From an archaeon (lineage in GTDB: Archaea; Nanobdellota; Nanobdellia; Pacearchaeales; GW2011-AR1), in assembly GCA_018694115.1 (NCBI GenBank), contig JABHNB010000005.1, positions 374 to 64,373 of the forward strand: 64,000 nucleotides of DNA, in the 5' to 3' direction. A model generated the notes under the pieces. That model was not told the DNA's origin. It did no database searches and saw nothing but the letters and a program-made list of their open reading frames with translations. Positions 1 to 64,000 of the stretch are shown piece by piece. Position numbers and translations under genes: made by a program. Position 1 is the first letter of the stretch. Every line of letters begins with the position of its first letter.

Positions 1-14
1 ATTGTAAATATTAA

Positions 15-299
15 TTATCTAACAAACTTCCCAATTCTTTGCATTTCTGTAAAAGGAAATGGCCGCTCATTCGTTACAAATGTCATGTATCTTGCAAATC
101 GATAAAGCTCGGTATCCCAATATTCTGAGAACATTGCAATGCCTCTATCTCTCTTGCCGCTGAAAAGAACAATGAACCAATGAATAATCGCAAGAACAAC
201 AATTAATGCTCTCCACACACACAGAATAATTCCGGATATTATCAGGACTAAGATTCTCATCCATGCCTCTTTTTTTTCGACAGCTTTTGTAGCCATCAA
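15..299 (-). CDS. small hypothetical membrane protein
   Basis: 94-aa ORF with a hydrophobic central segment (ILVLIISGIILCVW...LAIIHWFIVLF). No recognisable family. Confidence 0.3.
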   Translation of the reverse strand: MMATKAVEKKEAWMRILVLIISGIILCVWRALIVVLAIIHWFIVLFSGKRDRGIAMFSEYWDTELYRFARYMTFVTNERPFPFTEMQRIGKFVR

Positions 300-389
300 T
301 TCTTTTCGTAAAAAGACTTTATAAAATTAACTTTGGTCTAATCGCCTAATCACAACAATTCTTTTAATCTAACAACCCTCTCGGATTAG

Positions 390-1157
390 ATGGTTAGTGA
401 AAGAAAAATATCTGCGGGGGCTTATGATCTCAACAAATTTCTCTTCGGAGGATACGAAACAGACATAATCACAACCCTCTACGGGCCTGGAGCCTCAGGG
501 AAATCAAATCTTTGCATGCTGGTGGCAGTAAGCCAGGCAAGAAAAGGGAACAAGGTAATATTCATTGACACCGAGGGAGGTTTCTCAATTGATCGAGTGA
601 AACAAATACTTGGAAACAAAAATGGATTAGATGAAACCCTCCAGAATATATTTCTATTAAAACCCACTTCATTCGCAGAACAAGAAAAATCTTTCGAAAC
701 ACTTCTCGATTACGTAAGAAAGGGAAACATCTCACTAATTATTGTCGACAGTATAGCAATGCTTTATCGGTTAGAACTCGGAGACGCAATAAGAAGTGAA
801 ACAACAGAAAATATCCAAGAAGTCAATAGAAAACTTGCAGGACAACTTAGAACGCTTAATGAAATTGCCAGAAAGCAGAATATCCCCGTGGTTGTTACAA
901 ATCAGGTCTATACCCAATTCGTAAGATCTGAAAATCAAGAACAAAACCCGGGACTCTCAAACGATCAACAAAAGTTCGAAAGGAAAGTTTCAATGGTTGG
1001 CGGAGATCTCCTAAAGTATTGGAGTAAATGCATAATCGAACTTCAACATCATCGCGGCAGAAGAAAAATCGTTCTAAGAAAACATCGCTCTCTCCCCGAA
1101 AGAGAACTCCACTTTGAAATAATTCATGAGGGGATTAGGAAAAAGGGATTGTTTTAA
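390..1157 (+). CDS. radB: DNA repair/recombination protein RadB (archaeal RadA paralog)
   Basis: Walker A motif GPGASGKS. RecA/RadA-type core. The ~250-aa size without an N-terminal HhH domain is typical of RadB. Confidence 0.7.
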   Translation: MVSERKISAGAYDLNKFLFGGYETDIITTLYGPGASGKSNLCMLVAVSQARKGNKVIFIDTEGGFSIDRVKQILGNKNGLDETLQNIFLLKPTSFAEQEKSFETLLDYVRKGNISLIIVDSIAMLYRLELGDAIRSETTENIQEVNRKLAGQLRTLNEIARKQNIPVVVTNQVYTQFVRSENQEQNPGLSNDQQKFERKVSMVGGDLLKYWSKCIIELQHHRGRRKIVLRKHRSLPERELHFEIIHEGIRKKGLF

Positions 1158-1214
1158 TCTCTACATATTTCTAACCACACATTTATTTTTAAACAGGATT
1201 TTTATTAAATTATT

Positions 1215-2249
1215 ATGGAATTAAACCCCGATACAGTTGTTTGGGAATACACATTAAAATGTGATTCAGGATGTTTACATTGCGGATCAGATGCCAAAGA
1301 TCCGAGGAAAAACGAACTAGACACTGCAGAGTCTTTAGGACTCGTAGATCAGATAGCCGATTTAGGATTCAGATTAATTGTCCTATCTGGGGGAGAGCCC
1401 ACCCTGAGGCCCGATTGGAAAACAATTGGAGCTAAGGTAAATGAAAGAAATCTTGATTTCGCAATTATAAGTAATACTCTTGCCTGGACTGGAAAAACCA
1501 TTGAAGATCTTGCAAATTTAAATCCGTACTCCATTGGCATAAGTGTGGATGGGGAAGAGAAGACACACGATTACCTTCGTGGACATAAGGGATCTCACAA
1601 AAAGATCTTTGATTCAATAAGGGCGCTAAAAGAAAGAAACCAAACCGTTTGTGCAGTCACAACTGTAAATAATCTCAACTTTAGAGAACTCCAAGACATA
1701 AGGAATCGACTCATTGTTTATGGCGTAGATGCTTGGCAAATCCAAACTGCTTCTCCGATGGGAAGAATGGCAAAACAAGAAAACTTAATTTTGAATTCTC
1801 AAGCGCATTATAAACTTGGGAAATTTGTTGCAGAGACTGCAGAAAGACTCCCCCATATGAATGTTGTTTCAGCAGACTGTCTAGGCTACTTTGGAAAATT
1901 GGGAGAGAGACTGGGGAAGGATAATTGGAGAGGGTGTGGGGCGGGAACATATGGCCTAGGAATCATGTCTGACGGAACTGTTAAGGGATGTTTGTCCATA
2001 TGGCATCCGGATGCAATCGAGGGAAATATTCGGGAAAGGTCCCTAAGGAGGATTTGGGAGGATCCAAACAATTTCGCATATAATCGGAAATTTAAACCGA
2101 GCGACCTTCGGGGAGATTGTGAGGGGTGTGATTTGGGAGACCTATGTAAGGGGGGATGTAATAGCCAGTCTATATCATTTTACTCCGAGTTTCATAACTC
2201 TCCTTACTGTTTTCACAGACATGAGAAAGAATTCCCTAGATCTAAATAA
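1215..2249 (+). CDS. radical SAM enzyme with C-terminal SPASM-type Cys-rich domain (peptide/cofactor maturase family)
   Basis: N-terminal CDSGCLHC (CxxxCxxC) and SGGEPTL motifs. The C-terminal ~90 aa carries about 7 Cys (CGAGTYG...GCLS...CEGCDLGDLCKGGCNSQS), typical of auxiliary Fe-S SPASM/twitch domains. Confidence 0.7.
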   Translation: MELNPDTVVWEYTLKCDSGCLHCGSDAKDPRKNELDTAESLGLVDQIADLGFRLIVLSGGEPTLRPDWKTIGAKVNERNLDFAIISNTLAWTGKTIEDLANLNPYSIGISVDGEEKTHDYLRGHKGSHKKIFDSIRALKERNQTVCAVTTVNNLNFRELQDIRNRLIVYGVDAWQIQTASPMGRMAKQENLILNSQAHYKLGKFVAETAERLPHMNVVSADCLGYFGKLGERLGKDNWRGCGAGTYGLGIMSDGTVKGCLSIWHPDAIEGNIRERSLRRIWEDPNNFAYNRKFKPSDLRGDCEGCDLGDLCKGGCNSQSISFYSEFHNSPYCFHRHEKEFPRSK

Positions 2250-2286
2250 CAATAATCCTTATAAATAAAGAATCATAAACAAATCC

Positions 2287-3276
2287 ATGGCAGCAAGAGT
2301 GATAAAATTGGGGAACCTTCTTCCAGTAATTGAAAATTGCTTGGGAGAACACCAAGTTGATTTAAGGGACGATACAGGAAAAAAACAATCATTCTATCTA
2401 ATTGAAACGAGAACAATGGGAAATCGGGCCTCCGACTTCGAAAGTACTTATGATGGGTTCGAAGATCTAACACCCTTTCACCTAGATCTTGCAGATAAAA
2501 CCTGGGGATCTCGGAGAGGACCTCACGAGCCACAAGTTTATGGAACACTGATTGATACAAGCTTACAATACTCATTCGCATTCAATAGAAGATTCGCAGA
2601 TCTTTCAGAAAATAAAGATCGGCTAGAATTTATGACGCCCGATCAAGTCTTCCTGGACGACACGGGATACGAAGAATCCCAAGGCCCCCAGATCATAATT
2701 CCTGTAGAAGAGAATGAAGAACCTACTCATTTTGATAGTTTCCAAGATATGCAAATAAGATATTCTCTTCAAGGAGCAAAGAGAAGGAAATTTAGTGGCC
2801 CAATCAGCTTTGAAAGGAATTCATTACTTGGACGCGTAAAGGATTGTATAGCACTGGGCCCAATGGTAGAAATGCCACAAATGCCACAAACTAGTGGGGC
2901 ATATTCCCTTCTAAAAGTAGACTACGAAACGCCCACACTTAACGATCTTTTGATGACTTATCCGGAAGGATTAAGCAGATTCCAACTTGAACTAGCAGAG
3001 AAGACTCTTGGAGGAAAAACAGCAAATAATTCCTATTTTATTTTAATTGACGACCAGTTAAGGATGAGATTTGCAGCTAACGAGCTCTTTACCAATCATG
3101 ATCCAAGAAATGGAGAGATCACATTTTTAAGTCCGGAAGATGCTCTTCTCCAGTTCGGAAAAGACCTTTCAGAAAAGCCTGCTGATCCAGTACCTCCAAA
3201 AAAGCCAGTAAGGCGTAGGCCGGGAAGAAGGCCGATGACGTTTAGATACTCTCTGGCCGGAAAGAAGCAGGATTAA
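2287..3276 (+). CDS. hypothetical protein (Pro/Arg-rich basic C-terminus)
   Basis: 329-aa ORF immediately downstream of the SPASM radical-SAM gene. No recognisable motifs. GC looks slightly higher than its neighbours. Confidence 0.4.
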   Translation: MAARVIKLGNLLPVIENCLGEHQVDLRDDTGKKQSFYLIETRTMGNRASDFESTYDGFEDLTPFHLDLADKTWGSRRGPHEPQVYGTLIDTSLQYSFAFNRRFADLSENKDRLEFMTPDQVFLDDTGYEESQGPQIIIPVEENEEPTHFDSFQDMQIRYSLQGAKRRKFSGPISFERNSLLGRVKDCIALGPMVEMPQMPQTSGAYSLLKVDYETPTLNDLLMTYPEGLSRFQLELAEKTLGGKTANNSYFILIDDQLRMRFAANELFTNHDPRNGEITFLSPEDALLQFGKDLSEKPADPVPPKKPVRRRPGRRPMTFRYSLAGKKQD

Positions 3277-3343
3277 TTTTTTAGTATACGCAAATTTATC
3301 TAATCCAAGAGATATAATAACTAATATGTTTAGAAACATTAAA

Positions 3344-3559
3344 TTACAACTCTACGGGCTTAAACGCTGCTGCCCTTCTACGATCTAATTTTTCCTGAGT
3401 CAAAATCTTTCCCATATAAATTCTAACTGGCATTCCTGGACGCCAGCCCATCGGGCCTGCAGTCTGTCTATAAATTTCACTACGTTCACTAGGGGATGAA
3501 TTTTCCGGATGCGGAAAATCAACATCAATCATCTTTCTCCAATCATCACATATTGCCAT
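3344..3559 (-). CDS. small hypothetical protein
   Basis: 71-aa ORF filling the gap between topA and the upstream gene. No family recognised. Confidence 0.25.
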   Translation of the reverse strand: MAICDDWRKMIDVDFPHPENSSPSERSEIYRQTAGPMGWRPGMPVRIYMGKILTQEKLDRRRAAAFKPVEL

Positions 3560-3589
3560 AACTCCTAAAAAATTCCTGCCTTTATATTG

Positions 3590-5860
3590 CTATTCTTTTT
3601 TCTTGCTCGCCTTCTTCTTAGCCTTCTTCACACCACTTTTCTTTTTCACAGATTTCTTCTTCACTTTCTTCTTCTTAGTATGATCAATAACCTTTCCACC
3701 TTCACCAATCTCAATTTCTCCAGAAGCTAACTTCTTCTTGAACTCTTCTTTCTTCTTTGTCAACTCTTCATTTGTGGAACATTCTGGATTAAAACAAAAC
3801 TTCCATGGCGATCGCCCTTTTTGAAAAGACATTACGAGTGGAAATCCACATTCTTCACACATCTCTAAGGCATCTTCTTCCTTGCCTGCCTCTTCAGCAG
3901 CTTTCTTAGACATTCTAGCTGGCTTCATCAATCCTCGCGGAGGCAATGAATAAATATTTTTACATTCAGGGTAAGCATCACATGAGACAAAATATCTGCT
4001 AAACCGCTTTCCATACATAACTCTCAAGTTTCCTTTCTTACACTTTGGACATTGAGTCATTGTATTCTCTTCTCTCTCCTGCTCATTGACAATTGCATTC
4101 GCATCAGCAAGTGACTTTCCCATAGCCTCGAGATTCTTAGTCATTCCCTCTGCAATCTTACTAATCGATTTCTTTGCCTTATCCAATATCTTCTGTTCTT
4201 TTTTCTCTAAATCTTTGTCTGAAACTTCTATTTTTTCAAGTTCCTTTGTCATTTCTCCAGTAAGCTCCTCATCAAGAATAATCGGAGAAAATTTCTCAAG
4301 AGTTTCAGCCATTCGCATACCCAGTTCAGTTACTTCAATTGCCCTGCCTTTTGCATAACCCCTCGTAAAGAGAGTTTCAACAATTCCTGCCCGGGTAGCT
4401 TTAGTTCCCAAATTCTTTTTCTCTAAATTCTTAACAAGAGAAGCTGCAGAATATCTTCTTGGAGGTTTTGTTTGCTTCTCTTCGGTCCTGATTTCTAGTA
4501 CATCAACTTCCCCATCCATTGTTGGAACTTCACTTTCCTTAATTGATGTTGGATAAACATTCATCCAACCTTTGTCCTTGATCTGAACTCCCCTAGCCCC
4601 AAACTTCAATCCCCCAACATCTATCTTTACATTCTTATTCTCAACCTTAGCCGAATCACAGAAACACGAAATAAACCGCTTTACAATCAAATCATAAATC
4701 TTCTTATCTCTCTCAGGAACTTTCTTCGCTTCGCCGGTCGGATAAATAGCGGGATGTGCCGGATCTTCTTTCTTACCTTCGGTAGGTTTCTTATTCTTAG
4801 CATACTTAACAACCGTAGTATATTTCTTCAATTTCTTCAAAATTTTATCATATCCAATCGCAGCAGGATATTTCTGGCTTGAGGTTCTTGGATAAGAGAT
4901 TGCTCCTGCAAGATAAAGGTTCTGAGCCGCCCGAAGAGTCTGGGTAGGTGTAGTTCCGCAATATTTGTAAGCTTCAGTCTGTAATGTGGTTAGATCAAAT
5001 GGCGTTGGGGCAGGAACATCCTCAACCTTTATGATGGTAGTCGCAGTTCCACTCTTTCCCTTAAGATGCTTGAATCTAAGTAACTCAGATTGCTTGAAGA
5101 TATCCTTTGGATATTTTACCTCAAGTCTTTTCCCTTTAATATTCTTAACTTGAAGAAAAATCTGCCAATAAGGTTCTGGCTCAAATGCCTGAATCTCTCT
5201 TTCTCGATCAACAACAATCTTTAACGCAGGACCTTGTACCCTTCCAATAGACAAAATCCTAAATGCTCCCGCCTTAGCAATAGCCTTCATTAATCCTCTA
5301 GAAAGATTAATTCCATAGAACCAATCCAAATAGTGCCGTGTCTCTCCTGCAATGGCCGCACCCCAATTAAGTGTTGGAATCAAATTTTCAAATGATTCTT
5401 CAAGAGCTTCCTTTGTAAGGGAAGAAAACTTCATTCGCTTAGCCACTTTCTCATACTTCTTTCCAAGAACGAATCGCACGACATTCCACCCAATTACTTC
5501 CCCTTCAACATCAAAGTCCGTAGCGACGATCGCTTCATCAACTTCTTTAGCAAGTCGTTTCAATGTTTGTAAATATCGCTTTGTATGTGCGGACCGCTTC
5601 TTGTTAAATGAAGGTTTCCATTCAACCTCAAAGTTAGGAAATGGCCCCCTGAGCGCAATTTGCTGAATCCCAAACAGATGTCCAACAGCACACCCAATGA
5701 TATATCTCCGCCCTTTCTTAAAAAACTCATAATATGCAACGCCTTCCTTGCTTGTAAGCTTCTCATCAGTCGCATCAGATAATGCAGCAGCTATCTTCGC
5801 CGCAGCCGCAGGCTTCTCACAGATGATCAGTGTAGCATTACGCTCTTTTTTAACTACCAT
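3590..5860 (-). CDS. topA: DNA topoisomerase type IA (topoisomerase I/III)
   Basis: N-terminal TOPRIM (IICEKP...TDFDVEGE). Internal Zn-ribbon motifs (CPKCKKG...CDAYPECK, CEECGF...CFNPEC). Lys-rich C-terminal tail. No helicase domain, so not a reverse gyrase. Confidence 0.8.
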   Translation of the reverse strand: MVVKKERNATLIICEKPAAAAKIAAALSDATDEKLTSKEGVAYYEFFKKGRRYIIGCAVGHLFGIQQIALRGPFPNFEVEWKPSFNKKRSAHTKRYLQTLKRLAKEVDEAIVATDFDVEGEVIGWNVVRFVLGKKYEKVAKRMKFSSLTKEALEESFENLIPTLNWGAAIAGETRHYLDWFYGINLSRGLMKAIAKAGAFRILSIGRVQGPALKIVVDREREIQAFEPEPYWQIFLQVKNIKGKRLEVKYPKDIFKQSELLRFKHLKGKSGTATTIIKVEDVPAPTPFDLTTLQTEAYKYCGTTPTQTLRAAQNLYLAGAISYPRTSSQKYPAAIGYDKILKKLKKYTTVVKYAKNKKPTEGKKEDPAHPAIYPTGEAKKVPERDKKIYDLIVKRFISCFCDSAKVENKNVKIDVGGLKFGARGVQIKDKGWMNVYPTSIKESEVPTMDGEVDVLEIRTEEKQTKPPRRYSAASLVKNLEKKNLGTKATRAGIVETLFTRGYAKGRAIEVTELGMRMAETLEKFSPIILDEELTGEMTKELEKIEVSDKDLEKKEQKILDKAKKSISKIAEGMTKNLEAMGKSLADANAIVNEQEREENTMTQCPKCKKGNLRVMYGKRFSRYFVSCDAYPECKNIYSLPPRGLMKPARMSKKAAEEAGKEEDALEMCEECGFPLVMSFQKGRSPWKFCFNPECSTNEELTKKKEEFKKKLASGEIEIGEGGKVIDHTKKKKVKKKSVKKKSGVKKAKKKASKKKE

Positions 5861-5935
5861 TAGAATACAAGATTAACGGACTTTTTATATTTTGGCAGAA
5901 TAAACGAGCACAACAATCTTTATAATTCTCCCAAA

Positions 5936-6550
5936 ATGGCTATTTATATGGAATATGAACTTGGAAGGAATTGCCACCTGTTTCATTCGTTAATGGGGAA
6001 CCATCCAAATGAATTTTCAAGGTTAATGAGACAAAAACACGGGAGAGACCCAGATTCTGAGAAATTTATTAATTTCTACCGAAGCGGAAATTCGGTTGAA
6101 GAATTAGAAGAAAGTCTTGGATTGGATGTACGGGAAATTATGTGCTGTATTTCAAAAACCGATCCAGCAGTATTTTATCACCGGCCATATGGTTTAATCC
6201 TTTCTGGCGAAGTCAAAGTCATGTTTGATAATGATTCGGGGCTAAGCATGATGCCTGATGGAACATATCCCCATGAATCTAAATATGATTTTGTAAGGGA
6301 ATCTGATTTACAAACACTTATGACCTCCTGGTATTCCAAATTTCCAGAATCCGGACAATTTATCTGGAATGAAGCAGTACTTGGAAAAAATTCCAAAATA
6401 GTTGGGGCATTTCATGATCCTTCATTTGACCCAAACTCCATGAGGTGTGCAGGAAGTTGTACACTCAAGGAACAAGAGTACCCAAAATTTCTAGAGAAAG
6501 TAAAACGGGTAGGGTTAAGATTACGAGAAATAGCTGTCAAACCCAAATAA
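5936..6550 (+). CDS. hypothetical protein
   Basis: 204-aa ORF divergent from topA. No motif recognised. Confidence 0.4.
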   Translation: MAIYMEYELGRNCHLFHSLMGNHPNEFSRLMRQKHGRDPDSEKFINFYRSGNSVEELEESLGLDVREIMCCISKTDPAVFYHRPYGLILSGEVKVMFDNDSGLSMMPDGTYPHESKYDFVRESDLQTLMTSWYSKFPESGQFIWNEAVLGKNSKIVGAFHDPSFDPNSMRCAGSCTLKEQEYPKFLEKVKRVGLRLREIAVKPK

Positions 6551-6553
6551 GTT

Positions 6554-7393
6554 TTATTTTAACTTCCCAATCTCTTCTAATCGTTTCTCACTTCCAATCG
6601 CCCCAGAAAACATCTTCCAAAAAATCTTAGAGAGCCATTCTCCCCAACTTTTCTCTTTAATTGTATAGAAGATAAAAGTCTTTTTTGCCAATTCAGATTT
6701 CCGGCCCGTTGGTTCCTTAACTTCCTTAAGATTGATCACTTTTCCATCGATAACCGTAGCTCTCAAGGGTTGTTTCCTATGCCTAATTTCTATCAATTCC
6801 TTGCCATGCTTGAAATTCAGGGATAACATCTTCCTAATATTCTCCTTACCTATAAGGTCAACACGGCAGATAACTTTTATTGAGATTCCCTTTTTTACAA
6901 GTTCTTCAACAACATCAAACAGATTTATTTTCCCATCATTATAATAAATAAAAGATAGGTTTCCAGAGAAAAACAACACTTGTTTTTTTGCTCCCAATAA
7001 TAGATCTTTAAATTTTGTAAGTCTTCCTGCGGTCACTTCATTTTTTGCTTCCCGGGTCCAAACTTCCTTTTTCTTATCCTCCACATGTTGGAAAATATCA
7101 AATGCCTCAAAGTGTTTTTTCTCTTGCCCTACCATTATCTGTGCCTCTAACCTCTCCTGAAATACTGAACTACTTACCTTCTCAACACTTGACCAATAAA
7201 CTATTTTTAGGGCTCCTCGTGTCCCTTCTCTGAACGTCCGCATTGCCAATGTCCCAAATTCCTTAGAAATCTCCTGAATATATCTGTCTGCGGTTCGCCA
7301 GTTCTTATTAATGTGCTGAGCAATTTCCTGAATTGATCGCGGCCTAGCATAAACAAAATCTTCAATCTTTGTTACAACTTCGGAACTTAGCAT
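6554..7393 (-). CDS. winged-helix DNA-binding domain protein with possible PLD-like (HKD) C-terminal domain
   Basis: The N-terminal ~65 aa look like a wHTH. The C-terminal HRKQPLRATVIDGKVINL loosely resembles a PLD HxK...D...G..N motif. Confidence 0.4.
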   Translation of the reverse strand: MLSSEVVTKIEDFVYARPRSIQEIAQHINKNWRTADRYIQEISKEFGTLAMRTFREGTRGALKIVYWSSVEKVSSSVFQERLEAQIMVGQEKKHFEAFDIFQHVEDKKKEVWTREAKNEVTAGRLTKFKDLLLGAKKQVLFFSGNLSFIYYNDGKINLFDVVEELVKKGISIKVICRVDLIGKENIRKMLSLNFKHGKELIEIRHRKQPLRATVIDGKVINLKEVKEPTGRKSELAKKTFIFYTIKEKSWGEWLSKIFWKMFSGAIGSEKRLEEIGKLK

Positions 7394-7489
7394 AGAAACA
7401 ACAATAACAACCCATATTTAAGCCTATGCAACACTGCGGACAAAAAATGGTCAGTAAATGTCATTAAGAATACAACTCTTAAGATATAT

Positions 7490-8023
7490 ATGAGAAAGAT
7501 GGTATTAACGGGGGGTGCTTGCTCAGGCAAAACGACTCTCGTCAATGAATTAAAGAGAAGAGGTTATAATGTTCTTGAAGAAGTGGCTCGGCAAGTTCTT
7601 GAGGAACTTGGAACGCCCTCAAATTTAGATGAATGGGCTGCCCTTGAAAGCGAGATTTATCAAAGACAGGTTTCAAATGAAGAAAGGGTTGATCGACAAT
7701 CGGGTCTCGTATTTCTAGATAGGGGAATTGGAGATATAGATGCTTACATGAGACATCACTTCGACCAACCATCAATTGATGTCACAAAGGCAAAGATCCA
7801 TAGATATGATTCCATTTTTTTACTTGAGAGGCTACCCTTCGAAGATGATGGTCTTAGGGTGGAGGTCGGAGATGATGAAGCCAGCGAAATTCATCAGAAA
7901 ATAATCGACTCATATCATTCTATGGGCTACACTACTATTCAAATCCCTTCATTCGATGCCCCAAAAGACGTCGCAATTAAACAACGAGCAGATCTAATAC
8001 TCGAATACCTTAACAATGGTTGA
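7490..8023 (+). CDS. AAA_28-family P-loop ATPase / nucleoside kinase (NadR kinase-domain-like)
   Basis: Walker A motif GGACSGKTT. The sequence pattern is similar to the C-terminal kinase domain of the NadR homolog at 41257..42294 (ESCGKSTLAKKL...EVGREY vs ACSGKTTLVNEL...EVARQV). Confidence 0.55.
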   Translation: MRKMVLTGGACSGKTTLVNELKRRGYNVLEEVARQVLEELGTPSNLDEWAALESEIYQRQVSNEERVDRQSGLVFLDRGIGDIDAYMRHHFDQPSIDVTKAKIHRYDSIFLLERLPFEDDGLRVEVGDDEASEIHQKIIDSYHSMGYTTIQIPSFDAPKDVAIKQRADLILEYLNNG

Positions 8024-8495
8024 AATAGAAGCAAAAATAAAATTAAGTGAAGGGGAATTTCAAAGAATATTCCAAATCCTAGGAAAACCAGATTTCCGAA
8101 AACAAAAAAATGCAATTTATCAAATTGGAGAAACCTTTTTCAGAATAAGGGACCAAGAAAATAAAACTTTTATTACATTTAAAGGAAAAAGACAAGATAA
8201 GAAACTTAATTGTAGAGAAGAAATAGAATTTTCAATTAGTCCTAACGACCATGTAGAAGATTTTTTCCTTGCATTAGGCTTTTCGAATCCATTCGTGTAT
8301 GTGAAAAAAAGGGCGGACGTAAAATTTAACGATTGTATTGTCTGTCTAGACATACTCTCCGAAAATGGGTTCTATGTCGAGGTAGAAGGGGATGAGCAGG
8401 CAGTTAACGAGACACTCCAAAAATTAAATCTGGTTGAAAAACCAATTGAATGTAGATCTTATCAAGAAATCTTACAAAATGAAAACAGAATATAA
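8016..8495 (+). CDS. CYTH-domain protein (triphosphate tunnel metalloenzyme; CyaB/ThTPase-like)
   Basis: N-terminal EIEAKIKL (ExExK signature). Conserved FRIRDQ..KTFITFKGK and C-terminal YVEVEGDE acidic strand pattern. Overlaps the upstream kinase by 8 nt. Confidence 0.6.
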   Translation: MVEIEAKIKLSEGEFQRIFQILGKPDFRKQKNAIYQIGETFFRIRDQENKTFITFKGKRQDKKLNCREEIEFSISPNDHVEDFFLALGFSNPFVYVKKRADVKFNDCIVCLDILSENGFYVEVEGDEQAVNETLQKLNLVEKPIECRSYQEILQNENRI

Positions 8496-9000
8496 CTTCC
8501 TATCAAAATATATAGAAAAAAAGAGAAAAACCCTTAGGGATTTAGAAAAAGAAATTGAGATCCTAGAAAGCGCAGATAGTTCAGTTACTATTGAAACTCT
8601 AGCGCCAGGACATGAAAGATTAATTTCAAACGATTATTCCCTGGCAACAGATTTTAAGATTAAAAAAAGAAGCGAAGATCTTGAAGACGTAAGTGGCTAT
8701 TCTGGAGGATACAGGACTTGTAAAACAGATTACTTCCCACAGTTCTTTTTCTATATTGGGGATGAAGGGCAAAGACAAGTTGATATTCGGCAGGATGGTT
8801 TTGAAAAAGATGAAAGAGTAGTTTTGAGAAGTATAACTGTTACAAATGCTTGGAAAGACTATTCGGATAGGGCTAAAATGCAAGAAAATCCTGTAGACGT
8901 CGAAGCGACCTTGGAATTTTTCAAACAGCGAGGGGTTAACGAAGAACTTTTAGAAAAATTAAATAGAAGAATCGAAGAGTGGCAGGAGATTGGATTCTAA
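8476..9000 (+). CDS. hypothetical protein
   Basis: ORF between the CYTH and radical-SAM genes. The track start at 8434 overlaps CYTH by 62 nt; the internal Met at 8476 is more plausible. No motifs. Confidence 0.35.
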   Translation, partial: KMKTEYNFLSKYIEKKRKTLRDLEKEIEILESADSSVTIETLAPGHERLISNDYSLATDFKIKKRSEDLEDVSGYSGGYRTCKTDYFPQFFFYIGDEGQRQVDIRQDGFEKDERVVLRSITVTNAWKDYSDRAKMQENPVDVEATLEFFKQRGVNEELLEKLNRRIEEWQEIGF

Positions 9001-9866
9001 TGGCATGCATTGAAAAAATATACAGTGTATCGGCACTAATCGGAAACGGTTCATGTAATGCTAATTGTGATTTTTGCGCAGGAAAGTACCTCCGGCCAGA
9101 AGCAGAGGAGAACAAAGATCATTCACGAAGTCTAGAGGCAGCAATTAAACTTTCTGCTCGTTATGGTGGGTGGTCACTATCTTTAACTTCCAGCGGAGAG
9201 CCAACATGTGACCCCGATTCATTAACAAGGGCTCTAGAAGTCTACAAAAAATGCGCGGATCAGGGAGCATACTTCCCCAATGTAAATCTCTTCACAAACG
9301 GTATCTTATTTGCGGACGATAATTTTTGTGATGAATATCTCGATTCTTGGAGAGATTTAGGATTAAATAATGTGGCAATCTCGCTCCATGGAGTTACTGA
9401 AGAAGAACAAGCCAAAGCATATAATTTAGAAAGTTACCCAAGTCTAGAAAAGATTACTGGAAATATTCGGGATCACGGACTCGGAGTTAGGGGAACACTC
9501 CTTCTAAGAAAGGGCGGAGTTGACAGTTCCAAAAAATATCAAGATGCAATACACACACTAATCGATAAAGGGATTGACAACATCACCTCATGGCCTGTAG
9601 GAAATCCAGATGGTTCAAGAAATGAGTTCAGCCCATCAAGATTAGGTCAATTAGGAATAAAAACTTGGCTATGGCGTAACGCCAAGAAATGCCATGGTCA
9701 TGTCTGGGGCGGAGGAGTCTATGACTACAAGGGAAATATCCTGAGGATAACAGATTATGTTACCAAACACGATCCCAAAAAAGATTTCGTAAGACAACTA
9801 GTCGTCTTTCAGGATAGCACTGTAGCTTACTCATGGATAAGGGACGGAGCACTATGTATGAAGTAA
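8979..9866 (+). CDS. small radical SAM enzyme (viperin/MoaA-like core), paralog 1
   Basis: CNANCDFC (CxxxCxxC), SSGEPT and LFTNG motifs. Only ~295 aa with no SPASM domain. Confidence 0.55.
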   Translation: MAGDWILMACIEKIYSVSALIGNGSCNANCDFCAGKYLRPEAEENKDHSRSLEAAIKLSARYGGWSLSLTSSGEPTCDPDSLTRALEVYKKCADQGAYFPNVNLFTNGILFADDNFCDEYLDSWRDLGLNNVAISLHGVTEEEQAKAYNLESYPSLEKITGNIRDHGLGVRGTLLLRKGGVDSSKKYQDAIHTLIDKGIDNITSWPVGNPDGSRNEFSPSRLGQLGIKTWLWRNAKKCHGHVWGGGVYDYKGNILRITDYVTKHDPKKDFVRQLVVFQDSTVAYSWIRDGALCMK

Positions 9867-10687
9867 ACTCACCATCAAGAGAATCAAAAACTCTCGATAG
9901 TCTGTCTCTTTTTATTGGAACTGGCGAATGTAATGCAAACTGTGCACACTGTGCTGGAAGGGCCCATAGAAAATATGCTCCAGAAGAAGATGGTATCCTT
10001 AACGAAGATCTAATTCGTCAAACTCTCGAAGACTGCCACAACCAGGGAGCAAGATATCTTTCTATAAGCAGCAGCGGAGAACCAACACTATCTCCAATCT
10101 CAATTACAAAAGTTCTCAGAATGACCGAAGAAATAAAACACTGTGGAATAAGCTATTCTCCAATAAATCTCTATTCAAATGGGATCCGAATCGGAGAGGA
10201 TCAACAGTTCTGCGATGATCACCTCCAATCCTGGAAGGATCTTGGACTTACAACTGTCTACATCACCGTGCATGATATTAATGAAAAGAAAAACGCAGAA
10301 GTTTATGGCGTAAAAAGCTACCCTCCCCTAGAAAAAGTAATTTCAAGAATCCATAAACCTGGCCTGTTAACAAGAGCAAATCTAGTTCTTAGCAAAAGAA
10401 CAATCCATTCTCCAGAAAAGTTCGCCCAAACAATCAATCATCTTCAAAAAATCGGAGTAGATTCAATCTCGGCCTGGCCAATCCGGGGACAAGATGATAC
10501 CTTGGATCCAAATCTCGCTCCAACCTCCGAAGAACTTGATCAAATGGGGGAATGGATCGGAAAAAGAGATCCCAAAAAAGGCAAAATCGTCCTACTTAGA
10601 GAAAACAGCCGAATCAAGTATAAAAATCGAGAAAAACTGACCTTGTTTCCTGATGGAACCCTATCGAATACTTGGTGTAACTATTAA
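9833..10687 (+). CDS. small radical SAM enzyme, paralog 2 (tandem duplicate of 8979..9866)
   Basis: CNANCAHC, SSGEPT and LYSNG motifs. Collinear similarity to the upstream gene throughout (DSWRDLGLNNVAISLHG vs QSWKDLGLTTVYITVHD). Confidence 0.55.
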   Translation: MDKGRSTMYEVNSPSRESKTLDSLSLFIGTGECNANCAHCAGRAHRKYAPEEDGILNEDLIRQTLEDCHNQGARYLSISSSGEPTLSPISITKVLRMTEEIKHCGISYSPINLYSNGIRIGEDQQFCDDHLQSWKDLGLTTVYITVHDINEKKNAEVYGVKSYPPLEKVISRIHKPGLLTRANLVLSKRTIHSPEKFAQTINHLQKIGVDSISAWPIRGQDDTLDPNLAPTSEELDQMGEWIGKRDPKKGKIVLLRENSRIKYKNREKLTLFPDGTLSNTWCNY

Positions 10688-11334
10688 ATCTCTATAATTC
10701 TTCCTCTTCTTCCCACCTGAATAACTTTTGTCTTCCCAATCTTCTCTTCAATACCTTCGGCTTCATGAATATGTGCACTAATCAACAAATCTGGCTTAAA
10801 GTCCTTAACAGCTTTACTCAGGACCTTCTCCCCCGGAACACCAGAAAACTCTGCTGTCGTCCCATGTGCATGCAAGTGTGAAACTAAAATTCTCTTACCT
10901 GATTTCATCCTATCAAAATTTCTCTTAATTTCGGTTAGATCGGAATCATCTAGGCTAAGCTTCCAATTAGGACTGCCAATCCCGGCTATTCCAACATCTC
11001 CGTAGGTCACATAATAATTATGGATATTTTTCCCTCCTCGCTCCAAAACCCTACATTCATCATCAAAATCACAATTACCTGGCACAAAAACAATCTTCTG
11101 CCCAGCATCTTGAAAAGGTTTCAAGATTTTCTCATCACCCTTTGAATATCCATAAATATCTCCTGCCAAAACTACCAAATCAACCTTCTCCTTTTTACCC
11201 TTCTTCGCAAGCTTCTTCGCGATGTCTATATCTCCATGAATATCTCCTGCTGCGAGGATTTTGAGCTTTTTATCCGATTTCTTCTTGTCCTTCTTCTTTT
11301 CTCCAGTCTTTGCCATATAAAACCCAATCAACAC
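10684..11334 (-). CDS. calcineurin-like metallophosphoesterase
   Basis: AAGDIHGD, LAGDIYG, GNCD and SHLHAHG motifs. Confidence 0.6.
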   Translation of the reverse strand: MLIGFYMAKTGEKKKDKKKSDKKLKILAAGDIHGDIDIAKKLAKKGKKEKVDLVVLAGDIYGYSKGDEKILKPFQDAGQKIVFVPGNCDFDDECRVLERGGKNIHNYYVTYGDVGIAGIGSPNWKLSLDDSDLTEIKRNFDRMKSGKRILVSHLHAHGTTAEFSGVPGEKVLSKAVKDFKPDLLISAHIHEAEGIEEKIGKTKVIQVGRRGRIIEI

Positions 11335-11364
11335 TTTTTTAAATAACTTCTCGTTTCCATTAAC

Positions 11365-13749
11365 ATGCCAAAACTATCCGAAATAAAGAATTGGAACATA
11401 GAGATAGAAACAGAAATAACAAAAAACTGGAAAGAGTCGGAACTTTATGCATTTAATCCTAAAACAAAGAAGAAAATTTATTCAATTGATACGCCCCCAC
11501 CATATGTTAACACTCCGATTCATATGGGGCACGCAGTAACTTATTGTTTCATGGATTTCTTTGCACGATATAGGAGAATGAAAGGAGAAGAAGTATTATT
11601 TCCGTTAGGGCTTGACAGAAACGGACTTCCAATCGAGATGGCAACAGAGAAAAAATACAAGATATCTCCATTCAAGGTTGGCAGAGAAAAATTCATGGAA
11701 TATTGTGAAAAACTTCTAAGTGAAGCATCTGTTGAGTCAATAGATTCTTTCGCAAAACTAGGAATCTCATTCTCCTCTTACAAAGAAGGAAAAGAAATCG
11801 GAGCAATCTACAACACAGATTCTCCAGAGTATAGAACACTTACTCAATCAACATTTATTGAACTATTCAAGAAAGGATTAATCTACGAAGACTCAAGAAT
11901 CAACAACTGGGATCCAAAACTTAGAACAACAATTGCAGATTCAGAAATAGACTATCTGGAAATAAACTCCAATTTCAACGATATCAAATGGACAATCAAA
12001 GAAACCGGAGAAGAAGTTGTTATTGGAACAACAAGACCCGAGTTAATTGCAACCTGCGGAATGGTTATTTACAATCCGAAGGATAAAAGATACAAACATC
12101 TTGAAGGTAAAACTGCAATCTCCCCGATCTTCGAGGAAGAAATCCCAATCAAAGCACACCCGCTAGCACAAATTGACAAAGGGACTGGGCTAGTTATGAT
12201 GTGTTCGGCAGGAGATCTGTCAGATATTCAATTCTTTAGAGAAATGAAGATAACTCCAAGAATAGCGATTGGACAAGATGGAAGGATGAACGAAAAGGCA
12301 GGAGTTCTTGAAGGATTAAAAGTTAAGGAAGCTAGAGAAAAGATAGTCGAACTAATCAAGGAAAAGGGTCTACTCGTAAAACAAGAGCAGATAACTCATA
12401 GAACTCCAATCTCTGAAAGATCAAAGGCAGAAATAGAATTCATCGAAATGCCAGAGTTCTATCTCAAACAAATGGATTTCAAGGATGACATGAGAAAAAC
12501 AATTAAGAAAATAAACTTCTACCCAAAAAACTCAAAGAAGATCCTTGACACTTGGATCGATTCAGTTTCGATTGATTGGCCAATTTCTAGAAGAAGATAT
12601 TATGCAACGCCAGTCCCCCTATGGTATTCGGATAATTTAATGGCTATCCCAAAAAAAGGGACATACGTAGAACCCTGGAAAACAAGTCCGCCAAAAGATG
12701 CTGAGGTAATCGATGCGAAAACAAAGAAAGTTCTAGGAACTGTAGCAGATTATCCAAAAAACAAATGGGAAGGGGAAGAAAGAGTTCTAGATACTTGGTT
12801 CGACTCTTCAATTTCTGAACTTAATATGCTCAAGTACCAATCAGACGACGAATTTTTCAAAAAAGCATATCCCGCAACACTTAGACCTCAAGGAAAAGAG
12901 ATCGTTAGAACTTGGCTATATTATACTGTCCTTCGAGGATTCCTAGAAACCGGAAAACCATGTTTTGAAGATACATGGATTCACCAACACATTCTTGATG
13001 GAAAAGGAAGGAAAATGTCCAAGTCTGCAGGAAACGTTATTGATCCTCAAGAAATTATGCGGGAAGATGGGGCAGAAGCACTGAGATTCTGGGCAGCAAC
13101 AGAAGGAGACTTGTCCAGGGGAGATTTTACATGTTCAAAAGAGAAGATAAAATCGGAAAAGAAAACTCTAAACAAACTTCTGAATGTTTCAAGATTTGTA
13201 ATGATGTTCGAAAAACCAAAAACAAAACCAACACTAGTCCCTCTAGACAAACTTTTCATAGAATATATTGAAGGCCTAACAAATAGATGCGATAAACTTT
13301 ACAAAGTTTACGATTTCAATCACCCTGCTCAAGAATTACGAAGATTCCTTTGGGATTTATTTGCATCAAATTATGTTGAGATGGTTAAGAACCGAGCTTA
13401 CAATGAAGAAGGGCAATTCACTAAGGATGAATCCAACTCAGCAAGATACACTCTCCATTTCCTACTTGAAAGATTCTTAACTTTAGTCTATCCGGTAATT
13501 CCCCAGATAACTACCGTAATCGCAAAAGAAAAGGGAATAGATCTTTTGACTGCTGAATGGCCAAAGGCAGAAAAAGCAGATCTCAAAAAGAGCACAGAAA
13601 CAATAGAAAAGATAATGATTTTCAACGGAGAAGTGTGGAAAGCCAAAAAAGAAAAGTCTATCTCCCTCCGAGAACCCATAGAAGGGATCAAGATCCCAAA
13701 AGATCTCAAACCATTCGAAAAAGATCTCAAGGCATGCCATAAGATTTGA
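11365..13749 (+). CDS. class Ia aminoacyl-tRNA synthetase, Val/Ile family (probably valyl-tRNA synthetase)
   Basis: HMGHA (HIGH) and KMSKS motifs. TTRPEL and DTWFDSS motifs. At 794 aa it is too short for IleRS or LeuRS. Confidence 0.6.
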   Translation: MPKLSEIKNWNIEIETEITKNWKESELYAFNPKTKKKIYSIDTPPPYVNTPIHMGHAVTYCFMDFFARYRRMKGEEVLFPLGLDRNGLPIEMATEKKYKISPFKVGREKFMEYCEKLLSEASVESIDSFAKLGISFSSYKEGKEIGAIYNTDSPEYRTLTQSTFIELFKKGLIYEDSRINNWDPKLRTTIADSEIDYLEINSNFNDIKWTIKETGEEVVIGTTRPELIATCGMVIYNPKDKRYKHLEGKTAISPIFEEEIPIKAHPLAQIDKGTGLVMMCSAGDLSDIQFFREMKITPRIAIGQDGRMNEKAGVLEGLKVKEAREKIVELIKEKGLLVKQEQITHRTPISERSKAEIEFIEMPEFYLKQMDFKDDMRKTIKKINFYPKNSKKILDTWIDSVSIDWPISRRRYYATPVPLWYSDNLMAIPKKGTYVEPWKTSPPKDAEVIDAKTKKVLGTVADYPKNKWEGEERVLDTWFDSSISELNMLKYQSDDEFFKKAYPATLRPQGKEIVRTWLYYTVLRGFLETGKPCFEDTWIHQHILDGKGRKMSKSAGNVIDPQEIMREDGAEALRFWAATEGDLSRGDFTCSKEKIKSEKKTLNKLLNVSRFVMMFEKPKTKPTLVPLDKLFIEYIEGLTNRCDKLYKVYDFNHPAQELRRFLWDLFASNYVEMVKNRAYNEEGQFTKDESNSARYTLHFLLERFLTLVYPVIPQITTVIAKEKGIDLLTAEWPKAEKADLKKSTETIEKIMIFNGEVWKAKKEKSISLREPIEGIKIPKDLKPFEKDLKACHKI

Positions 13750-13801
13750 TTATATTCTCCGCAACAACAATTCTTTTTAACTCCAGATAACTAATAATTC
13801 T

Positions 13802-14491
13802 ATGAAAACAATAGATCGTAGTGATTTTGATACAATCCCATCTAGTGGATTTATGAAATCAATGGGCCAAAGGACTCGAGAACTTGAAAGAGTATTAGAA
13901 GAATTAAAAGACGCCCAATCAGAACGAAGTGTACTACTTCACCAAGCCCCATGCAAGATAAAGTTTAATCGTTCTGGGGAACCCGTAGCAGAAGATTTTT
14001 CATTAGGTACTGGATATGAAGTTCAGGCACTCGAAAGGTTTAGTGGATGGTATAGCTATCCCGGGCAACCAGATGGGGGGAGAATGGAATATTCACTTTT
14101 TGTTCAACCCAATTTTGATGTAAGACTTTCTCCAAGGGAATCAAAAAGAGTAATTATCCGTCCAAAAGACTTCGATATTATTGTCCCGGATCTTACTCTC
14201 TACAAGGCAGAAGTTGGAGTTACTAGGGGAGAAAATGGAGAAATGATTTATGCTAGGAATTTTAGCGAAAGGGATACCCCTGGATTGTCCAATACAAGAT
14301 TATTCCTTAGGGAAAGAAAAGCATCAGAAAGCCTTATAGAAATGATCGGAGAACAAGAAGAACCCGTAGAAGGCGTCCCCAAAATAAAACGGAGTTTCAT
14401 GGGGTTTCTTTTAGAGAAGCAAACTGCCCAATTACAACGCCAACACGAAGAAGAACTTAAAGACGCCGCAGTAAATTTAGGTCTTGAATAA
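13802..14491 (+). CDS. hypothetical protein
   Basis: 229-aa ORF with no recognisable motifs. Confidence 0.4.
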   Translation: MKTIDRSDFDTIPSSGFMKSMGQRTRELERVLEELKDAQSERSVLLHQAPCKIKFNRSGEPVAEDFSLGTGYEVQALERFSGWYSYPGQPDGGRMEYSLFVQPNFDVRLSPRESKRVIIRPKDFDIIVPDLTLYKAEVGVTRGENGEMIYARNFSERDTPGLSNTRLFLRERKASESLIEMIGEQEEPVEGVPKIKRSFMGFLLEKQTAQLQRQHEEELKDAAVNLGLE

Positions 14492-14534
14492 CCCCCCTAT
14501 CAACTTTTATAAATACCCCTTATATTGATATACT

Positions 14535-15629
14535 ATGGATGAAGCACAAAAATTTGAACTTGAAAGTACCGTTGAAGAACTGGAAGGCTACCGTGGAAGA
14601 CACACTGAGCTGATCACAGTTTTGGTCCCAGCAGGAGCTACACTAACTCAAACTACAAAACAACTTGAAGACGAAAAAGGGACTGCAACAAACATCAAAT
14701 CAACGGCAACAAGGAAGAATGTTATTAATTCTCTAGAGCGAGCAATAAGAAAGTTAAAAGAAATTGGAAGAACGCCAAAAAATGGACTAGCAGTTTATGC
14801 TGGAAACGTAACCATGGCAGATGGAAAAGAATCTCTTGAAGTCTGGGCAATTGAACCTCCAAAACCACTTAAGGTAAAAATTTATCGATGTGACCAGACA
14901 TTCATTGTAGATCCACTAAAAGAGATGCTTGAAACTGATGAAGTCTATGGTCTTTTGATAATTGAGAGAAACGAAGCATCAATTGGAATTCTAGATGGGA
15001 GATCAATAAGGCAACTCGATCATATGACTTCTGGAATCCCCGGAAAGACAAGGGCTGGAGGACAATCCGCACAGAGATTCGCCAGAATCAGAGAAAGTGC
15101 AGCAAAGGAGTTCTTCAAAAGAGTTGCAGAAAATATGAAAAAACATTTTTGGGACAACAAAAAGTTGAAAGGAATTCTAGTCGGGGGGCCGATTCCAACA
15201 AAAGACGAATTTCTGGATCAAGGCCAATTAGTGACCGCACTTAAAAATAAGGTTATCGCAGTAAAGGATATTGGGGGCACTGGAATGCACGGGTTAAAAG
15301 AATTAGTGCTCCGATGCGAAGATGTCTTGGCAGAACAAGAGATCACAAAGCAAAAACAAATTCTAGATGAATTCTTTGAGAGATTAGCAAAAGAGCCTAA
15401 CAAGGTTTCATATGGGGAAGCAGAAATCGAAGATAGATTAAATAGGGGGGCGGTAGACAAACTAATAATTTCAAAGACCCTCCCTAGAGAAAAGATAAAG
15501 GTTCTTGAAAAATTAGCAAAAGCATCTTCAACAGAAATCCACCTTGTAACAAAAGAGACCGCAGAAGGAGTACAATTCGATAATCTCGGAGGAGTCGGCG
15601 GATTACTGAGATTTGAGATTCACGATTAA
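14535..15629 (+). CDS. prf1: peptide chain release factor aRF1
   Basis: NIKS motif (TATNIKSTATRKN) and GGQ motif (RAGGQSAQRF). Confidence 0.8.
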   Translation: MDEAQKFELESTVEELEGYRGRHTELITVLVPAGATLTQTTKQLEDEKGTATNIKSTATRKNVINSLERAIRKLKEIGRTPKNGLAVYAGNVTMADGKESLEVWAIEPPKPLKVKIYRCDQTFIVDPLKEMLETDEVYGLLIIERNEASIGILDGRSIRQLDHMTSGIPGKTRAGGQSAQRFARIRESAAKEFFKRVAENMKKHFWDNKKLKGILVGGPIPTKDEFLDQGQLVTALKNKVIAVKDIGGTGMHGLKELVLRCEDVLAEQEITKQKQILDEFFERLAKEPNKVSYGEAEIEDRLNRGAVDKLIISKTLPREKIKVLEKLAKASSTEIHLVTKETAEGVQFDNLGGVGGLLRFEIHD

Positions 15630-15632
15630 AAC

Positions 15633-16454
15633 ATGGAAGAACAAAAAGGGGAAACAGTAGAAATTGCACCCGGCACTGCCGTTTCAGAAGAACCCGAAAA
15701 AAAAGAGGAACCAGAACCCCAAGAAGAAACCTATGATCAATCTACTGAAGAAGTACCTGAGCCGAAGAAATGCGGACCAGAACCCTCTGAAGAACCCTAT
15801 GACCAATCTACCGAAGAAGCTCCAGAACCAAAAACATGCGAGCCAGACTCAGAGCCAGAATCCTCAAATGCCCCAAAAATTATTACAGGGTCTACCGCAG
15901 CAGAAATTGAAACCGAATTTGAAGATAAAGAAAGAGAAAATGAAGGAAAAGTTGAGGCGGCCCTATTCATTTCTGGGCGTTTTTTAAATTTGCAAGAATT
16001 AATTATGCTTACTGACATCAACCCAATCATGCTTAAAGAAATTCTTAACCGTCTAGAAAAGAAACACTCTATGGGTGCAGTACGTATTGTTGCAAGAAAC
16101 CAATCTTGGAAAATGGATGTGGCAGAGAAATATCATTATCTAATCAATAAACTCGCAACTGGAAATGCAGAATTCACAAAAGCAGAACAAGAAACTCTTG
16201 CAATCATCGCATACAAACAACCAATCAAACAGTCCGTAATAATCAAAATCCGAGGAAACAAGGCATACGATCACATAAAAAAATTCAGAGAAATTGGCCT
16301 AGTAACTGCAAAACGAGTAGGCCATACCCTTGAGTTAAATTTATCAGAAGAATTTTATGAATATTTCAATGTTCATAAAAGAGAAGGTGGCGCTACAATA
16401 GAAGAAAATAAACCTTCTGGGGAAGAAGGTCCCAAAGACAATGGAACTAATTAG
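15633..16454 (+). CDS. scpB: segregation and condensation protein B (ScpB) homolog with N-terminal acidic tandem-repeat extension
   Basis: Winged-helix ScpB core (EAALFISGRFLNLQELIML...AIIAYKQPI). The N-terminal ~90 aa are acidic with two 22-aa repeats. Confidence 0.6.
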   Translation: MEEQKGETVEIAPGTAVSEEPEKKEEPEPQEETYDQSTEEVPEPKKCGPEPSEEPYDQSTEEAPEPKTCEPDSEPESSNAPKIITGSTAAEIETEFEDKERENEGKVEAALFISGRFLNLQELIMLTDINPIMLKEILNRLEKKHSMGAVRIVARNQSWKMDVAEKYHYLINKLATGNAEFTKAEQETLAIIAYKQPIKQSVIIKIRGNKAYDHIKKFREIGLVTAKRVGHTLELNLSEEFYEYFNVHKREGGATIEENKPSGEEGPKDNGTN

Positions 16455-17682
16455 CATAGTAATTTACCTCTCAGTCTATATCGGCCTAGTAGCAACTTCC
16501 TTCTATGCCCTAAGTTTCTTTGCAGATAAGAAAAAAGAGAAATTATTATACTCAGATGACGAACTTCCAAAAACAACGGTAATTATCCCTGCATTAAATG
16601 AAGAAAAATCCGTCAAGAGAACTCTGGATTCAATTTTAGCATCAGACTACCCTAAGGATAAACTAGAAATCATTTTTGTTGATGACGGGAGCACAGATAA
16701 AACATTAAGCATTGCCAAGAAGTTCCAAAGTAAACAAGTTAGGGTATTTACGAAGAAAAATGGGGGAAAGGGGTCTGCATTGAACCTGGCGATAAAGAAA
16801 AGTCGTGGGGAAGTGATCTTTACCATGGATGCAGATACATTTGTTGAACCTCACTGTGTTAAGGAAATGGTTCGTTATTTCAAGGACAAAAAAGTAATGT
16901 CTGTAATTCCCTCGATGTTAACTCACAAACCAAAAGGAATTCTTCAAAGAATCCAACAAGCAGAGTATCTTTTTGGCCTATTTATTCGTAAAGCCTTCTC
17001 TTCGGTGAATGCCGTCCACATTACTCCAGGGGCCTTCTCGGCTTACCGAAAAACATTCTTTGATAAATACGGGGGATATGATGAAACAAATATCACTGAA
17101 GATCTTGAGATGTCATTAAGAATCCAATATCAAGGATTTACCATAGAGTATGCCCCAAATGCTCCAGTTTACACAATTGCCCCAAACAAATTCATGCCCC
17201 TCCTGGTCCAAAGACGAAGATGGTACACCGGATTGATGAGGAATACCTGGAAATACAAGGGGATGTTTAGTCCAAAATATGGGGATCTTGGCCTTTTCAT
17301 TCTCCCACTTGCATGGATAAGCATCTTCTTCTCAGTTTTTACTGTAACCTACCTTGCAATAAAGACATTATTTAGGATCCAAGCTGAATTATTATTCCTC
17401 AGCAATATACAGTTTGATTTTCTCAGTTCGGTAAGTATCAATGCCTATGTAATAGAAAGATTTCTATTTCAATTCTTTACAAATCCGATTGTAATCTTCC
17501 TACTTTTCTTCCTAGTAATCTTAGCAGTATATCTCAGATATGCAGCTAAATATGTTGGAAAAATAACTGGGCTTACAATAACTTTACCCCTATTTTTCAT
17601 GTTCTTCGCACTTCTTTTCGGCTTTTGGTGGCTAATTTCAATTTTCTATGTCATGTTTAACAGAAAGGTGGTCTGGCGATAA
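16441..17682 (+). CDS. family 2 glycosyltransferase, membrane-bound
   Basis: IIPALNEE...VDDGSTDKT, MDADT and QRRRW motifs. Multiple C-terminal TM helices. Confidence 0.7.
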   Translation: MELISIVIYLSVYIGLVATSFYALSFFADKKKEKLLYSDDELPKTTVIIPALNEEKSVKRTLDSILASDYPKDKLEIIFVDDGSTDKTLSIAKKFQSKQVRVFTKKNGGKGSALNLAIKKSRGEVIFTMDADTFVEPHCVKEMVRYFKDKKVMSVIPSMLTHKPKGILQRIQQAEYLFGLFIRKAFSSVNAVHITPGAFSAYRKTFFDKYGGYDETNITEDLEMSLRIQYQGFTIEYAPNAPVYTIAPNKFMPLLVQRRRWYTGLMRNTWKYKGMFSPKYGDLGLFILPLAWISIFFSVFTVTYLAIKTLFRIQAELLFLSNIQFDFLSSVSINAYVIERFLFQFFTNPIVIFLLFFLVILAVYLRYAAKYVGKITGLTITLPLFFMFFALLFGFWWLISIFYVMFNRKVVWR

Positions 17683-17712
17683 CAATATAAACATCCCAAG
17701 GTAATAATAAAA

Positions 17713-18363
17713 ATGATCGAAAGAAAAGTTCAAAGCAAAAAGAGATATGTACTCGCATTCATTATCGGGACTGCAATTTTTATTTTAGGATTTGCAATCA
17801 CAAATACCTTAGCATATATGGAATTCCAGAGAATCTCCGGATTACAGGATCCAATTTCATATAAGATATTTCAAGATAAACTTCAATTCTCTTTATTCAA
17901 TAAGGACATCTGTAAGGAAGATTCATACCTTAAGATCTCAGAAGATCTGGGGTTCCAGGGGAGGATTATAGACGATCTAGAAAGAAAATTTGGGAAGAAT
18001 GATGAGAAAGTCCTCTTTAGGAAGAGATTCTATTCCTTGATAGAGTTAGAACATTTTGAATTCGTGAAACTTCTAAATCAAGAATGTGATACTGAAATTA
18101 ATACAATTCTTTTCTTTTACTCAAATGAGGAAAAAGATTCCGAAGAGGCCGTAGAAATTGGAAGGATTTTGGGAGTAGTTCATCAAAGAAACAGAAATCT
18201 TACAATTTATTCATTTGATATGAACTTAGATAGTGAAATTGTAAAATCTTTAATGGAGAAGCATGAAATTGCGGGAGAAATGGCAATTGTAGTCAATGAG
18301 GGCTCAAAGATTGTCTCTCCAAGAAACATTGCACAGATAGAATCGGGTTTAGTGGCTGAATAA
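17713..18363 (+). CDS. hypothetical membrane-anchored protein
   Basis: N-terminal TM helix. No motif recognised. Confidence 0.35.
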   Translation: MIERKVQSKKRYVLAFIIGTAIFILGFAITNTLAYMEFQRISGLQDPISYKIFQDKLQFSLFNKDICKEDSYLKISEDLGFQGRIIDDLERKFGKNDEKVLFRKRFYSLIELEHFEFVKLLNQECDTEINTILFFYSNEEKDSEEAVEIGRILGVVHQRNRNLTIYSFDMNLDSEIVKSLMEKHEIAGEMAIVVNEGSKIVSPRNIAQIESGLVAE

Positions 18364-18416
18364 CATATACATCCCACACCAATAATACTTAAAAATCTCT
18401 TTTTATTTCTCGAATT

Positions 18417-19280
18417 ATGAATCGTTGTATAGTATGTAAAAAGACGTGCGAAGAGACCGAATTATATGAAGGAATCTTTGAGAGCGGAATGGTACTAATT
18501 TGTAAAACTTGTGCTGAAGAAGAAAAAATTCCCCTAATAAAAAAACCTTCTAGTGATCAGCTTCAGAAGGCCGATAAAAGATACTCTGTTAGGGAAAGAA
18601 TGGAGCACCTATCCGGGATGCGAGATGCCACAGAGATCGGAGGAGAACAAACCAATATTCAAAAAAATCTTGCAAGATTAAAGATGCCCGATAAAAAGCA
18701 ACAACACGAAGACGTTTCAAATAATTATTACTGGGAACTAAATATGGCGCGTAGGAGAAAAAAGCTTTCAATTAGGCAATTGGCTGAGCTAATAAAAATT
18801 GATGCAAGTATTCTATATTCTATTGAAAGTGGTAAAATTCCAGAAAACTTCGAAGAAATCTTTCTAAAGCTAGAATCTTTTCTAGGGCTAAAATTACTAA
18901 AGAACCATAAGAAGAAAATCAGTTTTACTAGAACCATTGATGAGGAAAAGGAAATTTTGAGTTCAGTAAGGAAAAGAATGGGCGAGCGTTTAGTGGGGGA
19001 AGGAGAAGATGGGGAAGAGGACCTAGTTGGAGAAATAGAAAATACCATTAAAGTAATAAAGAAAGTCCAAAAATCTGAAGAATCAAAGAATGACAAAATT
19101 ATCAAACTTAGAAACGGAGAAATTGATATGTCCAAGAGGGAAAACCTAAGCGATATAACCCTCAATGATCTTGTAGAAATCAAAAAGCAAAGAGAAGAGC
19201 AAGAGCAAGAAATTAAGGTACAAAAACAAAATTCTACAATGTTCGGCGATGATCTGGAGCTAGATATTGACGAGGTTTAA
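18417..19280 (+). CDS. Zn-ribbon + HTH (XRE-type) DNA-binding protein, MBF1-like architecture with long charged C-terminal tail
   Basis: N-terminal CxxC...CxxC (CIVCKK...CKTC). Central HTH (LSIRQLAELIKIDASILYSIESGK). The stop abuts the start of the downstream NDT-like gene. Confidence 0.5.
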   Translation: MNRCIVCKKTCEETELYEGIFESGMVLICKTCAEEEKIPLIKKPSSDQLQKADKRYSVRERMEHLSGMRDATEIGGEQTNIQKNLARLKMPDKKQQHEDVSNNYYWELNMARRRKKLSIRQLAELIKIDASILYSIESGKIPENFEEIFLKLESFLGLKLLKNHKKKISFTRTIDEEKEILSSVRKRMGERLVGEGEDGEEDLVGEIENTIKVIKKVQKSEESKNDKIIKLRNGEIDMSKRENLSDITLNDLVEIKKQREEQEQEIKVQKQNSTMFGDDLELDIDEV

Positions 19281-19796
19281 ATGGCAGGCAAGGTTATCCT
19301 CCCACCAAACTATCCCAATGATCCATTAATCTTTCTAGCAGGACCCATTCAAGGCGCCCCAGAATGGCATGATCCCGCAATCAGAATTATTCATGCAAAA
19401 GACTTAGAGATAAATATTGCGTCTCCAAGTCGGAGTGTAAGCGAGGAATATCTGAATCAGAACCTCGCAAAATTCGGAAATAGGTTTCCGGAGCAGGTTG
19501 ACTGGGAGAGTAAACACCTAAGGCAAGCTGCAGATCATGGAGCAATACTTTTCTGGATGCCTAAGGAGAAGACCCATTTTTGCGAAAGGGCGTATGCACA
19601 AACAACTCGTTTTGAATTAGGGGAATGGGCAACAAAGTCCAAATATGGAAAATGTGATCTGGCAGTAGGAATTCAGCCAGGATTCCCTGGAGAAAGCTAT
19701 ATTAGAAGAAGATTACATCAGGATCTTCCAGACTTAAAAATTCACATAACACTAAGAGAAACTTGCTGGGATGCAATTGAAAAAGCAAGAAGTTAG
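19281..19796 (+). CDS. nucleoside 2-deoxyribosyltransferase (NDT)-like protein
   Basis: FLAGPIQG N-terminal motif, ILFWMP, and an ELG acidic motif (RFELGEWAT), as in the NDT/YtoQ Rossmann-like family. Paralogous in pattern to 43536..43985. Confidence 0.5.
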   Translation: MAGKVILPPNYPNDPLIFLAGPIQGAPEWHDPAIRIIHAKDLEINIASPSRSVSEEYLNQNLAKFGNRFPEQVDWESKHLRQAADHGAILFWMPKEKTHFCERAYAQTTRFELGEWATKSKYGKCDLAVGIQPGFPGESYIRRRLHQDLPDLKIHITLRETCWDAIEKARS

Positions 19797-19839
19797 TCCT
19801 TATCGGCAGGGTTATATAGGCAAAGAAATTTGAAAAATT

Positions 19840-20685
19840 ATGAACTTCCCAGAATTAGCAATACTTAAACCTACTTCTAGATGTAATCAAAATTGTAAAT
19901 ATTGCTATGACGTAAAAAATCCTTGCGAAATTTCCTTAGATGAAATAAAGAAAATTATTTCTTATATCTCCCAAAATGGGACAAAATCGGTAATTATTAG
20001 TGGTGGAGAACCTCTTCTTAGGGAAGATATTGGAGAAATAATGGCAGAAATAAAATCTAAAGGTTTAAACGTTTTTTTAGATACAAATGGAGATTTCTTT
20101 CTAGATAGGTTAAATGAAATTGAAAGAAATATCGATATCTTGGGATTGCCCCTAGATGGTCCTTCAGAAGAGTTTTCATATAGGGGGAAGGAAAATTTCC
20201 AAAATGTGATAAAGATACTTGAGCATTATAAATCTAAAAAAGAACGGCCAAAAATTAGAATCGGGACCGTTGTGACAAAAGAAAATATAAATCTTTTGGA
20301 AGATATCGCGAAATTAATAAGAAATTTTGAAATAGACGTGTGGAAAATTTATCAGTTCATGCCTACTGGCCCTCTAGCAACAAAAAATAGGGCTGCTTTG
20401 GAAATTGACGAAAGAAGCTTTCTCGAGGCCATTAAAAATTTAAAAGATAAAAACCTCCAGTTAAACATATTAACTTGTTCCTCAGAAAGTCGCAAGAGAG
20501 CTCATTTTTTTATAGGATCTGACGGAAAAGTATATGTTCCCGAAGACGAGAAGGGAGATTGCAAGATTCTTGGAAGTGTGTTTGAAAAGGGCACAATTGA
20601 AGAATGGAAAAGAATAACGGACCTAAAAAGCTATAAAGAAAATTCCGAAAAAGTTCTTTACCCCCTGTCTTTAGAAGAGCATTAA
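19840..20685 (+). CDS. viperin-like radical SAM enzyme (pVip family candidate)
   Basis: CNQNCKYC and ISGGEPLL motifs. Collinear resemblance to viperin beyond the radical-SAM core: IDILGLPLDGPSEEF vs ILAISCDSFDEE, and DVWKIYQ vs VRWKVFQ. Confidence 0.55.
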   Translation: MNFPELAILKPTSRCNQNCKYCYDVKNPCEISLDEIKKIISYISQNGTKSVIISGGEPLLREDIGEIMAEIKSKGLNVFLDTNGDFFLDRLNEIERNIDILGLPLDGPSEEFSYRGKENFQNVIKILEHYKSKKERPKIRIGTVVTKENINLLEDIAKLIRNFEIDVWKIYQFMPTGPLATKNRAALEIDERSFLEAIKNLKDKNLQLNILTCSSESRKRAHFFIGSDGKVYVPEDEKGDCKILGSVFEKGTIEEWKRITDLKSYKENSEKVLYPLSLEEH

Positions 20686-20691
20686 AACGTC

Positions 20692-21318
20692 CTATCCCAA
20701 CCAACGAAGTCTTCCCGGTCGCGGCTCGTAAATCAAACCTTCTTCAAGAAGGGATTTTATTTCATTATTGATCAGGTCTGGAGAAGCTTCAGTATCCATA
20801 ATGATTACATCAATATCTAATCCTCCATCTGTTTCCGCTTCCTTAATCTTCTGCATAATCATATCCTTAAGCGGGGAGTTTGAATCTTCTGGTAAATCTT
20901 TCCTAGAATTTTGAATTTCTAATTTCCTAACAAGTAACCATCTTGGATCAACCTTTTTTACAACTTCTGGAATAATATAAAGTTCAGCATTCCACTCCCT
21001 AACTGTCCCAATAATTTGAAGAGTATCCCCTTGCACTACCTCTTTTAATCCTTCAATATCTTCACCAAATGCCTTGAGTCTGATCTGTCCAGATGCATCA
21101 TCAACCGTAAGTGAAGCATACTTTTTCTCTCCATCCTGAATATATTTATCTACACAATTCGCAAGAATATTTACTCGAGCAACTTTCTTATCTCCCAACT
21201 CAACAAATAAGAACTTATCTCCGTCTGTAATTGGTCTTGCCTTAAGGATATCTCCAATTCGCAATTTAAATGCAATATTCCTCTTCCTTTGTTCTCCTGT
21301 TTCAATCGCCTCAGCCAT
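20692..21318 (-). CDS. OB-fold nucleic-acid-binding protein (RPA-like) with C-terminal winged-helix-like region
   Basis: OB-fold-like pattern in residues ~15-120. Adjacent to MCM on the same strand. Confidence 0.4.
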   Translation of the reverse strand: MAEAIETGEQRKRNIAFKLRIGDILKARPITDGDKFLFVELGDKKVARVNILANCVDKYIQDGEKKYASLTVDDASGQIRLKAFGEDIEGLKEVVQGDTLQIIGTVREWNAELYIIPEVVKKVDPRWLLVRKLEIQNSRKDLPEDSNSPLKDMIMQKIKEAETDGGLDIDVIIMDTEASPDLINNEIKSLLEEGLIYEPRPGRLRWLG

Positions 21319-21378
21319 GTTCTAAAAATAGTGTTTGGTTTTATAAGGATTATTGTGGTTGAGTTGATACTCTTTCCA

Positions 21379-23433
21379 TCACATCCTTTGAATATAACCT
21401 CGTTTAGGTCTAAATAAATCTCCTGCCTTAACCATCTTTCCCAAGGCCTCTTCAAAATCTGAGTCCTTCATCTTTTCCTTAAGTTCTTTTTCTAATTCTT
21501 CTATCGGAATTAATTTCCCCAGCCGATTTTCCAGAGCTTCGACTGCCTCCCGAATAATAGACATCTTATTCCTTTTAGAGGCAGAATTTCCACTGATTTT
21601 ATCAATATCAATTGTCTTTGTCTCTTCATCATAACCCACTTGCATCAAATATCCCTTAACTAGCGAGATTGCGGCAAGAGCATCTTTCTTGGTAACCTTC
21701 TTACTCAATCTAATCCTTGCATGAGCCTCTGCCAAACGAACCAATGCTTCAAGCTGTCGAGCACCGATAGGAATCGGACGATTAGGACTATCTCCTAACT
21801 GTGGTTGATTACGAAGACCAACATAAAAACTCTTCATCTCGGCAACTGCCTCATCCGTAAGGATTGGATCATATTTCTGTTTTGCATATGAAACATATTT
21901 TCTCAATAAATCCCTATCGATTACATCATGCTGAGTCTTATGTTTTGTATCCTGCTTATGTTCCATTAAAACATGCATTGCAATGGATTCATCCCGATCC
22001 TTGCTGGGGATATCCCGCATAATAAAAATACAGTCAAAACGACTTAACAATGAGGGTGGGAGGTTTACCTGTTTAGGAATAGATTGCGTTGGATCAAATC
22101 GACCAAACTTTGGATTAGCCGCCGCAAGAACTGCAGTCTGAGAACGCAAGGTTGCTTGAACCGTAGCCTTAGAAATTGTAACTGTCTGTTGTTCCATCGC
22201 CTCATGCATTGTACTCCGATCTTCCTCATCCATCTTATCGAACTCATCAATACAAATCAACCCCTTATTCGCCAAAACCATTGCACCAGCCTCAAGAGAC
22301 CAACCCTTCAACAATTCATCCTTAACTACCGTAGCAGTTAATCCCGCACCAGTTGCGGATTTTCCCGAAACATATCTTGCCTTTGGCGCAATTCCTGAAA
22401 TAAAACCTAACATAACCGATTTCGCAACACCTGGATCTCCCACAAGAAGGATATGAATATCTCCCCTCATCTTTGTCCCATCACTTCGCTGTTTCTTTAC
22501 TCCCCCGAATAATTGAAATGCCAACGCCCTTTTCTCTTCGTTTTGTCCCCAAATAGATGGCGCAATACTTCCAACCATTTTATCCATAATCTGGGGGTCA
22601 GCAGCCAATTCTCTAATTGCTCTTTCATCCTCTTCACTAATATCTACATCTTCAAAACTCTCTTCAAGGGGAACAACATTATTCGCCTCAATAGCCAAAT
22701 CAAACCTTGTCAAGACTGCCCCCGAAGATGAAGATAACGCAATTTCTTTCAAAATTCCAATAATCATAACCCTACTTCCTGGAGTTGTTCTCATCTCCAT
22801 CTTTGGATCAACTAAATCTTCCTTAAGGAAAATATTCATTCTCTTTGGTTGCTCTCCTCCACTAAGGTTGTCAGATGCTTCTTCAATTGTTAATGCCTGT
22901 GCGTCAACCATATGCTTAGATATTTCCTTAAATCCTCCCCGCCTTCCACAAGAACATCTTGACGGTTCCTTGAACTTCTTATCAATCTGCAAAACAGAAA
23001 TAATCGTTCCACATGAAGGACATTCAAATTTCGCGTTTGTAACTAATGGTCGAACTTCAGAGGCCTTTCGAACGATACCTTCAATACTAACCATCTTTCC
23101 AAGATGCTTTGCCCGAATATTTCTAATTAAGATCTCTTGGGACTTTGAGATACTTATGAATCTTGCTCGAGCGTTGTTTGGTGCCCACTCTAACTCTTCA
23201 AGTGCAATTTCCAATAACTGGACTGTTTCTTCAGGCCTGTCCAATAATTGCTCTGCTAATTGTGGAGAGTGTGCAGAAAAATCCTCAAAATCAATATGAA
23301 CAATCTTATCTCCCCGTTTCTTAACTTCACCAATGTCTTTCCGATTCATTTCAAAGAATTCTTTTGCATCCGCTAGAAATTCATCTTGATTAATTCTTTC
23401 AGGACTATTCCCCTCTTTTGGTTCATCCACCAT
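21379..23433 (-). CDS. mcm: minichromosome maintenance replicative helicase MCM
   Basis: N-terminal Zn-finger (CPSCG...CSCG). Walker A (GDPGVAKS), Walker B (IDEFDKM), arginine finger (SRFD) and C-terminal wH. Confidence 0.85.
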   Translation of the reverse strand: MVDEPKEGNSPERINQDEFLADAKEFFEMNRKDIGEVKKRGDKIVHIDFEDFSAHSPQLAEQLLDRPEETVQLLEIALEELEWAPNNARARFISISKSQEILIRNIRAKHLGKMVSIEGIVRKASEVRPLVTNAKFECPSCGTIISVLQIDKKFKEPSRCSCGRRGGFKEISKHMVDAQALTIEEASDNLSGGEQPKRMNIFLKEDLVDPKMEMRTTPGSRVMIIGILKEIALSSSSGAVLTRFDLAIEANNVVPLEESFEDVDISEEDERAIRELAADPQIMDKMVGSIAPSIWGQNEEKRALAFQLFGGVKKQRSDGTKMRGDIHILLVGDPGVAKSVMLGFISGIAPKARYVSGKSATGAGLTATVVKDELLKGWSLEAGAMVLANKGLICIDEFDKMDEEDRSTMHEAMEQQTVTISKATVQATLRSQTAVLAAANPKFGRFDPTQSIPKQVNLPPSLLSRFDCIFIMRDIPSKDRDESIAMHVLMEHKQDTKHKTQHDVIDRDLLRKYVSYAKQKYDPILTDEAVAEMKSFYVGLRNQPQLGDSPNRPIPIGARQLEALVRLAEAHARIRLSKKVTKKDALAAISLVKGYLMQVGYDEETKTIDIDKISGNSASKRNKMSIIREAVEALENRLGKLIPIEELEKELKEKMKDSDFEEALGKMVKAGDLFRPKRGYIQRM

Positions 23434-23486
23434 GGACTGAAAACCCCATAGTCTTATTTAAGTATTATTGGCATGCAAAGTATATA

Positions 23487-24359
23487 CTAATTGTAAACAA
23501 ATTCTGCCCGACCAAGGATCGCCTTTTCCTTAGTTTTCTTATAAACTCCAACGAATATCTCCCCTTTCTTATCTTTAACAAATGCCGCAAAACAGGCTTC
23601 ATTTGCTAATTTCTTAATAACCTCATCAGAAGCGATAGTATCCTTACGAAACAGCGGTTTTCCGTTGTATAATGCTTTCAAAACTTGCTTATCCACATAA
23701 ACAACTGGCATAACCTTCTTTATGGAATCTTCTGCTGGAACAATCATCTTTCTCAATGGTTTTTCATTCTCCCTTTCCTTCCAATCCCAAACAGCTTTCT
23801 CAAAATCCTCAAGTCTAACAAGGGTCTTCTCATCAAATATTCCTGCCATCGTCCTTCGAAGCTCCCCCATATGTGCTCCGCCAATCATTTCACCTAAATC
23901 CGAACAAATCTTCCGAATATATGTTCCTCCTTCAACCTTGCAATAGAAAAGAAACTCTCTGCCATCCGCATTAGCTTCCAGGAATTCAAATTTATAGACC
24001 TCACGAACCCTCTCTGCCCGTTTAACGGCAGATCTCACAGGAGGAACTTGCTTTATCTTTCCAGTAAAGTTCCTATCAATCAATTCCTGCAACTCTTCCA
24101 TCTTCTGGGGCTTATGTGTCTGCAAGATCCCGATATAGCTCTTATCATGCCGTATAAAGTGATCTGCCAGTCTACAAGCCCTTCCCAGAGTAATCGGCAA
24201 AACTCCCGTAACCTTTGGATCAAGCGTCCCCATATGGGAAGTCTTCTTCAGTCCCAGCTTCCGCTTCACAAACTCAGAAACGGAGTATGATGTCGGCCCA
24301 GCCGGTTTATCGATGTTTATTAGCCCGAAGTTCAGGAGTTTTTGGATGTCTTGTACCAT
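23487..24359 (-). CDS. cbf5: tRNA/rRNA pseudouridine synthase Cbf5 (TruB family) with PUA domain
   Basis: INIDKPAGPTS...HMGTLDPKVTGVLPI catalytic motif. C-terminal PUA-like region. Confidence 0.8.
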   Translation of the reverse strand: MVQDIQKLLNFGLINIDKPAGPTSYSVSEFVKRKLGLKKTSHMGTLDPKVTGVLPITLGRACRLADHFIRHDKSYIGILQTHKPQKMEELQELIDRNFTGKIKQVPPVRSAVKRAERVREVYKFEFLEANADGREFLFYCKVEGGTYIRKICSDLGEMIGGAHMGELRRTMAGIFDEKTLVRLEDFEKAVWDWKERENEKPLRKMIVPAEDSIKKVMPVVYVDKQVLKALYNGKPLFRKDTIASDEVIKKLANEACFAAFVKDKKGEIFVGVYKKTKEKAILGRAEFVYN

Positions 24360-24419
24360 AAATCAAAATATATGTCTCACTATATAAATTGTTTTAAATG
24401 GAGTTAATAGATTAATTTT

Positions 24420-24917
24420 ATGGAAACAACAAGAAGGAATTTTTTGAAGAGTTTAGCAGTAATTCCATTAGTTGGGTTGGGGTGCGAAAGCCGAGAAGAT
24501 AGATATTCTGAACTTGATAAAAAGATCGTAAAAGTGGTAAATGAATCTAGAGTCTCTCGTGAACATAGTTTAGAAGTAATGGTTGGGAAAAAGAAAGTAT
24601 CCGTTAAATTACATGGGGGGGCAGTGGGTGATAGAAGAATGGATTATCGAGTCGAAGATACATACGTGGAGATGAGGACGGGATCCGAAACTCCCAATAT
24701 TTATCAGATAATTGATGAGTCTCAGTTAAAAGCTTCCCCAAATTCTATGTACCGAGATTCAGATGCTCTCAGAGGAGTTAGAAATGATCCCGAGGCAGTC
24801 AGTAATGCTAAGGAATTTGGAAAGAAAGTCGCTGATGCCGTAGACAGTTATCAACAAGCTGCAATTAAGAAATCTGCCAAAAAAGCTAGAGAGACATTAT
24901 CTTCGGATAAAGAATAG
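24420..24917 (+). CDS. secreted lipoprotein, Tat-type signal (hypothetical)
   Basis: TRRNFLK twin-Arg motif, hydrophobic stretch and lipobox-like GLGC. Confidence 0.4.
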   Translation: METTRRNFLKSLAVIPLVGLGCESREDRYSELDKKIVKVVNESRVSREHSLEVMVGKKKVSVKLHGGAVGDRRMDYRVEDTYVEMRTGSETPNIYQIIDESQLKASPNSMYRDSDALRGVRNDPEAVSNAKEFGKKVADAVDSYQQAAIKKSAKKARETLSSDKE

Positions 24918-24919
24918 TT

Positions 24920-25636
24920 CTAAATCTCACCCTTCAAATAACTCTTCCTTTTCCCCTCTTCAAATCTCTCAATTGCATACCTCAACATTGTTCGGGGCAT
25001 CATCATATATCTTCCGCCTTCTTGTAAAAATTTCTCAAGAACCTTCTGGTTTCTCTTACCAATTTCACGCAACATCCAGCCAACAGCTTTATGGATCAAA
25101 TCATGTCCGTCTTTTAACAATAACTTCGCAATCTTCAATGTATCTCCAAAATCTCCCGCCCGAATAAAAGCAAATGTCGCAAGAATCGCGATTCGCCTTT
25201 CCCATAAATTATCACTCTTAACTAAATCATACAATACTTTCCTCTCTTTCTTCTTATCAAGCAAGTAACCCCCCACAACATATGGTGCAGACAAATCAAC
25301 TATATCCCAATTATTTATTCCCCGAGTATTTCCCAAATAGAAATCATAGATCTTCTTTTTCTCTTGTTCATCAGAGGCACGTTTAAACTTCTCAACCAAA
25401 ATCAAAGATCCCACATTTCTCTCATCATGAATTTCAGAATCCAGCAAACTTTTAACATCCTCAAAACTAGCTTCCTCCCAAAACTTCTTAACAACAGCCC
25501 TCTGCCGAGGCATCATCACCCCTAAAAAAATATCCCCTTCACCATACTGCCCTGGCCCAGTCTTGAAAAATCCTTGGAGGATTTTAGCTTTCTCTGGATT
25601 TGCATACTTCTTCAAGGCATCTTTGACGCTTTTCAT
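24920..25636 (-). CDS. DNA alkylation repair protein (AlkD/AlkC-like HEAT-repeat glycosylase family)
   Basis: The N-terminal pattern (ALKKYANPEKAKILQGFFKTGPGQYGEGDIFLGV) and helical repeat architecture match the DNA_alkylation family. Confidence 0.55.
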   Translation of the reverse strand: MKSVKDALKKYANPEKAKILQGFFKTGPGQYGEGDIFLGVMMPRQRAVVKKFWEEASFEDVKSLLDSEIHDERNVGSLILVEKFKRASDEQEKKKIYDFYLGNTRGINNWDIVDLSAPYVVGGYLLDKKKERKVLYDLVKSDNLWERRIAILATFAFIRAGDFGDTLKIAKLLLKDGHDLIHKAVGWMLREIGKRNQKVLEKFLQEGGRYMMMPRTMLRYAIERFEEGKRKSYLKGEI

Positions 25637-26061
25637 TCTAATCCAAAGAATAATTTAATACAAAGATCTTCATCAAGAACCAAAGGTAGGCCTAATGCAT
25701 CTTCTGGAGAAGCCCATTGAAAATCTTTATGTTCTTCAGATCTAAGATTTATCTCAGGTTTTTCTTCAAACGGAGAATGAAAGATATGATAAACAAAATC
25801 ATAGTCCGGAAGTCTCACAAATATTTTCTTAAAATGATTGGCTTCTGGAAGATTCAATCCTGTTTCTTCCATTACTTCTCTAACAATCGCTTCACCAATA
25901 TTTTCCCCTTCATCAACCTTTCCAGCAGGACATCCCCAAGTTCCTCCCTGTGGCTTATGATCCTGGCGATGAAGAAGTAAAATCTTTCCATCAACTTCAA
26001 CAAAACATCCAACTACTTCAAAAGTAGGTTCAAAATTCTCGGGTTCTTCTTCGTAAATCAT
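25633..26061 (-). CDS. NUDIX hydrolase
   Basis: Nudix box GKVDEGENIGEAIVREVMEETGL. Confidence 0.65.
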   Translation of the reverse strand: MIYEEEPENFEPTFEVVGCFVEVDGKILLLHRQDHKPQGGTWGCPAGKVDEGENIGEAIVREVMEETGLNLPEANHFKKIFVRLPDYDFVYHIFHSPFEEKPEINLRSEEHKDFQWASPEDALGLPLVLDEDLCIKLFFGLE

Positions 26062-26090
26062 ATAACTAAACAGAGAAGGGAGTTATAAAC

Positions 26091-26744
26091 TTAAGCAAAT
26101 GCTTGCCTAAGTTTTGAAGTCACATAAGATTCTGCCCTTTCAGGCATGCTTAGGTGGCCACAGTTCGAGATAATTATTGGCTCGGGACAGTCTGTTTTGC
26201 TAGAATCTTCAAAATCTCCAGGAACATAGATTCTTCCCCTGGCAGGATAAAAGTTTGTATCATTGTCTCCCCATATCTGAACCATCCGCTTAAGATTGTT
26301 TCCAACTTTTTTTAGTGGACGTGGATCAACACCATCAATAACAATCCCCAAATCAACTGGGATTCCCTTTCGTTTACATTTTTCAATAAATTCTTCCGTT
26401 GGCCATCTTCCCATACTGTATCCTACTGCTGCAATTGGCAGATTATGATTATGTGCAACTTCAGCAACCTTTATTGCATTGTCAACTTTCCCCCAGCTAA
26501 TGTAATCCTGCGCTCCGACAGCCCTCGCAGATCGTTTTAATGGGGCATCTAAACTATCAAATAAAAATCCATGAAATCCAACAACTAATCCGTTCTTAGT
26601 CTCTAGTGCTTTAGAATAATCTTTTAGTGAACTTGCAGAAATTCCACAACCCGCTAACGTCGAAGCCGCAGCCGCACCCCCAAGCCCATATAAACTATTC
26701 TTTAGAAATCTTCTTCGTGACATTACTGTGTTGTTCTTTATCAT
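26091..26744 (-). CDS. Tat-secreted alpha/beta-hydrolase-like lipoprotein
   Basis: RRRFLK with a lipobox (AGCG). GxSxG nucleophile elbow (GYSMG). Confidence 0.45.
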   Translation of the reverse strand: MIKNNTVMSRRRFLKNSLYGLGGAAAASTLAGCGISASSLKDYSKALETKNGLVVGFHGFLFDSLDAPLKRSARAVGAQDYISWGKVDNAIKVAEVAHNHNLPIAAVGYSMGRWPTEEFIEKCKRKGIPVDLGIVIDGVDPRPLKKVGNNLKRMVQIWGDNDTNFYPARGRIYVPGDFEDSSKTDCPEPIIISNCGHLSMPERAESYVTSKLRQAFA

Positions 26745-26756
26745 TAATCAATCCCA

Positions 26757-27518
26757 TCACTTCTTCAATGCCTTTCGAACCGGCATAGTTTTCTTCATAT
26801 GCTTTCCTTGAGCTGTATGTTTCATTTCCTTAGCTACGTTCTTTTCAGTTTTAGCTGCTTTTTCTGCAACAGACTTTTTATCTTCAGCTTCTTCAATCTT
26901 ATCGGCTACACCATCTTTATCCTTATCAGTTTCAGCTTCTTCTTTTGCCTTCTTTGGCGCTTTCTTCTTATTCTTAGAAGCTGCAGCCTTTCTCTTTTCT
27001 TCACGAGCAATCTTAAACTTAACAACTTCTGGAACTTCAGCCAATTCAGCATATACGATTCCATCTCGCTTTACTGCCTTAACTTTAATCTTATTAGCCG
27101 GCTTCTTAATTCCCCTAAACCATAATTCATTGTTCAAATTAATATCAATCTTAACTAAATTCAAATCTCTATCTTCTACTCTCATATGTTTTGCCAAGAA
27201 TTGTTTTACTACCTTAACTGCTTTCTTAGCTCTCTTATATCTTGGAACGGTCAAAATATATTTCTTAATCGGAATAACATATTCTCTCTCAAGCTCGGCC
27301 TTCTTAGGTTCTGCCTTCTTTTTACCAATCTTAAGTTCGTTGTCATCAGCTTTCTTAACTGCAGGCTTAGATTCCGTTTTAGTCTCAACAGTCTTTCCTT
27401 CTGCCTTGGCAATCGCTTCCTTATTCTCCGGACTACCTTTTATGTCATCAAGCTTTTTAGTTTCCGCCTTAGCTTCTTCTTTCTTCTCTTCCACTTTGGG
27501 TTTTGTTTCTTCTGCCAT
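26757..27518 (-). CDS. rpl31e: ribosomal protein eL31 with Lys-rich N- and C-terminal extensions
   Basis: Core pattern REYVIPIKKYILTVPRYKRAKKAVKVVKQFLAKHMRVED...NELWFRGIKKPANKIKVK matches eL31. The flanks are K/E/A-rich low-complexity. Confidence 0.6.
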   Translation of the reverse strand: MAEETKPKVEEKKEEAKAETKKLDDIKGSPENKEAIAKAEGKTVETKTESKPAVKKADDNELKIGKKKAEPKKAELEREYVIPIKKYILTVPRYKRAKKAVKVVKQFLAKHMRVEDRDLNLVKIDINLNNELWFRGIKKPANKIKVKAVKRDGIVYAELAEVPEVVKFKIAREEKRKAAASKNKKKAPKKAKEEAETDKDKDGVADKIEEAEDKKSVAEKAAKTEKNVAKEMKHTAQGKHMKKTMPVRKALKK

Positions 27519-27733
27519 TATCCTAGATAACTCTTAGGAGTTCTCCTTGGTTTAATCTTCAATTTCTTTGTTCTCCAGTTTCTCTTAACATGTGTAATTC
27601 TCGAAGGATGGATCTTCTTACCCTTTCCAAATTTCTTAAGAACTGTCCAGAATGGTGCCCACTTTGTTTGCTTTCCAGCTTTAGCGAGGTGCCTCTTCTT
27701 GCTACTCCGAGCAATTTCTTTTCTACTTGGCAT
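27518..27733 (-). CDS. rpl39e: ribosomal protein eL39
   Basis: KKRHLAKAGKQTKWAPFWTVLK...HPSRITHVKRNWRTKKLKIK matches the eL39 family pattern. Confidence 0.65.
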   Translation of the reverse strand: MPSRKEIARSSKKRHLAKAGKQTKWAPFWTVLKKFGKGKKIHPSRITHVKRNWRTKKLKIKPRRTPKSYLG

Positions 27734-28316
27734 TTTCTACTTCCTCATCTTTAGTTTCAGTCTTAGGCTCACTAGATTCATCTTTTTGGGATTCAGTTTC
27801 CTCCGCTGATTCTTCAGCTTCCTCTGTTACCTCTTCTGGAACTTCCTGTTCAACTGGAACTGTTTCAACCTTCACACTTTCAAAATCAAGGCCACTAGTT
27901 TCTTCAACTTCAATAGAATCTAATAGTTCTCGTCCTTTAGCAGTTAATCTTCGGCCAAATTGTAATCTGCTTAATTTCTCAACTAAACCTGCAGCTTCCG
28001 CTTGCTGTAAAATCAATCGAATTATCTTTCCACCAGCTTTCTTGAACTTATCGGGCCTTCCGCCCCTATCTTTCCTAGAACCATAACGAGTTCGTAATTT
28101 CCCAACACCTACAACACCTTTAATGTATAATTGCCTTAAGATAGAAGCTGCACGAGTGTACCAAAAATCATCACTTACTGGAGGTCTCTGCCTTGAAGAT
28201 CCAGACTTAGAAAATAATGCCCATTCAGGAATCGCAAACTCAGGAATATTTTTTAGAGCTTCAGCCAAAGCTGGGATAAACTTCACTGGGTCTTTTGCAT
28301 AAATTACTTTTGCCAT
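27723..28316 (-). CDS. rps19e: ribosomal protein eS19 with acidic C-terminal tail
   Basis: EWALFSKSG...FWYTRAASILRQLY...GKIIRLILQQAEAAGLVEK...GRRLTAKGRELLD matches eS19. Confidence 0.7.
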   Translation of the reverse strand: MAKVIYAKDPVKFIPALAEALKNIPEFAIPEWALFSKSGSSRQRPPVSDDFWYTRAASILRQLYIKGVVGVGKLRTRYGSRKDRGGRPDKFKKAGGKIIRLILQQAEAAGLVEKLSRLQFGRRLTAKGRELLDSIEVEETSGLDFESVKVETVPVEQEVPEEVTEEAEESAEETESQKDESSEPKTETKDEEVENAK

Positions 28317-28416
28317 ATTTTCTTAGTTCGGCCTCCCTTGCGGAAGTAAATCGTTAACCTCAAAGAGGAACTTTAACCTAATATCTCATCAAAAAATCAG
28401 TTTATAAAGATTACGA

Positions 28417-28752
28417 TTATCCTGAAATGGGATTCTGAATTGCATCTGCTAACATTCCTTCCAGTTCCTTGATTCTTGCTTGTGAAAACGCAACAGCCAA
28501 ATCAGAATAAGCTAAACGACTATTATTAAGAGAAAAATCCATCACTCCAGCACTCATTGTATGCATCATATCAATCACATGCCTAACATCGCTTACAGCC
28601 ACTTCTTCCAAAACTCCTCTTTGTAAATAGAAATAACTATCTCCAATCCAAAGATTATGATCTTCAGGATTCTTCTGATTTCTCGTTATTTTTATTCCTT
28701 CTCCATCATAGAGAATTTCTCCAGGAGCTATTGCATCTTTACCTTCTGCCAT
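28417..28752 (-). CDS. hypothetical protein
   Basis: 111-aa ORF with no motif. Confidence 0.35.
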   Translation of the reverse strand: MAEGKDAIAPGEILYDGEGIKITRNQKNPEDHNLWIGDSYFYLQRGVLEEVAVSDVRHVIDMMHTMSAGVMDFSLNNSRLAYSDLAVAFSQARIKELEGMLADAIQNPISG

Positions 28753-28799
28753 AATTTATGAACAAAATCTCACTTTATAAGAATTTATATGCTATAGTT

Positions 28800-29084
28800 C
28801 TACCTTTGAGCTTTCCTAAACTTCTTAACTGTCATCACATAACCGATCAACTTATAATCAAAATTCTTTCCTAAACTCTCTACTAAGTCCTGTGCTATTT
28901 TTTCCGCTTCTTTCTTATCTCTACAAGCAGATTTCAAAATAGAGATCTTCACCATCATTTCCTTAGAATTCTCAAAAATGCTCTTTACCTGATTAATAAA
29001 CTCCGGACTAAGCCCATTCTTTCCCAGTTGCAATCTTTTCATTGGTTTTACCATATTATCTTTTCCTATCTGCTCTCTGAACAT
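28800..29084 (-). CDS. CRS1/YhbY (CRM) domain RNA-binding protein
   Basis: LSPEFINQVKSIFENSKEMMVKISILKS...KEAEKIAQDLVESLG...IGYVMTVKK fits the YhbY fold pattern. Confidence 0.55.
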   Translation of the reverse strand: MFREQIGKDNMVKPMKRLQLGKNGLSPEFINQVKSIFENSKEMMVKISILKSACRDKKEAEKIAQDLVESLGKNFDYKLIGYVMTVKKFRKAQR

Positions 29085-29487
29085 CTTCTTTATGCTTGTT
29101 AAAGTTTTCGATGTCCTCTTTTTTAACTTTAATCTTCTTTATGACTTTTCCAACTCCCCAAGTCCCTGCTTTCATCTTTAGGTCTTTTTTCATGTCAGAT
29201 CTAAGAAATTGCTGAACAACAACATCTCGCTTATTATCTCTCCAATCTTGGCTATATCGAGCACAAAAAACCGCGGACTCTTCAATATCCTTATCATTTA
29301 TCTCGCCCTTATCCCCAACGCTACAAAAAGGACTTCCAGGAGCTTTAGTATGCAGCATAACGTTCTTTCTAGGGGCAGTCTTAACTAACGCATCATTCTG
29401 ATCTTCATCCTTTCCTCCGAAAACAAGTTCGCCAGATGACGTAACAAATTCCCGAAATCTTAATGGATTAGCAGCCCCTTGTTTCAT
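29056..29487 (-). CDS. NFACT-R (DUF814) domain RNA-binding protein
   Basis: VFGGKDEDQNDAL...HTKAPGSPFCSV...AVFCARYSQDW...VVVQQ matches the DUF814 consensus. Confidence 0.5.
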   Translation of the reverse strand: MKQGAANPLRFREFVTSSGELVFGGKDEDQNDALVKTAPRKNVMLHTKAPGSPFCSVGDKGEINDKDIEESAVFCARYSQDWRDNKRDVVVQQFLRSDMKKDLKMKAGTWGVGKVIKKIKVKKEDIENFNKHKEDVQRADRKR

Positions 29488-29572
29488 AGTTTATCTAAGA
29501 GAAATAGGTTTATAGATTTATTCAATACTCTCTCAACAACAGTTTATTAAATGGGGAATCCCTAAGTATTAA

Positions 29573-30079
29573 ATGAAAAAGGAAGTGAAACAGAACATTA
29601 CTTTCGCAATAATTATTTTAGCAGCAATTCTTCTACTTGCCTTTGCAGATTATATCGTCCTAGAAAAGATTTATCATCCCCTAAGCCAACAATTCAATAT
29701 CTCTTGGGATGTTTTTAGCGCGAACCCTTTCGGAGTGATTCTCCCAATGCAATGGTGGCATGTAGCATTTTTCACAATAGCCTTTGTAATGTTTGCCCTT
29801 CTTGGAGTCGCTGCAAAAAGTTGGAGACTTTGGCTATCCGGAACAATAATTTTTCTAACTGGGTGGGAAGACATTTTTTACTATCTAATTCAATTAAAAT
29901 GGCTTCCAAAAGAGCTTTCCTGGCTAGACGCCGCCCCGATGGGACTCTCGAGGTTCATAACACAATCTCCACATGTAACGAACGTTGGAGTAGTAATTTC
30001 AGCAATAATCGGACTAGCAGTCTCTGCAATGATTATCTTAAGATACAATCCAATAAAACTTTTCAGAAAAAAGAAATAA
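29573..30079 (+). CDS. hypothetical integral membrane protein
   Basis: 4-5 predicted TM segments. Confidence 0.4.
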   Translation: MKKEVKQNITFAIIILAAILLLAFADYIVLEKIYHPLSQQFNISWDVFSANPFGVILPMQWWHVAFFTIAFVMFALLGVAAKSWRLWLSGTIIFLTGWEDIFYYLIQLKWLPKELSWLDAAPMGLSRFITQSPHVTNVGVVISAIIGLAVSAMIILRYNPIKLFRKKK

Positions 30080-30082
30080 AAC

Positions 30083-30505
30083 TTATTCAATAGAAACAAC
30101 CTTAATCTTAAAGATCAAAACCTTTCCAGCCATTGGATGGTTCATATCAAGCGTAACTTCAGTCTCGCCGATCTTTTCAATCTTAGCAGGAATCTGTTGA
30201 CCATTCGGTAATGGGATTCCAATCATCATTCCTTCTTTTGCTTCTGCAGGAAATTTATCCTTTGGAACCTTCTGAATTGCTTCAGGGTTTAGCGGACCAT
30301 AAGCTTCTTCAGGTTGAAGAGTAACTTCTTTTTCCTCACCAACATTCATTCCAATAACTGCCTTATCAAATCCAGAAACAACCATTCCTTCACCTGCTGT
30401 AAATTCTAACGGCTCACCATGTTTTTCAGAAGCGTCAAAGACTGTTCCGTCTTCAAACTTACCTTCATAATCAACTTTGATTTTATTGCCTTTTTCAACT
30501 GCCAT
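30083..30505 (-). CDS. FKBP-type peptidyl-prolyl cis-trans isomerase (SlyD-like)
   Basis: KVDYEGKFEDGTVFDAS...EFTAGEGMVVSGFDKAVIGMNVGEEKEV FKBP signature. Confidence 0.75.
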   Translation of the reverse strand: MAVEKGNKIKVDYEGKFEDGTVFDASEKHGEPLEFTAGEGMVVSGFDKAVIGMNVGEEKEVTLQPEEAYGPLNPEAIQKVPKDKFPAEAKEGMMIGIPLPNGQQIPAKIEKIGETEVTLDMNHPMAGKVLIFKIKVVSIE

Positions 30506-30543
30506 GTTTTATTTTAAGAATTACCCTATTTAAGTTTATGCTA

Positions 30544-30990
30544 TCAATATCTTACTTTATCCATATCGACTTCACCAGTCCAGGGATCTATCTCATCATC
30601 TGTTGGAGGATTAGGGGCACCTGGACCAAAAGTTCTATGACAATAATCTGCTGAAGCAGAAGGCTGATCACATACAAACTTTCGTGCCGCAGCATGACAA
30701 CGATACCATGCTTGTGCCTCTGCACTATGCATACGTCTCTGGTCCGGACTACCTTCTCTGAAAAATCTCATTCTAGCAACGCTTATGTTGGTCGTTGCAG
30801 TATATTCTTCAAGAAGACTTTGATCTGTTTTTTTAGAAGAATCTCCATCTGCCAAAAGCCTATCGCACATTCCTGGTGCAAATCTTCGAAGACCTTCAAC
30901 AAAATCTATGCCAAGATTCTTCATAACTGTCTCGGCAGGAAGGCCTGTTGCTTCTACAACATATGCTATTTGTTTTTGACTTGAATCCAT
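30544..30990 (-). CDS. hypothetical protein
   Basis: 148-aa ORF. GC looks higher than its neighbours. No motif. Confidence 0.35.
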   Translation of the reverse strand: MDSSQKQIAYVVEATGLPAETVMKNLGIDFVEGLRRFAPGMCDRLLADGDSSKKTDQSLLEEYTATTNISVARMRFFREGSPDQRRMHSAEAQAWYRCHAAARKFVCDQPSASADYCHRTFGPGAPNPPTDDEIDPWTGEVDMDKVRY

Positions 30991-31039
30991 AAAAAATCAG
31001 ACAAAATTCATTATTTAAAGATATCTATACTCTAGGTTC

Positions 31040-31630
31040 TTATGCTTGCATCTCTTTGATTCGCTTAAGAGCTGCCCGAACATTCTTATTCAACTGCTTC
31101 ATAGAATCTACTAACTGGGCTTTATTCTTAGTCCCGGTACAAACCAATTTTCCATTTGAGAAAAGAAGGAAAGTCGCTGTTGGTTCTTCTAACTTATAGA
31201 CCAATCCAGGAAACTGCTCTGGCTCATATTCTGTATTCTCTAGTTCAAGAGCAAGAGTGTTCAAATTCAAATCAAGATTGATAGCACCAGATGCAACAAT
31301 ATTCTGAACGGTAATTTTCGGCTTAATTGTAACTTTAACTCCTACCTTCTTCAATTGTTTGATAACTTGCTGAATAACTTCACGAACTTGAGCAATCGAT
31401 TTAGTACCTGTACAAACTAAATTACCCGAACTAAAAACAAGAACTGCAGATTTAGGTTTTTTAACCCTCAAGACTAATCCCGGAAAAGTATCTGGGTTAT
31501 ATTCAGTATTTGGCTGAGTTCTAGCCAACTTTGTCAAAGAAACTTCCTTGTCCAATGATGTTGTCGCAACAATATTTTGAACCTTAAGCGTAGTATCTTT
31601 ACCAGAAGATTTTTTTTTCGCTACTGCCAT
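31040..31630 (-). CDS. tbp: TATA-box binding protein
   Basis: Two direct TBP repeats (IQNIVATTSLDKEVSLTKLA / VQNIVASGAINLDLNLNTLA). Confidence 0.85.
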   Translation of the reverse strand: MAVAKKKSSGKDTTLKVQNIVATTSLDKEVSLTKLARTQPNTEYNPDTFPGLVLRVKKPKSAVLVFSSGNLVCTGTKSIAQVREVIQQVIKQLKKVGVKVTIKPKITVQNIVASGAINLDLNLNTLALELENTEYEPEQFPGLVYKLEEPTATFLLFSNGKLVCTGTKNKAQLVDSMKQLNKNVRAALKRIKEMQA

Positions 31631-31686
31631 GCAATACTATCGAAAATTTCCTTTATAAAGGTTCCGAGGGGGAAATATTTCTAAAT

Positions 31687-33513
31687 TTAGCTCAAGTTCC
31701 CAGAATATCCCATCGGTTGGGTTGGTTGTGGCTGGGGGGCAGGTTGCACTTGCGCCTGTTGAAAAGGTTGTACCTGCTGAACCTGTTGTTCTTGTTGGGG
31801 AATTTGAGGGTCAGAAGGTGGGGGACTTTGTGGGGGACTTTCTTGGACCTGCCCTTCCGCACTCCCAGATTTTCTTTTACTTATAATAAGCCAGAGAATG
31901 ATAAGTGCAATAATTATCACTCCGAAGATTATTGCCAAGATAATTATTATCCAACGCCACAATCCTGATCCAGAACCCTCTTTACAAGTTTTACTTTCAG
32001 GAGATTTTCCATCATCTGTTCCGCAAGAATTAATATCTGTACATACTCTCGTTTGAGTTCCATTCTCTGAACATTCTTCAGGTTGCCAAGATGTACAATT
32101 CCAATCCGGAGTACAATAAGCACTACATGACTTAGTTAAATTAGGTTTTCCCAGATTAGTTCCACAAGAATTAATATCCTCACAAGTTCTTGTTTGTTGA
32201 CCATTAGAACATGGGGACCAAGATGTACAATTCCAATTTAGGGCACAACCATCCATATACTCGATAACTGCAGAATTATCTAATCCTGAAACCTTGAAAT
32301 GGGTTCCATTATTTTCTAGACTACATAAAATTTTTAATCCGGTGTGAGGACAACTGATCAATTCCTCATTTGATCCAGAACAATCCACACTCACTTCACC
32401 AATAGAATCAATTTCCTCATCTTTGATACAGATTTTATCCGAACTTGAATTTAATTTGTTAACCAAAATAGTTTTATCTACCTTGATGCCCCTAACTAGC
32501 AGATATCCTAGGTCTGCAGAAGATAATTGTTTTTGTACATATATTTTATCTAAGTTAAGAACCGATGAAAAGTCCCAGTCAAATTCTACCACCACATCAT
32601 TTCCAGATTTTAGCTCTACTTTTGTTTCTCCAAAATCCGAATAGTCTTTAGAAGAATTCCCCGAGGTTCCATTAATGTAAACTGCGAGAGTAACTCTTGA
32701 AGTATCCAGATCTGAAAAGTTTCCAATAACACTATCGTTACCATAATCACAGTACTCTGTTTCATTTGAAGGTTTACCAACTTCTGATCCGCAAGAATTA
32801 TCATCCACATAATATGTTGTTATTCTGTCATCTGATTGACAAGAATTATTTTGGGCAGTCCAATTAGCAGTACACGAGACTATTGGAGAAAGAGAGAAAA
32901 GATACCAGTCTGCAGAATAGTTTGCCATCCCAACACCTGCATGATACTTCAATTCAGAACCATCATTTGAATTCTCGTCAAATAAATAAACCAAAAAAGA
33001 TGATTCGGAAGCTTCTCCCCACAATGTCGGGGTGATTTTGAAAACTGAGTCAAATACGTCATACACCTCGGTTATCGTGATACTTCTATTTTGCAAATCT
33101 AGATCGATATCAAGGTCACCAATTATTTGCGTAATTTCCTCAGAAGAAATTTCGGTTATCGAAGTCATTTGATCCTTATACGCCTGTGTTGAGTTTGCTC
33201 TAAAAGCCTGTATCGCCACATTTCCTCCAATATCCTTTCCAGAAAGAAGGTAGATAAAATCTCCAACAACCTTATGCGCATAATAAGAGTTACACTTTTC
33301 GGATTCTGTAGAATTAATGATTACAGTAGTGCCCAAACTATTCTCCTCAAAAATTGAGTCCCATGTTGCCCTTATACTCTCATCAGAACAGTCGGCAGGG
33401 ATGGTGGGAGTAAAAACTGCATTTCCGGTAATAGAATTATTAGATAGCGAAAGCAAACTAAAAACAACTAGCGTTAGTACAATTGTTCCAAAAATCACTA
33501 TTCCTCTTTTCAT
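31687..33513 (-). CDS. cell-surface protein with signal peptide, Cys-rich repeat modules, C-terminal TM anchor and Gln/Pro-rich tail
   Basis: N-terminal signal/TM. Repeated C..SW.PCS.NGTQTR.C.DINSCGT..GK modules. TM helix (WRWIIIILAIIFGVIIIALIILWLII) then PQ-rich tail. Confidence 0.55.
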   Translation of the reverse strand: MKRGIVIFGTIVLTLVVFSLLSLSNNSITGNAVFTPTIPADCSDESIRATWDSIFEENSLGTTVIINSTESEKCNSYYAHKVVGDFIYLLSGKDIGGNVAIQAFRANSTQAYKDQMTSITEISSEEITQIIGDLDIDLDLQNRSITITEVYDVFDSVFKITPTLWGEASESSFLVYLFDENSNDGSELKYHAGVGMANYSADWYLFSLSPIVSCTANWTAQNNSCQSDDRITTYYVDDNSCGSEVGKPSNETEYCDYGNDSVIGNFSDLDTSRVTLAVYINGTSGNSSKDYSDFGETKVELKSGNDVVVEFDWDFSSVLNLDKIYVQKQLSSADLGYLLVRGIKVDKTILVNKLNSSSDKICIKDEEIDSIGEVSVDCSGSNEELISCPHTGLKILCSLENNGTHFKVSGLDNSAVIEYMDGCALNWNCTSWSPCSNGQQTRTCEDINSCGTNLGKPNLTKSCSAYCTPDWNCTSWQPEECSENGTQTRVCTDINSCGTDDGKSPESKTCKEGSGSGLWRWIIIILAIIFGVIIIALIILWLIISKRKSGSAEGQVQESPPQSPPPSDPQIPQQEQQVQQVQPFQQAQVQPAPQPQPTQPMGYSGNLS

Positions 33514-33550
33514 TATCTATCAATAATATCTAGATTTATAATATTACCTC

Positions 33551-35251
33551 TTATTTCTCCGCTTCACTTTCAATTTCTTTAAGCGTTGCAATATCTCCTT
33601 TTCCTCTATCCGGCCTCAATCTCAAAATTCTTGGAAACCTCAAGGCATAACCACTTGAATATGTTGGAGATTTTTGAATATTCTGATACTGAACACTAAC
33701 CACGATTTCAGGTTCAACAGAAATCTTCCTTCCACCTTCAGAAAGAACTAACTTCTTCAACATTTCAGTCATTTCATCAAATGATAGTCCCTCTTCTCGC
33801 TTTTCCTTCAATCCTGTAGAAACTTTACCCATGTCTAGTAATTCTCCACCCTTACCCAAACAAGAAACATCAAAACTAGTTAGCCATCCTGCCCGCTTAC
33901 CAGTCCCCCATTCTGCCCCCGTAATTACCAAATCAAAATCTTTATCCTCTGGCTTCAGCTTTACTGCGTGTCCAATCCGCGCTCCAGGCTTGTAGGGGGC
34001 AGATAAACTCTTCGCCATCAAACCTTCCTGGCCTTCCTCAAGGGCTTTTGCATAGAAAGTTTCAACTTCCTTCGCATCTTCTGAGATAATTTGATCTGCC
34101 AAGGTAATCTTAAATTTCTCTTGACGAACGATCTTTTCAATTAATTCCCGTCTATTTCCAAACTCTTCTCCAATCAATGAATTTCCATCATGAAAGATAA
34201 TATCAAAAACAACTAATTCAATTGGAAGCTCCTTCACTAATCTTTCAATGTGGTGCTTTCTTCTAATCCTTTGAGAGATCGCCTGAAATGCCTGATAAAT
34301 CTTTGTCTTTGAATCATACCCTACCGCCTCACAGTCGATAATGAAACTCTTTGCATTAACATTATTTTTTACAAACTCCACAATATCTGGGAACTGCCGA
34401 GTCACATCATCTAACCGGCGAGTAAAAATCTTAATTTCTCCCCCATCATCCTTGTTAATCATAACTCTGAACCCATCATACTTGTATTCAAACGCGGCAG
34501 GCTTCCCAACTATTCTAAACGCATCTTCAACCCCTGCAGCCTTGGGGAATAACATAACCTTAACAGGTTTTCCTGGAGATAGAACAATATCATCCAATTT
34601 TCTCTTACAGGCCTTTTCGAAAACTTCCGCAAAATCAGTAGCCTTATCATAAGCTGCCTGCACGGCTTCTTTAGCTTCTTTCTTTTCGTCCAGATCTCCC
34701 TGAGGATCAAAACAATGTTCAACAATGGCATCCCTCAACAATCCATTCCCAACGCCAACCTTCAAATCACTAAGAACCGTTCTAACAATGTATCTCGCTT
34801 CGATGGGGGAAGCAGAATTCAATAATTCAACAACATATCCAATTTTCCGATCAACAGTTCCTGCCCCAACTAATGTTGGCAACTTCCGAACATTCTGCAA
34901 AACTTTCTCAACTGTTAACTTTTTAGAAAATAACGCAGTTTGTTGTTTCTTTTTCCCAACCAGTGACTCGGCAACCTTTCCTAAATCTCCGATATCCCTA
35001 AATTCATCAACAACTTCCTTATCCCCAAGCCCTGTCGCACGAGAAATCGCACGAATTACCAATTGCAAACTCATTCCCAACTCATTTTTATCATAATCTG
35101 CAAAAGCCTTTCCCTGAAGAAGATAAATCAAGTCATATTCCCCGCTCTTTGCAATCTCCGCAAGAAAATCAGCAAGTATCGCAGTTTTCTCAAGCCCCTT
35201 GCTAGTTCCCTCTAATGCCTGATAAACCGAACATAATTTCGAATAATCCAT
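33551..35251 (-). CDS. lig: ATP-dependent DNA ligase
   Basis: KYDGFR adenylation motif. The ~566-aa size is typical of archaeal ligases. Confidence 0.85.
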   Translation of the reverse strand: MDYSKLCSVYQALEGTSKGLEKTAILADFLAEIAKSGEYDLIYLLQGKAFADYDKNELGMSLQLVIRAISRATGLGDKEVVDEFRDIGDLGKVAESLVGKKKQQTALFSKKLTVEKVLQNVRKLPTLVGAGTVDRKIGYVVELLNSASPIEARYIVRTVLSDLKVGVGNGLLRDAIVEHCFDPQGDLDEKKEAKEAVQAAYDKATDFAEVFEKACKRKLDDIVLSPGKPVKVMLFPKAAGVEDAFRIVGKPAAFEYKYDGFRVMINKDDGGEIKIFTRRLDDVTRQFPDIVEFVKNNVNAKSFIIDCEAVGYDSKTKIYQAFQAISQRIRRKHHIERLVKELPIELVVFDIIFHDGNSLIGEEFGNRRELIEKIVRQEKFKITLADQIISEDAKEVETFYAKALEEGQEGLMAKSLSAPYKPGARIGHAVKLKPEDKDFDLVITGAEWGTGKRAGWLTSFDVSCLGKGGELLDMGKVSTGLKEKREEGLSFDEMTEMLKKLVLSEGGRKISVEPEIVVSVQYQNIQKSPTYSSGYALRFPRILRLRPDRGKGDIATLKEIESEAEK

Positions 35252-35312
35252 ATTGTAATAAAAAAAAAGAAGTTTTTATACTTAATCTCGAGAGAGTTCA
35301 CCCAGAATCTTA

Positions 35313-35792
35313 CTATTCATCATCTTCGTTTATTCTCATGCCAAATCTCTCTTCTAATCTACCAATATAATCTCCATAACACGCAGTACTATATTTCCCA
35401 CCACCAAATATATCTCTAAGTTTTTCCATGGGCATATGCCCCTTATCCGCCATGTAAAGAGCAAAGAGTGCAGCGGGATGGTCCTGGAGAACTTCTCTAG
35501 CAACATAGTCTAATGCCTCTTTATCTCCCTTCTGAAATATGTCTATAGAATTAGATTCACTCCCAATTTCCCTCTCTGCGTCAAAACTTCCATCCAAGAT
35601 TTTCTCTCCAACCCAATCAATAATATCACACGGATAATATGCAGGTCTGCAAAAAGATTCCATTGCGATTGTCGCAAGGTCGCTAATCACCTGAGCCTTA
35701 TTTTCAGGGTCCGCACAATACTCATCAAGATTTATTCCCTCTCCCATAAATTTTACAATGCCCCCATATTTATAAATATTTATGTGGTCCAA
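35313..35792 (-). CDS. hypothetical protein
   Basis: 159-aa ORF downstream of the paralog pair. Confidence 0.35.
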   Translation of the reverse strand: MDHINIYKYGGIVKFMGEGINLDEYCADPENKAQVISDLATIAMESFCRPAYYPCDIIDWVGEKILDGSFDAEREIGSESNSIDIFQKGDKEALDYVAREVLQDHPAALFALYMADKGHMPMEKLRDIFGGGKYSTACYGDYIGRLEERFGMRINEDDE

Positions 35793-36326
35793 TCATTCCC
35801 GAACTTGCAGAACCTTATTACTCTGGTAGAAATCTTCCACTGAATTAATATCCCACCAACCAGCTAAATGGGGAACAACGATCAGTTGAGGATCATGAAA
35901 TGGAACTCTGCCGGGGGTGAGAACTTTTCCAAAAGGTTCGGCCTTACTTCTGATCTGAACAAGTTCACTTCCTTCAAACTCCCAACCCCTTCGCACAAAT
36001 ACATTTCTTATTGCAATATCTTGGATATGTGTCGCAACATTATTTTGAATTGAGTAGTCTAAACCAGATTCCCGATCAGATTCATCAATATCATAAACAT
36101 CTAAGGCCGTATCTCTTAATTGGGCCCATAGTGTCTCCCTTCTGATAGAATCCTGTAAATATGATTCCTCAAATAATTTACATACTTCTGGAAATTGAAT
36201 AAATCCCTCGGCATGTTTATGGACAATCCTCCAATTAGACTTGCCATATTCAGAATCATATCCCGCAATTATCTCTGCCTTTTTATCTCCGAAAACTCCG
36301 GGCCTCTCAATATTTTTCCAACCCAT
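35793..36326 (-). CDS. hypothetical protein, tandem paralog A (MGW..IERPG family)
   Basis: Internal start at MGWKNIERPG (the track ORF extends to 36386 and would overlap paralog B). Confidence 0.45.
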   Translation of the reverse strand: MGWKNIERPGVFGDKKAEIIAGYDSEYGKSNWRIVHKHAEGFIQFPEVCKLFEESYLQDSIRRETLWAQLRDTALDVYDIDESDRESGLDYSIQNNVATHIQDIAIRNVFVRRGWEFEGSELVQIRSKAEPFGKVLTPGRVPFHDPQLIVVPHLAGWWDINSVEDFYQSNKVLQVRE

Positions 36327-36327
36327 T

Positions 36328-36882
36328 TTATTTCCAAACCTGAAGAACTTTATTCCTTTGATAGAAATCTTCAATAGTCTTCTCATACCACCAAGTCCCC
36401 TTTCCGCCGTAATCTTTTACTTCTCCAGGAACTATAAGTTCTGGCATATGGAATGGAACAACTCCCGGATTTAGCATCATTCCATCACTCCCTAACCATC
36501 TTATATGCAATAAATCTTCTCCTTGAAATTCCTTTCCAAGTCTTGCCACGGATTTTCTCACGGCAATATCATGAATATGCTTATTTGGTGTTTCTTGGCG
36601 AGTATAATCAAACTTAGACTTAACATTTGAGGTGGCAGTATCATAGACATCTGAATAAGAAGAAACCAGCCATTCCAATATATCCAAATTCTTCTTAAAA
36701 AATTCACAATACCCATCTTCGTAAAGTTGGATTGCAAATTCTCTAGAAACAATCTCATTATTCCATTGATATGTGAGCCTCCAATTATTCTTTCCAAATT
36801 GCTCATTCCAATTACTAACAACCTCGTCTCTCTTTTTTCCAAGATATCCTGGACGCTCAATAGTTTCCCACCCCATAACCAA
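36328..36882 (-). CDS. hypothetical protein, tandem paralog B (MGW..IERPG family)
   Basis: MGWETIERPGYLGKK...GVVPFHMPELIV...FYQRNKVLQVWK, collinear with paralog A. Confidence 0.45.
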   Translation of the reverse strand: MVMGWETIERPGYLGKKRDEVVSNWNEQFGKNNWRLTYQWNNEIVSREFAIQLYEDGYCEFFKKNLDILEWLVSSYSDVYDTATSNVKSKFDYTRQETPNKHIHDIAVRKSVARLGKEFQGEDLLHIRWLGSDGMMLNPGVVPFHMPELIVPGEVKDYGGKGTWWYEKTIEDFYQRNKVLQVWK

Positions 36883-36999
36883 AATAAATTTATCTTCCTT
36901 TATAATATTTTATATCTTAGAGTTAACACCGCTCCAGGCCCACCAGGGTCATGTCGTTTGAGACCAAACTTTTATAAAACAAAAGTAATTGAATAACTC

Positions 37000-37323
37000 A
37001 TGGAAATCGAAACATCTGACGCAACATTTCAACAAGACGTTATTGAAAAATCAAAAACGACCCCAGTTCTTGTAGACTTTTGGGCAAGCTGGTGCGGACC
37101 TTGTGTAATGCTTAAACCAATCTTAGAAAAGGTTGCAGCAGATTATGAAGGCAAATTCATTCTAGCAAAGATGGACGTCGAGAAGAACCAAGAAGTCCCT
37201 CCAAAATATAATATCATGTCGATCCCGGCAGTAAAACTTTTCAAGAACGGAGAGGTTATCGACGAGTTCGTCGGTGCACAACCAGAAGCAACTATTCGAG
37301 AGTGGCTTGATCAGAAGTTATAA
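37000..37323 (+). CDS. trxA: thioredoxin
   Basis: WASWCGPC active site; 107 aa. Confidence 0.8.
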   Translation: MEIETSDATFQQDVIEKSKTTPVLVDFWASWCGPCVMLKPILEKVAADYEGKFILAKMDVEKNQEVPPKYNIMSIPAVKLFKNGEVIDEFVGAQPEATIREWLDQKL

Positions 37324-37503
37324 TTAATCTTCCCCATTCCACCAATCTGTCCTAAGCCTATAATCAATTTTATTTCTTCCTTCTCCACGATTTGTTTGAT
37401 AATATGGAATAGTCCTTCCTGATTGAATATGTCTTGGATGACGCAGACGTCTCCTTAATGCAAGATTCTTTCTACTAGAATAACGACGTTCACCACTTTT
37501 CAT
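37324..37503 (-). CDS. small Arg-rich basic protein (59 aa), not in ORF track
   Basis: Reverse-strand ORF MKSGERRYSSRKNLALRRRLRHPRHIQSGRTIPYYQTNRGEGRNKIDYRLRTDWWNGED. Its start lies ~4 nt after the eL15 stop. Coordinates are approximate. Confidence 0.25.
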   Translation of the reverse strand: MKSGERRYSSRKNLALRRRLRHPRHIQSGRTIPYYQTNRGEGRNKIDYRLRTDWWNGED

Positions 37504-37506
37504 TAA

Positions 37507-38073
37507 TTAGTTTCCTCTTCGTCTGTTTGCTCTCAAACTAGGTCTAACCTTCGGAGCTTTAACAGGAGAGTTTCTTAATCCTCTTGCCTTTCGAGAAGTT
37601 GAGGTTATTGCCCTCAAGGATCTTCCCTTTGGTGCTTTAACAAGCGGACCTAATTGCTTATCGTTCTTAATCTCTGGAGAAGCTCTATCAACAAGAATAA
37701 CTTCATAGAAATAATGTAGTCCATCCTTTCCAATGTTATAAGAATTCAAAACTTCCATGTTTGTAAACTTTCTAGCAACTCTCTGCTCTGCAATCTCTTT
37801 ATAGTTCAATCTTAGATTCTTTCTAATATGTAATCTCTTAGTTCTTCTAGCTTTATTTGGTCTGGATCTCTTATGTCCACCACGCTTTAATCTAACTCTT
37901 ACTACAACAACACCCTTCTTTGCCTTATATCCTAGTGCTCGTGCCCTGTCTAATCTAAGTGGCTTCTCTACCTTTACAATCGTGTTCCCCTTACGCCACT
38001 CAATCATCCTTGCTCTAAGTGTCTTTACGTCTGGCTTTTTCCAAGCCTCTCTAAGATATTTTGTTATTCCCAT
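37507..38073 (-). CDS. rpl15e: ribosomal protein eL15
   Basis: LGYKAKKGVVVVRVRLKRGGHKRSRPNKARR...VLNSYNIG..GLHYFYEVILVD matches eL15. Confidence 0.8.
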   Translation of the reverse strand: MGITKYLREAWKKPDVKTLRARMIEWRKGNTIVKVEKPLRLDRARALGYKAKKGVVVVRVRLKRGGHKRSRPNKARRTKRLHIRKNLRLNYKEIAEQRVARKFTNMEVLNSYNIGKDGLHYFYEVILVDRASPEIKNDKQLGPLVKAPKGRSLRAITSTSRKARGLRNSPVKAPKVRPSLRANRRRGN

Positions 38074-38136
38074 GTTCTATTCTCGAAATTTCGGTTTTTA
38101 AATCTAAGTATTGCTACTTTTGGATTTAAATTCCAA

Positions 38137-38210
38137 TGAGCCTGCTGGGATTTGAACCCAGGACCCCCGCCTTATCAGAGCGATGCGCTACCTGACTGCG
38201 CTACAGGCTC
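38137..38210 (-). tRNA. tRNA-Ile (anticodon GAU)
   Basis: Reverse complement folds as a cloverleaf. Acceptor GAGCCUG/CAGGCUC, D-arm GCGC/GCGC, anticodon loop CUGAUAA, T-arm CUGGG-UUCAAAU-CCCAG, discriminator A. Coordinates +/-2. Confidence 0.75.
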
Positions 38211-38242
38211 GTAACTATTAACCGAAATATTGATTTATAAAA

Positions 38243-38866
38243 CTAACCTTTCAACTCAAGAAACACTTTTTCATCCCTAACTTCATATCCAATCACCTCG
38301 ATCGTCATGGGGATAATTTTAACATAACATTTATCGGAGGAGTATGCTCGGATTTCCAATCCCTGCTCCAATTTTGTAACAACAACGTCTTTCTTAGAAT
38401 GAACTCCTGGTGTTGAGATTTCATAGATGATGCTATCTGCAAGTCTCCGGACCCTAGATTCCGCATCTTTCCGAGGAAGTCCTGCACGCCTTTCTGCCTC
38501 TTCTTCAGAAATATCTTCAACAAGAACTGGCTCTTTTTCTACTGGCTTCTGAACCATCTGCTTAACTTGGGGTTTCCCCGTAGAAACATGAATTTTAAAT
38601 CCCTTTGGGATTCCATTCGGAGATTCGCCCACATTTCCTAATTGCTTTTCTAACTGATTAACTAATGTTTCAACGATTCTTCCCATTCCCAATGGAAGTC
38701 CTGCTCCGACGTTACTCAATTGTTTTCCAACGACGTTATCATCTCGCCCAAGCATTCCAAAATTCTCTTGTTCTTTCTTTGCCTTAATGGATTCACCACA
38801 CCACGGACAATAACCAAACTTCCTATCAATCTTCTTCGCGCACGAGGGACATTTCTTTTTTAACAT
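38243..38866 (-). CDS. Zn-ribbon + alpha-crystallin (Hsp20-like) domain protein
   Basis: N-terminal CPSC...CPWC. The C-terminal ~90 aa (IIYEISTPGVHSKKDVVVTKLEQGLEIRA...) fit an ACD beta-sandwich pattern. Confidence 0.4.
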   Translation of the reverse strand: MLKKKCPSCAKKIDRKFGYCPWCGESIKAKKEQENFGMLGRDDNVVGKQLSNVGAGLPLGMGRIVETLVNQLEKQLGNVGESPNGIPKGFKIHVSTGKPQVKQMVQKPVEKEPVLVEDISEEEAERRAGLPRKDAESRVRRLADSIIYEISTPGVHSKKDVVVTKLEQGLEIRAYSSDKCYVKIIPMTIEVIGYEVRDEKVFLELKG

Positions 38867-38906
38867 ATTTTATTGAGACAAAATTTACTTTTAAACTTTT
38901 ACATGA

Positions 38907-40367
38907 TCATCCGGTATGGTGTTCAACTCCCTTAACCAAATGCTCTAAATGGTGGATCTCTCTAACAGCTCCCTGCATTGGATGGAATTCTCTAATCATA
39001 TAGTGTGATGAGAACTTCTTAACATTCCTCACCTCATGTAATTTCCCAAGTCCGAACATCGCGACCAATAATCTTCCGATACCAGAGATAGCAAAGATGA
39101 ACAAAATTGGATTCATAAATGAAATATCAATCCATGCCAATATTGATCCAAGGCTTGCTCCAAGGAACATTCCCACTCCTACCGAGAGATTCATATATGC
39201 CAATCCAAAACTTCGCTTAGGTCCACTCACTGCGTCATAAACATAATTATTCGTTGCAAGCATATATCCTGCCCAAGCAAATCCGCTAACAATGGCAGGT
39301 ACAAAGAGAAGATATAATTTAATCCCCAGATCTGATGAGACGAATGCAGAACCAATCCAAAGCAATGGCGTTGTAATAACTAACCAAGAACAGATTGTCA
39401 TAACCTTAATGTTGCCAAATCTATCGGACATCTTCCCCAATAGTGGAAGGAACATAAGCTGAAATGCAGTTCCTGAAATAGTAATTGCCATGTACCAAAC
39501 ATAAGAGAATCCCAAATCCCGGATCATATAAACTACCCAGAATGGTCCGGCAATTGCAATCGCGAAACTAAATGCTCCTCGGAATAAAACAAATCGTCCG
39601 AAGGCAGTTTGTGGGGCACTTTTCAAGAATTGCCAAAGGGAGAAATAATCCTTCTTTCTAACAATTAATCTTGGTTCATATTGTTTTTTCAATAAAGTCA
39701 ATGACATGATTTTTGTCAAGGCAGAAATCGCGAAAAGCAAACCAAATCCGAGAAGAGTAAACCCTATAACATTCCCCATATTGCTCCCAATCTTCTTGGC
39801 ACCGTCTAGGAATATCGCTCCAAGGATCATGGTAAGAATTCCGCAGAATCCGGTTATACGATTCCTCTTAGAGAAATATCTTCCCCGATTATCTTCGGGA
39901 ACTAACGAACCCATCCAAGAAAACCAAGAGGAATGAGCAACTGCTCCTGCAGCATAGAACAAACCAACGAAAACTATCAGGGTCCAAACCATATGGGGTA
40001 CGCCGAGATAAAATAAAAGTCCAGTTAACATAATTGGGATCCAAAGTAAGATCTTCCAAAGAACCCCAGCCCTAACAATTTTCTTTCTAGGAAATTTCTC
40101 AATTAGCTTAGCAGTCTTTAACTGAACGATACTTGGGAGTAGATTGATAATCGCATGTAAAATCCCTACCTGGCTTGCCGTAGCATTCAATGCTAATGCA
40201 AATGGTGAAAGGTATGACAGTCCCAACCCTGAAGATATGGAAGCATAGGACCCTTCACGAATACTTAACTTCAAACTTTTATCAATCTTTTTAGCAACAA
40301 CTGGATGCTCCGCAGTCAACTTCTCTCGATAAGATTCTACACTCTTTTTTTTCTTGGCTCTTGCCAT
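38907..40367 (-). CDS. MFS-type transporter
   Basis: ~12 TM helices in a two-halves arrangement. Confidence 0.55.
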   Translation of the reverse strand: MARAKKKKSVESYREKLTAEHPVVAKKIDKSLKLSIREGSYASISSGLGLSYLSPFALALNATASQVGILHAIINLLPSIVQLKTAKLIEKFPRKKIVRAGVLWKILLWIPIMLTGLLFYLGVPHMVWTLIVFVGLFYAAGAVAHSSWFSWMGSLVPEDNRGRYFSKRNRITGFCGILTMILGAIFLDGAKKIGSNMGNVIGFTLLGFGLLFAISALTKIMSLTLLKKQYEPRLIVRKKDYFSLWQFLKSAPQTAFGRFVLFRGAFSFAIAIAGPFWVVYMIRDLGFSYVWYMAITISGTAFQLMFLPLLGKMSDRFGNIKVMTICSWLVITTPLLWIGSAFVSSDLGIKLYLLFVPAIVSGFAWAGYMLATNNYVYDAVSGPKRSFGLAYMNLSVGVGMFLGASLGSILAWIDISFMNPILFIFAISGIGRLLVAMFGLGKLHEVRNVKKFSSHYMIREFHPMQGAVREIHHLEHLVKGVEHHTG

Positions 40368-40535
40368 ACTACCTCTTCAATAATCTCTCGCAATAGGAAT
40401 ATAAAAATGTAGCGGATTGGGAAAATTGAACAAATGGTACCCTGTTGCCGAATCTTGTGTATCTTGATCTTAGTGTAAAGAATACATATACTCTATCGCC
40501 ATAATCTTTATATAGTGTACATTATACAATAAGTC

Positions 40536-41267
40536 ATGGATGAATTAAAAAGAGTTCGACCAAGAAATAGGATAGCGAGTGCCATTAGTAATTATGTCCG
40601 AGGCTGGACTACATTCGAAATCTCTTGGCTATTAATTTTCACAATTATCAATATCTATTTATTTATCGCCTGGCAAGATAGTTGGATCGGACTAACCGCT
40701 TCCATTACCGGGATGATCTGTGTAGTTCTAACTGCAAAAGCAAGAATAAGTAGCTTTTATTTTGGATTAGTAAACATTCTCGCATATTCTTATGTGGCCT
40801 TCCAAAGCGCATACTATGGGGACGTAATGTTGAATATGCTTTATTTCCTACCTATGACCTTTGTAGGAATATACTATTGGAGAAGAAATAGAAAGGGAAA
40901 TAAAAAAGATGAAATAGTTGTAAAGAGCTTAGATTGGGAAAGGAGAATCATATGGTTCCTAAGTTCAATCGTCATATTGATTGTCTACGGACTAATCTTA
41001 ACAATAATCAAGGGAACCTTGCCATTCATCGATTCGGCCACAACCGTCTTTTCAGTAATAGCAACGATAATGTTGAATAAGAGACTAACAGAACAGTGGT
41101 TCTATTGGATTGCAGTTGATGTCTTAGCAATAATCATGTGGGCATACATATTCATAACAAGTGGCGGAGATGTGAGTATGCTAGTTATGTGGTCGGCATT
41201 CTTAGTTAATGCAGTCTATGGTTACTTCAATTGGAAGAGATTAGAAAGGAAAAACAATGGAAAATAA
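40536..41267 (+). CDS. pnuC: nicotinamide riboside transporter PnuC
   Basis: ~240 aa, 7-8 TM, W-rich N-terminal helix pattern. Immediately upstream of, and overlapping, nadR. Confidence 0.55.
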   Translation: MDELKRVRPRNRIASAISNYVRGWTTFEISWLLIFTIINIYLFIAWQDSWIGLTASITGMICVVLTAKARISSFYFGLVNILAYSYVAFQSAYYGDVMLNMLYFLPMTFVGIYYWRRNRKGNKKDEIVVKSLDWERRIIWFLSSIVILIVYGLILTIIKGTLPFIDSATTVFSVIATIMLNKRLTEQWFYWIAVDVLAIIMWAYIFITSGGDVSMLVMWSAFLVNAVYGYFNWKRLERKNNGK

Positions 41268-42294
41268 GAAAACCGTCGGTTTCATTGGCGGAAAATTTCT
41301 TCCACTACACCAAGGACATATCTATGTGATCATTGCCGCATCTAATTATGTTGATGAATTATATGTGGTTGTTTCTTCTTCGAAAAACAGAGACCGAGAA
41401 TTATGTGATCGTGAAGGGATAAAATACATTCCTGCAGAGAATCGACTTTCTTGGCTTGGGGAGGCATTGAATAATTTGGAAAACATAAAAATAATTCATA
41501 TCGAGGACGATCAGTGGGAGGATAATTACGATTGGGGCCGGGGTGCGGAGATGATCAAGGAAGCAATCGGAAAACCAATTGATTTTGTTTTCAGTTCTGA
41601 AACCGGGTATGGGGAGTTATTCAAAAAATATTATCCTGATTCAAAACATATTGTTGTGGATGACGAAAGAAAAACAGTAACAACTTCTGCCACAGAACTC
41701 AGAAAAAATCTTTATGACAATTGGGACAAATTACCAAACTGTGTCCGATCACACTTTACAAAGAAAGTTGCAATTGTTGGAACCGAAAGTTGTGGAAAAT
41801 CAACCCTTGCAAAAAAACTTGCGAAGTTTTACAATACTGAATTTGTACATGAAGTTGGAAGAGAATATTGTGAGAAGTTTTCAAATCTTCTAACGCGGGA
41901 AATGTTTGATCAGATTGCTATGGAGCATTCCCTCCTACAATTAAAAAAAGCAGAGACTAGCAATAAAGTTTTGTTTGTAGATAGCGAAGCCACAATAACT
42001 CAATATTATCTGGAGATGTATCTTCCGGGAGAGAGGTCAAAACTAATAGAAGAAATAATTGCATTACAAAATTACGATCTAGTTATTTTTCTTGAGCCAG
42101 ACGTAAAATGGGTTGAAGATGGATTCAGATTCGCAGGAGAAGATGCTCAGAGAATAAAAAACAATGAAAAATTAAAACAGATGTTTCAGGAACGCTGTAT
42201 AAACTTCATTAGCGTTGATGGGAACTACGATGAGAGATTCAATAAATCAAGAGAACTGGTTGACAACCTTTTCAAAAAGGAGAATTTAGAATGA
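41257..42294 (+). CDS. nadR: bifunctional NMN adenylyltransferase / ribosylnicotinamide kinase NadR-like
   Basis: N-terminal cytidylyltransferase motif GGKFLPLHQGHIYVI. C-terminal AAA_28 kinase with Walker A GTESCGKST. Confidence 0.7.
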   Translation: MENKKTVGFIGGKFLPLHQGHIYVIIAASNYVDELYVVVSSSKNRDRELCDREGIKYIPAENRLSWLGEALNNLENIKIIHIEDDQWEDNYDWGRGAEMIKEAIGKPIDFVFSSETGYGELFKKYYPDSKHIVVDDERKTVTTSATELRKNLYDNWDKLPNCVRSHFTKKVAIVGTESCGKSTLAKKLAKFYNTEFVHEVGREYCEKFSNLLTREMFDQIAMEHSLLQLKKAETSNKVLFVDSEATITQYYLEMYLPGERSKLIEEIIALQNYDLVIFLEPDVKWVEDGFRFAGEDAQRIKNNEKLKQMFQERCINFISVDGNYDERFNKSRELVDNLFKKENLE

Positions 42295-43139
42295 TATTAG
42301 AACTAGCAGTCGGAGATGCCTATGGGGCTGGGTTAGAGTACGTTAACAAAGTTCTTGTAAATAAGCTCAATAACCTACAAAGTTATCATCAACATCCAAA
42401 TCACCCAATTGGTGGTGGAAAATACACTGATGATACTCAGATGAGCTTAGCCATAGCCGAACTTCTTGTTGAAGGAACTGAATGGACTCCGCTAAACCTT
42501 GCTAATAAATTTGTTGAAGTTTTCAAAAGAGATCCAAGGCCAGGATATGCTGGCGGATTTTACAAATTTCTACAAGAAGTAGAAACTGGAGAAGAGTTCT
42601 TACAAAAGATTCGTCCTGAAAGCGATAAGAGCGGAGCTGCAATGCGTGCTGGACCTCTAGGCTTTCTTCCAAATATCAAAAAGGTAATAAAATATTCAAC
42701 AATCCAGGCCAGGATAACTCATGATACTCCTCTTGGAATAAATGCTGCAGTTGCGAGTGCTTTAATGCCCTACTATTTTATCAATAATCTAGGAACTAAA
42801 GAAAATTTAGGGAAGTTCATCGAAAATCATGTAGAAGGAAATTGGAATATGCCCTGGACTGGCGAGGTCGGAGAAAAAGGGTATATGTCTGTAAGGGCTG
42901 CAATCACCGCAATCGCCGAAGAAGATTCTCTCTCAAAAATTCTGAAAAGATCGGTAGATTTCGGAGGAGATATCGATACCGTTGCAACAATTGCTATGGC
43001 TGCCGCCGCATGCTCCTCTGAGATCAAACAAGATTTACCCAAAGAACTAATTGAAAATTTAGAAAACGGGACCTATGGAAGAGATTATCTTATTGATTTA
43101 GATAATAAATTAAAAAGAAAGTTTAGAAAAAATGAATGA
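42291..43139 (+). CDS. ADP-ribosylglycohydrolase family protein (DraG/ARH-like)
   Basis: LAVGDAYGAGLEY N-terminal signature. YTDDTQMSLA and C-terminal GGDIDTVATIAMAAAA di-metal ligand motifs. Confidence 0.65.
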   Translation: MILELAVGDAYGAGLEYVNKVLVNKLNNLQSYHQHPNHPIGGGKYTDDTQMSLAIAELLVEGTEWTPLNLANKFVEVFKRDPRPGYAGGFYKFLQEVETGEEFLQKIRPESDKSGAAMRAGPLGFLPNIKKVIKYSTIQARITHDTPLGINAAVASALMPYYFINNLGTKENLGKFIENHVEGNWNMPWTGEVGEKGYMSVRAAITAIAEEDSLSKILKRSVDFGGDIDTVATIAMAAAACSSEIKQDLPKELIENLENGTYGRDYLIDLDNKLKRKFRKNE

Positions 43140-43539
43140 ACTAAGAATCGGTGTTGTAGGATCAGAAGAGAATTTCGATGAAGCAGAAGCTCAAGAAATG
43201 ATTTTAGAAGCATTTGATAAATTAGATCTCCAATGCCCTACAAAAACAAAAATAATCGTTTCTGGATTAACTGACAGGGGAATAAAGGCAATAGCTTATC
43301 GAGAAGCAACAAAAAGAAATTGGGGAACTATGGGCATTGCCTGTTCAAGAGCAAGAGAATACGATTGTTTTCCTGTGGATGAAAAAATAATTGAAGGCAA
43401 TGAATGGGGGGATGAGAGCTCAACATTTCTGGACAACATTGAAGTCCTAATTAGGATCGGAGGAGGGAACCAATCCTTCCGGGAAACTGCTGAAGCAAAA
43501 GCAAGAGGAAAGCAAGTTATGGAGGGAGACTTATCATGA
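43132..43539 (+). CDS. small Rossmann-like SLOG/DprA-LOG-superfamily protein (tentative)
   Basis: IGVVGS..., IVSGLTDRGIKAIAYREA and a C-terminal IGGGNQSFRETAE resembling the LOG/DprA PGGxGTxxE motif. Only 135 aa. Confidence 0.3.
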   Translation: MNELRIGVVGSEENFDEAEAQEMILEAFDKLDLQCPTKTKIIVSGLTDRGIKAIAYREATKRNWGTMGIACSRAREYDCFPVDEKIIEGNEWGDESSTFLDNIEVLIRIGGGNQSFRETAEAKARGKQVMEGDLS

Positions 43540-43985
43540 AATACATTGAAGCTCCAGAGATATATGGTGGAAAAGATAAAAGCTTATTCCTGGCTGGAGG
43601 AATCTCGAACTGTCCAAACTGGCAAGAAGAATTGGCAAATCATCTTAACAACGAAGATCTAGTTTTGCTTAACCCCCGAAGAGCGAATTTCCCGATAAAC
43701 GATTCCTCTGCTGCAGAAAAACAAATCCAATGGGAATTCAATCATCTTAGGAAAGCAACGGCAGTTTCATTCTGGTTTCCAAAAGAAACCCTTTGTCCAA
43801 TAGTTCTGTGTGAGTTGGGGGCTTGGTCTATGACTGACAAACCATTGTTTATCGGAATCGATCCAGAGTACCCGAGAAAGCAAGATGTCGAGATTCAAAC
43901 AAAACTGGCTAGGCCGGATATAAAAATAGTCTATGATCTAAAATCTCTCTCCGAGCAAATAAGGGGCTGGGCGAATAAAGAATAA
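43536..43985 (+). CDS. nucleoside 2-deoxyribosyltransferase (NDT)-like protein, paralog 2
   Basis: FLAGGISN, FWFP and VLCELGAWS (ELG) motifs. Same motif order as 19281..19796. Confidence 0.5.
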   Translation: MKYIEAPEIYGGKDKSLFLAGGISNCPNWQEELANHLNNEDLVLLNPRRANFPINDSSAAEKQIQWEFNHLRKATAVSFWFPKETLCPIVLCELGAWSMTDKPLFIGIDPEYPRKQDVEIQTKLARPDIKIVYDLKSLSEQIRGWANKE

Positions 43986-44038
43986 ATCCTTCCAACTTTC
44001 ATCGTTAATTTTATTAACCTACCTTCTTTCATCAATTA

Positions 44039-45442
44039 ATGGCAAAAAAGTACTATGTCACGACGCCGATATATTATCCAAATGACATCCCCCATATCGG
44101 GCATGCTTACACAACTATAGCGGCAGATGTAATCGCGAGATGGCAAAAGCTTCAAGGAAAAGAAGTATTTTTTCTAACTGGAACAGATGATCATGGAAAG
44201 AAAATTGCACAAGCAGCAGAAAAGGCAAAACTATCTCCAAAAGAATTCACAGACCAATTAATCCCAAAGTTTAAGGATGCATGGAAGAAGCTTAATATTC
44301 AATACGATCGATTCATCAGAACAACAGATCCTGATCATGAAAAAATAGTCCAAGAAATTTTACAGAAAGTCTTTGATAATGGTGATATCTACAAGGGCGA
44401 ATACGAAGGTCTATACTGTACTGGTTGTGAGGCATATTACACTGAGAAAGATCTTGAAGATGGTTGTTGTCCAATTCATAAAACCAAAATAGAAAAACTA
44501 AAAGAAGAAACATATTTTTTCAAGTTATCAAAATATCAGAAACCTCTTCTTGATCTCTACAAAAAAAATCCCACTTTTATTTCCCCAAAGCATAGAAAAC
44601 AAGAGATTATTAATCGTGTTAAGGAAGGTCTGAAGGATTTATCAGTCTCACGAGCAGGTTTTGACTGGGGAGTTCCACTACCTTTTGACAAGGATCACGT
44701 TAGTTATGTCTGGTTTGATGCATTATTCAACTATTATTCCGCAACAAGAGAAAAATCAAAACAAAAGTTCTGGCCAGCAGATGTGCATTTAATCGGAAAA
44801 GATATTCTCTGGTTCCACACAGTTTACTGGCCTGCATTCCTTCTTTCAGCAGGAATAGATATTCCAAAAACAGTTTTTGCTCATGGTTGGTGGACATTTA
44901 ATAACGAAAAAATCTCAAAGTCCCGGGGAAAGGTAATCAATGTTGATGAACTTATTGCAATCGCCGGAGTGGACTCCGCAAGATATTTCTTATTGAGGGA
45001 AGCTTCGTTTGGAGAAGACGGAGATTTTTCAGAAGATGCTCTAATCGAAAGACACAACAACGAACTCGCGAATAAACTTGGAAATCTGGTCTCAAGGACA
45101 AGCGCCTTAGCAGAAAAGTATGGAATAACAAAGACAGATAAAAAACTCTTGAAAAAATTGAAATTAAAAGAGATCGAAAAAAATCTCGAGGAATTCAGAA
45201 CCGACAAAGCACTTAATGAGATCTTTGCATTTATCGATGTCTGCAATGAATACATTCAGGACAAAAAACCTTGGGAAACAAAAGACAAAAAGGTTCTCAA
45301 TGAGCTCGTCGAAGCAATAAGGGAGATAGCAAGACTCCTTTCTCCGTTCATTCCAGAGTCTGCAGAAAAGATATCCGAAATATTCAAATCCGATAATATT
45401 AAAAAAGCTCCAATATTATTTCAAAAGGTTGAGGACAAGTAA
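44039..45442 (+). CDS. metG: methionyl-tRNA synthetase, catalytic core (no appended C-terminal tRNA-binding domain)
   Basis: PHIGHAYT (HIGH) and KISKS motifs. Zn knuckle CTGCEAYY...CCPIH. Confidence 0.8.
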   Translation: MAKKYYVTTPIYYPNDIPHIGHAYTTIAADVIARWQKLQGKEVFFLTGTDDHGKKIAQAAEKAKLSPKEFTDQLIPKFKDAWKKLNIQYDRFIRTTDPDHEKIVQEILQKVFDNGDIYKGEYEGLYCTGCEAYYTEKDLEDGCCPIHKTKIEKLKEETYFFKLSKYQKPLLDLYKKNPTFISPKHRKQEIINRVKEGLKDLSVSRAGFDWGVPLPFDKDHVSYVWFDALFNYYSATREKSKQKFWPADVHLIGKDILWFHTVYWPAFLLSAGIDIPKTVFAHGWWTFNNEKISKSRGKVINVDELIAIAGVDSARYFLLREASFGEDGDFSEDALIERHNNELANKLGNLVSRTSALAEKYGITKTDKKLLKKLKLKEIEKNLEEFRTDKALNEIFAFIDVCNEYIQDKKPWETKDKKVLNELVEAIREIARLLSPFIPESAEKISEIFKSDNIKKAPILFQKVEDK

Positions 45443-45443
45443 A

Positions 45444-45707
45444 ATGACACGTATGACAAAATATAGGAAGCAGATAGATAAGATAAACAACAAAATCTTA
45501 AAGCTTTTATCAAAAAGAATGAAAGTTTCTGAGAAAATTGGAGAGTGTAAGAAAGTAAGAAATGCCCCAATAAGGGATGAAAAAAGAGAAAAGGAATTAC
45601 TCAACATGATCTCAAAACAAGCCAAGAAACACAAACTAGATGAAAAGTTTATAGAAGATGTTTTCCAGATAATTCTAAGTGAATCCCGGAGGAAACAAGA
45701 AAAATAA
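45444..45707 (+). CDS. aroQ: chorismate mutase, AroQ class (monofunctional, ~88 aa)
   Basis: RKQIDKINNKILKLLSKRMKVSEKIGECK...APIRDEKREKELL is nearly collinear with archaeal AroQ chorismate mutases. The track start at 45429 is a TTG; the ATG at 45444 is more likely. Confidence 0.6.
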   Translation: MTRMTKYRKQIDKINNKILKLLSKRMKVSEKIGECKKVRNAPIRDEKREKELLNMISKQAKKHKLDEKFIEDVFQIILSESRRKQEK

Positions 45708-45708
45708 A

Positions 45709-46047
45709 ATGGCAGAAGGAATAATTGAATATGGCGATTTTGAAAAAATGGATTTAAGAGTCGCAGAAGTAGAAAATGTCGAAGAGATTGAGGGTGCAGA
45801 CAAGCTTTACAAATTAACAGTCAGCATCGGAGAAGAAGTAAGAACAATCTGTGCAGGAATAAAAGAACATTATAGCAGAGAAGATCTCAAGGGTAAAAAG
45901 ATAATCGTTCTAACAAACCTTGCTCCAAGAACTCTTAGGGGAGTAGAATCTCAAGGAATGCTTCTTGCAGCATCAAACAAAGACCATTCAAAAATTTCCT
46001 TAATTTCCCCCGACCAAGATATGGATCCTGGCGATAGTGTTAGTTAA
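45709..46047 (+). CDS. stand-alone tRNA-binding domain protein (Trbp111/EMAP-II-like; usual MetRS C-terminal module)
   Basis: DLRVAEVENVEEIEGADKLYKLTVSIGEE...VLTNLAPRTLRGVESQGMLLAA is the classic OB-fold tRNA-binding domain. Internal start MAEGII. Confidence 0.65.
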   Translation: MAEGIIEYGDFEKMDLRVAEVENVEEIEGADKLYKLTVSIGEEVRTICAGIKEHYSREDLKGKKIIVLTNLAPRTLRGVESQGMLLAASNKDHSKISLISPDQDMDPGDSVS

Positions 46048-46085
46048 AAAATATTAATCTCAAGCTAAATAATTTGACCAAAGAT

Positions 46086-46835
46086 TTATCCAAATAATCT
46101 TCCCCAGAATCCTCTATTCTCTTCAATCTTCTCTCCAAGAACTTTTCTCGCAATCTCATGATACTTCCTAGAAACTCTACTTCGTGGATGTGTATGGACA
46201 ACTGCATCTCTTTTTGTTAAGGCTTCCTTAACTGCCTTATCTTCAGGGATAACCCCGATAATTTGAGCTTCAAGCATTGATTTTATTGAGGATAATGGCA
46301 TTTCATATTTTGCATTCCTATGTCTTGTAACAACAACTCCCCTAATCTCTTTTCCCATTCCCCTAGCAACCTTTACTGCCTTTAGGGCATCTGTAACTGC
46401 AGGCATCTCTGGATTAGTCACAATAATTATTTCTTCAGAGGCTTCGAGGGCAGCCATAACTTCTTCACCAAATCCTGCGGCAGAATCAATAATAACAAAA
46501 TCACACATTCCAGATAACTTTCTTGCAATTTCTGGAATCTTCTTAGTATTAAATTTTGTTAATTCCTTGACGGACAAAGAAGACGGGACAATTTTGGTTC
46601 CCGAAGAATGCTCATATATTGCATCCTCAATATCTGCCTTCCCCTTTAGAACATGGTTCAATGTAATCGGAACTATCGGAGCTCCCAACTGTAAACCAAT
46701 ATTTGGAGTATTTAGATTTGCATCGACGATAATAACTTCTTTATCCAACTTGTTTAATGAAGCTCCAAGATTGATCGCAGTGGTAGTTTTACCGACGCCA
46801 CCTTTCCCCGAGTTGATTACAATTATTCGTGCCAT
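46086..46835 (-). CDS. minD: MinD/ParA-family P-loop ATPase
   Basis: Deviant Walker A SGKGGVGKTT. Size and pattern are MinD-like. Confidence 0.75.
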   Translation of the reverse strand: MARIIVINSGKGGVGKTTTAINLGASLNKLDKEVIIVDANLNTPNIGLQLGAPIVPITLNHVLKGKADIEDAIYEHSSGTKIVPSSLSVKELTKFNTKKIPEIARKLSGMCDFVIIDSAAGFGEEVMAALEASEEIIIVTNPEMPAVTDALKAVKVARGMGKEIRGVVVTRHRNAKYEMPLSSIKSMLEAQIIGVIPEDKAVKEALTKRDAVVHTHPRSRVSRKYHEIARKVLGEKIEENRGFWGRLFG

Positions 46836-46869
46836 AGTTCCTTTATCAAAATAATTGCTTTTATAAATC

Positions 46870-47421
46870 TTACTTAGAAAGAATCTTCTTAACTTCGCTT
46901 ACAAATTTCTCAACAATCTCGGCATATTCGCCTAATTTTTCCATATTGATCTCTGTAACTCTCCTTGGTTCCATGACCTTAAGATTAACATTTTTTCTAA
47001 ATTCCCCTTCTCTAGTTTTATTTAAATCAGGAACTCTTTTGAAAAAGATATAAAGTGGGACCACGGACTGGATTTCATCAGATTTTTTAAAGTATTTTTT
47101 TATAAATTCGATTCGCTGCTTAGGGCTTTCGGGGGTATTGGGCACCTTACCATTCTCAATCGCCTCTTCCAATATGGTGTCAAAACTAAGTTCAATTAAA
47201 CTCTTCCACCGTGCCAACAAGTTCAAAATTACGTCGCAAGTCTTAGTATACTTAAGGCTGACGTACAACAGGTGGTCGGCACTAGTCTTCTCCTTAATAA
47301 TTTCTTCAATCATTTTCAAAAGATTAGTAATAATCTTTAGAAGAAACGATTTGTACCTTTTTATATGTTTCTTAGTCGGACGAAATCCGAAATTTTGAGA
47401 GGGCAATCTTGGTTGAATCAA
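46870..47421 (-). CDS. hypothetical protein
   Basis: No motif. The track N-terminus overlaps the upstream gene; the internal Met (MIEEII, ~47313) is a plausible start. Confidence 0.3.
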   Translation of the reverse strand: MIQPRLPSQNFGFRPTKKHIKRYKSFLLKIITNLLKMIEEIIKEKTSADHLLYVSLKYTKTCDVILNLLARWKSLIELSFDTILEEAIENGKVPNTPESPKQRIEFIKKYFKKSDEIQSVVPLYIFFKRVPDLNKTREGEFRKNVNLKVMEPRRVTEINMEKLGEYAEIVEKFVSEVKKILSK

Positions 47422-47827
47422 GTAAATTACCCATACTTTTCCCTGTCAATATTTTATATTCCCCTTCAATCAAAAAAAGGATCTTATTATCTCTGGAAAA
47501 TTCAATTGGGGATTTTTTACGTGCCCTTGCAAGTTCAAAAACCTTCAAAAGATCTTTTACCAAATCTTCTCCCAGATACTTAATTCCAATTTTTTTAGAA
47601 AAAACTCCCAAATTTCTCGCAGGATGTTTTGAAACTTTAAATCTTCCAAGCACTGCTTCCCGAATCAAAAAAGCGTCAACAAGGTTTGAAACAGATTCTG
47701 CCAATTCTCTGATAACTCCTACAAGAAATCGTTTATTCCCCGATTTAGAAAATTCATCAAACATCCTTTCTGCCACAGACAAATGATATTTAGACCATAT
47801 TAAATTCTCATCCCAATGATTCACCAT
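47372..47827 (-). CDS. hypothetical protein
   Basis: 151-aa ORF with no motif. Confidence 0.3.
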   Translation of the reverse strand: MVNHWDENLIWSKYHLSVAERMFDEFSKSGNKRFLVGVIRELAESVSNLVDAFLIREAVLGRFKVSKHPARNLGVFSKKIGIKYLGEDLVKDLLKVFELARARKKSPIEFSRDNKILFLIEGEYKILTGKSMGNLLDSTKIALSKFRISSD

Positions 47828-47874
47828 AATTCTCCATCGAACAAGACTTTTTATTGATTATTGTGTTCTAAAAC

Positions 47875-48201
47875 TCAAGAAAGCTTCATAATCGCCTCTG
47901 CGATATCCCCATCACACTCTTCGAGAGCCACTCTGACCTCTTCTTCATCCTTACCTGTCTTTTCCTTAACCATATCGACATCAGCGTCAGAAACGCCCCC
48001 AGAGCTCTCCTCACGTGCTTCACCAGCGACCTGGTAGGTTTCCTGTCCTTGCATCATAATTTTAACAACGGAAGGCTCATCAATCACCACATTTCCATCT
48101 TCCATTTCAAAAATAACTCGGTGAACGTTCATCTGTGTCTGGGAAATTCCCATCTTTTTCATCATGCCCTGCATTTTCTTAGGGTTCATTCCGCCAAACA
48201 T
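47875..48201 (-). CDS. nac: nascent polypeptide-associated complex alpha subunit (NAC domain + UBA)
   Basis: NAC domain (VHRVIFEMEDGNVVIDEPSVVKIMMQGQETYQV). C-terminal UBA-like (VRVALEECDGDIAEAIMKL). Confidence 0.75.
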   Translation of the reverse strand: MFGGMNPKKMQGMMKKMGISQTQMNVHRVIFEMEDGNVVIDEPSVVKIMMQGQETYQVAGEAREESSGGVSDADVDMVKEKTGKDEEEVRVALEECDGDIAEAIMKLS

Positions 48202-48202
48202 C

Positions 48203-48352
48203 TTAGTAAATAAACCTCAATCCAACGACAAAGGCGATGACGGCAACAATCATTGCAATAACAACGCCCGGTCCAAACTTTAACTTAGAATTATATTCTT
48301 CCTTATACCGCATTAGGCCTCCGCCCATTCCGGGTATTCCAATATCTGCCAT
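48203..48352 (-). CDS. Sec61-beta / SecG-like translocon subunit (49 aa), not in ORF track
   Basis: Reverse-strand ORF MADIGIPGMGGGLMRYKEEYNSKLKFGPGVVIAMIVAVIAFVVGLRFIY. The GLMRY.EE motif followed by a single C-terminal TM helix is the archaeal Sec61beta signature. Coordinates +/-2. Confidence 0.5.
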   Translation of the reverse strand: MADIGIPGMGGGLMRYKEEYNSKLKFGPGVVIAMIVAVIAFVVGLRFIY

Positions 48353-48369
48353 ACTAACAATTAAAGAAT

Positions 48370-48972
48370 TCAGTTTATAAGTTTTCCTAAAACCTCGTCC
48401 TCACCCTTCCTTGACCGACCAAGGCTTCTCCCAAACCTAACCAAGATATAATTTATCGAACGCCAGTACTTCTTTGGAAAAAGCTTCTCAAGATCCTTCT
48501 CAACTTTATGGGGATTCTTATTCTTAGTCCATCCTAATTTAAACGAAATTCGCGCAACATGCGTGTCAACCCCAATAGTATCGGCCCTTCGTGCCTCTGC
48601 AAGATAAACATTCCCGACTTTCCGCCCAACTCCCGGCAATTTCAAAAGCCCATCAAGATCTTCAGGAATCCCGTCTCGAGAAATCATCCGAGCACTTTCC
48701 TTGATGTTTCGTGCCTTAGTCTTATAATAGTTAATTCGACGAATAAACTTTTCAATAGAACTCAATCGAGCAGCCCCCAACTTCTTAGCCGAAGAATATT
48801 TATCAAACAAAATTTCACAAACTGCAATCGTCGTCTCGTCCTTAGTCTGCGCAGATAAAATCGTAGAAATCAAAACCTTCCAATCTTCATCCCATTCTGC
48901 TGCCAATCTCATTTCTTGAGGGGCCAATCTATCAAGTTTCTTCAATTGTTTAATTGCCAATTTAGTATTCAT
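48370..48972 (-). CDS. nth: HhH-GPD DNA glycosylase (endonuclease III family, no Fe-S cluster)
   Basis: LPGVGRKVGNVYL...GVDTHV HhH-GPD motif. No C-terminal Cys cluster. Internal start MNTKLAIKQL (the track start at 49053 overlaps the upstream gene by 77 nt). Confidence 0.65.
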   Translation of the reverse strand: MNTKLAIKQLKKLDRLAPQEMRLAAEWDEDWKVLISTILSAQTKDETTIAVCEILFDKYSSAKKLGAARLSSIEKFIRRINYYKTKARNIKESARMISRDGIPEDLDGLLKLPGVGRKVGNVYLAEARRADTIGVDTHVARISFKLGWTKNKNPHKVEKDLEKLFPKKYWRSINYILVRFGRSLGRSRKGEDEVLGKLIN

Positions 48973-48976
48973 AATT

Positions 48977-49708
48977 TCAAAACTCCTCAAACGTAAGCTT
49001 TCGAGTTTCATCATCGAAAATCGCATAACGTCTTTCGCAAAACGCCCCCACACTTACAATATGTCTCCGATCCTTCCAGAGAACTCCCTCGTCACTAAAA
49101 GAAGTCATCGCACTTAGTGAATGAACTGAATCTCCCCTAGGAACAGAAAATGCCCTAAAGATGTGATCATGCCCCCTAAACATTACATCATAGTCCTGTT
49201 TTATCATCTCATTAAAATTGCACATCAATCTTCTTTCACCGCTAAATCCCGTAGTGCCATCGTCAATAAGTCTGCCCCATGTCTCAGGTAGATCCATCGG
49301 ATAAACGGGGTCACCAATGAGTGCTCCATGGACATAAACATAATTTTGATCAAATCTATGGATAACTTTTACACCATGCAAAATGCCATCAAAAACTTCC
49401 GAAGCTCCTCTAACAAAATCTCCAGAAGGATTATCTCCCCAAAGTTCAAAATATTCCTCTTGACTATGCTCTAGTCCGTGTGAATAAACGTTTCTCCCAA
49501 AAGCAAAATCAACATCGTGATTTCCTACAAGAATAACTTTTTTCAAACCATCCACCGGAAAACTAACCTGAATAATCTCCTCCAAGATTGAGGGATCATC
49601 ATAGTCTCCCATAAAAACAACTCTCTCAACACCTTCGTCCCTAACTAAGGCCTCAGCTTTTTCAATGGGACTAATCCCGTGAAAGTCGGATAACAATGCA
49701 ATTTTCAT
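48977..49708 (-). CDS. calcineurin-like metallophosphoesterase
   Basis: LSDFHG, MGDYDD, GNHD and GHDH motifs. Confidence 0.6.
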   Translation of the reverse strand: MKIALLSDFHGISPIEKAEALVRDEGVERVVFMGDYDDPSILEEIIQVSFPVDGLKKVILVGNHDVDFAFGRNVYSHGLEHSQEEYFELWGDNPSGDFVRGASEVFDGILHGVKVIHRFDQNYVYVHGALIGDPVYPMDLPETWGRLIDDGTTGFSGERRLMCNFNEMIKQDYDVMFRGHDHIFRAFSVPRGDSVHSLSAMTSFSDEGVLWKDRRHIVSVGAFCERRYAIFDDETRKLTFEEF

Positions 49709-49730
49709 TTTTTATTACTCCAAGAATAAA

Positions 49731-51020
49731 CTACTTCTTCTTTCCAATAATCTTCTTTCCGCCCATGTAGGGCTGTAGCACCTTGGGAATATTAATAGAA
49801 CCGTCTTTGTTTTGGTTATTTTCTAGAATAGCAACCATCATCCTGGATGTTGCAAGGGCAGTATCATTCAGGGTGTGTAAAACTCCTCGAGTCTTCCCAT
49901 CCTTTGATACATATCTTATTCCCAACTTACGTGCCTGATATTCGGTACAATTAGATAGGGAAACAACTTCGCCATAACCTTTAGTTGTAGGCCTCCAAAC
50001 TTCAAGATCTGCACTTCGATATTTCCAATCCGCCAAATCTCCAGTACAAAGTTCTAAAACTCGGTATGGCAACCCCAATGCATTCAGAACTTTTTCGGAA
50101 TTTGCTAGCAATTCATCATAAAGTTTTTCAGAATCTTCAGGCATACAAAAAATAAACTGCTCAACCTTATTGAATTGGTGAGTCCTCCACAATCCCTTCT
50201 CATTTATCCCATGAGCTCCAATCTCCTTTCTAAAACACATCGAATAAGAAAAATATTTCTTAGGTAAATCCTGTTCAGAAATAGTATCTTCAGAATGCAT
50301 TGCAAGAAGTGACTGCTCTGCAGTCCCAATTAATCCCTTTCCCTCTCCCTCAACTTCATAAACAGACTCGCTAATTGCTTCCTTATCCATAGAAGCATAA
50401 ATTTGTTTTTCATTAAGCATTAGTGGAGTTTCAATATAATCATATCCAGCATTAACCATAAAATCAATTCCAAATCTAATCAATGCCTGATTCAGCAAAG
50501 CTAAATCTCCCTTCAAATAATAAAATCCTTTTCCAGCAACCTTTGCAGAAGAATCAAAATCTGCAAGCCCTAGTCCCTCTGTAAGCTCAACATGATTTTT
50601 TATATCAAAATTAAATTTTGGAATCTTTCCACATTTCTTAATTTCAACATTATCTTCATCGCCCTTTCCGCTAGGAACTCCATCCCAGATTATATTGGGA
50701 ATCCTTAACATGATCTCCTTAATTTTTCCATAAAATACCTCTGCCTTAGCTTCGATCTTATCAATCTTTCCAGGAATTTCCTTGGCTTTAACAATCAACT
50801 TTTTAGCATCAGCTTTCTTTCCATTCTTCATCAAGCCATTAATCTGCTCAGAAATCTTATTTCTCTCGGATCTTAGATCATCTGCCTTCTTTTTCTCTTT
50901 TCTCCATTTAATATCTAGTTCTGCAACTTCATCTACAAGTGGAAGTTTTTCATCTTGAAACTTCTTCTTAATATTCTCCTTAACTATTTCGGGGCTTTCC
51001 CTGATAAGCTTAATATCTAT
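49731..51020 (-). CDS. serS: seryl-tRNA synthetase
   Basis: N-terminal coiled-coil arm. Class II core motifs (GYDYIETPLM, FRKE...G, RTHQF). Likely start MIDIKLIRE (the track extends 15 aa further upstream). Confidence 0.8.
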   Translation of the reverse strand: MDIKLIRESPEIVKENIKKKFQDEKLPLVDEVAELDIKWRKEKKKADDLRSERNKISEQINGLMKNGKKADAKKLIVKAKEIPGKIDKIEAKAEVFYGKIKEIMLRIPNIIWDGVPSGKGDEDNVEIKKCGKIPKFNFDIKNHVELTEGLGLADFDSSAKVAGKGFYYLKGDLALLNQALIRFGIDFMVNAGYDYIETPLMLNEKQIYASMDKEAISESVYEVEGEGKGLIGTAEQSLLAMHSEDTISEQDLPKKYFSYSMCFRKEIGAHGINEKGLWRTHQFNKVEQFIFCMPEDSEKLYDELLANSEKVLNALGLPYRVLELCTGDLADWKYRSADLEVWRPTTKGYGEVVSLSNCTEYQARKLGIRYVSKDGKTRGVLHTLNDTALATSRMMVAILENNQNKDGSINIPKVLQPYMGGKKIIGKKK

Positions 51021-51073
51021 CATGTTCAAAGAACAATCATAAGATATATAAAACTTTCCAGTCACAATTCTTC

Positions 51074-51781
51074 ATGAGGGACGAAAAAGATTTAACAAAG
51101 AGGATAAAAAATTCATTTAGGGCAGGAAAGTCAAGAGCAGAAATTATCCGGGGTCTCCAAGCACGAGGATGTAAATTAGAATATGCCGATGCTTTGATCA
51201 ATAGAGCAAAAATTCCAAAAAGAGTTATGGTTTCAACACTAATCGTCGCGGTCTTAATCGTCGTTTCATTATCTGTAGGATATGCTCTAAACATTGGGGC
51301 AGAAAAACATCACCTCCAAAACCCCCTAACTGGGAATGTAATCTTTTCAGGACAATCTCCTGTGGAAGTTAATATTGCGGAACAAACATCTGGGCCATCA
51401 CAGAGGATAGCAATTGATGAAATAGAGATTACTCCCGAATTTATTTCCTATCTCCTAAACGAAATCGGTGCGTGGGAACTCCATAAAAATCCGCTAACTT
51501 TTGAGGAACCGATAATTAATTTCAAAATAGGGAATAAAAATTTCTATTCAAAAATTTCTGAACATATCCCACAAACTTTCCCTGGATTAAGCGATAATGC
51601 AGATTTGCAGTTCAATACAAACAAAGAAGACATCATTAAAGCAACAAGTTCACAATCGCCCCGAGAAGTCTTCAAAGATTCTTTAGCCAATGGTGGAACA
51701 AAAATCACTACTCTCGTCGGTGAAACCGAACTTTTCGCAAAAGGATATCTGAAATTATATGAAGATTTGAAGGATTTTTAA
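51074..51781 (+). CDS. hypothetical membrane-anchored protein
   Basis: Single N-proximal TM helix (VSTLIVAVLIVVSLSVGY). Confidence 0.35.
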   Translation: MRDEKDLTKRIKNSFRAGKSRAEIIRGLQARGCKLEYADALINRAKIPKRVMVSTLIVAVLIVVSLSVGYALNIGAEKHHLQNPLTGNVIFSGQSPVEVNIAEQTSGPSQRIAIDEIEITPEFISYLLNEIGAWELHKNPLTFEEPIINFKIGNKNFYSKISEHIPQTFPGLSDNADLQFNTNKEDIIKATSSQSPREVFKDSLANGGTKITTLVGETELFAKGYLKLYEDLKDF

Positions 51782-51880
51782 TTTGTCCGCTACCACTTTG
51801 AAATTATCTGTTCCTACTCTCTAATTTTCTGTATCTACTCCTCGTGGACGATTTTTCGGGGAAAGGCTTATAAGTAAAAT

Positions 51881-52192
51881 ATGACTCTAATATATACATT
51901 AGAACATATATGTTCAAAAGATACTATGGGAGACAATTTCGACTTATTTTTCAGAAGAAAACCAGCCTTGATGCTGATTGCCTTAAAGAAAGTTTCACGT
52001 GCAAAGTACGGTTCTATCTTGGCAAAGGAAGTTGACTGCACATATAGCCATGCAGTAAAGATTCTACAGACTCTTGAAGAAATTGGATTAGTAGTCTTCG
52101 AAAAGAAGGGAAGAATCAAGATTATCCGATTAACAAAGAAAGGTGAGGATGTTGCAAACGCAATTGAATCAATTAAGAAGATTGTTATCTAA
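51881..52192 (+). CDS. small winged-helix transcription regulator
   Basis: 103-aa HTH-like protein (ILAKEVDCTYSHAVKILQTLEEIGLVVFEKKGRIKIIRLTKKG). Lies directly upstream of tRNA-Lys. Confidence 0.45.
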   Translation: MTLIYTLEHICSKDTMGDNFDLFFRRKPALMLIALKKVSRAKYGSILAKEVDCTYSHAVKILQTLEEIGLVVFEKKGRIKIIRLTKKGEDVANAIESIKKIVI

Positions 52193-52246
52193 TTATCCTC
52201 TCACAAAACTTTTTAAATCAATTTTTCTCAATTAGTTTAGCATAAT

Positions 52247-52321
52247 GGCTTCATAGCTCAGCCTGGTCAGAGCACTAGACTCTTAATCTAGGTGTCGGGG
52301 GTTCAAATCCCCCTGAGGCCA
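52247..52321 (+). tRNA. tRNA-Lys (anticodon CUU)
   Basis: Cloverleaf GGCUUCA-UA-GCUC...GAGC-A-CUAGA-CUCUUAA-UCUAG-GUGUC-GGGGG-UUCAAAU-CCCCC-UGAGGCC-A. No encoded CCA. Coordinates +/-2. Confidence 0.8.
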
Positions 52322-52443
52322 TTTGAAACACCGACAGTCGGGGGCGAGAATTTCGCTTTGAGTAAAACAATCCTTAAGATTTTTACGAAATGCAAAATTT
52401 GAGTAGAATCCCCCTGAGGCCATTTGAAACACCGACAGTCGGA
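52306..52443. repeat. 36-bp perfect direct repeat (tRNA-Lys 3' end plus 21 nt downstream), att-like
   Basis: aatccccctgaggccatttgaaacaccgacagtcgg occurs at ~52306-52341 and again at ~52407-52442. The downstream part contains the palindrome ccgacagtcgg. Confidence 0.7.
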
Positions 52444-52482
52444 CATAATCTCCTCCCGACCACAAATCCACTGCTAGAAATA

Positions 52483-52791
52483 TTAGTCATCAACCCTATT
52501 TACGTTCTTACACTTAGTACACTTATAGAACTTTGATTCAGCTTCGTCTCCAGACCTCATTTGCCGAGTCCAGAAATATGCCTTATTATTTTTACACTTC
52601 CTACACTTATATTCAGTAATTGGATAAACCTCGCCCTGCTTCTCATTAACAACTGCAACTTGAGTACCTTCATTAATTTCCTCTTTAATTTCCATCTTTA
52701 CCTTTCCAGAAGCCATATACTTACATCTAGGACACCCAAACTTGGTCTTCTTCATCATTAAAATTGCACCACATTTCGGACAAAATTCCAT
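52483..52791 (-). CDS. tfs: transcription factor S (TFS) / RNAP subunit M-like, TFIIS-type Zn ribbon
   Basis: N-terminal CPKCG...CPRC. C-terminal CRKC...RSGDEAESKFYKCTKC with the acidic SGDE hairpin loop. Confidence 0.8.
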   Translation of the reverse strand: MEFCPKCGAILMMKKTKFGCPRCKYMASGKVKMEIKEEINEGTQVAVVNEKQGEVYPITEYKCRKCKNNKAYFWTRQMRSGDEAESKFYKCTKCKNVNRVDD

Positions 52792-52837
52792 CTTTTAGCT
52801 TAATTCTCAAGACTTTTAAATGTTTAGCATAGAAAAA

Positions 52838-53434
52838 TTACCTACAAAGGCCTCGATTTCGAGAGTCTCTAGTGCCCTCAAAGAAAATCAACTTAGCCCA
52901 CCCAATAAATGGGACCCTGAATAGCGCCTTTCCAATAATTCTTTCCTCTGGAATATCCATCTCTGATGAAAGCAGGCCCCCATTTGTCTTATAATTATCT
53001 CCTTTAGTCGTAAATTTTTCATCAACGGAGATCAATCGATGGATTAATGGATGATTTTGGCCTCCATCAAAAATGATAACATCCCCAACCTCCAAATTCT
53101 TGGGCCCAACAACAAAGATAACATCTCCCTTTGAGAACCCGTTTTGAAAAATCCAGCTTCCAGTATCTTCTAACGAAATTCCAAAATTCCCATATATTTC
53201 GCTGACAAATGTCTGCTCAAACCCCGGTTCTTCATGATACATCGAACAACTCTCTACGATAACTAGCGGAAGGGCAGTACCTGTTAAAAGAGAGAGAGTT
53301 GGAAAGAAGATGAATTTGATAAAGATGAATGCCAAGACAAGAGTAACTACGAATGAAGACCAAGAATCATCATTCAGGAATTTCCAAAACCTCTTCGTAT
53401 ATTCCGTAGGGGTATTAGTCACCATTCCCAACAT
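52838..53434 (-). CDS. signal peptidase I (archaeal Sec11/S26 type)
   Basis: N-terminal TM. Catalytic-Ser region VIVESCSMYH. GDVIIF and HRLI boxes. Confidence 0.55.
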   Translation of the reverse strand: MLGMVTNTPTEYTKRFWKFLNDDSWSSFVVTLVLAFIFIKFIFFPTLSLLTGTALPLVIVESCSMYHEEPGFEQTFVSEIYGNFGISLEDTGSWIFQNGFSKGDVIFVVGPKNLEVGDVIIFDGGQNHPLIHRLISVDEKFTTKGDNYKTNGGLLSSEMDIPEERIIGKALFRVPFIGWAKLIFFEGTRDSRNRGLCR

Positions 53435-53508
53435 ACGTTAAAATGCTTTATAATATTAATGGAAACTATCCGCAAACATTTATAAAGTATATACTTGTTC
53501 GTATACAC

Positions 53509-54000
53509 ATGGAAGATATATTTAGTAATACAATATTATGCGGCAAGTGTAACAAAAAAATGAGGCCAGGATTAATAACCCGAAATGGTTTCAATTTAAG
53601 AACTGTGAAATGCGAAAGTTGTGGAAAATCAATCGTTCATCCAGAAGATAAACGAGAATATGAAGAATTTATAAAATTAAAACAAAAGGAATACAATGTT
53701 AAGATGAGGATGGTTGGGAATTCTTATGCGGTTTCAATTCCCCGGGAAATTGTAGATTTTATGCAGGAACAAGAAAACATGGTGAACAACATGGTAAGGC
53801 TCTGCTTTGAAGAAGCAGGAAAAATAAGTTTAGACTTTGATTCAAACAATCCTCAAAAACCAAGAGTTCTAAGATCTGAAGAAGTAAGAGTAGTAAAAAA
53901 TGGAAAACCCGTTTATCACGTAAAGAAAATCTCCGATTCTGCAGATCCCCAAAAGAATAAAACAAAAGTCTTTAAAGCAAAGGAAGGAGAAGATTACTAA
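53509..54000 (+). CDS. Zn-ribbon + AbrB/SpoVT (swapped-hairpin) domain protein
   Basis: CGKCN...CESCGK, then MRMVGNSYAVSIPREIVDFM AbrB-like motif. Internal start MEDIF (the track starts at 53443). Confidence 0.4.
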   Translation: MEDIFSNTILCGKCNKKMRPGLITRNGFNLRTVKCESCGKSIVHPEDKREYEEFIKLKQKEYNVKMRMVGNSYAVSIPREIVDFMQEQENMVNNMVRLCFEEAGKISLDFDSNNPQKPRVLRSEEVRVVKNGKPVYHVKKISDSADPQKNKTKVFKAKEGEDY

Positions 54001-56315
54001 TGGCAGAAAAAATAAAGCAAGATAAAACAATAAAACTTAGGGTAGTTGAATCACTCCAAGATGATGCGTATAAGGGTATTGCAAGAATTGATCCATCACT
54101 AATGAAAAAGCTTGAACTTGAACGGGGCGATATCATTTTAGTAAGGGGTGAAAGAGATACATATTCTGTTGTTGATCATGCATATCCTGCAGATCGTGGA
54201 GAAGAAATAATTAGAATTGATGGAATAACTAGAAAGAATTCAAAGACAGGAATTGGAGAACAAGTTGAGATAAAAAAAGCAAAGATAAGAGAAGCAAAAA
54301 AGATTACAATTGCTCCGGCCCAACAGGGAATTGTGGTTAGGGGAGATCCAGATAATTTTAAGAGAGGACTTCTTGGAAAACCAGTTACAAAAGGAGATAT
54401 TGTCGTAATGGGTGGAACTCAGAGAAGAAGAGACCTAATGTCTGAAGATATGGGGGATATGTTTGGGGACTTTGGAGAGATCTTTAACCAGATGGGATTC
54501 GGGGGAGGAATGCCGGGAGGATTAACTCAAATCAGATTTGCAATAGTTTCAACCAACCCAAACCAACCAGTGATAATCACAGAAAATACTCAAATAACAT
54601 TAAGTCCAAAAGCAGTTGACATCTCAGAAGAAGCAATACCTCAGATAACTTATGAAGACATCGGAGGATTAAAGGAAGAAGTAAAGAAAGTTAGGGAGAT
54701 GGTTGAGCTTCCGCTTAAGCGTCCAGAAATCTTTGCACGTCTGGGAATTGAACCACCAAAGGGAGTTCTACTTTACGGTCCACCAGGAACGGGTAAGACA
54801 CTTCTTGCAAAAGCTGTAGCAAACGAATCCGAAGCACATTTCATTCTTTTGAATGGTCCAGAAATAATGTCCAAGTTCTATGGAGAATCTGAAAAGAAAA
54901 TCCGAGAAATATTTGATGAGGCTGAAAAGAATGCACCTTCGATTATTTTTATAGATGAGATAGACGCAATTGCACCAAAGAGAGAAGAAGTCGGCGGGGA
55001 AGTAGAGAGAAGAGTAGTTTCTCAACTTCTAACAATGATGGACGGATTACAATCCCGAGGAAAGGTAGTAGTTATCGGAGCAACAAATAGGCCTAATGCA
55101 CTTGATCCTGCACTAAGACGTCCCGGAAGATTTGATCGAGAAGTGGAAATTTCCGTGCCTGACAAAGAAGGAAGACTACAAGTTCTTAAAATCCACACGA
55201 GGGGAATGCCATTAACAAAGAATGTGGATTTAACAAAGATTGCATCAAAGACTCATGGTTTCGTTGGAGCAGATTTACAATCTTTAGCAAAGGAAGCAGC
55301 AATGGCCGTTCTTAGAAAGCATATTCATAAGTTCAATCTAGAAGAAGATGAAGAAATTCCTAAGGAAGTTCTCGATGTATTAAAAATCTCTATGAAAGAT
55401 TTTGACGAAGCTCTAAAAGTTGTTCGGCCGTCAGCAATGAGAGAAGTACTCGTTGAAACTCCAGACATTAGTTGGGAAGATATTGGTGGCGTAGAAACTG
55501 TCAAGCAAGATCTGAAAGAAGCTGTTGAGTGGCCAATGAAATTCCCAGAATCATTTACAAGAATGGGTATCCGCCCACCAAGAGGAATATTACTTTACGG
55601 TCCACCAGGAACGGGTAAGACACTTCTTGCAAAAGCTGTAGCAAACGAATCCGAAGCAAACTTCATCCTTGTAAAGGGTCCAGAATTATTGAGTATGTGG
55701 GTTGGAAAATCTGAGGAAGGTGTAAGAAAGATTTTTGAGAGAGCAAGACAGGTTTCACCTTGTATTGTTTTCTTCGATGAAATAGATTCACTTGCTGGAA
55801 AGCGAGGTCAAGGTTTTGGTGGTGGTGCAAAAGTAACTGAAAATGTTCTAAATCAACTATTGTCCGAGATGGATGGAATTGAAGATCTAAGTAATGTAAT
55901 TGTTATCGGAGCAACAAATCGACCAGATATGCTTGACTCTGCATTAATGCGTCCTGGAAGATTTGATAGAATTGTTTATGTTGGAGTTCCGGGCAAGGAA
56001 GGAAGAGAAATGATTCTAAAAATCCACACAAAGAATATGCCAATAGATAAATCTGTAAACCTAAAGAAACTTGCAGAAGAAACAGAAGGCTATACTGGAG
56101 CAGATCTAGAATCCCTTACCAGGGAAGCAGCAATGCTCGCACTTCGAGAAGATCTTAATACAAAGAACGTCACAAAGAAAGATTTCGATAAGGCAATGGA
56201 GAAGGTAGTAGCTTCAGTTTCTAAAGCCGACGTTGAAAGGTATAAACAAGTTGAACAGCAATATCTTAGAAGTGCAAAAGCGGCATTAGCTGAAAAGGCA
56301 ACTTATGCCGGTTAA
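54000..56315 (+). CDS. cdc48: CDC48/VCP-like AAA+ ATPase (two AAA domains)
   Basis: N-domain. D1 and D2 each carry GPPGTGKT Walker A, DEID Walker B and SRH regions. Confidence 0.9.
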
Positions 56316-56671
56316 TCCATCTCGAGAATATCGTCCTTAGGCAACATCAGAGCTACTACATTTTTTAATGAATCATCTAATCCATTAATCTTAAGCTTGA
56401 AACCTCGCTTTTTCTTAATGCCTCGCGAATTAAGCAATGCACCAATACCTGCACAATCAAGTTCCCGGATATTTGATAAGTCTAGAAAAACATCTCCGGG
56501 ATGATGCCTAACATATTGTTTCAATTCCCTATCAAATGATTCAACATCCGATTTATGAATCCCTTGCCGATAGTTTGCCCAGTGGACGGTTCCCGGAAGA
56601 TCCTCGACGATATATGGCCGCTTAGCACGTAACTTCACAAGTTTCTTGCTTACCTTCGGATTCATTATCAT
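56312..56671 (-). CDS. hypothetical protein, possible STAS-like fold
   Basis: VFLDLSNIRELDCAGIGALLN pattern reminiscent of a STAS/SpoIIAA fold. Confidence 0.3.
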   Translation of the reverse strand: MIMNPKVSKKLVKLRAKRPYIVEDLPGTVHWANYRQGIHKSDVESFDRELKQYVRHHPGDVFLDLSNIRELDCAGIGALLNSRGIKKKRGFKLKINGLDDSLKNVVALMLPKDDILEMD

Positions 56672-57579
56672 TCTGTTGTTACCTCCACCTTGTCACCATA
56701 AATCAAAAATGTATTCTCTGCTTGAGAAACTGGTGCCTTACTCTTCTCAACAAGAACCGGATAGTTATGGAGAATTCCTTGCTTAACAAGCACGGATAAG
56801 GCGAAATTCACTTTGCTAAATCCTTCATCAACTAACCATCGTCTACAGAAAGGTCGAGTTTTATAATTCTCTTTAATAAATTTGAGGATTTCTCTAGCAT
56901 CCCCATCGCGGACCTGAGCATCAGAAACTAATCCATAGATCTCTCCAACCTTGCCCTCGTAAATATCTCCATCACCAGATGTCAAAAAGGGCTCAATCGC
57001 AAAGGCCATATCATTAAGTTCAGCATCATTCTCATTAGGATAGTTGGAAATAGTCAGGCCTGCATGGATTGTATCTTCCGCAAGTGAATGGCCCGATAAA
57101 CTTCTAATCACCGAAAATTCGGTTTCATTGTCTTCGTTGAATTTCTTGAGACTTTTCTGAACTGCCTTTCCAACATCCATAACTTTCATTCCCGGTCGAA
57201 CAATCTCAGTCGCACTTGCCAAAACTCCTTTATTTGCTTCAATCAAATCTTTAAATTCTCCATCTGGAGTCAAATCAATACTAATCGCGGTATCTGCAAT
57301 AAATCCTTCAACAGAAATCCCAATATCAATCTTCAATATTCCTTCTGCAATAGTTTCATCTTCTGGATCCGGAGTATAATGTGCTGCAATCTCATTTAGC
57401 GAAAGATTTACGGGGAATGCAGGTTCTCCCCCAAGTTCACGAATTTTCTTTTCAATCTGCTCAGCTATTTCTAATAATTTCACGCCAGGTTTAACAAAGC
57501 TTCTCACAAAGCGCTTTACCTCTACGGCAATTTCGCCCGCCTTCTGATAAGCAGATATTTCATTTTCTTCCATAATCAT
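56668..57579 (-). CDS. map: methionine aminopeptidase type 2 (archaeal)
   Basis: Pita-bread fold pattern with the AHYTP motif. Confidence 0.75.
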   Translation of the reverse strand: MIMEENEISAYQKAGEIAVEVKRFVRSFVKPGVKLLEIAEQIEKKIRELGGEPAFPVNLSLNEIAAHYTPDPEDETIAEGILKIDIGISVEGFIADTAISIDLTPDGEFKDLIEANKGVLASATEIVRPGMKVMDVGKAVQKSLKKFNEDNETEFSVIRSLSGHSLAEDTIHAGLTISNYPNENDAELNDMAFAIEPFLTSGDGDIYEGKVGEIYGLVSDAQVRDGDAREILKFIKENYKTRPFCRRWLVDEGFSKVNFALSVLVKQGILHNYPVLVEKSKAPVSQAENTFLIYGDKVEVTTE

Positions 57580-57650
57580 CCATGTTTTGAGGCTTTTTTA
57601 AGATTATGGGCCGTAGAAAAAGTTAAATAACTACCCGGCTTCCCAAATTA

Positions 57651-58361
57651 ATGGGAATTCGAAAGGCGTATGAGAAATTAGTTGTAGCAGGTCTAGAAAT
57701 TGTTCAGAGTATAGCTGGCCGAAGCAGATATGTTCCGAGGGCAGAACTTGACAAAGCTCAAGAGAAAATTGGATATGCCGAAAAAATGTGTGCGGATATA
57801 ACAGAAACCCTAGATGCAAGATCTGAAGATCTAAAAACCACTTCAAAGTCCCTAAACAATCATATCGTTGATCGAATCGGACTTGAAAGAAGAATTAAGG
57901 AACAAGATCACCTCCTTCAACATCAAAAACTTAAAATAAGGAATCTTAGAACTGCAGATAAGAAAGATTTCGAAGAGATCTTTAATGGAAAACCTCACGG
58001 AAGGCCAGCATTAGCCTTTGCCACGGGTCTGGGAGAGATTTATCTTCAAAACCAATCTGCAACAAACCTTACTGGGGGAGATTTTTGTGGAGTAAATCTT
58101 TCTAATCAAATTCCATTTGGCGAGCTTCAGGAAGGGGGCTATGGAGTAATGATAAATGGCGGAAGATATAATGCATTTCCAAAAGCCTTACCTAGCGGAA
58201 GGTATAAGATAATTTTTAAGAAGCCTGGAATCTTTCAAAAAATGGCCCATAAAAAAAATCCTTCTCATGAAGATCTTGTTCAAAAAGGTAGCGTCCTCAA
58301 ATCCCAAGCCCGTGCAGAAGTTGCTAAACGTCAAGCACGAAAAACCGCAGAAACAGCTTAA
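57651..58361 (+). CDS. hypothetical protein
   Basis: 236-aa ORF. GC looks slightly higher than its neighbours. No motif. Confidence 0.35.
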   Translation: MGIRKAYEKLVVAGLEIVQSIAGRSRYVPRAELDKAQEKIGYAEKMCADITETLDARSEDLKTTSKSLNNHIVDRIGLERRIKEQDHLLQHQKLKIRNLRTADKKDFEEIFNGKPHGRPALAFATGLGEIYLQNQSATNLTGGDFCGVNLSNQIPFGELQEGGYGVMINGGRYNAFPKALPSGRYKIIFKKPGIFQKMAHKKNPSHEDLVQKGSVLKSQARAEVAKRQARKTAETA

Positions 58362-58852
58362 TTTTTTCTTCGTCTTTCTTTAGGCAGGAATCCATAAAGT
58401 ACTTTTCCTTCCCCATCTAATTTTCCAGTTCCAATTAAATCTTTTCCATCAGCAGATTGAACTGCTACAAATTTTCCCTCAACTCCCCCTGATTGTCCAG
58501 CGTCCAATTCGATATTCTTTCCTCTGAACCAAAGTTCTTCTTGTTCCTCACTCAATTTCAAAATATTCCCATCAATCTGATCTTTCCAAGTGTGTAGTCC
58601 ATCAACACTCAATCGAACTTCCCGAACCCCCGACCGATTAACCATATCTTTCCCAACATAAAGTCCGATCCCTTCAAACGGCAAGATCATCCATAACTCC
58701 ATTATCTCTTCCTTAGACAAATTCCCCGAATATGCCCGAATCCTTTCTCTTCCCGTTCGAATCAAAAGCTCAGGAATCTTTTTCATCCCCAAGTCTTCAA
58801 CTCCGGCTATGAATTTCTTCTTCTTTGTTTTGTCTAATATTGATATTTTCAT
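58358..58852 (-). CDS. possible PUA-domain RNA-binding protein (Nip7-like)
   Basis: The C-terminal half (LWFRGKNIELDAG...VAVQSADGKDLIGTGKLD) fits a PUA beta-barrel pattern. Confidence 0.3.
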   Translation of the reverse strand: MKISILDKTKKKKFIAGVEDLGMKKIPELLIRTGRERIRAYSGNLSKEEIMELWMILPFEGIGLYVGKDMVNRSGVREVRLSVDGLHTWKDQIDGNILKLSEEQEELWFRGKNIELDAGQSGGVEGKFVAVQSADGKDLIGTGKLDGEGKVLYGFLPKERRRKN

Positions 58853-59445
58853 TCTAGATGTTTAGTACAATTTAATAATTTCAAGTTCATTATCCTATCT
58901 CTCTCTTCAAAAATAGTGACCGAAGTATTCCCCAATTTTTTAATTTCGCTTAATTCTTCAGCCTTTTTGCAAAGCAAATTCCCAATTATAGCTTTCCCAA
59001 TTCCATTATGCCCTACCAAAAGAATATTTTCTTCAAATCTTTTCATAGTTTCCTTGATCAATGATCCCGCCCTAGAAAAAAAGCTTTTGTTATCCTCGGC
59101 ATTTCCCCCAGAGATATGGTCTGCAATCGACTCAGTCTTTTGGATTCCAAATTCTTCTTTAGTTTTTCCCTGAAATTCTCCCAAAAATCTTTCTCTCAAT
59201 CTTTTATCTAAAATAAAATCGATATCTTGATGGAACTTCGCAACAATTCTAGCGGTATCTAATGCCCGAGCCAAATCACTAGAAATTATCAGATCAATCC
59301 TTTTTCTCTTTAGCCTCTCAGCCAGTTTTTCGGCTTGCCCCCTCCCCAGTTCAGAAAGCGTCCCTGGAAGATGACCCTGGATTATACCTCGCCTATTTTC
59401 TTCAGTCTCGCCATGTCTAGTAATTATCAATTTCATATCTCGCAC
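58849..59445 (-). CDS. histidine phosphatase (phosphoglycerate mutase family)
   Basis: LIITRHGETEEN catalytic RHG motif, and HNGIGKA near the C-terminus. Confidence 0.65.
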   Translation of the reverse strand: MRDMKLIITRHGETEENRRGIIQGHLPGTLSELGRGQAEKLAERLKRKRIDLIISSDLARALDTARIVAKFHQDIDFILDKRLRERFLGEFQGKTKEEFGIQKTESIADHISGGNAEDNKSFFSRAGSLIKETMKRFEENILLVGHNGIGKAIIGNLLCKKAEELSEIKKLGNTSVTIFEERDRIMNLKLLNCTKHLE

Positions 59446-60440
59446 CCCTTATTACTTTTCTTTACAATCTTCGCAACAAAAAACCCATCAGTATCATTAT
59501 CTTGGGGATATAATCTCAAACACTTCTCAACACCCTTATCCAACGACTTACCTTCCCACTCACAAACACCACATCTAAACTTCAAGGGTAGTTTAATCTG
59601 TTCAACCTCAACATCAAAATTCTTAATCAAATGATCCACAATCATTTCATCCTCTTCTGGAGCCAGAGTACATGTAGAATAAATCATCTCGCCACCAATC
59701 CTAAGCAATTTAATTGCAGACTCAGCCAATTTTCTCTGAGTCCTAGCAATCTTCTTGATCATATGGGGATTCCACATCAAGAAGGTCTTTGGACTTTTTC
59801 TCAAAGTTCCCTCGCCAGAACACGGTGCATCAACAAGAATTTTATCAAATCGGACTTTTGACTTTTTCAGCATCCGCTCACAAAATGCAACACCTTCCTT
59901 CCTAGTCACAATTGTATTCATTACTCCGCATCTCTCTAAATTAGAATTGAGGATCCCAATTCGCCCAAGATTAACTTCATTAGCGATAATTGTCCCTTGA
60001 TTTTCCATCATAGCTGCAGCCTGAGTAGTTTTACTTCCGGGTGAAGCACATAAATCTAAAATAATCTCTCCTGCTTTAGGACCTAATGCCAACATGGGAA
60101 GCATAGAACTTATTTCCTGAACATAAAATTGTCCCATTAAATGTTCCCTAGAATTTCCAAGCTCTCCTGGTTTCAATCCCGGCCCAACAACCATAACTTC
60201 AGGAAATTCTTCAAACGGTTGTTTAATCTTCCAGCCCTTTTCTTCAAGCCTTTCTTTCAATTCATCCGGAGAAATCTTAAGCGTGTTACATCTAATAGAG
60301 TTAGGTGTGGGCGTATATGATATTTCAAAGAACTCTTTAGCCTCTTCCTTTCCAAGTAAGGCTTCCATTCTCTCAACAAAACCTTCCTTTGGGGGAAATT
60401 TCTCTTTCAAATACTCTGGATATGATTTCTTCTTGTCCAT
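59433..60440 (-). CDS. NOL1/NOP2/Sun-family RNA cytosine-C5 methyltransferase
   Basis: SAM motif ILDLCASPGSKT. Catalytic DAPCSGEG...(motif IV) and CTL (motif VI). Confidence 0.8.
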   Translation of the reverse strand: MDKKKSYPEYLKEKFPPKEGFVERMEALLGKEEAKEFFEISYTPTPNSIRCNTLKISPDELKERLEEKGWKIKQPFEEFPEVMVVGPGLKPGELGNSREHLMGQFYVQEISSMLPMLALGPKAGEIILDLCASPGSKTTQAAAMMENQGTIIANEVNLGRIGILNSNLERCGVMNTIVTRKEGVAFCERMLKKSKVRFDKILVDAPCSGEGTLRKSPKTFLMWNPHMIKKIARTQRKLAESAIKLLRIGGEMIYSTCTLAPEEDEMIVDHLIKNFDVEVEQIKLPLKFRCGVCEWEGKSLDKGVEKCLRLYPQDNDTDGFFVAKIVKKSNKGCEI

Positions 60441-60554
60441 AATACAACTACCAGAATTCCCTATAAAAACCTAATCATGCCTGAATAAATTAACAACTAC
60501 TCGTATAAAAAATGACAAAAGATATATATATAGTTCCTCCACATAATTATAATT

Positions 60555-60752
60555 ATGAACTTAGATATGGTGGATCCAACACTTCCAGTGCCTGACGATA
60601 TGCCTTATGGTATTTTTGCAATGCACAGTCGTACTTTAAGAACTCCCCTAACTAGGGAAGAATGCTTTGCACTTGCTAATGGCCCTATCGCGGCCCTTCA
60701 GCCAGCCCTTAAAAAAGATTTGGATGATTATCGTGCAACATTTCAAAAGTAA
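60555..60752 (+). CDS. small hypothetical protein (65 aa)
   Basis: Short ORF with locally higher GC, directly upstream of the second CYTH gene. May not be coding. Confidence 0.2.
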   Translation: MNLDMVDPTLPVPDDMPYGIFAMHSRTLRTPLTREECFALANGPIAALQPALKKDLDDYRATFQK

Positions 60753-60817
60753 ATTCTGCTTCTCTAGAGAATCTCGGAACACAAATCCTTATTAATCTCG
60801 CAGTCTCAAAAGACACT

Positions 60818-61345
60818 ATGAATATAGAAACCGAAGTTCGTAGCTTTATTTCAAAAGAGAAATTTGACAAATTACTTGATTTCTTTAAGCAAAATGCTGA
60901 ATTAATAAAAGAAGATTCTCAAGAGACTTCCTATTTTGACTGTGATGAAGACTTAAGAATTCAAAAAAATGATTTTTTCGCAAAGATTTGGATGAAGAAA
61001 GGAAAACTCCATGATGATTCTAGAGAAGAGATTGAAATTAAGTTTGATAAAAGTGAATTCGAAAATTTAGAGAAATTATTTCTTGCCTTGAAGTATAATA
61101 CTGAGATAAAATGGTTCAGAAAAAGATCTCAATTTAAATGGGACGATATAACTGTTTGCCTAGACTATACAAAAGGATATGGCCATATCATAGAACTTGA
61201 GAAAATGTGCACTGAAGAAACAAAAGAAAGAGAGTTTGAAATACTTAAACAAAAACTCCAGTCTTTGGGCGTAAACATATCTTCAAAAGAAGAATTTAAT
61301 CAAAAGTTCCAATATTACAAGGAGAATTGGAGATCTCTAATCTAA
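60818..61345 (+). CDS. CYTH-like domain protein, paralog 2
   Basis: N-terminal IETEVRSF (ExExR variant of ExExK). Internal EEIEIKFD and C-terminal GHIIELEKM acidic strands. Confidence 0.45.
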   Translation: MNIETEVRSFISKEKFDKLLDFFKQNAELIKEDSQETSYFDCDEDLRIQKNDFFAKIWMKKGKLHDDSREEIEIKFDKSEFENLEKLFLALKYNTEIKWFRKRSQFKWDDITVCLDYTKGYGHIIELEKMCTEETKEREFEILKQKLQSLGVNISSKEEFNQKFQYYKENWRSLI

Positions 61346-61360
61346 GAGAACCATATTAAT

Positions 61361-61819
61361 TTATTTTTTATCCCAATCAAAAACTAGCTCATCATCCCAA
61401 TAATGGAAATGGCACCGATCATATAAACATCTACTAGCAAAGAAACCTCCATCGGCTTCCTTATCATAAACTGTCGTTAGACTATTCCATCTTTCCTTAC
61501 TTAAAAAAACATAAATCCCCAAACTTTCCCTAAAATTAACCTCATCGGGATAACATTGCATATGAAATCCAGATTCTTCGAATGTGCCACTCTCTACTCC
61601 ATCACGGACATATAAAAAAACTCTAGGGTGATTAGCTTCATCAACCTCACATTCAAGAAGATCTTTTCCTTCGCCAATCTTCACCTTATCTTCCTCTCCC
61701 AAACATACGCTCAAACCGGTTGCACCAAAATAGGCTCTCATAAATATTAAAAGAAGTACAGGTTTATTAATTAAATCCTTACAGTTCCATACGTCCGCTT
61801 GAGTCGCAAGGCGTACCAC
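61361..61819 (-). CDS. hypothetical protein
   Basis: 152-aa ORF with no motif. Confidence 0.3.
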   Translation of the reverse strand: MVRLATQADVWNCKDLINKPVLLLIFMRAYFGATGLSVCLGEEDKVKIGEGKDLLECEVDEANHPRVFLYVRDGVESGTFEESGFHMQCYPDEVNFRESLGIYVFLSKERWNSLTTVYDKEADGGFFASRCLYDRCHFHYWDDELVFDWDKK

Positions 61820-62033
61820 TAATCAGATTATAAAGCAAGATTCCAACTCCTGCAGCTAATGCCGGACCAGAATAAATACTTTCACTAAATTCTCCCATGC
61901 TTGGTAGTGCTAATGATTCTGCAACTGTCATTCCCCTATTGATTACATCACCAGCCACACAAGTTCCTAAGATTGCAAGTCCCGGAATTCCTCCAGCCAA
62001 TATGTTTTTCAGTATTGTTCCCATACTAAACAT
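61779..62033 (-). CDS. small Gly-rich membrane protein
   Basis: 84-aa ORF with two hydrophobic Gly/Ala-rich segments. Low support. Confidence 0.25.
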   Translation of the reverse strand: MFSMGTILKNILAGGIPGLAILGTCVAGDVINRGMTVAESLALPSMGEFSESIYSGPALAAGVGILLYNLISGTPCDSSGRMEL

Positions 62034-62044
62034 TAGTAGAATTA

Positions 62045-63034
62045 CTATTTAAACCTTTCTATCTGTAACCACTTGAAAGTAACTAATCTATAAACCAGAA
62101 AGCATCCACAAAGAACTGCAATGGCCAACGGAATCAAATTAATCGACTGCTGCGAGACAAACTCTCCGACAACATTTCCCGTAATTGTTCTAGACGAAAT
62201 CAAAAAGAATGCCAGAAGGCTCACCACAAAGCCCGCAATAACCTTTCCCTCCAGACTATCACCTTCCTTCCCATATCTCTTATTTTTCCTAAAAAACCGA
62301 TTTCTCGCTTCCTTATCTGATAATGAGTAGAACTCTTTCAAATCTCCCACCTTCTCCAAATCTGTCTCAGAAGCAAAATGATATGGTCTCACATGAAGAA
62401 GGCTCTTAACATGTTCTCCAAAGCCCCTTTTTTCAGCCTCCTTTCCAATCTTCTGCATTTTCGTTTCATCTCCTTCCTCCTCTGCCTCACGATACTGTTT
62501 CTTTAACCCGGGGAAATCTTTCTCTCTCTTTGTATCAAGCAACTCCTTTCTAATTTCAGGATATGTATTAAATTCATAAGTTGATTCAAAAGACCTCTCT
62601 CCCTCTGGAAAGTAGTCTCCCTTTTGGGATTCATTACTCGCTTTGTATAAAAATTTACTTCCTAGAAATCCAAAAAATTCATCGCTATGGGCCTCACCTT
62701 CACTAAATTCCTGTCCCACCCGGCCCTTAAGATTCGCCCTTACATAATGGCCTAACTCTTCCCCAAGTGTATCCCCCATATGAAATGCAAACTCTTCATC
62801 CCCCACCAAAATAACATTGTTTACTTGATCATACTCCGCACGCTCACCAGAAACAAATTCCAATTTTGGAAAGTCTTTCTTGGATATCCCAAATTCTTTT
62901 GAAAAATAGTCTACTGCAGAACCATAAAACTTCCCAACTCTCTTTTCCTCACCTTCTATATCCCTTAATTGAGCATATTTTCTTTTCATATTTTCATAAT
63001 GGGATCCATGTTTAAAAGAATATCTTAATTCCAC
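62045..63034 (-). CDS. hypothetical protein with C-terminal TM anchor
   Basis: 329 aa. Two C-terminal TM helices. Charged N-terminal domain. Confidence 0.35.
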   Translation of the reverse strand: MELRYSFKHGSHYENMKRKYAQLRDIEGEEKRVGKFYGSAVDYFSKEFGISKKDFPKLEFVSGERAEYDQVNNVILVGDEEFAFHMGDTLGEELGHYVRANLKGRVGQEFSEGEAHSDEFFGFLGSKFLYKASNESQKGDYFPEGERSFESTYEFNTYPEIRKELLDTKREKDFPGLKKQYREAEEEGDETKMQKIGKEAEKRGFGEHVKSLLHVRPYHFASETDLEKVGDLKEFYSLSDKEARNRFFRKNKRYGKEGDSLEGKVIAGFVVSLLAFFLISSRTITGNVVGEFVSQQSINLIPLAIAVLCGCFLVYRLVTFKWLQIERFK

Positions 63035-63714
63035 TATTCATTAACTTCGGGCAGACTTCCAGCCATAGAAATAATATAAGACTTATTCTCGGCATCATGA
63101 ACTGGGGGCCACTGCCATTTCAATTCAATTCCAACTTCATGCATTAAGCCAGTAAGATTAATTCCCCGCGCTTCAGGGCATCGATCAACAGTCAAATTCA
63201 GATGTTGCTCAAGAAAACGTTCTATCTCTTCTCGATGTTCCTTTCTTGCAGTTGGCTGCCATCGCCGAGGATTATACCACTCTCTTGCAGAAGTCCACGG
63301 CCCAACATTTGGCTTGGAAAAGTACTCTTCAGGCCATTCTGGATGTAACTCTCGCATTCTCGCCTCCACTTCATTCACAAATTCAGTCGTTCTTCTGGGA
63401 TGGTCTGGATAAGTCATCATCCCCCAATCGGGATGGGTCGCCCGCATCCTCTCTGCAAATTCACCAACCGGAAATTCAGTAAAAATAATGTACATATCTT
63501 TGTCAAAATCAAAATAATCAGAAATCAATTCTTGGGGCGGACATCCATCCTTTTTCCCACAATTCGGACATCCTCGCGGATGACCATAATATGGCGTTCC
63601 ACATAATTCCCTTATAGCATCATCATACGGGATAATCGATGAATCAATCTTCATTATCATGGTCTGAAAATCCCAGACAAATATTATAAATTTAACTGTG
63701 ATAGAATAGTACAT
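63034..63714 (-). CDS. hypothetical Cys/Trp-rich protein
   Basis: Cys cluster CGTPYYGHPRGCPNCGKKDGCPP. Likely internal start at MIMKIDSS. Confidence 0.35.
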   Translation of the reverse strand: MYYSITVKFIIFVWDFQTMIMKIDSSIIPYDDAIRELCGTPYYGHPRGCPNCGKKDGCPPQELISDYFDFDKDMYIIFTEFPVGEFAERMRATHPDWGMMTYPDHPRRTTEFVNEVEARMRELHPEWPEEYFSKPNVGPWTSAREWYNPRRWQPTARKEHREEIERFLEQHLNLTVDRCPEARGINLTGLMHEVGIELKWQWPPVHDAENKSYIISMAGSLPEVNE

Positions 63715-63747
63715 AACAATTATATAATCCCATTTCCCCGTATTTTC

Positions 63748-64000
63748 ATGAGGTACGATAAACTAGTGCGGGATAGAATCCCCAAAATCATCCGAGATAG
63801 TGGGGGAATCCCCATAACCCATAGTGCTTCGAGGGAAGAGTATGGGACAAGACTAAAGGCCAAGCTCCAGGAAGAAGTCGATGAATATCTTAAGGAACCA
63901 AGCGGAGAAGAACTTGCAGATATCATGGAGGTAGTCTTTGCATTGGGGGAATTACAAAGCCTAGGCCGGTATGATCTCGAAAAAATACGGAGAGAAAAGG
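63748..64000 (+). CDS. MazG/HisE-like all-alpha NTP pyrophosphohydrolase (5' partial; runs off the window end)
   Basis: MRYDKLVRDRIPKIIRDSGG...KLQEEVDEY...EELADIMEVVFAL is the classic N-terminal pattern of this house-cleaning NTP-PPase family. Not in the ORF track because it is truncated. Coordinates +/-2. Confidence 0.5.
   Translation, partial: MRYDKLVRDRIPKIIRDSGGIPITHSASREEYGTRLKAKLQEEVDEYLKEPSGEELADIMEVVFALGELQSLGRYDLEKIRREK

Follow-up and report, generated by a model that had tools for sequence, protein, structure and literature searches.

A duplicated tRNA-Lys(CUU) 3′ end in an archaeal genome and its probable origin in a very small, gene-less insertion

The 64-kb window, by which we mean the whole 64,000-nucleotide stretch of archaeal DNA that was analysed, contains an intact tRNA-Lys(CUU) gene between a gene for a winged-helix (wHTH) protein and a convergent gene for transcription factor S (TFS). 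The original prediction had placed an exact 36-nt repeat after this tRNA gene (16 nt of tRNA and 20 nt of downstream sequence, spaced 101 nt apart with about 65 nt between the copies), and our analysis confirmed each of these points, along with the positions and strands of the two flanking genes. The features of the locus are as follows.

51881-52192, plus strand: wHTH protein, assigned by Pfam DUF6293_C and HTH_27 and by synteny
52247-52321, plus strand: intact tRNA-Lys(CUU) (Rfam RF00005, 70.7 bits; ARAGORN, 52246-52322)
52303-52324, plus strand: putative shared recombination core TCAAATCCCCCTGAGGCCATTT, from the T-loop to 3 nt past the discriminator, delimited by the second-copy boundaries in loci L011, L028, L036, L040 and L025
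52306-52341, plus strand: copy 1 (A) of the exact 36-nt repeat
52331-52341, no strand assigned: palindrome CCGACAGTCGG at the end of copy 1, a weak hairpin seen in the sequence; present again at 52432-52442, the end of copy 2
52342-52406, plus strand: insert B, 65 nt and gene-less, matching the insert at the corresponding site of L025 with 77% identity over 52 nt
52407-52442, plus strand: copy 2 (A′) of the exact 36-nt repeat, the attR-like side, made up of a displaced tRNA 3′ end fragment and the same 20 nt
52483-52791, minus strand: TFS (PF01096 and homologues), the host gene of the right flank, convergent with the tRNA

The 64-kb window has exactly two copies of the 36-mer, AATCCCCCTGAGGCCATTTGAAACACCGACAGTCGG, with 65 nt between them. 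The tRNA gene lacks an encoded CCA, and its last 16 nt, which open copy 1, comprise part of the T-loop, the 3′ strands of the T-stem and the acceptor stem, and the discriminator. The corresponding fragment in copy 2 (52407-52422) lies on the same strand in direct orientation, 85 nt downstream of the tRNA. No third copy of the 36-mer with up to three mismatches was found in the window (chance expectation 0), nor were any extra copies of its tRNA part or its trailer part at the same tolerance, and the tRNA-Ile gene elsewhere in the window lacks a comparable duplication. Copies 1 and 2 are followed by unrelated sequences (GGGCGAG... and ACATAATC..., respectively). The arrangement is therefore A-B-A′, as opposed to a full tandem duplication, and TRF reported no tandem array at the locus. 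B contains no open reading frame of substance, no inverted repeat was found within it in a repeat scan of 51500-53500, and GC content is even across the region, at about 37-40%. A 62-aa minus-strand ORF (52283-52471) spans the repeat and the insert, and one public assembly calls a 48-aa gene in the same place (L007:10510-10656, plus strand). Neither of these ORFs over B and A′ is conserved in L025, and both are probably spurious.

Every flanking gene has a housekeeping role in a small archaeon; the products are seryl-tRNA synthetase, the wHTH protein, TFS, a membrane protein, Cdc48, methionine aminopeptidase, NAC, Sec61-beta and a MinD-like protein. Most named homologues of TFS belong to Candidatus Pacearchaeota MAGs. 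Sequence comparison indicates that the wHTH gene is part of the host, conserved beside tRNA-Lys in Pacearchaeota, and lies outside the insert; the gap between the wHTH and TFS genes measures 161, 290, 610 and 2750 nt across relatives. Precomputed Pfam annotation contained no integrase domain for any gene within 10 kb on either side, in agreement with the original prediction that no integrase is nearby. L035 has a TFS 94% identical to that of the window; what follows downstream of TFS (L035:831-891) is wholly different and looks like the beginning of a further tRNA gene. Even close relatives thus lose their shared gene order at precisely this intergenic position.

We found ten loci in assembly records of ENA, NCBI (GCA_018648095.1) and JGI that are 100.000% identical to the window over 10-20 kb. 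Both repeat copies are present in nine of them, and the tenth (L010) stops at the start of copy 1. As these nine come from separate assembly records, the repeat is not an assembly artefact; because the identical records represent one clone, they carry no information on population variation or on occupied or empty alleles. Two scaffolds of ERZ23491529 (129 and 212; L005 and L010) break inside tRNA-Lys with a 55-nt overlap (window 52254-52308). We rejected this break as a sign of an element: the overlap is a k-mer overlap of 55 nt, most likely where the de Bruijn graph branched on a stretch of tRNA that a co-occurring relative shares.

The palindrome at the end of each copy had been proposed to act as a hairpin terminator. 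Its hairpin has 4 bp (-3.3 kcal/mol, z = -0.34) and is not followed by a T-run, which makes it unconvincing as a terminator; in a predicted fold, the two palindrome copies can pair with one another. Split tRNAs are known in Nanoarchaeota, and in the minimum-energy fold of a 224-nt transcript the 5′ acceptor strand pairs with the downstream copy, as might be expected if the second copy were an alternative or trans-spliced 3′ exon of a split or intron-containing tRNA. The nanoarchaeotal cases are discussed in PMC3293823. At the window locus, copy 1 already completes a normal tRNA, and no bulge-helix-bulge motif able to splice inside the tRNA emerged from a brute-force search. The sole formal motif joins the trailer palindromes outside the mature tRNA, where RNAfold prefers a continuous helix with an A-A mismatch, and the second copy is decayed in three of the relatives described below (L025, L013 and L022). 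An exon of this kind is thus very improbable, and we regard the split or intron reading as essentially refuted at this locus.

The A-B-A′ layout also occurs 3′ of tRNA-Lys in several DPANN genomes, from Pacearchaeota, Woesearchaeota and Nanoarchaeota. A scan of one-genome-per-species contigs and JGI metagenomes for the tRNA T-arm and acceptor sequence returned 22 loci; at each, the last 30 nt of the tRNA and 12 nt of trailer were aligned to the next 400 nt, and the score was compared with those of shuffles. Scans of the public collections were single-shot and used exact patterns. A second copy was clear in the window (score 56, shuffle maximum 21), in L011 (66, shuffle maximum 20) and in L028 (39, shuffle maximum 20), marginal in L016, L019 and L025, and absent from about twelve other scanned loci. 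L036/L039 and L040 were added through their TFS homologues. In L036/L039, where TFS is 82% identical to that of the window, the tRNA-Lys has a different acceptor stem (GGCTCCA/TGGGGCC); a 45-nt insert separates it from a second copy, AAATCCTCTTGGGGCCATTT (identity 18/20), that bears this lineage's own G/acceptor sequence TGGGGCC. Upstream of the gene in the same lineage, at a distance of 27 nt, is a partial copy of the tRNA-Lys 5′ end, GGCTCCGTAGCT, which includes the TATAT before it (L036:2870-2925; also L039 and L037), so that the tRNA-Lys of L036 is flanked by fragments on both sides. In L011, a Nanoarchaeota MAG, tRNA-Lys(CUU) is followed by identical units in the order A-B-A-B-A (3515-3924), with a period of 121 nt, identical 90-nt inserts, at least three copies of the 3′ end and a 100-N gap inside the array.

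The boundaries of these second copies are consistent. The core TCAAATCCCCCTGAGGCCATTT is repeated 3′ of tRNA-Lys in several other lineages, and the second copy in the window lacks only its first 3 nt (TCA). In every well-preserved second copy the left edge lies in or at the T-loop, at -16 to -22 from the 3′ end (-16 in the window, -19 to -22 in the relatives), and the copy extends through the discriminator plus TTT. The T-loop, the T/acceptor junction and the anticodon loop are recognised crossover subsites of tyrosine integrases in tRNA genes (PMC4383910). Across loci, the duplication is 19 to 36 nt long, and second copies range from perfect to badly decayed, L025, L013 and L022 being among the decayed ones. 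Their distribution is patchy among close relatives, with none in L042, L049 or L021, and the downstream gene differs by lineage (a convergent TFS, or a co-directional HhH-GPD or LPG synthase gene). CRISPR arrays have unrelated inserts between identical repeats, and casposons have terminal inverted repeats and a 14-15 bp duplication. We considered and rejected a CRISPR-like or casposon-like insertion, given that different genomes share homologous inserts, that those of L011 are identical to each other, that B has no inverted repeat and that the duplication measures 19-36 nt.

Two relatives carry additional DNA at this site. In L040 (GCA_030638705.1), the syntenic wHTH-TFS gap holds the tRNA (end at 5771-5800), a 77-nt insert, a second copy of the tRNA end 97 nt on, 1.15 kb of further sequence and a third copy 1155 nt beyond the second. 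The 1.15 kb contains a truncated Fic gene (Pfam E = 6.8e-9, last 28 profile positions only) and a TraB/PrgY-like ORF, and homologous sequence (..TGACTCGC..GCGACCC) precedes both extra copies. This arrangement looks like an element accretion, in which a mini-insert would stand in tandem with a decayed, cargo-bearing insert. Compared with the window, the tRNA-Lys of L040 is inverted relative to wHTH and TFS, and a pseudo-copy about 70 nt upstream of the tRNA (5628-5654 and 5721-5797) fuses the tRNA's upstream leader to part of the variable loop and T-arm; inversion and pseudo-copy together suggest repeated rearrangement at the site.

The second case is polymorphic within a TARA-ocean Pacearchaeota population. 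Over 1639 nt, L052 and L049 share 99.94% identity and differ only by a C to T change inside the tRNA core (AAATCCCC[C/T]CAGGGCCATTT); right after ...GGCCATTT, L052 continues into 75 nt unrelated to L049. In L061, from the same sample, the C allele is joined to the normal host flank. The comparison of L052 with L049 and L061 looks like an attL junction beside either an empty site or an attR. Over the first 12 nt after the tRNA, the L052 insert (TTTGAATCACCG) matches the window (TTTGAAACACCG) at 11 of 12 positions, a hint that the 'trailer' may be element DNA. An independent profile built from the window and L025 did not detect the rest of the L052 insert, and homology of this insert to B was rejected, the match being confined to those 12 nt. 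A comparison of related genomes had been proposed with the original prediction; it produced the cargo between tRNA-end copies in L040 and the junction polymorphism in L052, but neither an occupied nor an empty allele of the exact window locus, for which all assemblies are of one clone.

These observations bear on whether the window's repeat arose by local duplication, through replication slippage or unequal crossing-over and with no recombinase or foreign DNA involved. The tandem amplification of the unit in L011, the lack of an integrase and the perfect 36-nt identity, which suggests a recent local event, would all accord with such an origin. However, the sequence after copy 2 is unrelated to B and TRF finds no array, the extra DNA in the polymorphic species (L052) does not come from local sequence, and the copy edges cluster at the T-loop in independent lineages, a consistency not expected from slippage. 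We therefore consider local duplication quite unlikely as the origin of the repeat; slippage may be a secondary event behind the 20 nt by which the identity runs past the tRNA.

Alignment places the inserts between tRNA-end copies in homologous families. The window's B (type I) is identical to the L025 insert at 40 of 52 positions (score 37; maximum of 2000 shuffles, 32), a match also found by nhmmer, and L025 is the one relative with type I among the loci found. It is a distant one: gene order is shared with the window (wHTH, tRNA-Lys, convergent TFS), the TFS, winged-helix and membrane proteins are 67%, 80% and 64% identical, respectively, and the second copy has shrunk to GGTTCAAATCCC. The original prediction had named, as evidence against an integration scar, the same arrangement in relatives with no occupied variant, together with a repeat that is a conserved tRNA-trailer or terminator duplication. 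In part this is what we see, as the distant but syntenic L025 does have a homologous insert, but its second copy is decayed, so a scar fits better than a conserved terminator duplication. A second insert type, GG(A/T)TATTTTCACC followed by the palindromic AAAATTCTTTAAGAATTTT, is common to L011 and L028 (score 56, shuffle maximum 29), and parts of it occur in L040 and in L022, in the latter after tRNA-Lys(UUU). The motif GGATTTTCACC recurs 3′ of tRNA-Lys in L011, L022, L028 and L040. We found no gene-carrying relative of B type I.

B is more similar between the window and L025 than are the hosts' neutral sites. At fourfold-degenerate sites of the flanking genes, 32 of 75 positions are identical (43%, near saturation), and the 77% identity of B counts against a neutral, vertically inherited scar. 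Either selection would act on B, or the shared ancestry of the inserts would be more recent than that of their hosts, that is, the inserts would have moved. Under selection, B and the second copy could be a host-selected module: a terminator or processing region that the tRNA gene and the convergent TFS gene share, a small RNA, or a decoy att site drawing incoming elements off the tRNA gene. Besides the conservation of B against saturated synonymous sites, such a module would account for a T5 run at the same place in B of the window (52381-52385) and L025, for two small hairpins that the window, L025 and L052 have at matching points 3′ of the tRNA, and for the recurring motif GGATTTTCACC. The patchy presence among close relatives, the decay of second copies and the varying downstream gene argue against it. 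Moreover, no fold beats shuffles (z from -1.8 to +0.3; 52247-52470, z = -1.75; 52322-52445, z = -1.79), Rfam returned only the tRNA, both at the gathering threshold and at E up to 5, and no small ORF was conserved when the sequences were read by eye. The promoter and terminator scan was built on bacterial consensus sequences and carries no meaning for archaeal DNA. On balance, we hold a host-selected module to be unlikely.

We favour, with moderate confidence, the reading that the repeat marks where a very small insertion without genes joins the chromosome on either side, and that site-specific integration of the tyrosine-recombinase type placed it in the 3′ part of tRNA-Lys(CUU). What leads us to an integrase is the same T-loop-bounded layout at tRNA-Lys elsewhere, the cargo in L040, the polymorphism in L052 and a recombinase-like family tied to tRNA-Lys that is described below. 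The attP of the element would have carried a copy of the tRNA tail from the T-loop onward and recombined with the chromosomal tRNA-Lys gene. The tRNA would then have been rebuilt from element DNA, giving copy 1, and the original tail pushed to the far side of the insert, giving copy 2; the gene at 52247-52321 would thus be the regenerated target, on the attL side. The remaining 65 bp could be the att-flanking arms left after gene loss or a miniature non-autonomous element. On its own the insert would be inert, and a matching integrase acting in trans could excise it, duplicate it or use it as a landing site. We infer both that a recombinase made the window's insert and when the insertion took place. 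Of the origins considered with the original prediction for its att-like footprint, a decayed or miniature element is the one best supported by the relatives, and the footprint of an excised element is wrong in principle, as precise excision leaves a single site.

Integration also has to accommodate the 36-nt identity, which reaches 20 nt past the tRNA and beyond the core shared across lineages. This extension calls for an extra assumption: attP and attB may have had a long stretch of homology, the unit may have been duplicated secondarily with a later deletion, or gene conversion may have acted. The array in L011 shows that units do amplify. A bolder version of integration is possible though unlikely, in which B and the tRNA-tail core would make up gene-less integrative elements of about 100 bp (attP-only, of at least two sequence types) that integrases acting in trans still move between DPANN lineages or, alternatively, a decoy landing site that the host retains and that protects the tRNA gene. 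Still-mobile mini-elements would explain the conservation of B between distant hosts, the identical units of L011, the perfect copies in the window and the patchy presence.

A candidate enzyme family lies beside tRNA-Lys in this clade. At the end of L015, a Woesearchaeota contig, a 438-aa ORF adjoins a partial tRNA-Lys copy that starts in the anticodon loop, and its only two homologues among 5.8 billion proteins (78% and 43% identical) have the same arrangement. These proteins form an orphan family of 436-445 aa (P0121-P0123), with three clusters only in that collection, encoded at L015:117-1433 (plus strand), L044:217-1554 and L045:1966-3276 (also L046-L048). Each of the three members is oriented divergently beside a tRNA-Lys 3′ half that begins in the anticodon loop, and each stands behind a palindrome that is conserved, GTGT(A/T)ACAT..(A/G)T(T/A)A(C/T)C (GTGTAACAT.ATGTTAC). 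For the two homologues of the L015 ORF, NCBIfam gave weak, consistent matches to XerC, XerD and tyrosine recombinases (E = 2e-5 to 1e-4); Pfam, PHROGs and PDB returned nothing useful for the family, and the AlphaFold model is poor (pLDDT 43). The alignment keeps GxRxGE, HxLR, GW and RY motifs, which appear to stand in the order expected for a tyrosine recombinase. From the profile matches, the motifs and the gene context, P0121-P0123 are probably a new, very divergent family of tyrosine integrases of Pacearchaeota and Woesearchaeota. Their context shows tRNA-Lys to be, on sequence grounds, a real integration target in this clade. They use the anticodon-loop subsite and so are not the enzyme of the window's T-loop site; tblastn with the family against the 64-kb window gave no homologue, and none of the collections or genomes searched yielded an integrase for sites of the T-loop type.

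A search for the 36-mer in viral and plasmid sequences had also been proposed, and none of those searched carries it. Viral contigs were scanned for the 36-mer, the 20-nt trailer, the 16-nt tRNA tail, the conserved parts of B types I and II and a degenerate form of the core, with nothing genuine found, and blastn against phage and plasmid sequences gave no match to the repeat or to B. Three viral matches were discarded: those in L033 and L034 are chance matches inside high-GC coding sequence, and that in L062 (IMGVR_UViG_3300033121_001548) is an unrelated phage tRNA array in which one tRNA-like 3′ end fits the degenerate core. This array packs seven or more tRNA-Leu genes into 4 kb, and ORFs resembling HNH endonucleases lie among them.

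Partial tRNA genes left by integrating elements are documented in archaea (PMC9897764, PMC3293823, PMC4383910), and the window locus is an ordinary kind of scar of an already known type. What is unusual is the tiny gene-less insert and the recurrence of insert families at tRNA-Lys in DPANN genomes. As in tDNA-flanked islands and archaeal elements with the Islander signature (SSV-type, pNOB8-type and PYG1 of Pyrococcus yayanosii), an intact tRNA is accompanied by a displaced 3′ fragment in direct orientation, and the block of identity starts at a recognised crossover subsite and reaches the tRNA 3′ end (PMC4383910, PMC9897764, PMC3293823). Unlike those islands, the window has 65 bp between the copies, no integrase, no gene and identity that extends 20 nt past the tRNA. 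Island finders filter out candidates that are shorter than 2 kb or lack an integrase (PMC4383910), which is why mini-remnants are uncatalogued.

The CIMEs of Firmicutes have lost integration and transfer genes, keep attL and attR, and form tandem accretions at tRNA-Lys and other targets (PMC5704250). The window fits that definition, with both exact cores retained and no genes, and L040 resembles an accretion. Unlike CIMEs, which are kilobase-sized and derived from known ICEs or IMEs, the insert here measures about 65-95 bp and sits in DPANN hosts, and no parent element was found. In the model of Sugahara et al. for Caldiarchaeum, tRNA fragments likewise lie beside a complete tRNA gene, with heterogeneity within the population, and the insert between the repeats bears a recombinase (PMC3293823). 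There, however, the fragment is a 5′ one, the insert is 1.8 kb with a recombinase gene and the outcome is intron gain; in the window the fragment is a 3′ one, the insert is gene-less and no intron or split is present.

Our comparison points to tRNA-Lys as a shared integration hot spot in Pacearchaeota, Woesearchaeota and Nanoarchaeota, in which mobile elements are almost unknown. Two classes of site, T-loop and anticodon loop, appear to be used within it, and the comparison exposes a tyrosine-recombinase-like family missed by Pfam and PHROGs. If inserts without genes are indeed mobile, they would be the smallest integrase-dependent elements described and would serve as markers for the history of elements and hosts in uncultured archaea.

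Two further observations were made in the loci surveyed. In L019, L020 and L026, from other DPANN lineages, long insertions interrupt tRNA-Lys(CUU) 3′ of the anticodon loop and look like introns of about 35-45 nt; the L019 gene is not called as a tRNA by ARAGORN and is followed, 43 nt downstream, by a 12-nt second copy of its 3′ end. Beside the TFS 3′ end of two relatives lies a conserved non-coding element of about 100 nt (L040, approximately 4550-4660, minus strand as printed; L042:4330-4480; alignment score 83). A resemblance of B to this element was rejected, the similarity not being significant, and the element is absent from the window. Its sequence runs GCAAAT.AAAATTTTAG ... hairpin ... 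GTTAAGAAATTTTAATTTGCA.TAAATACGATATTT, with a conserved outer stem and an inner hairpin that differs between the two loci. The element has no Rfam match and may be a so far undescribed small RNA.
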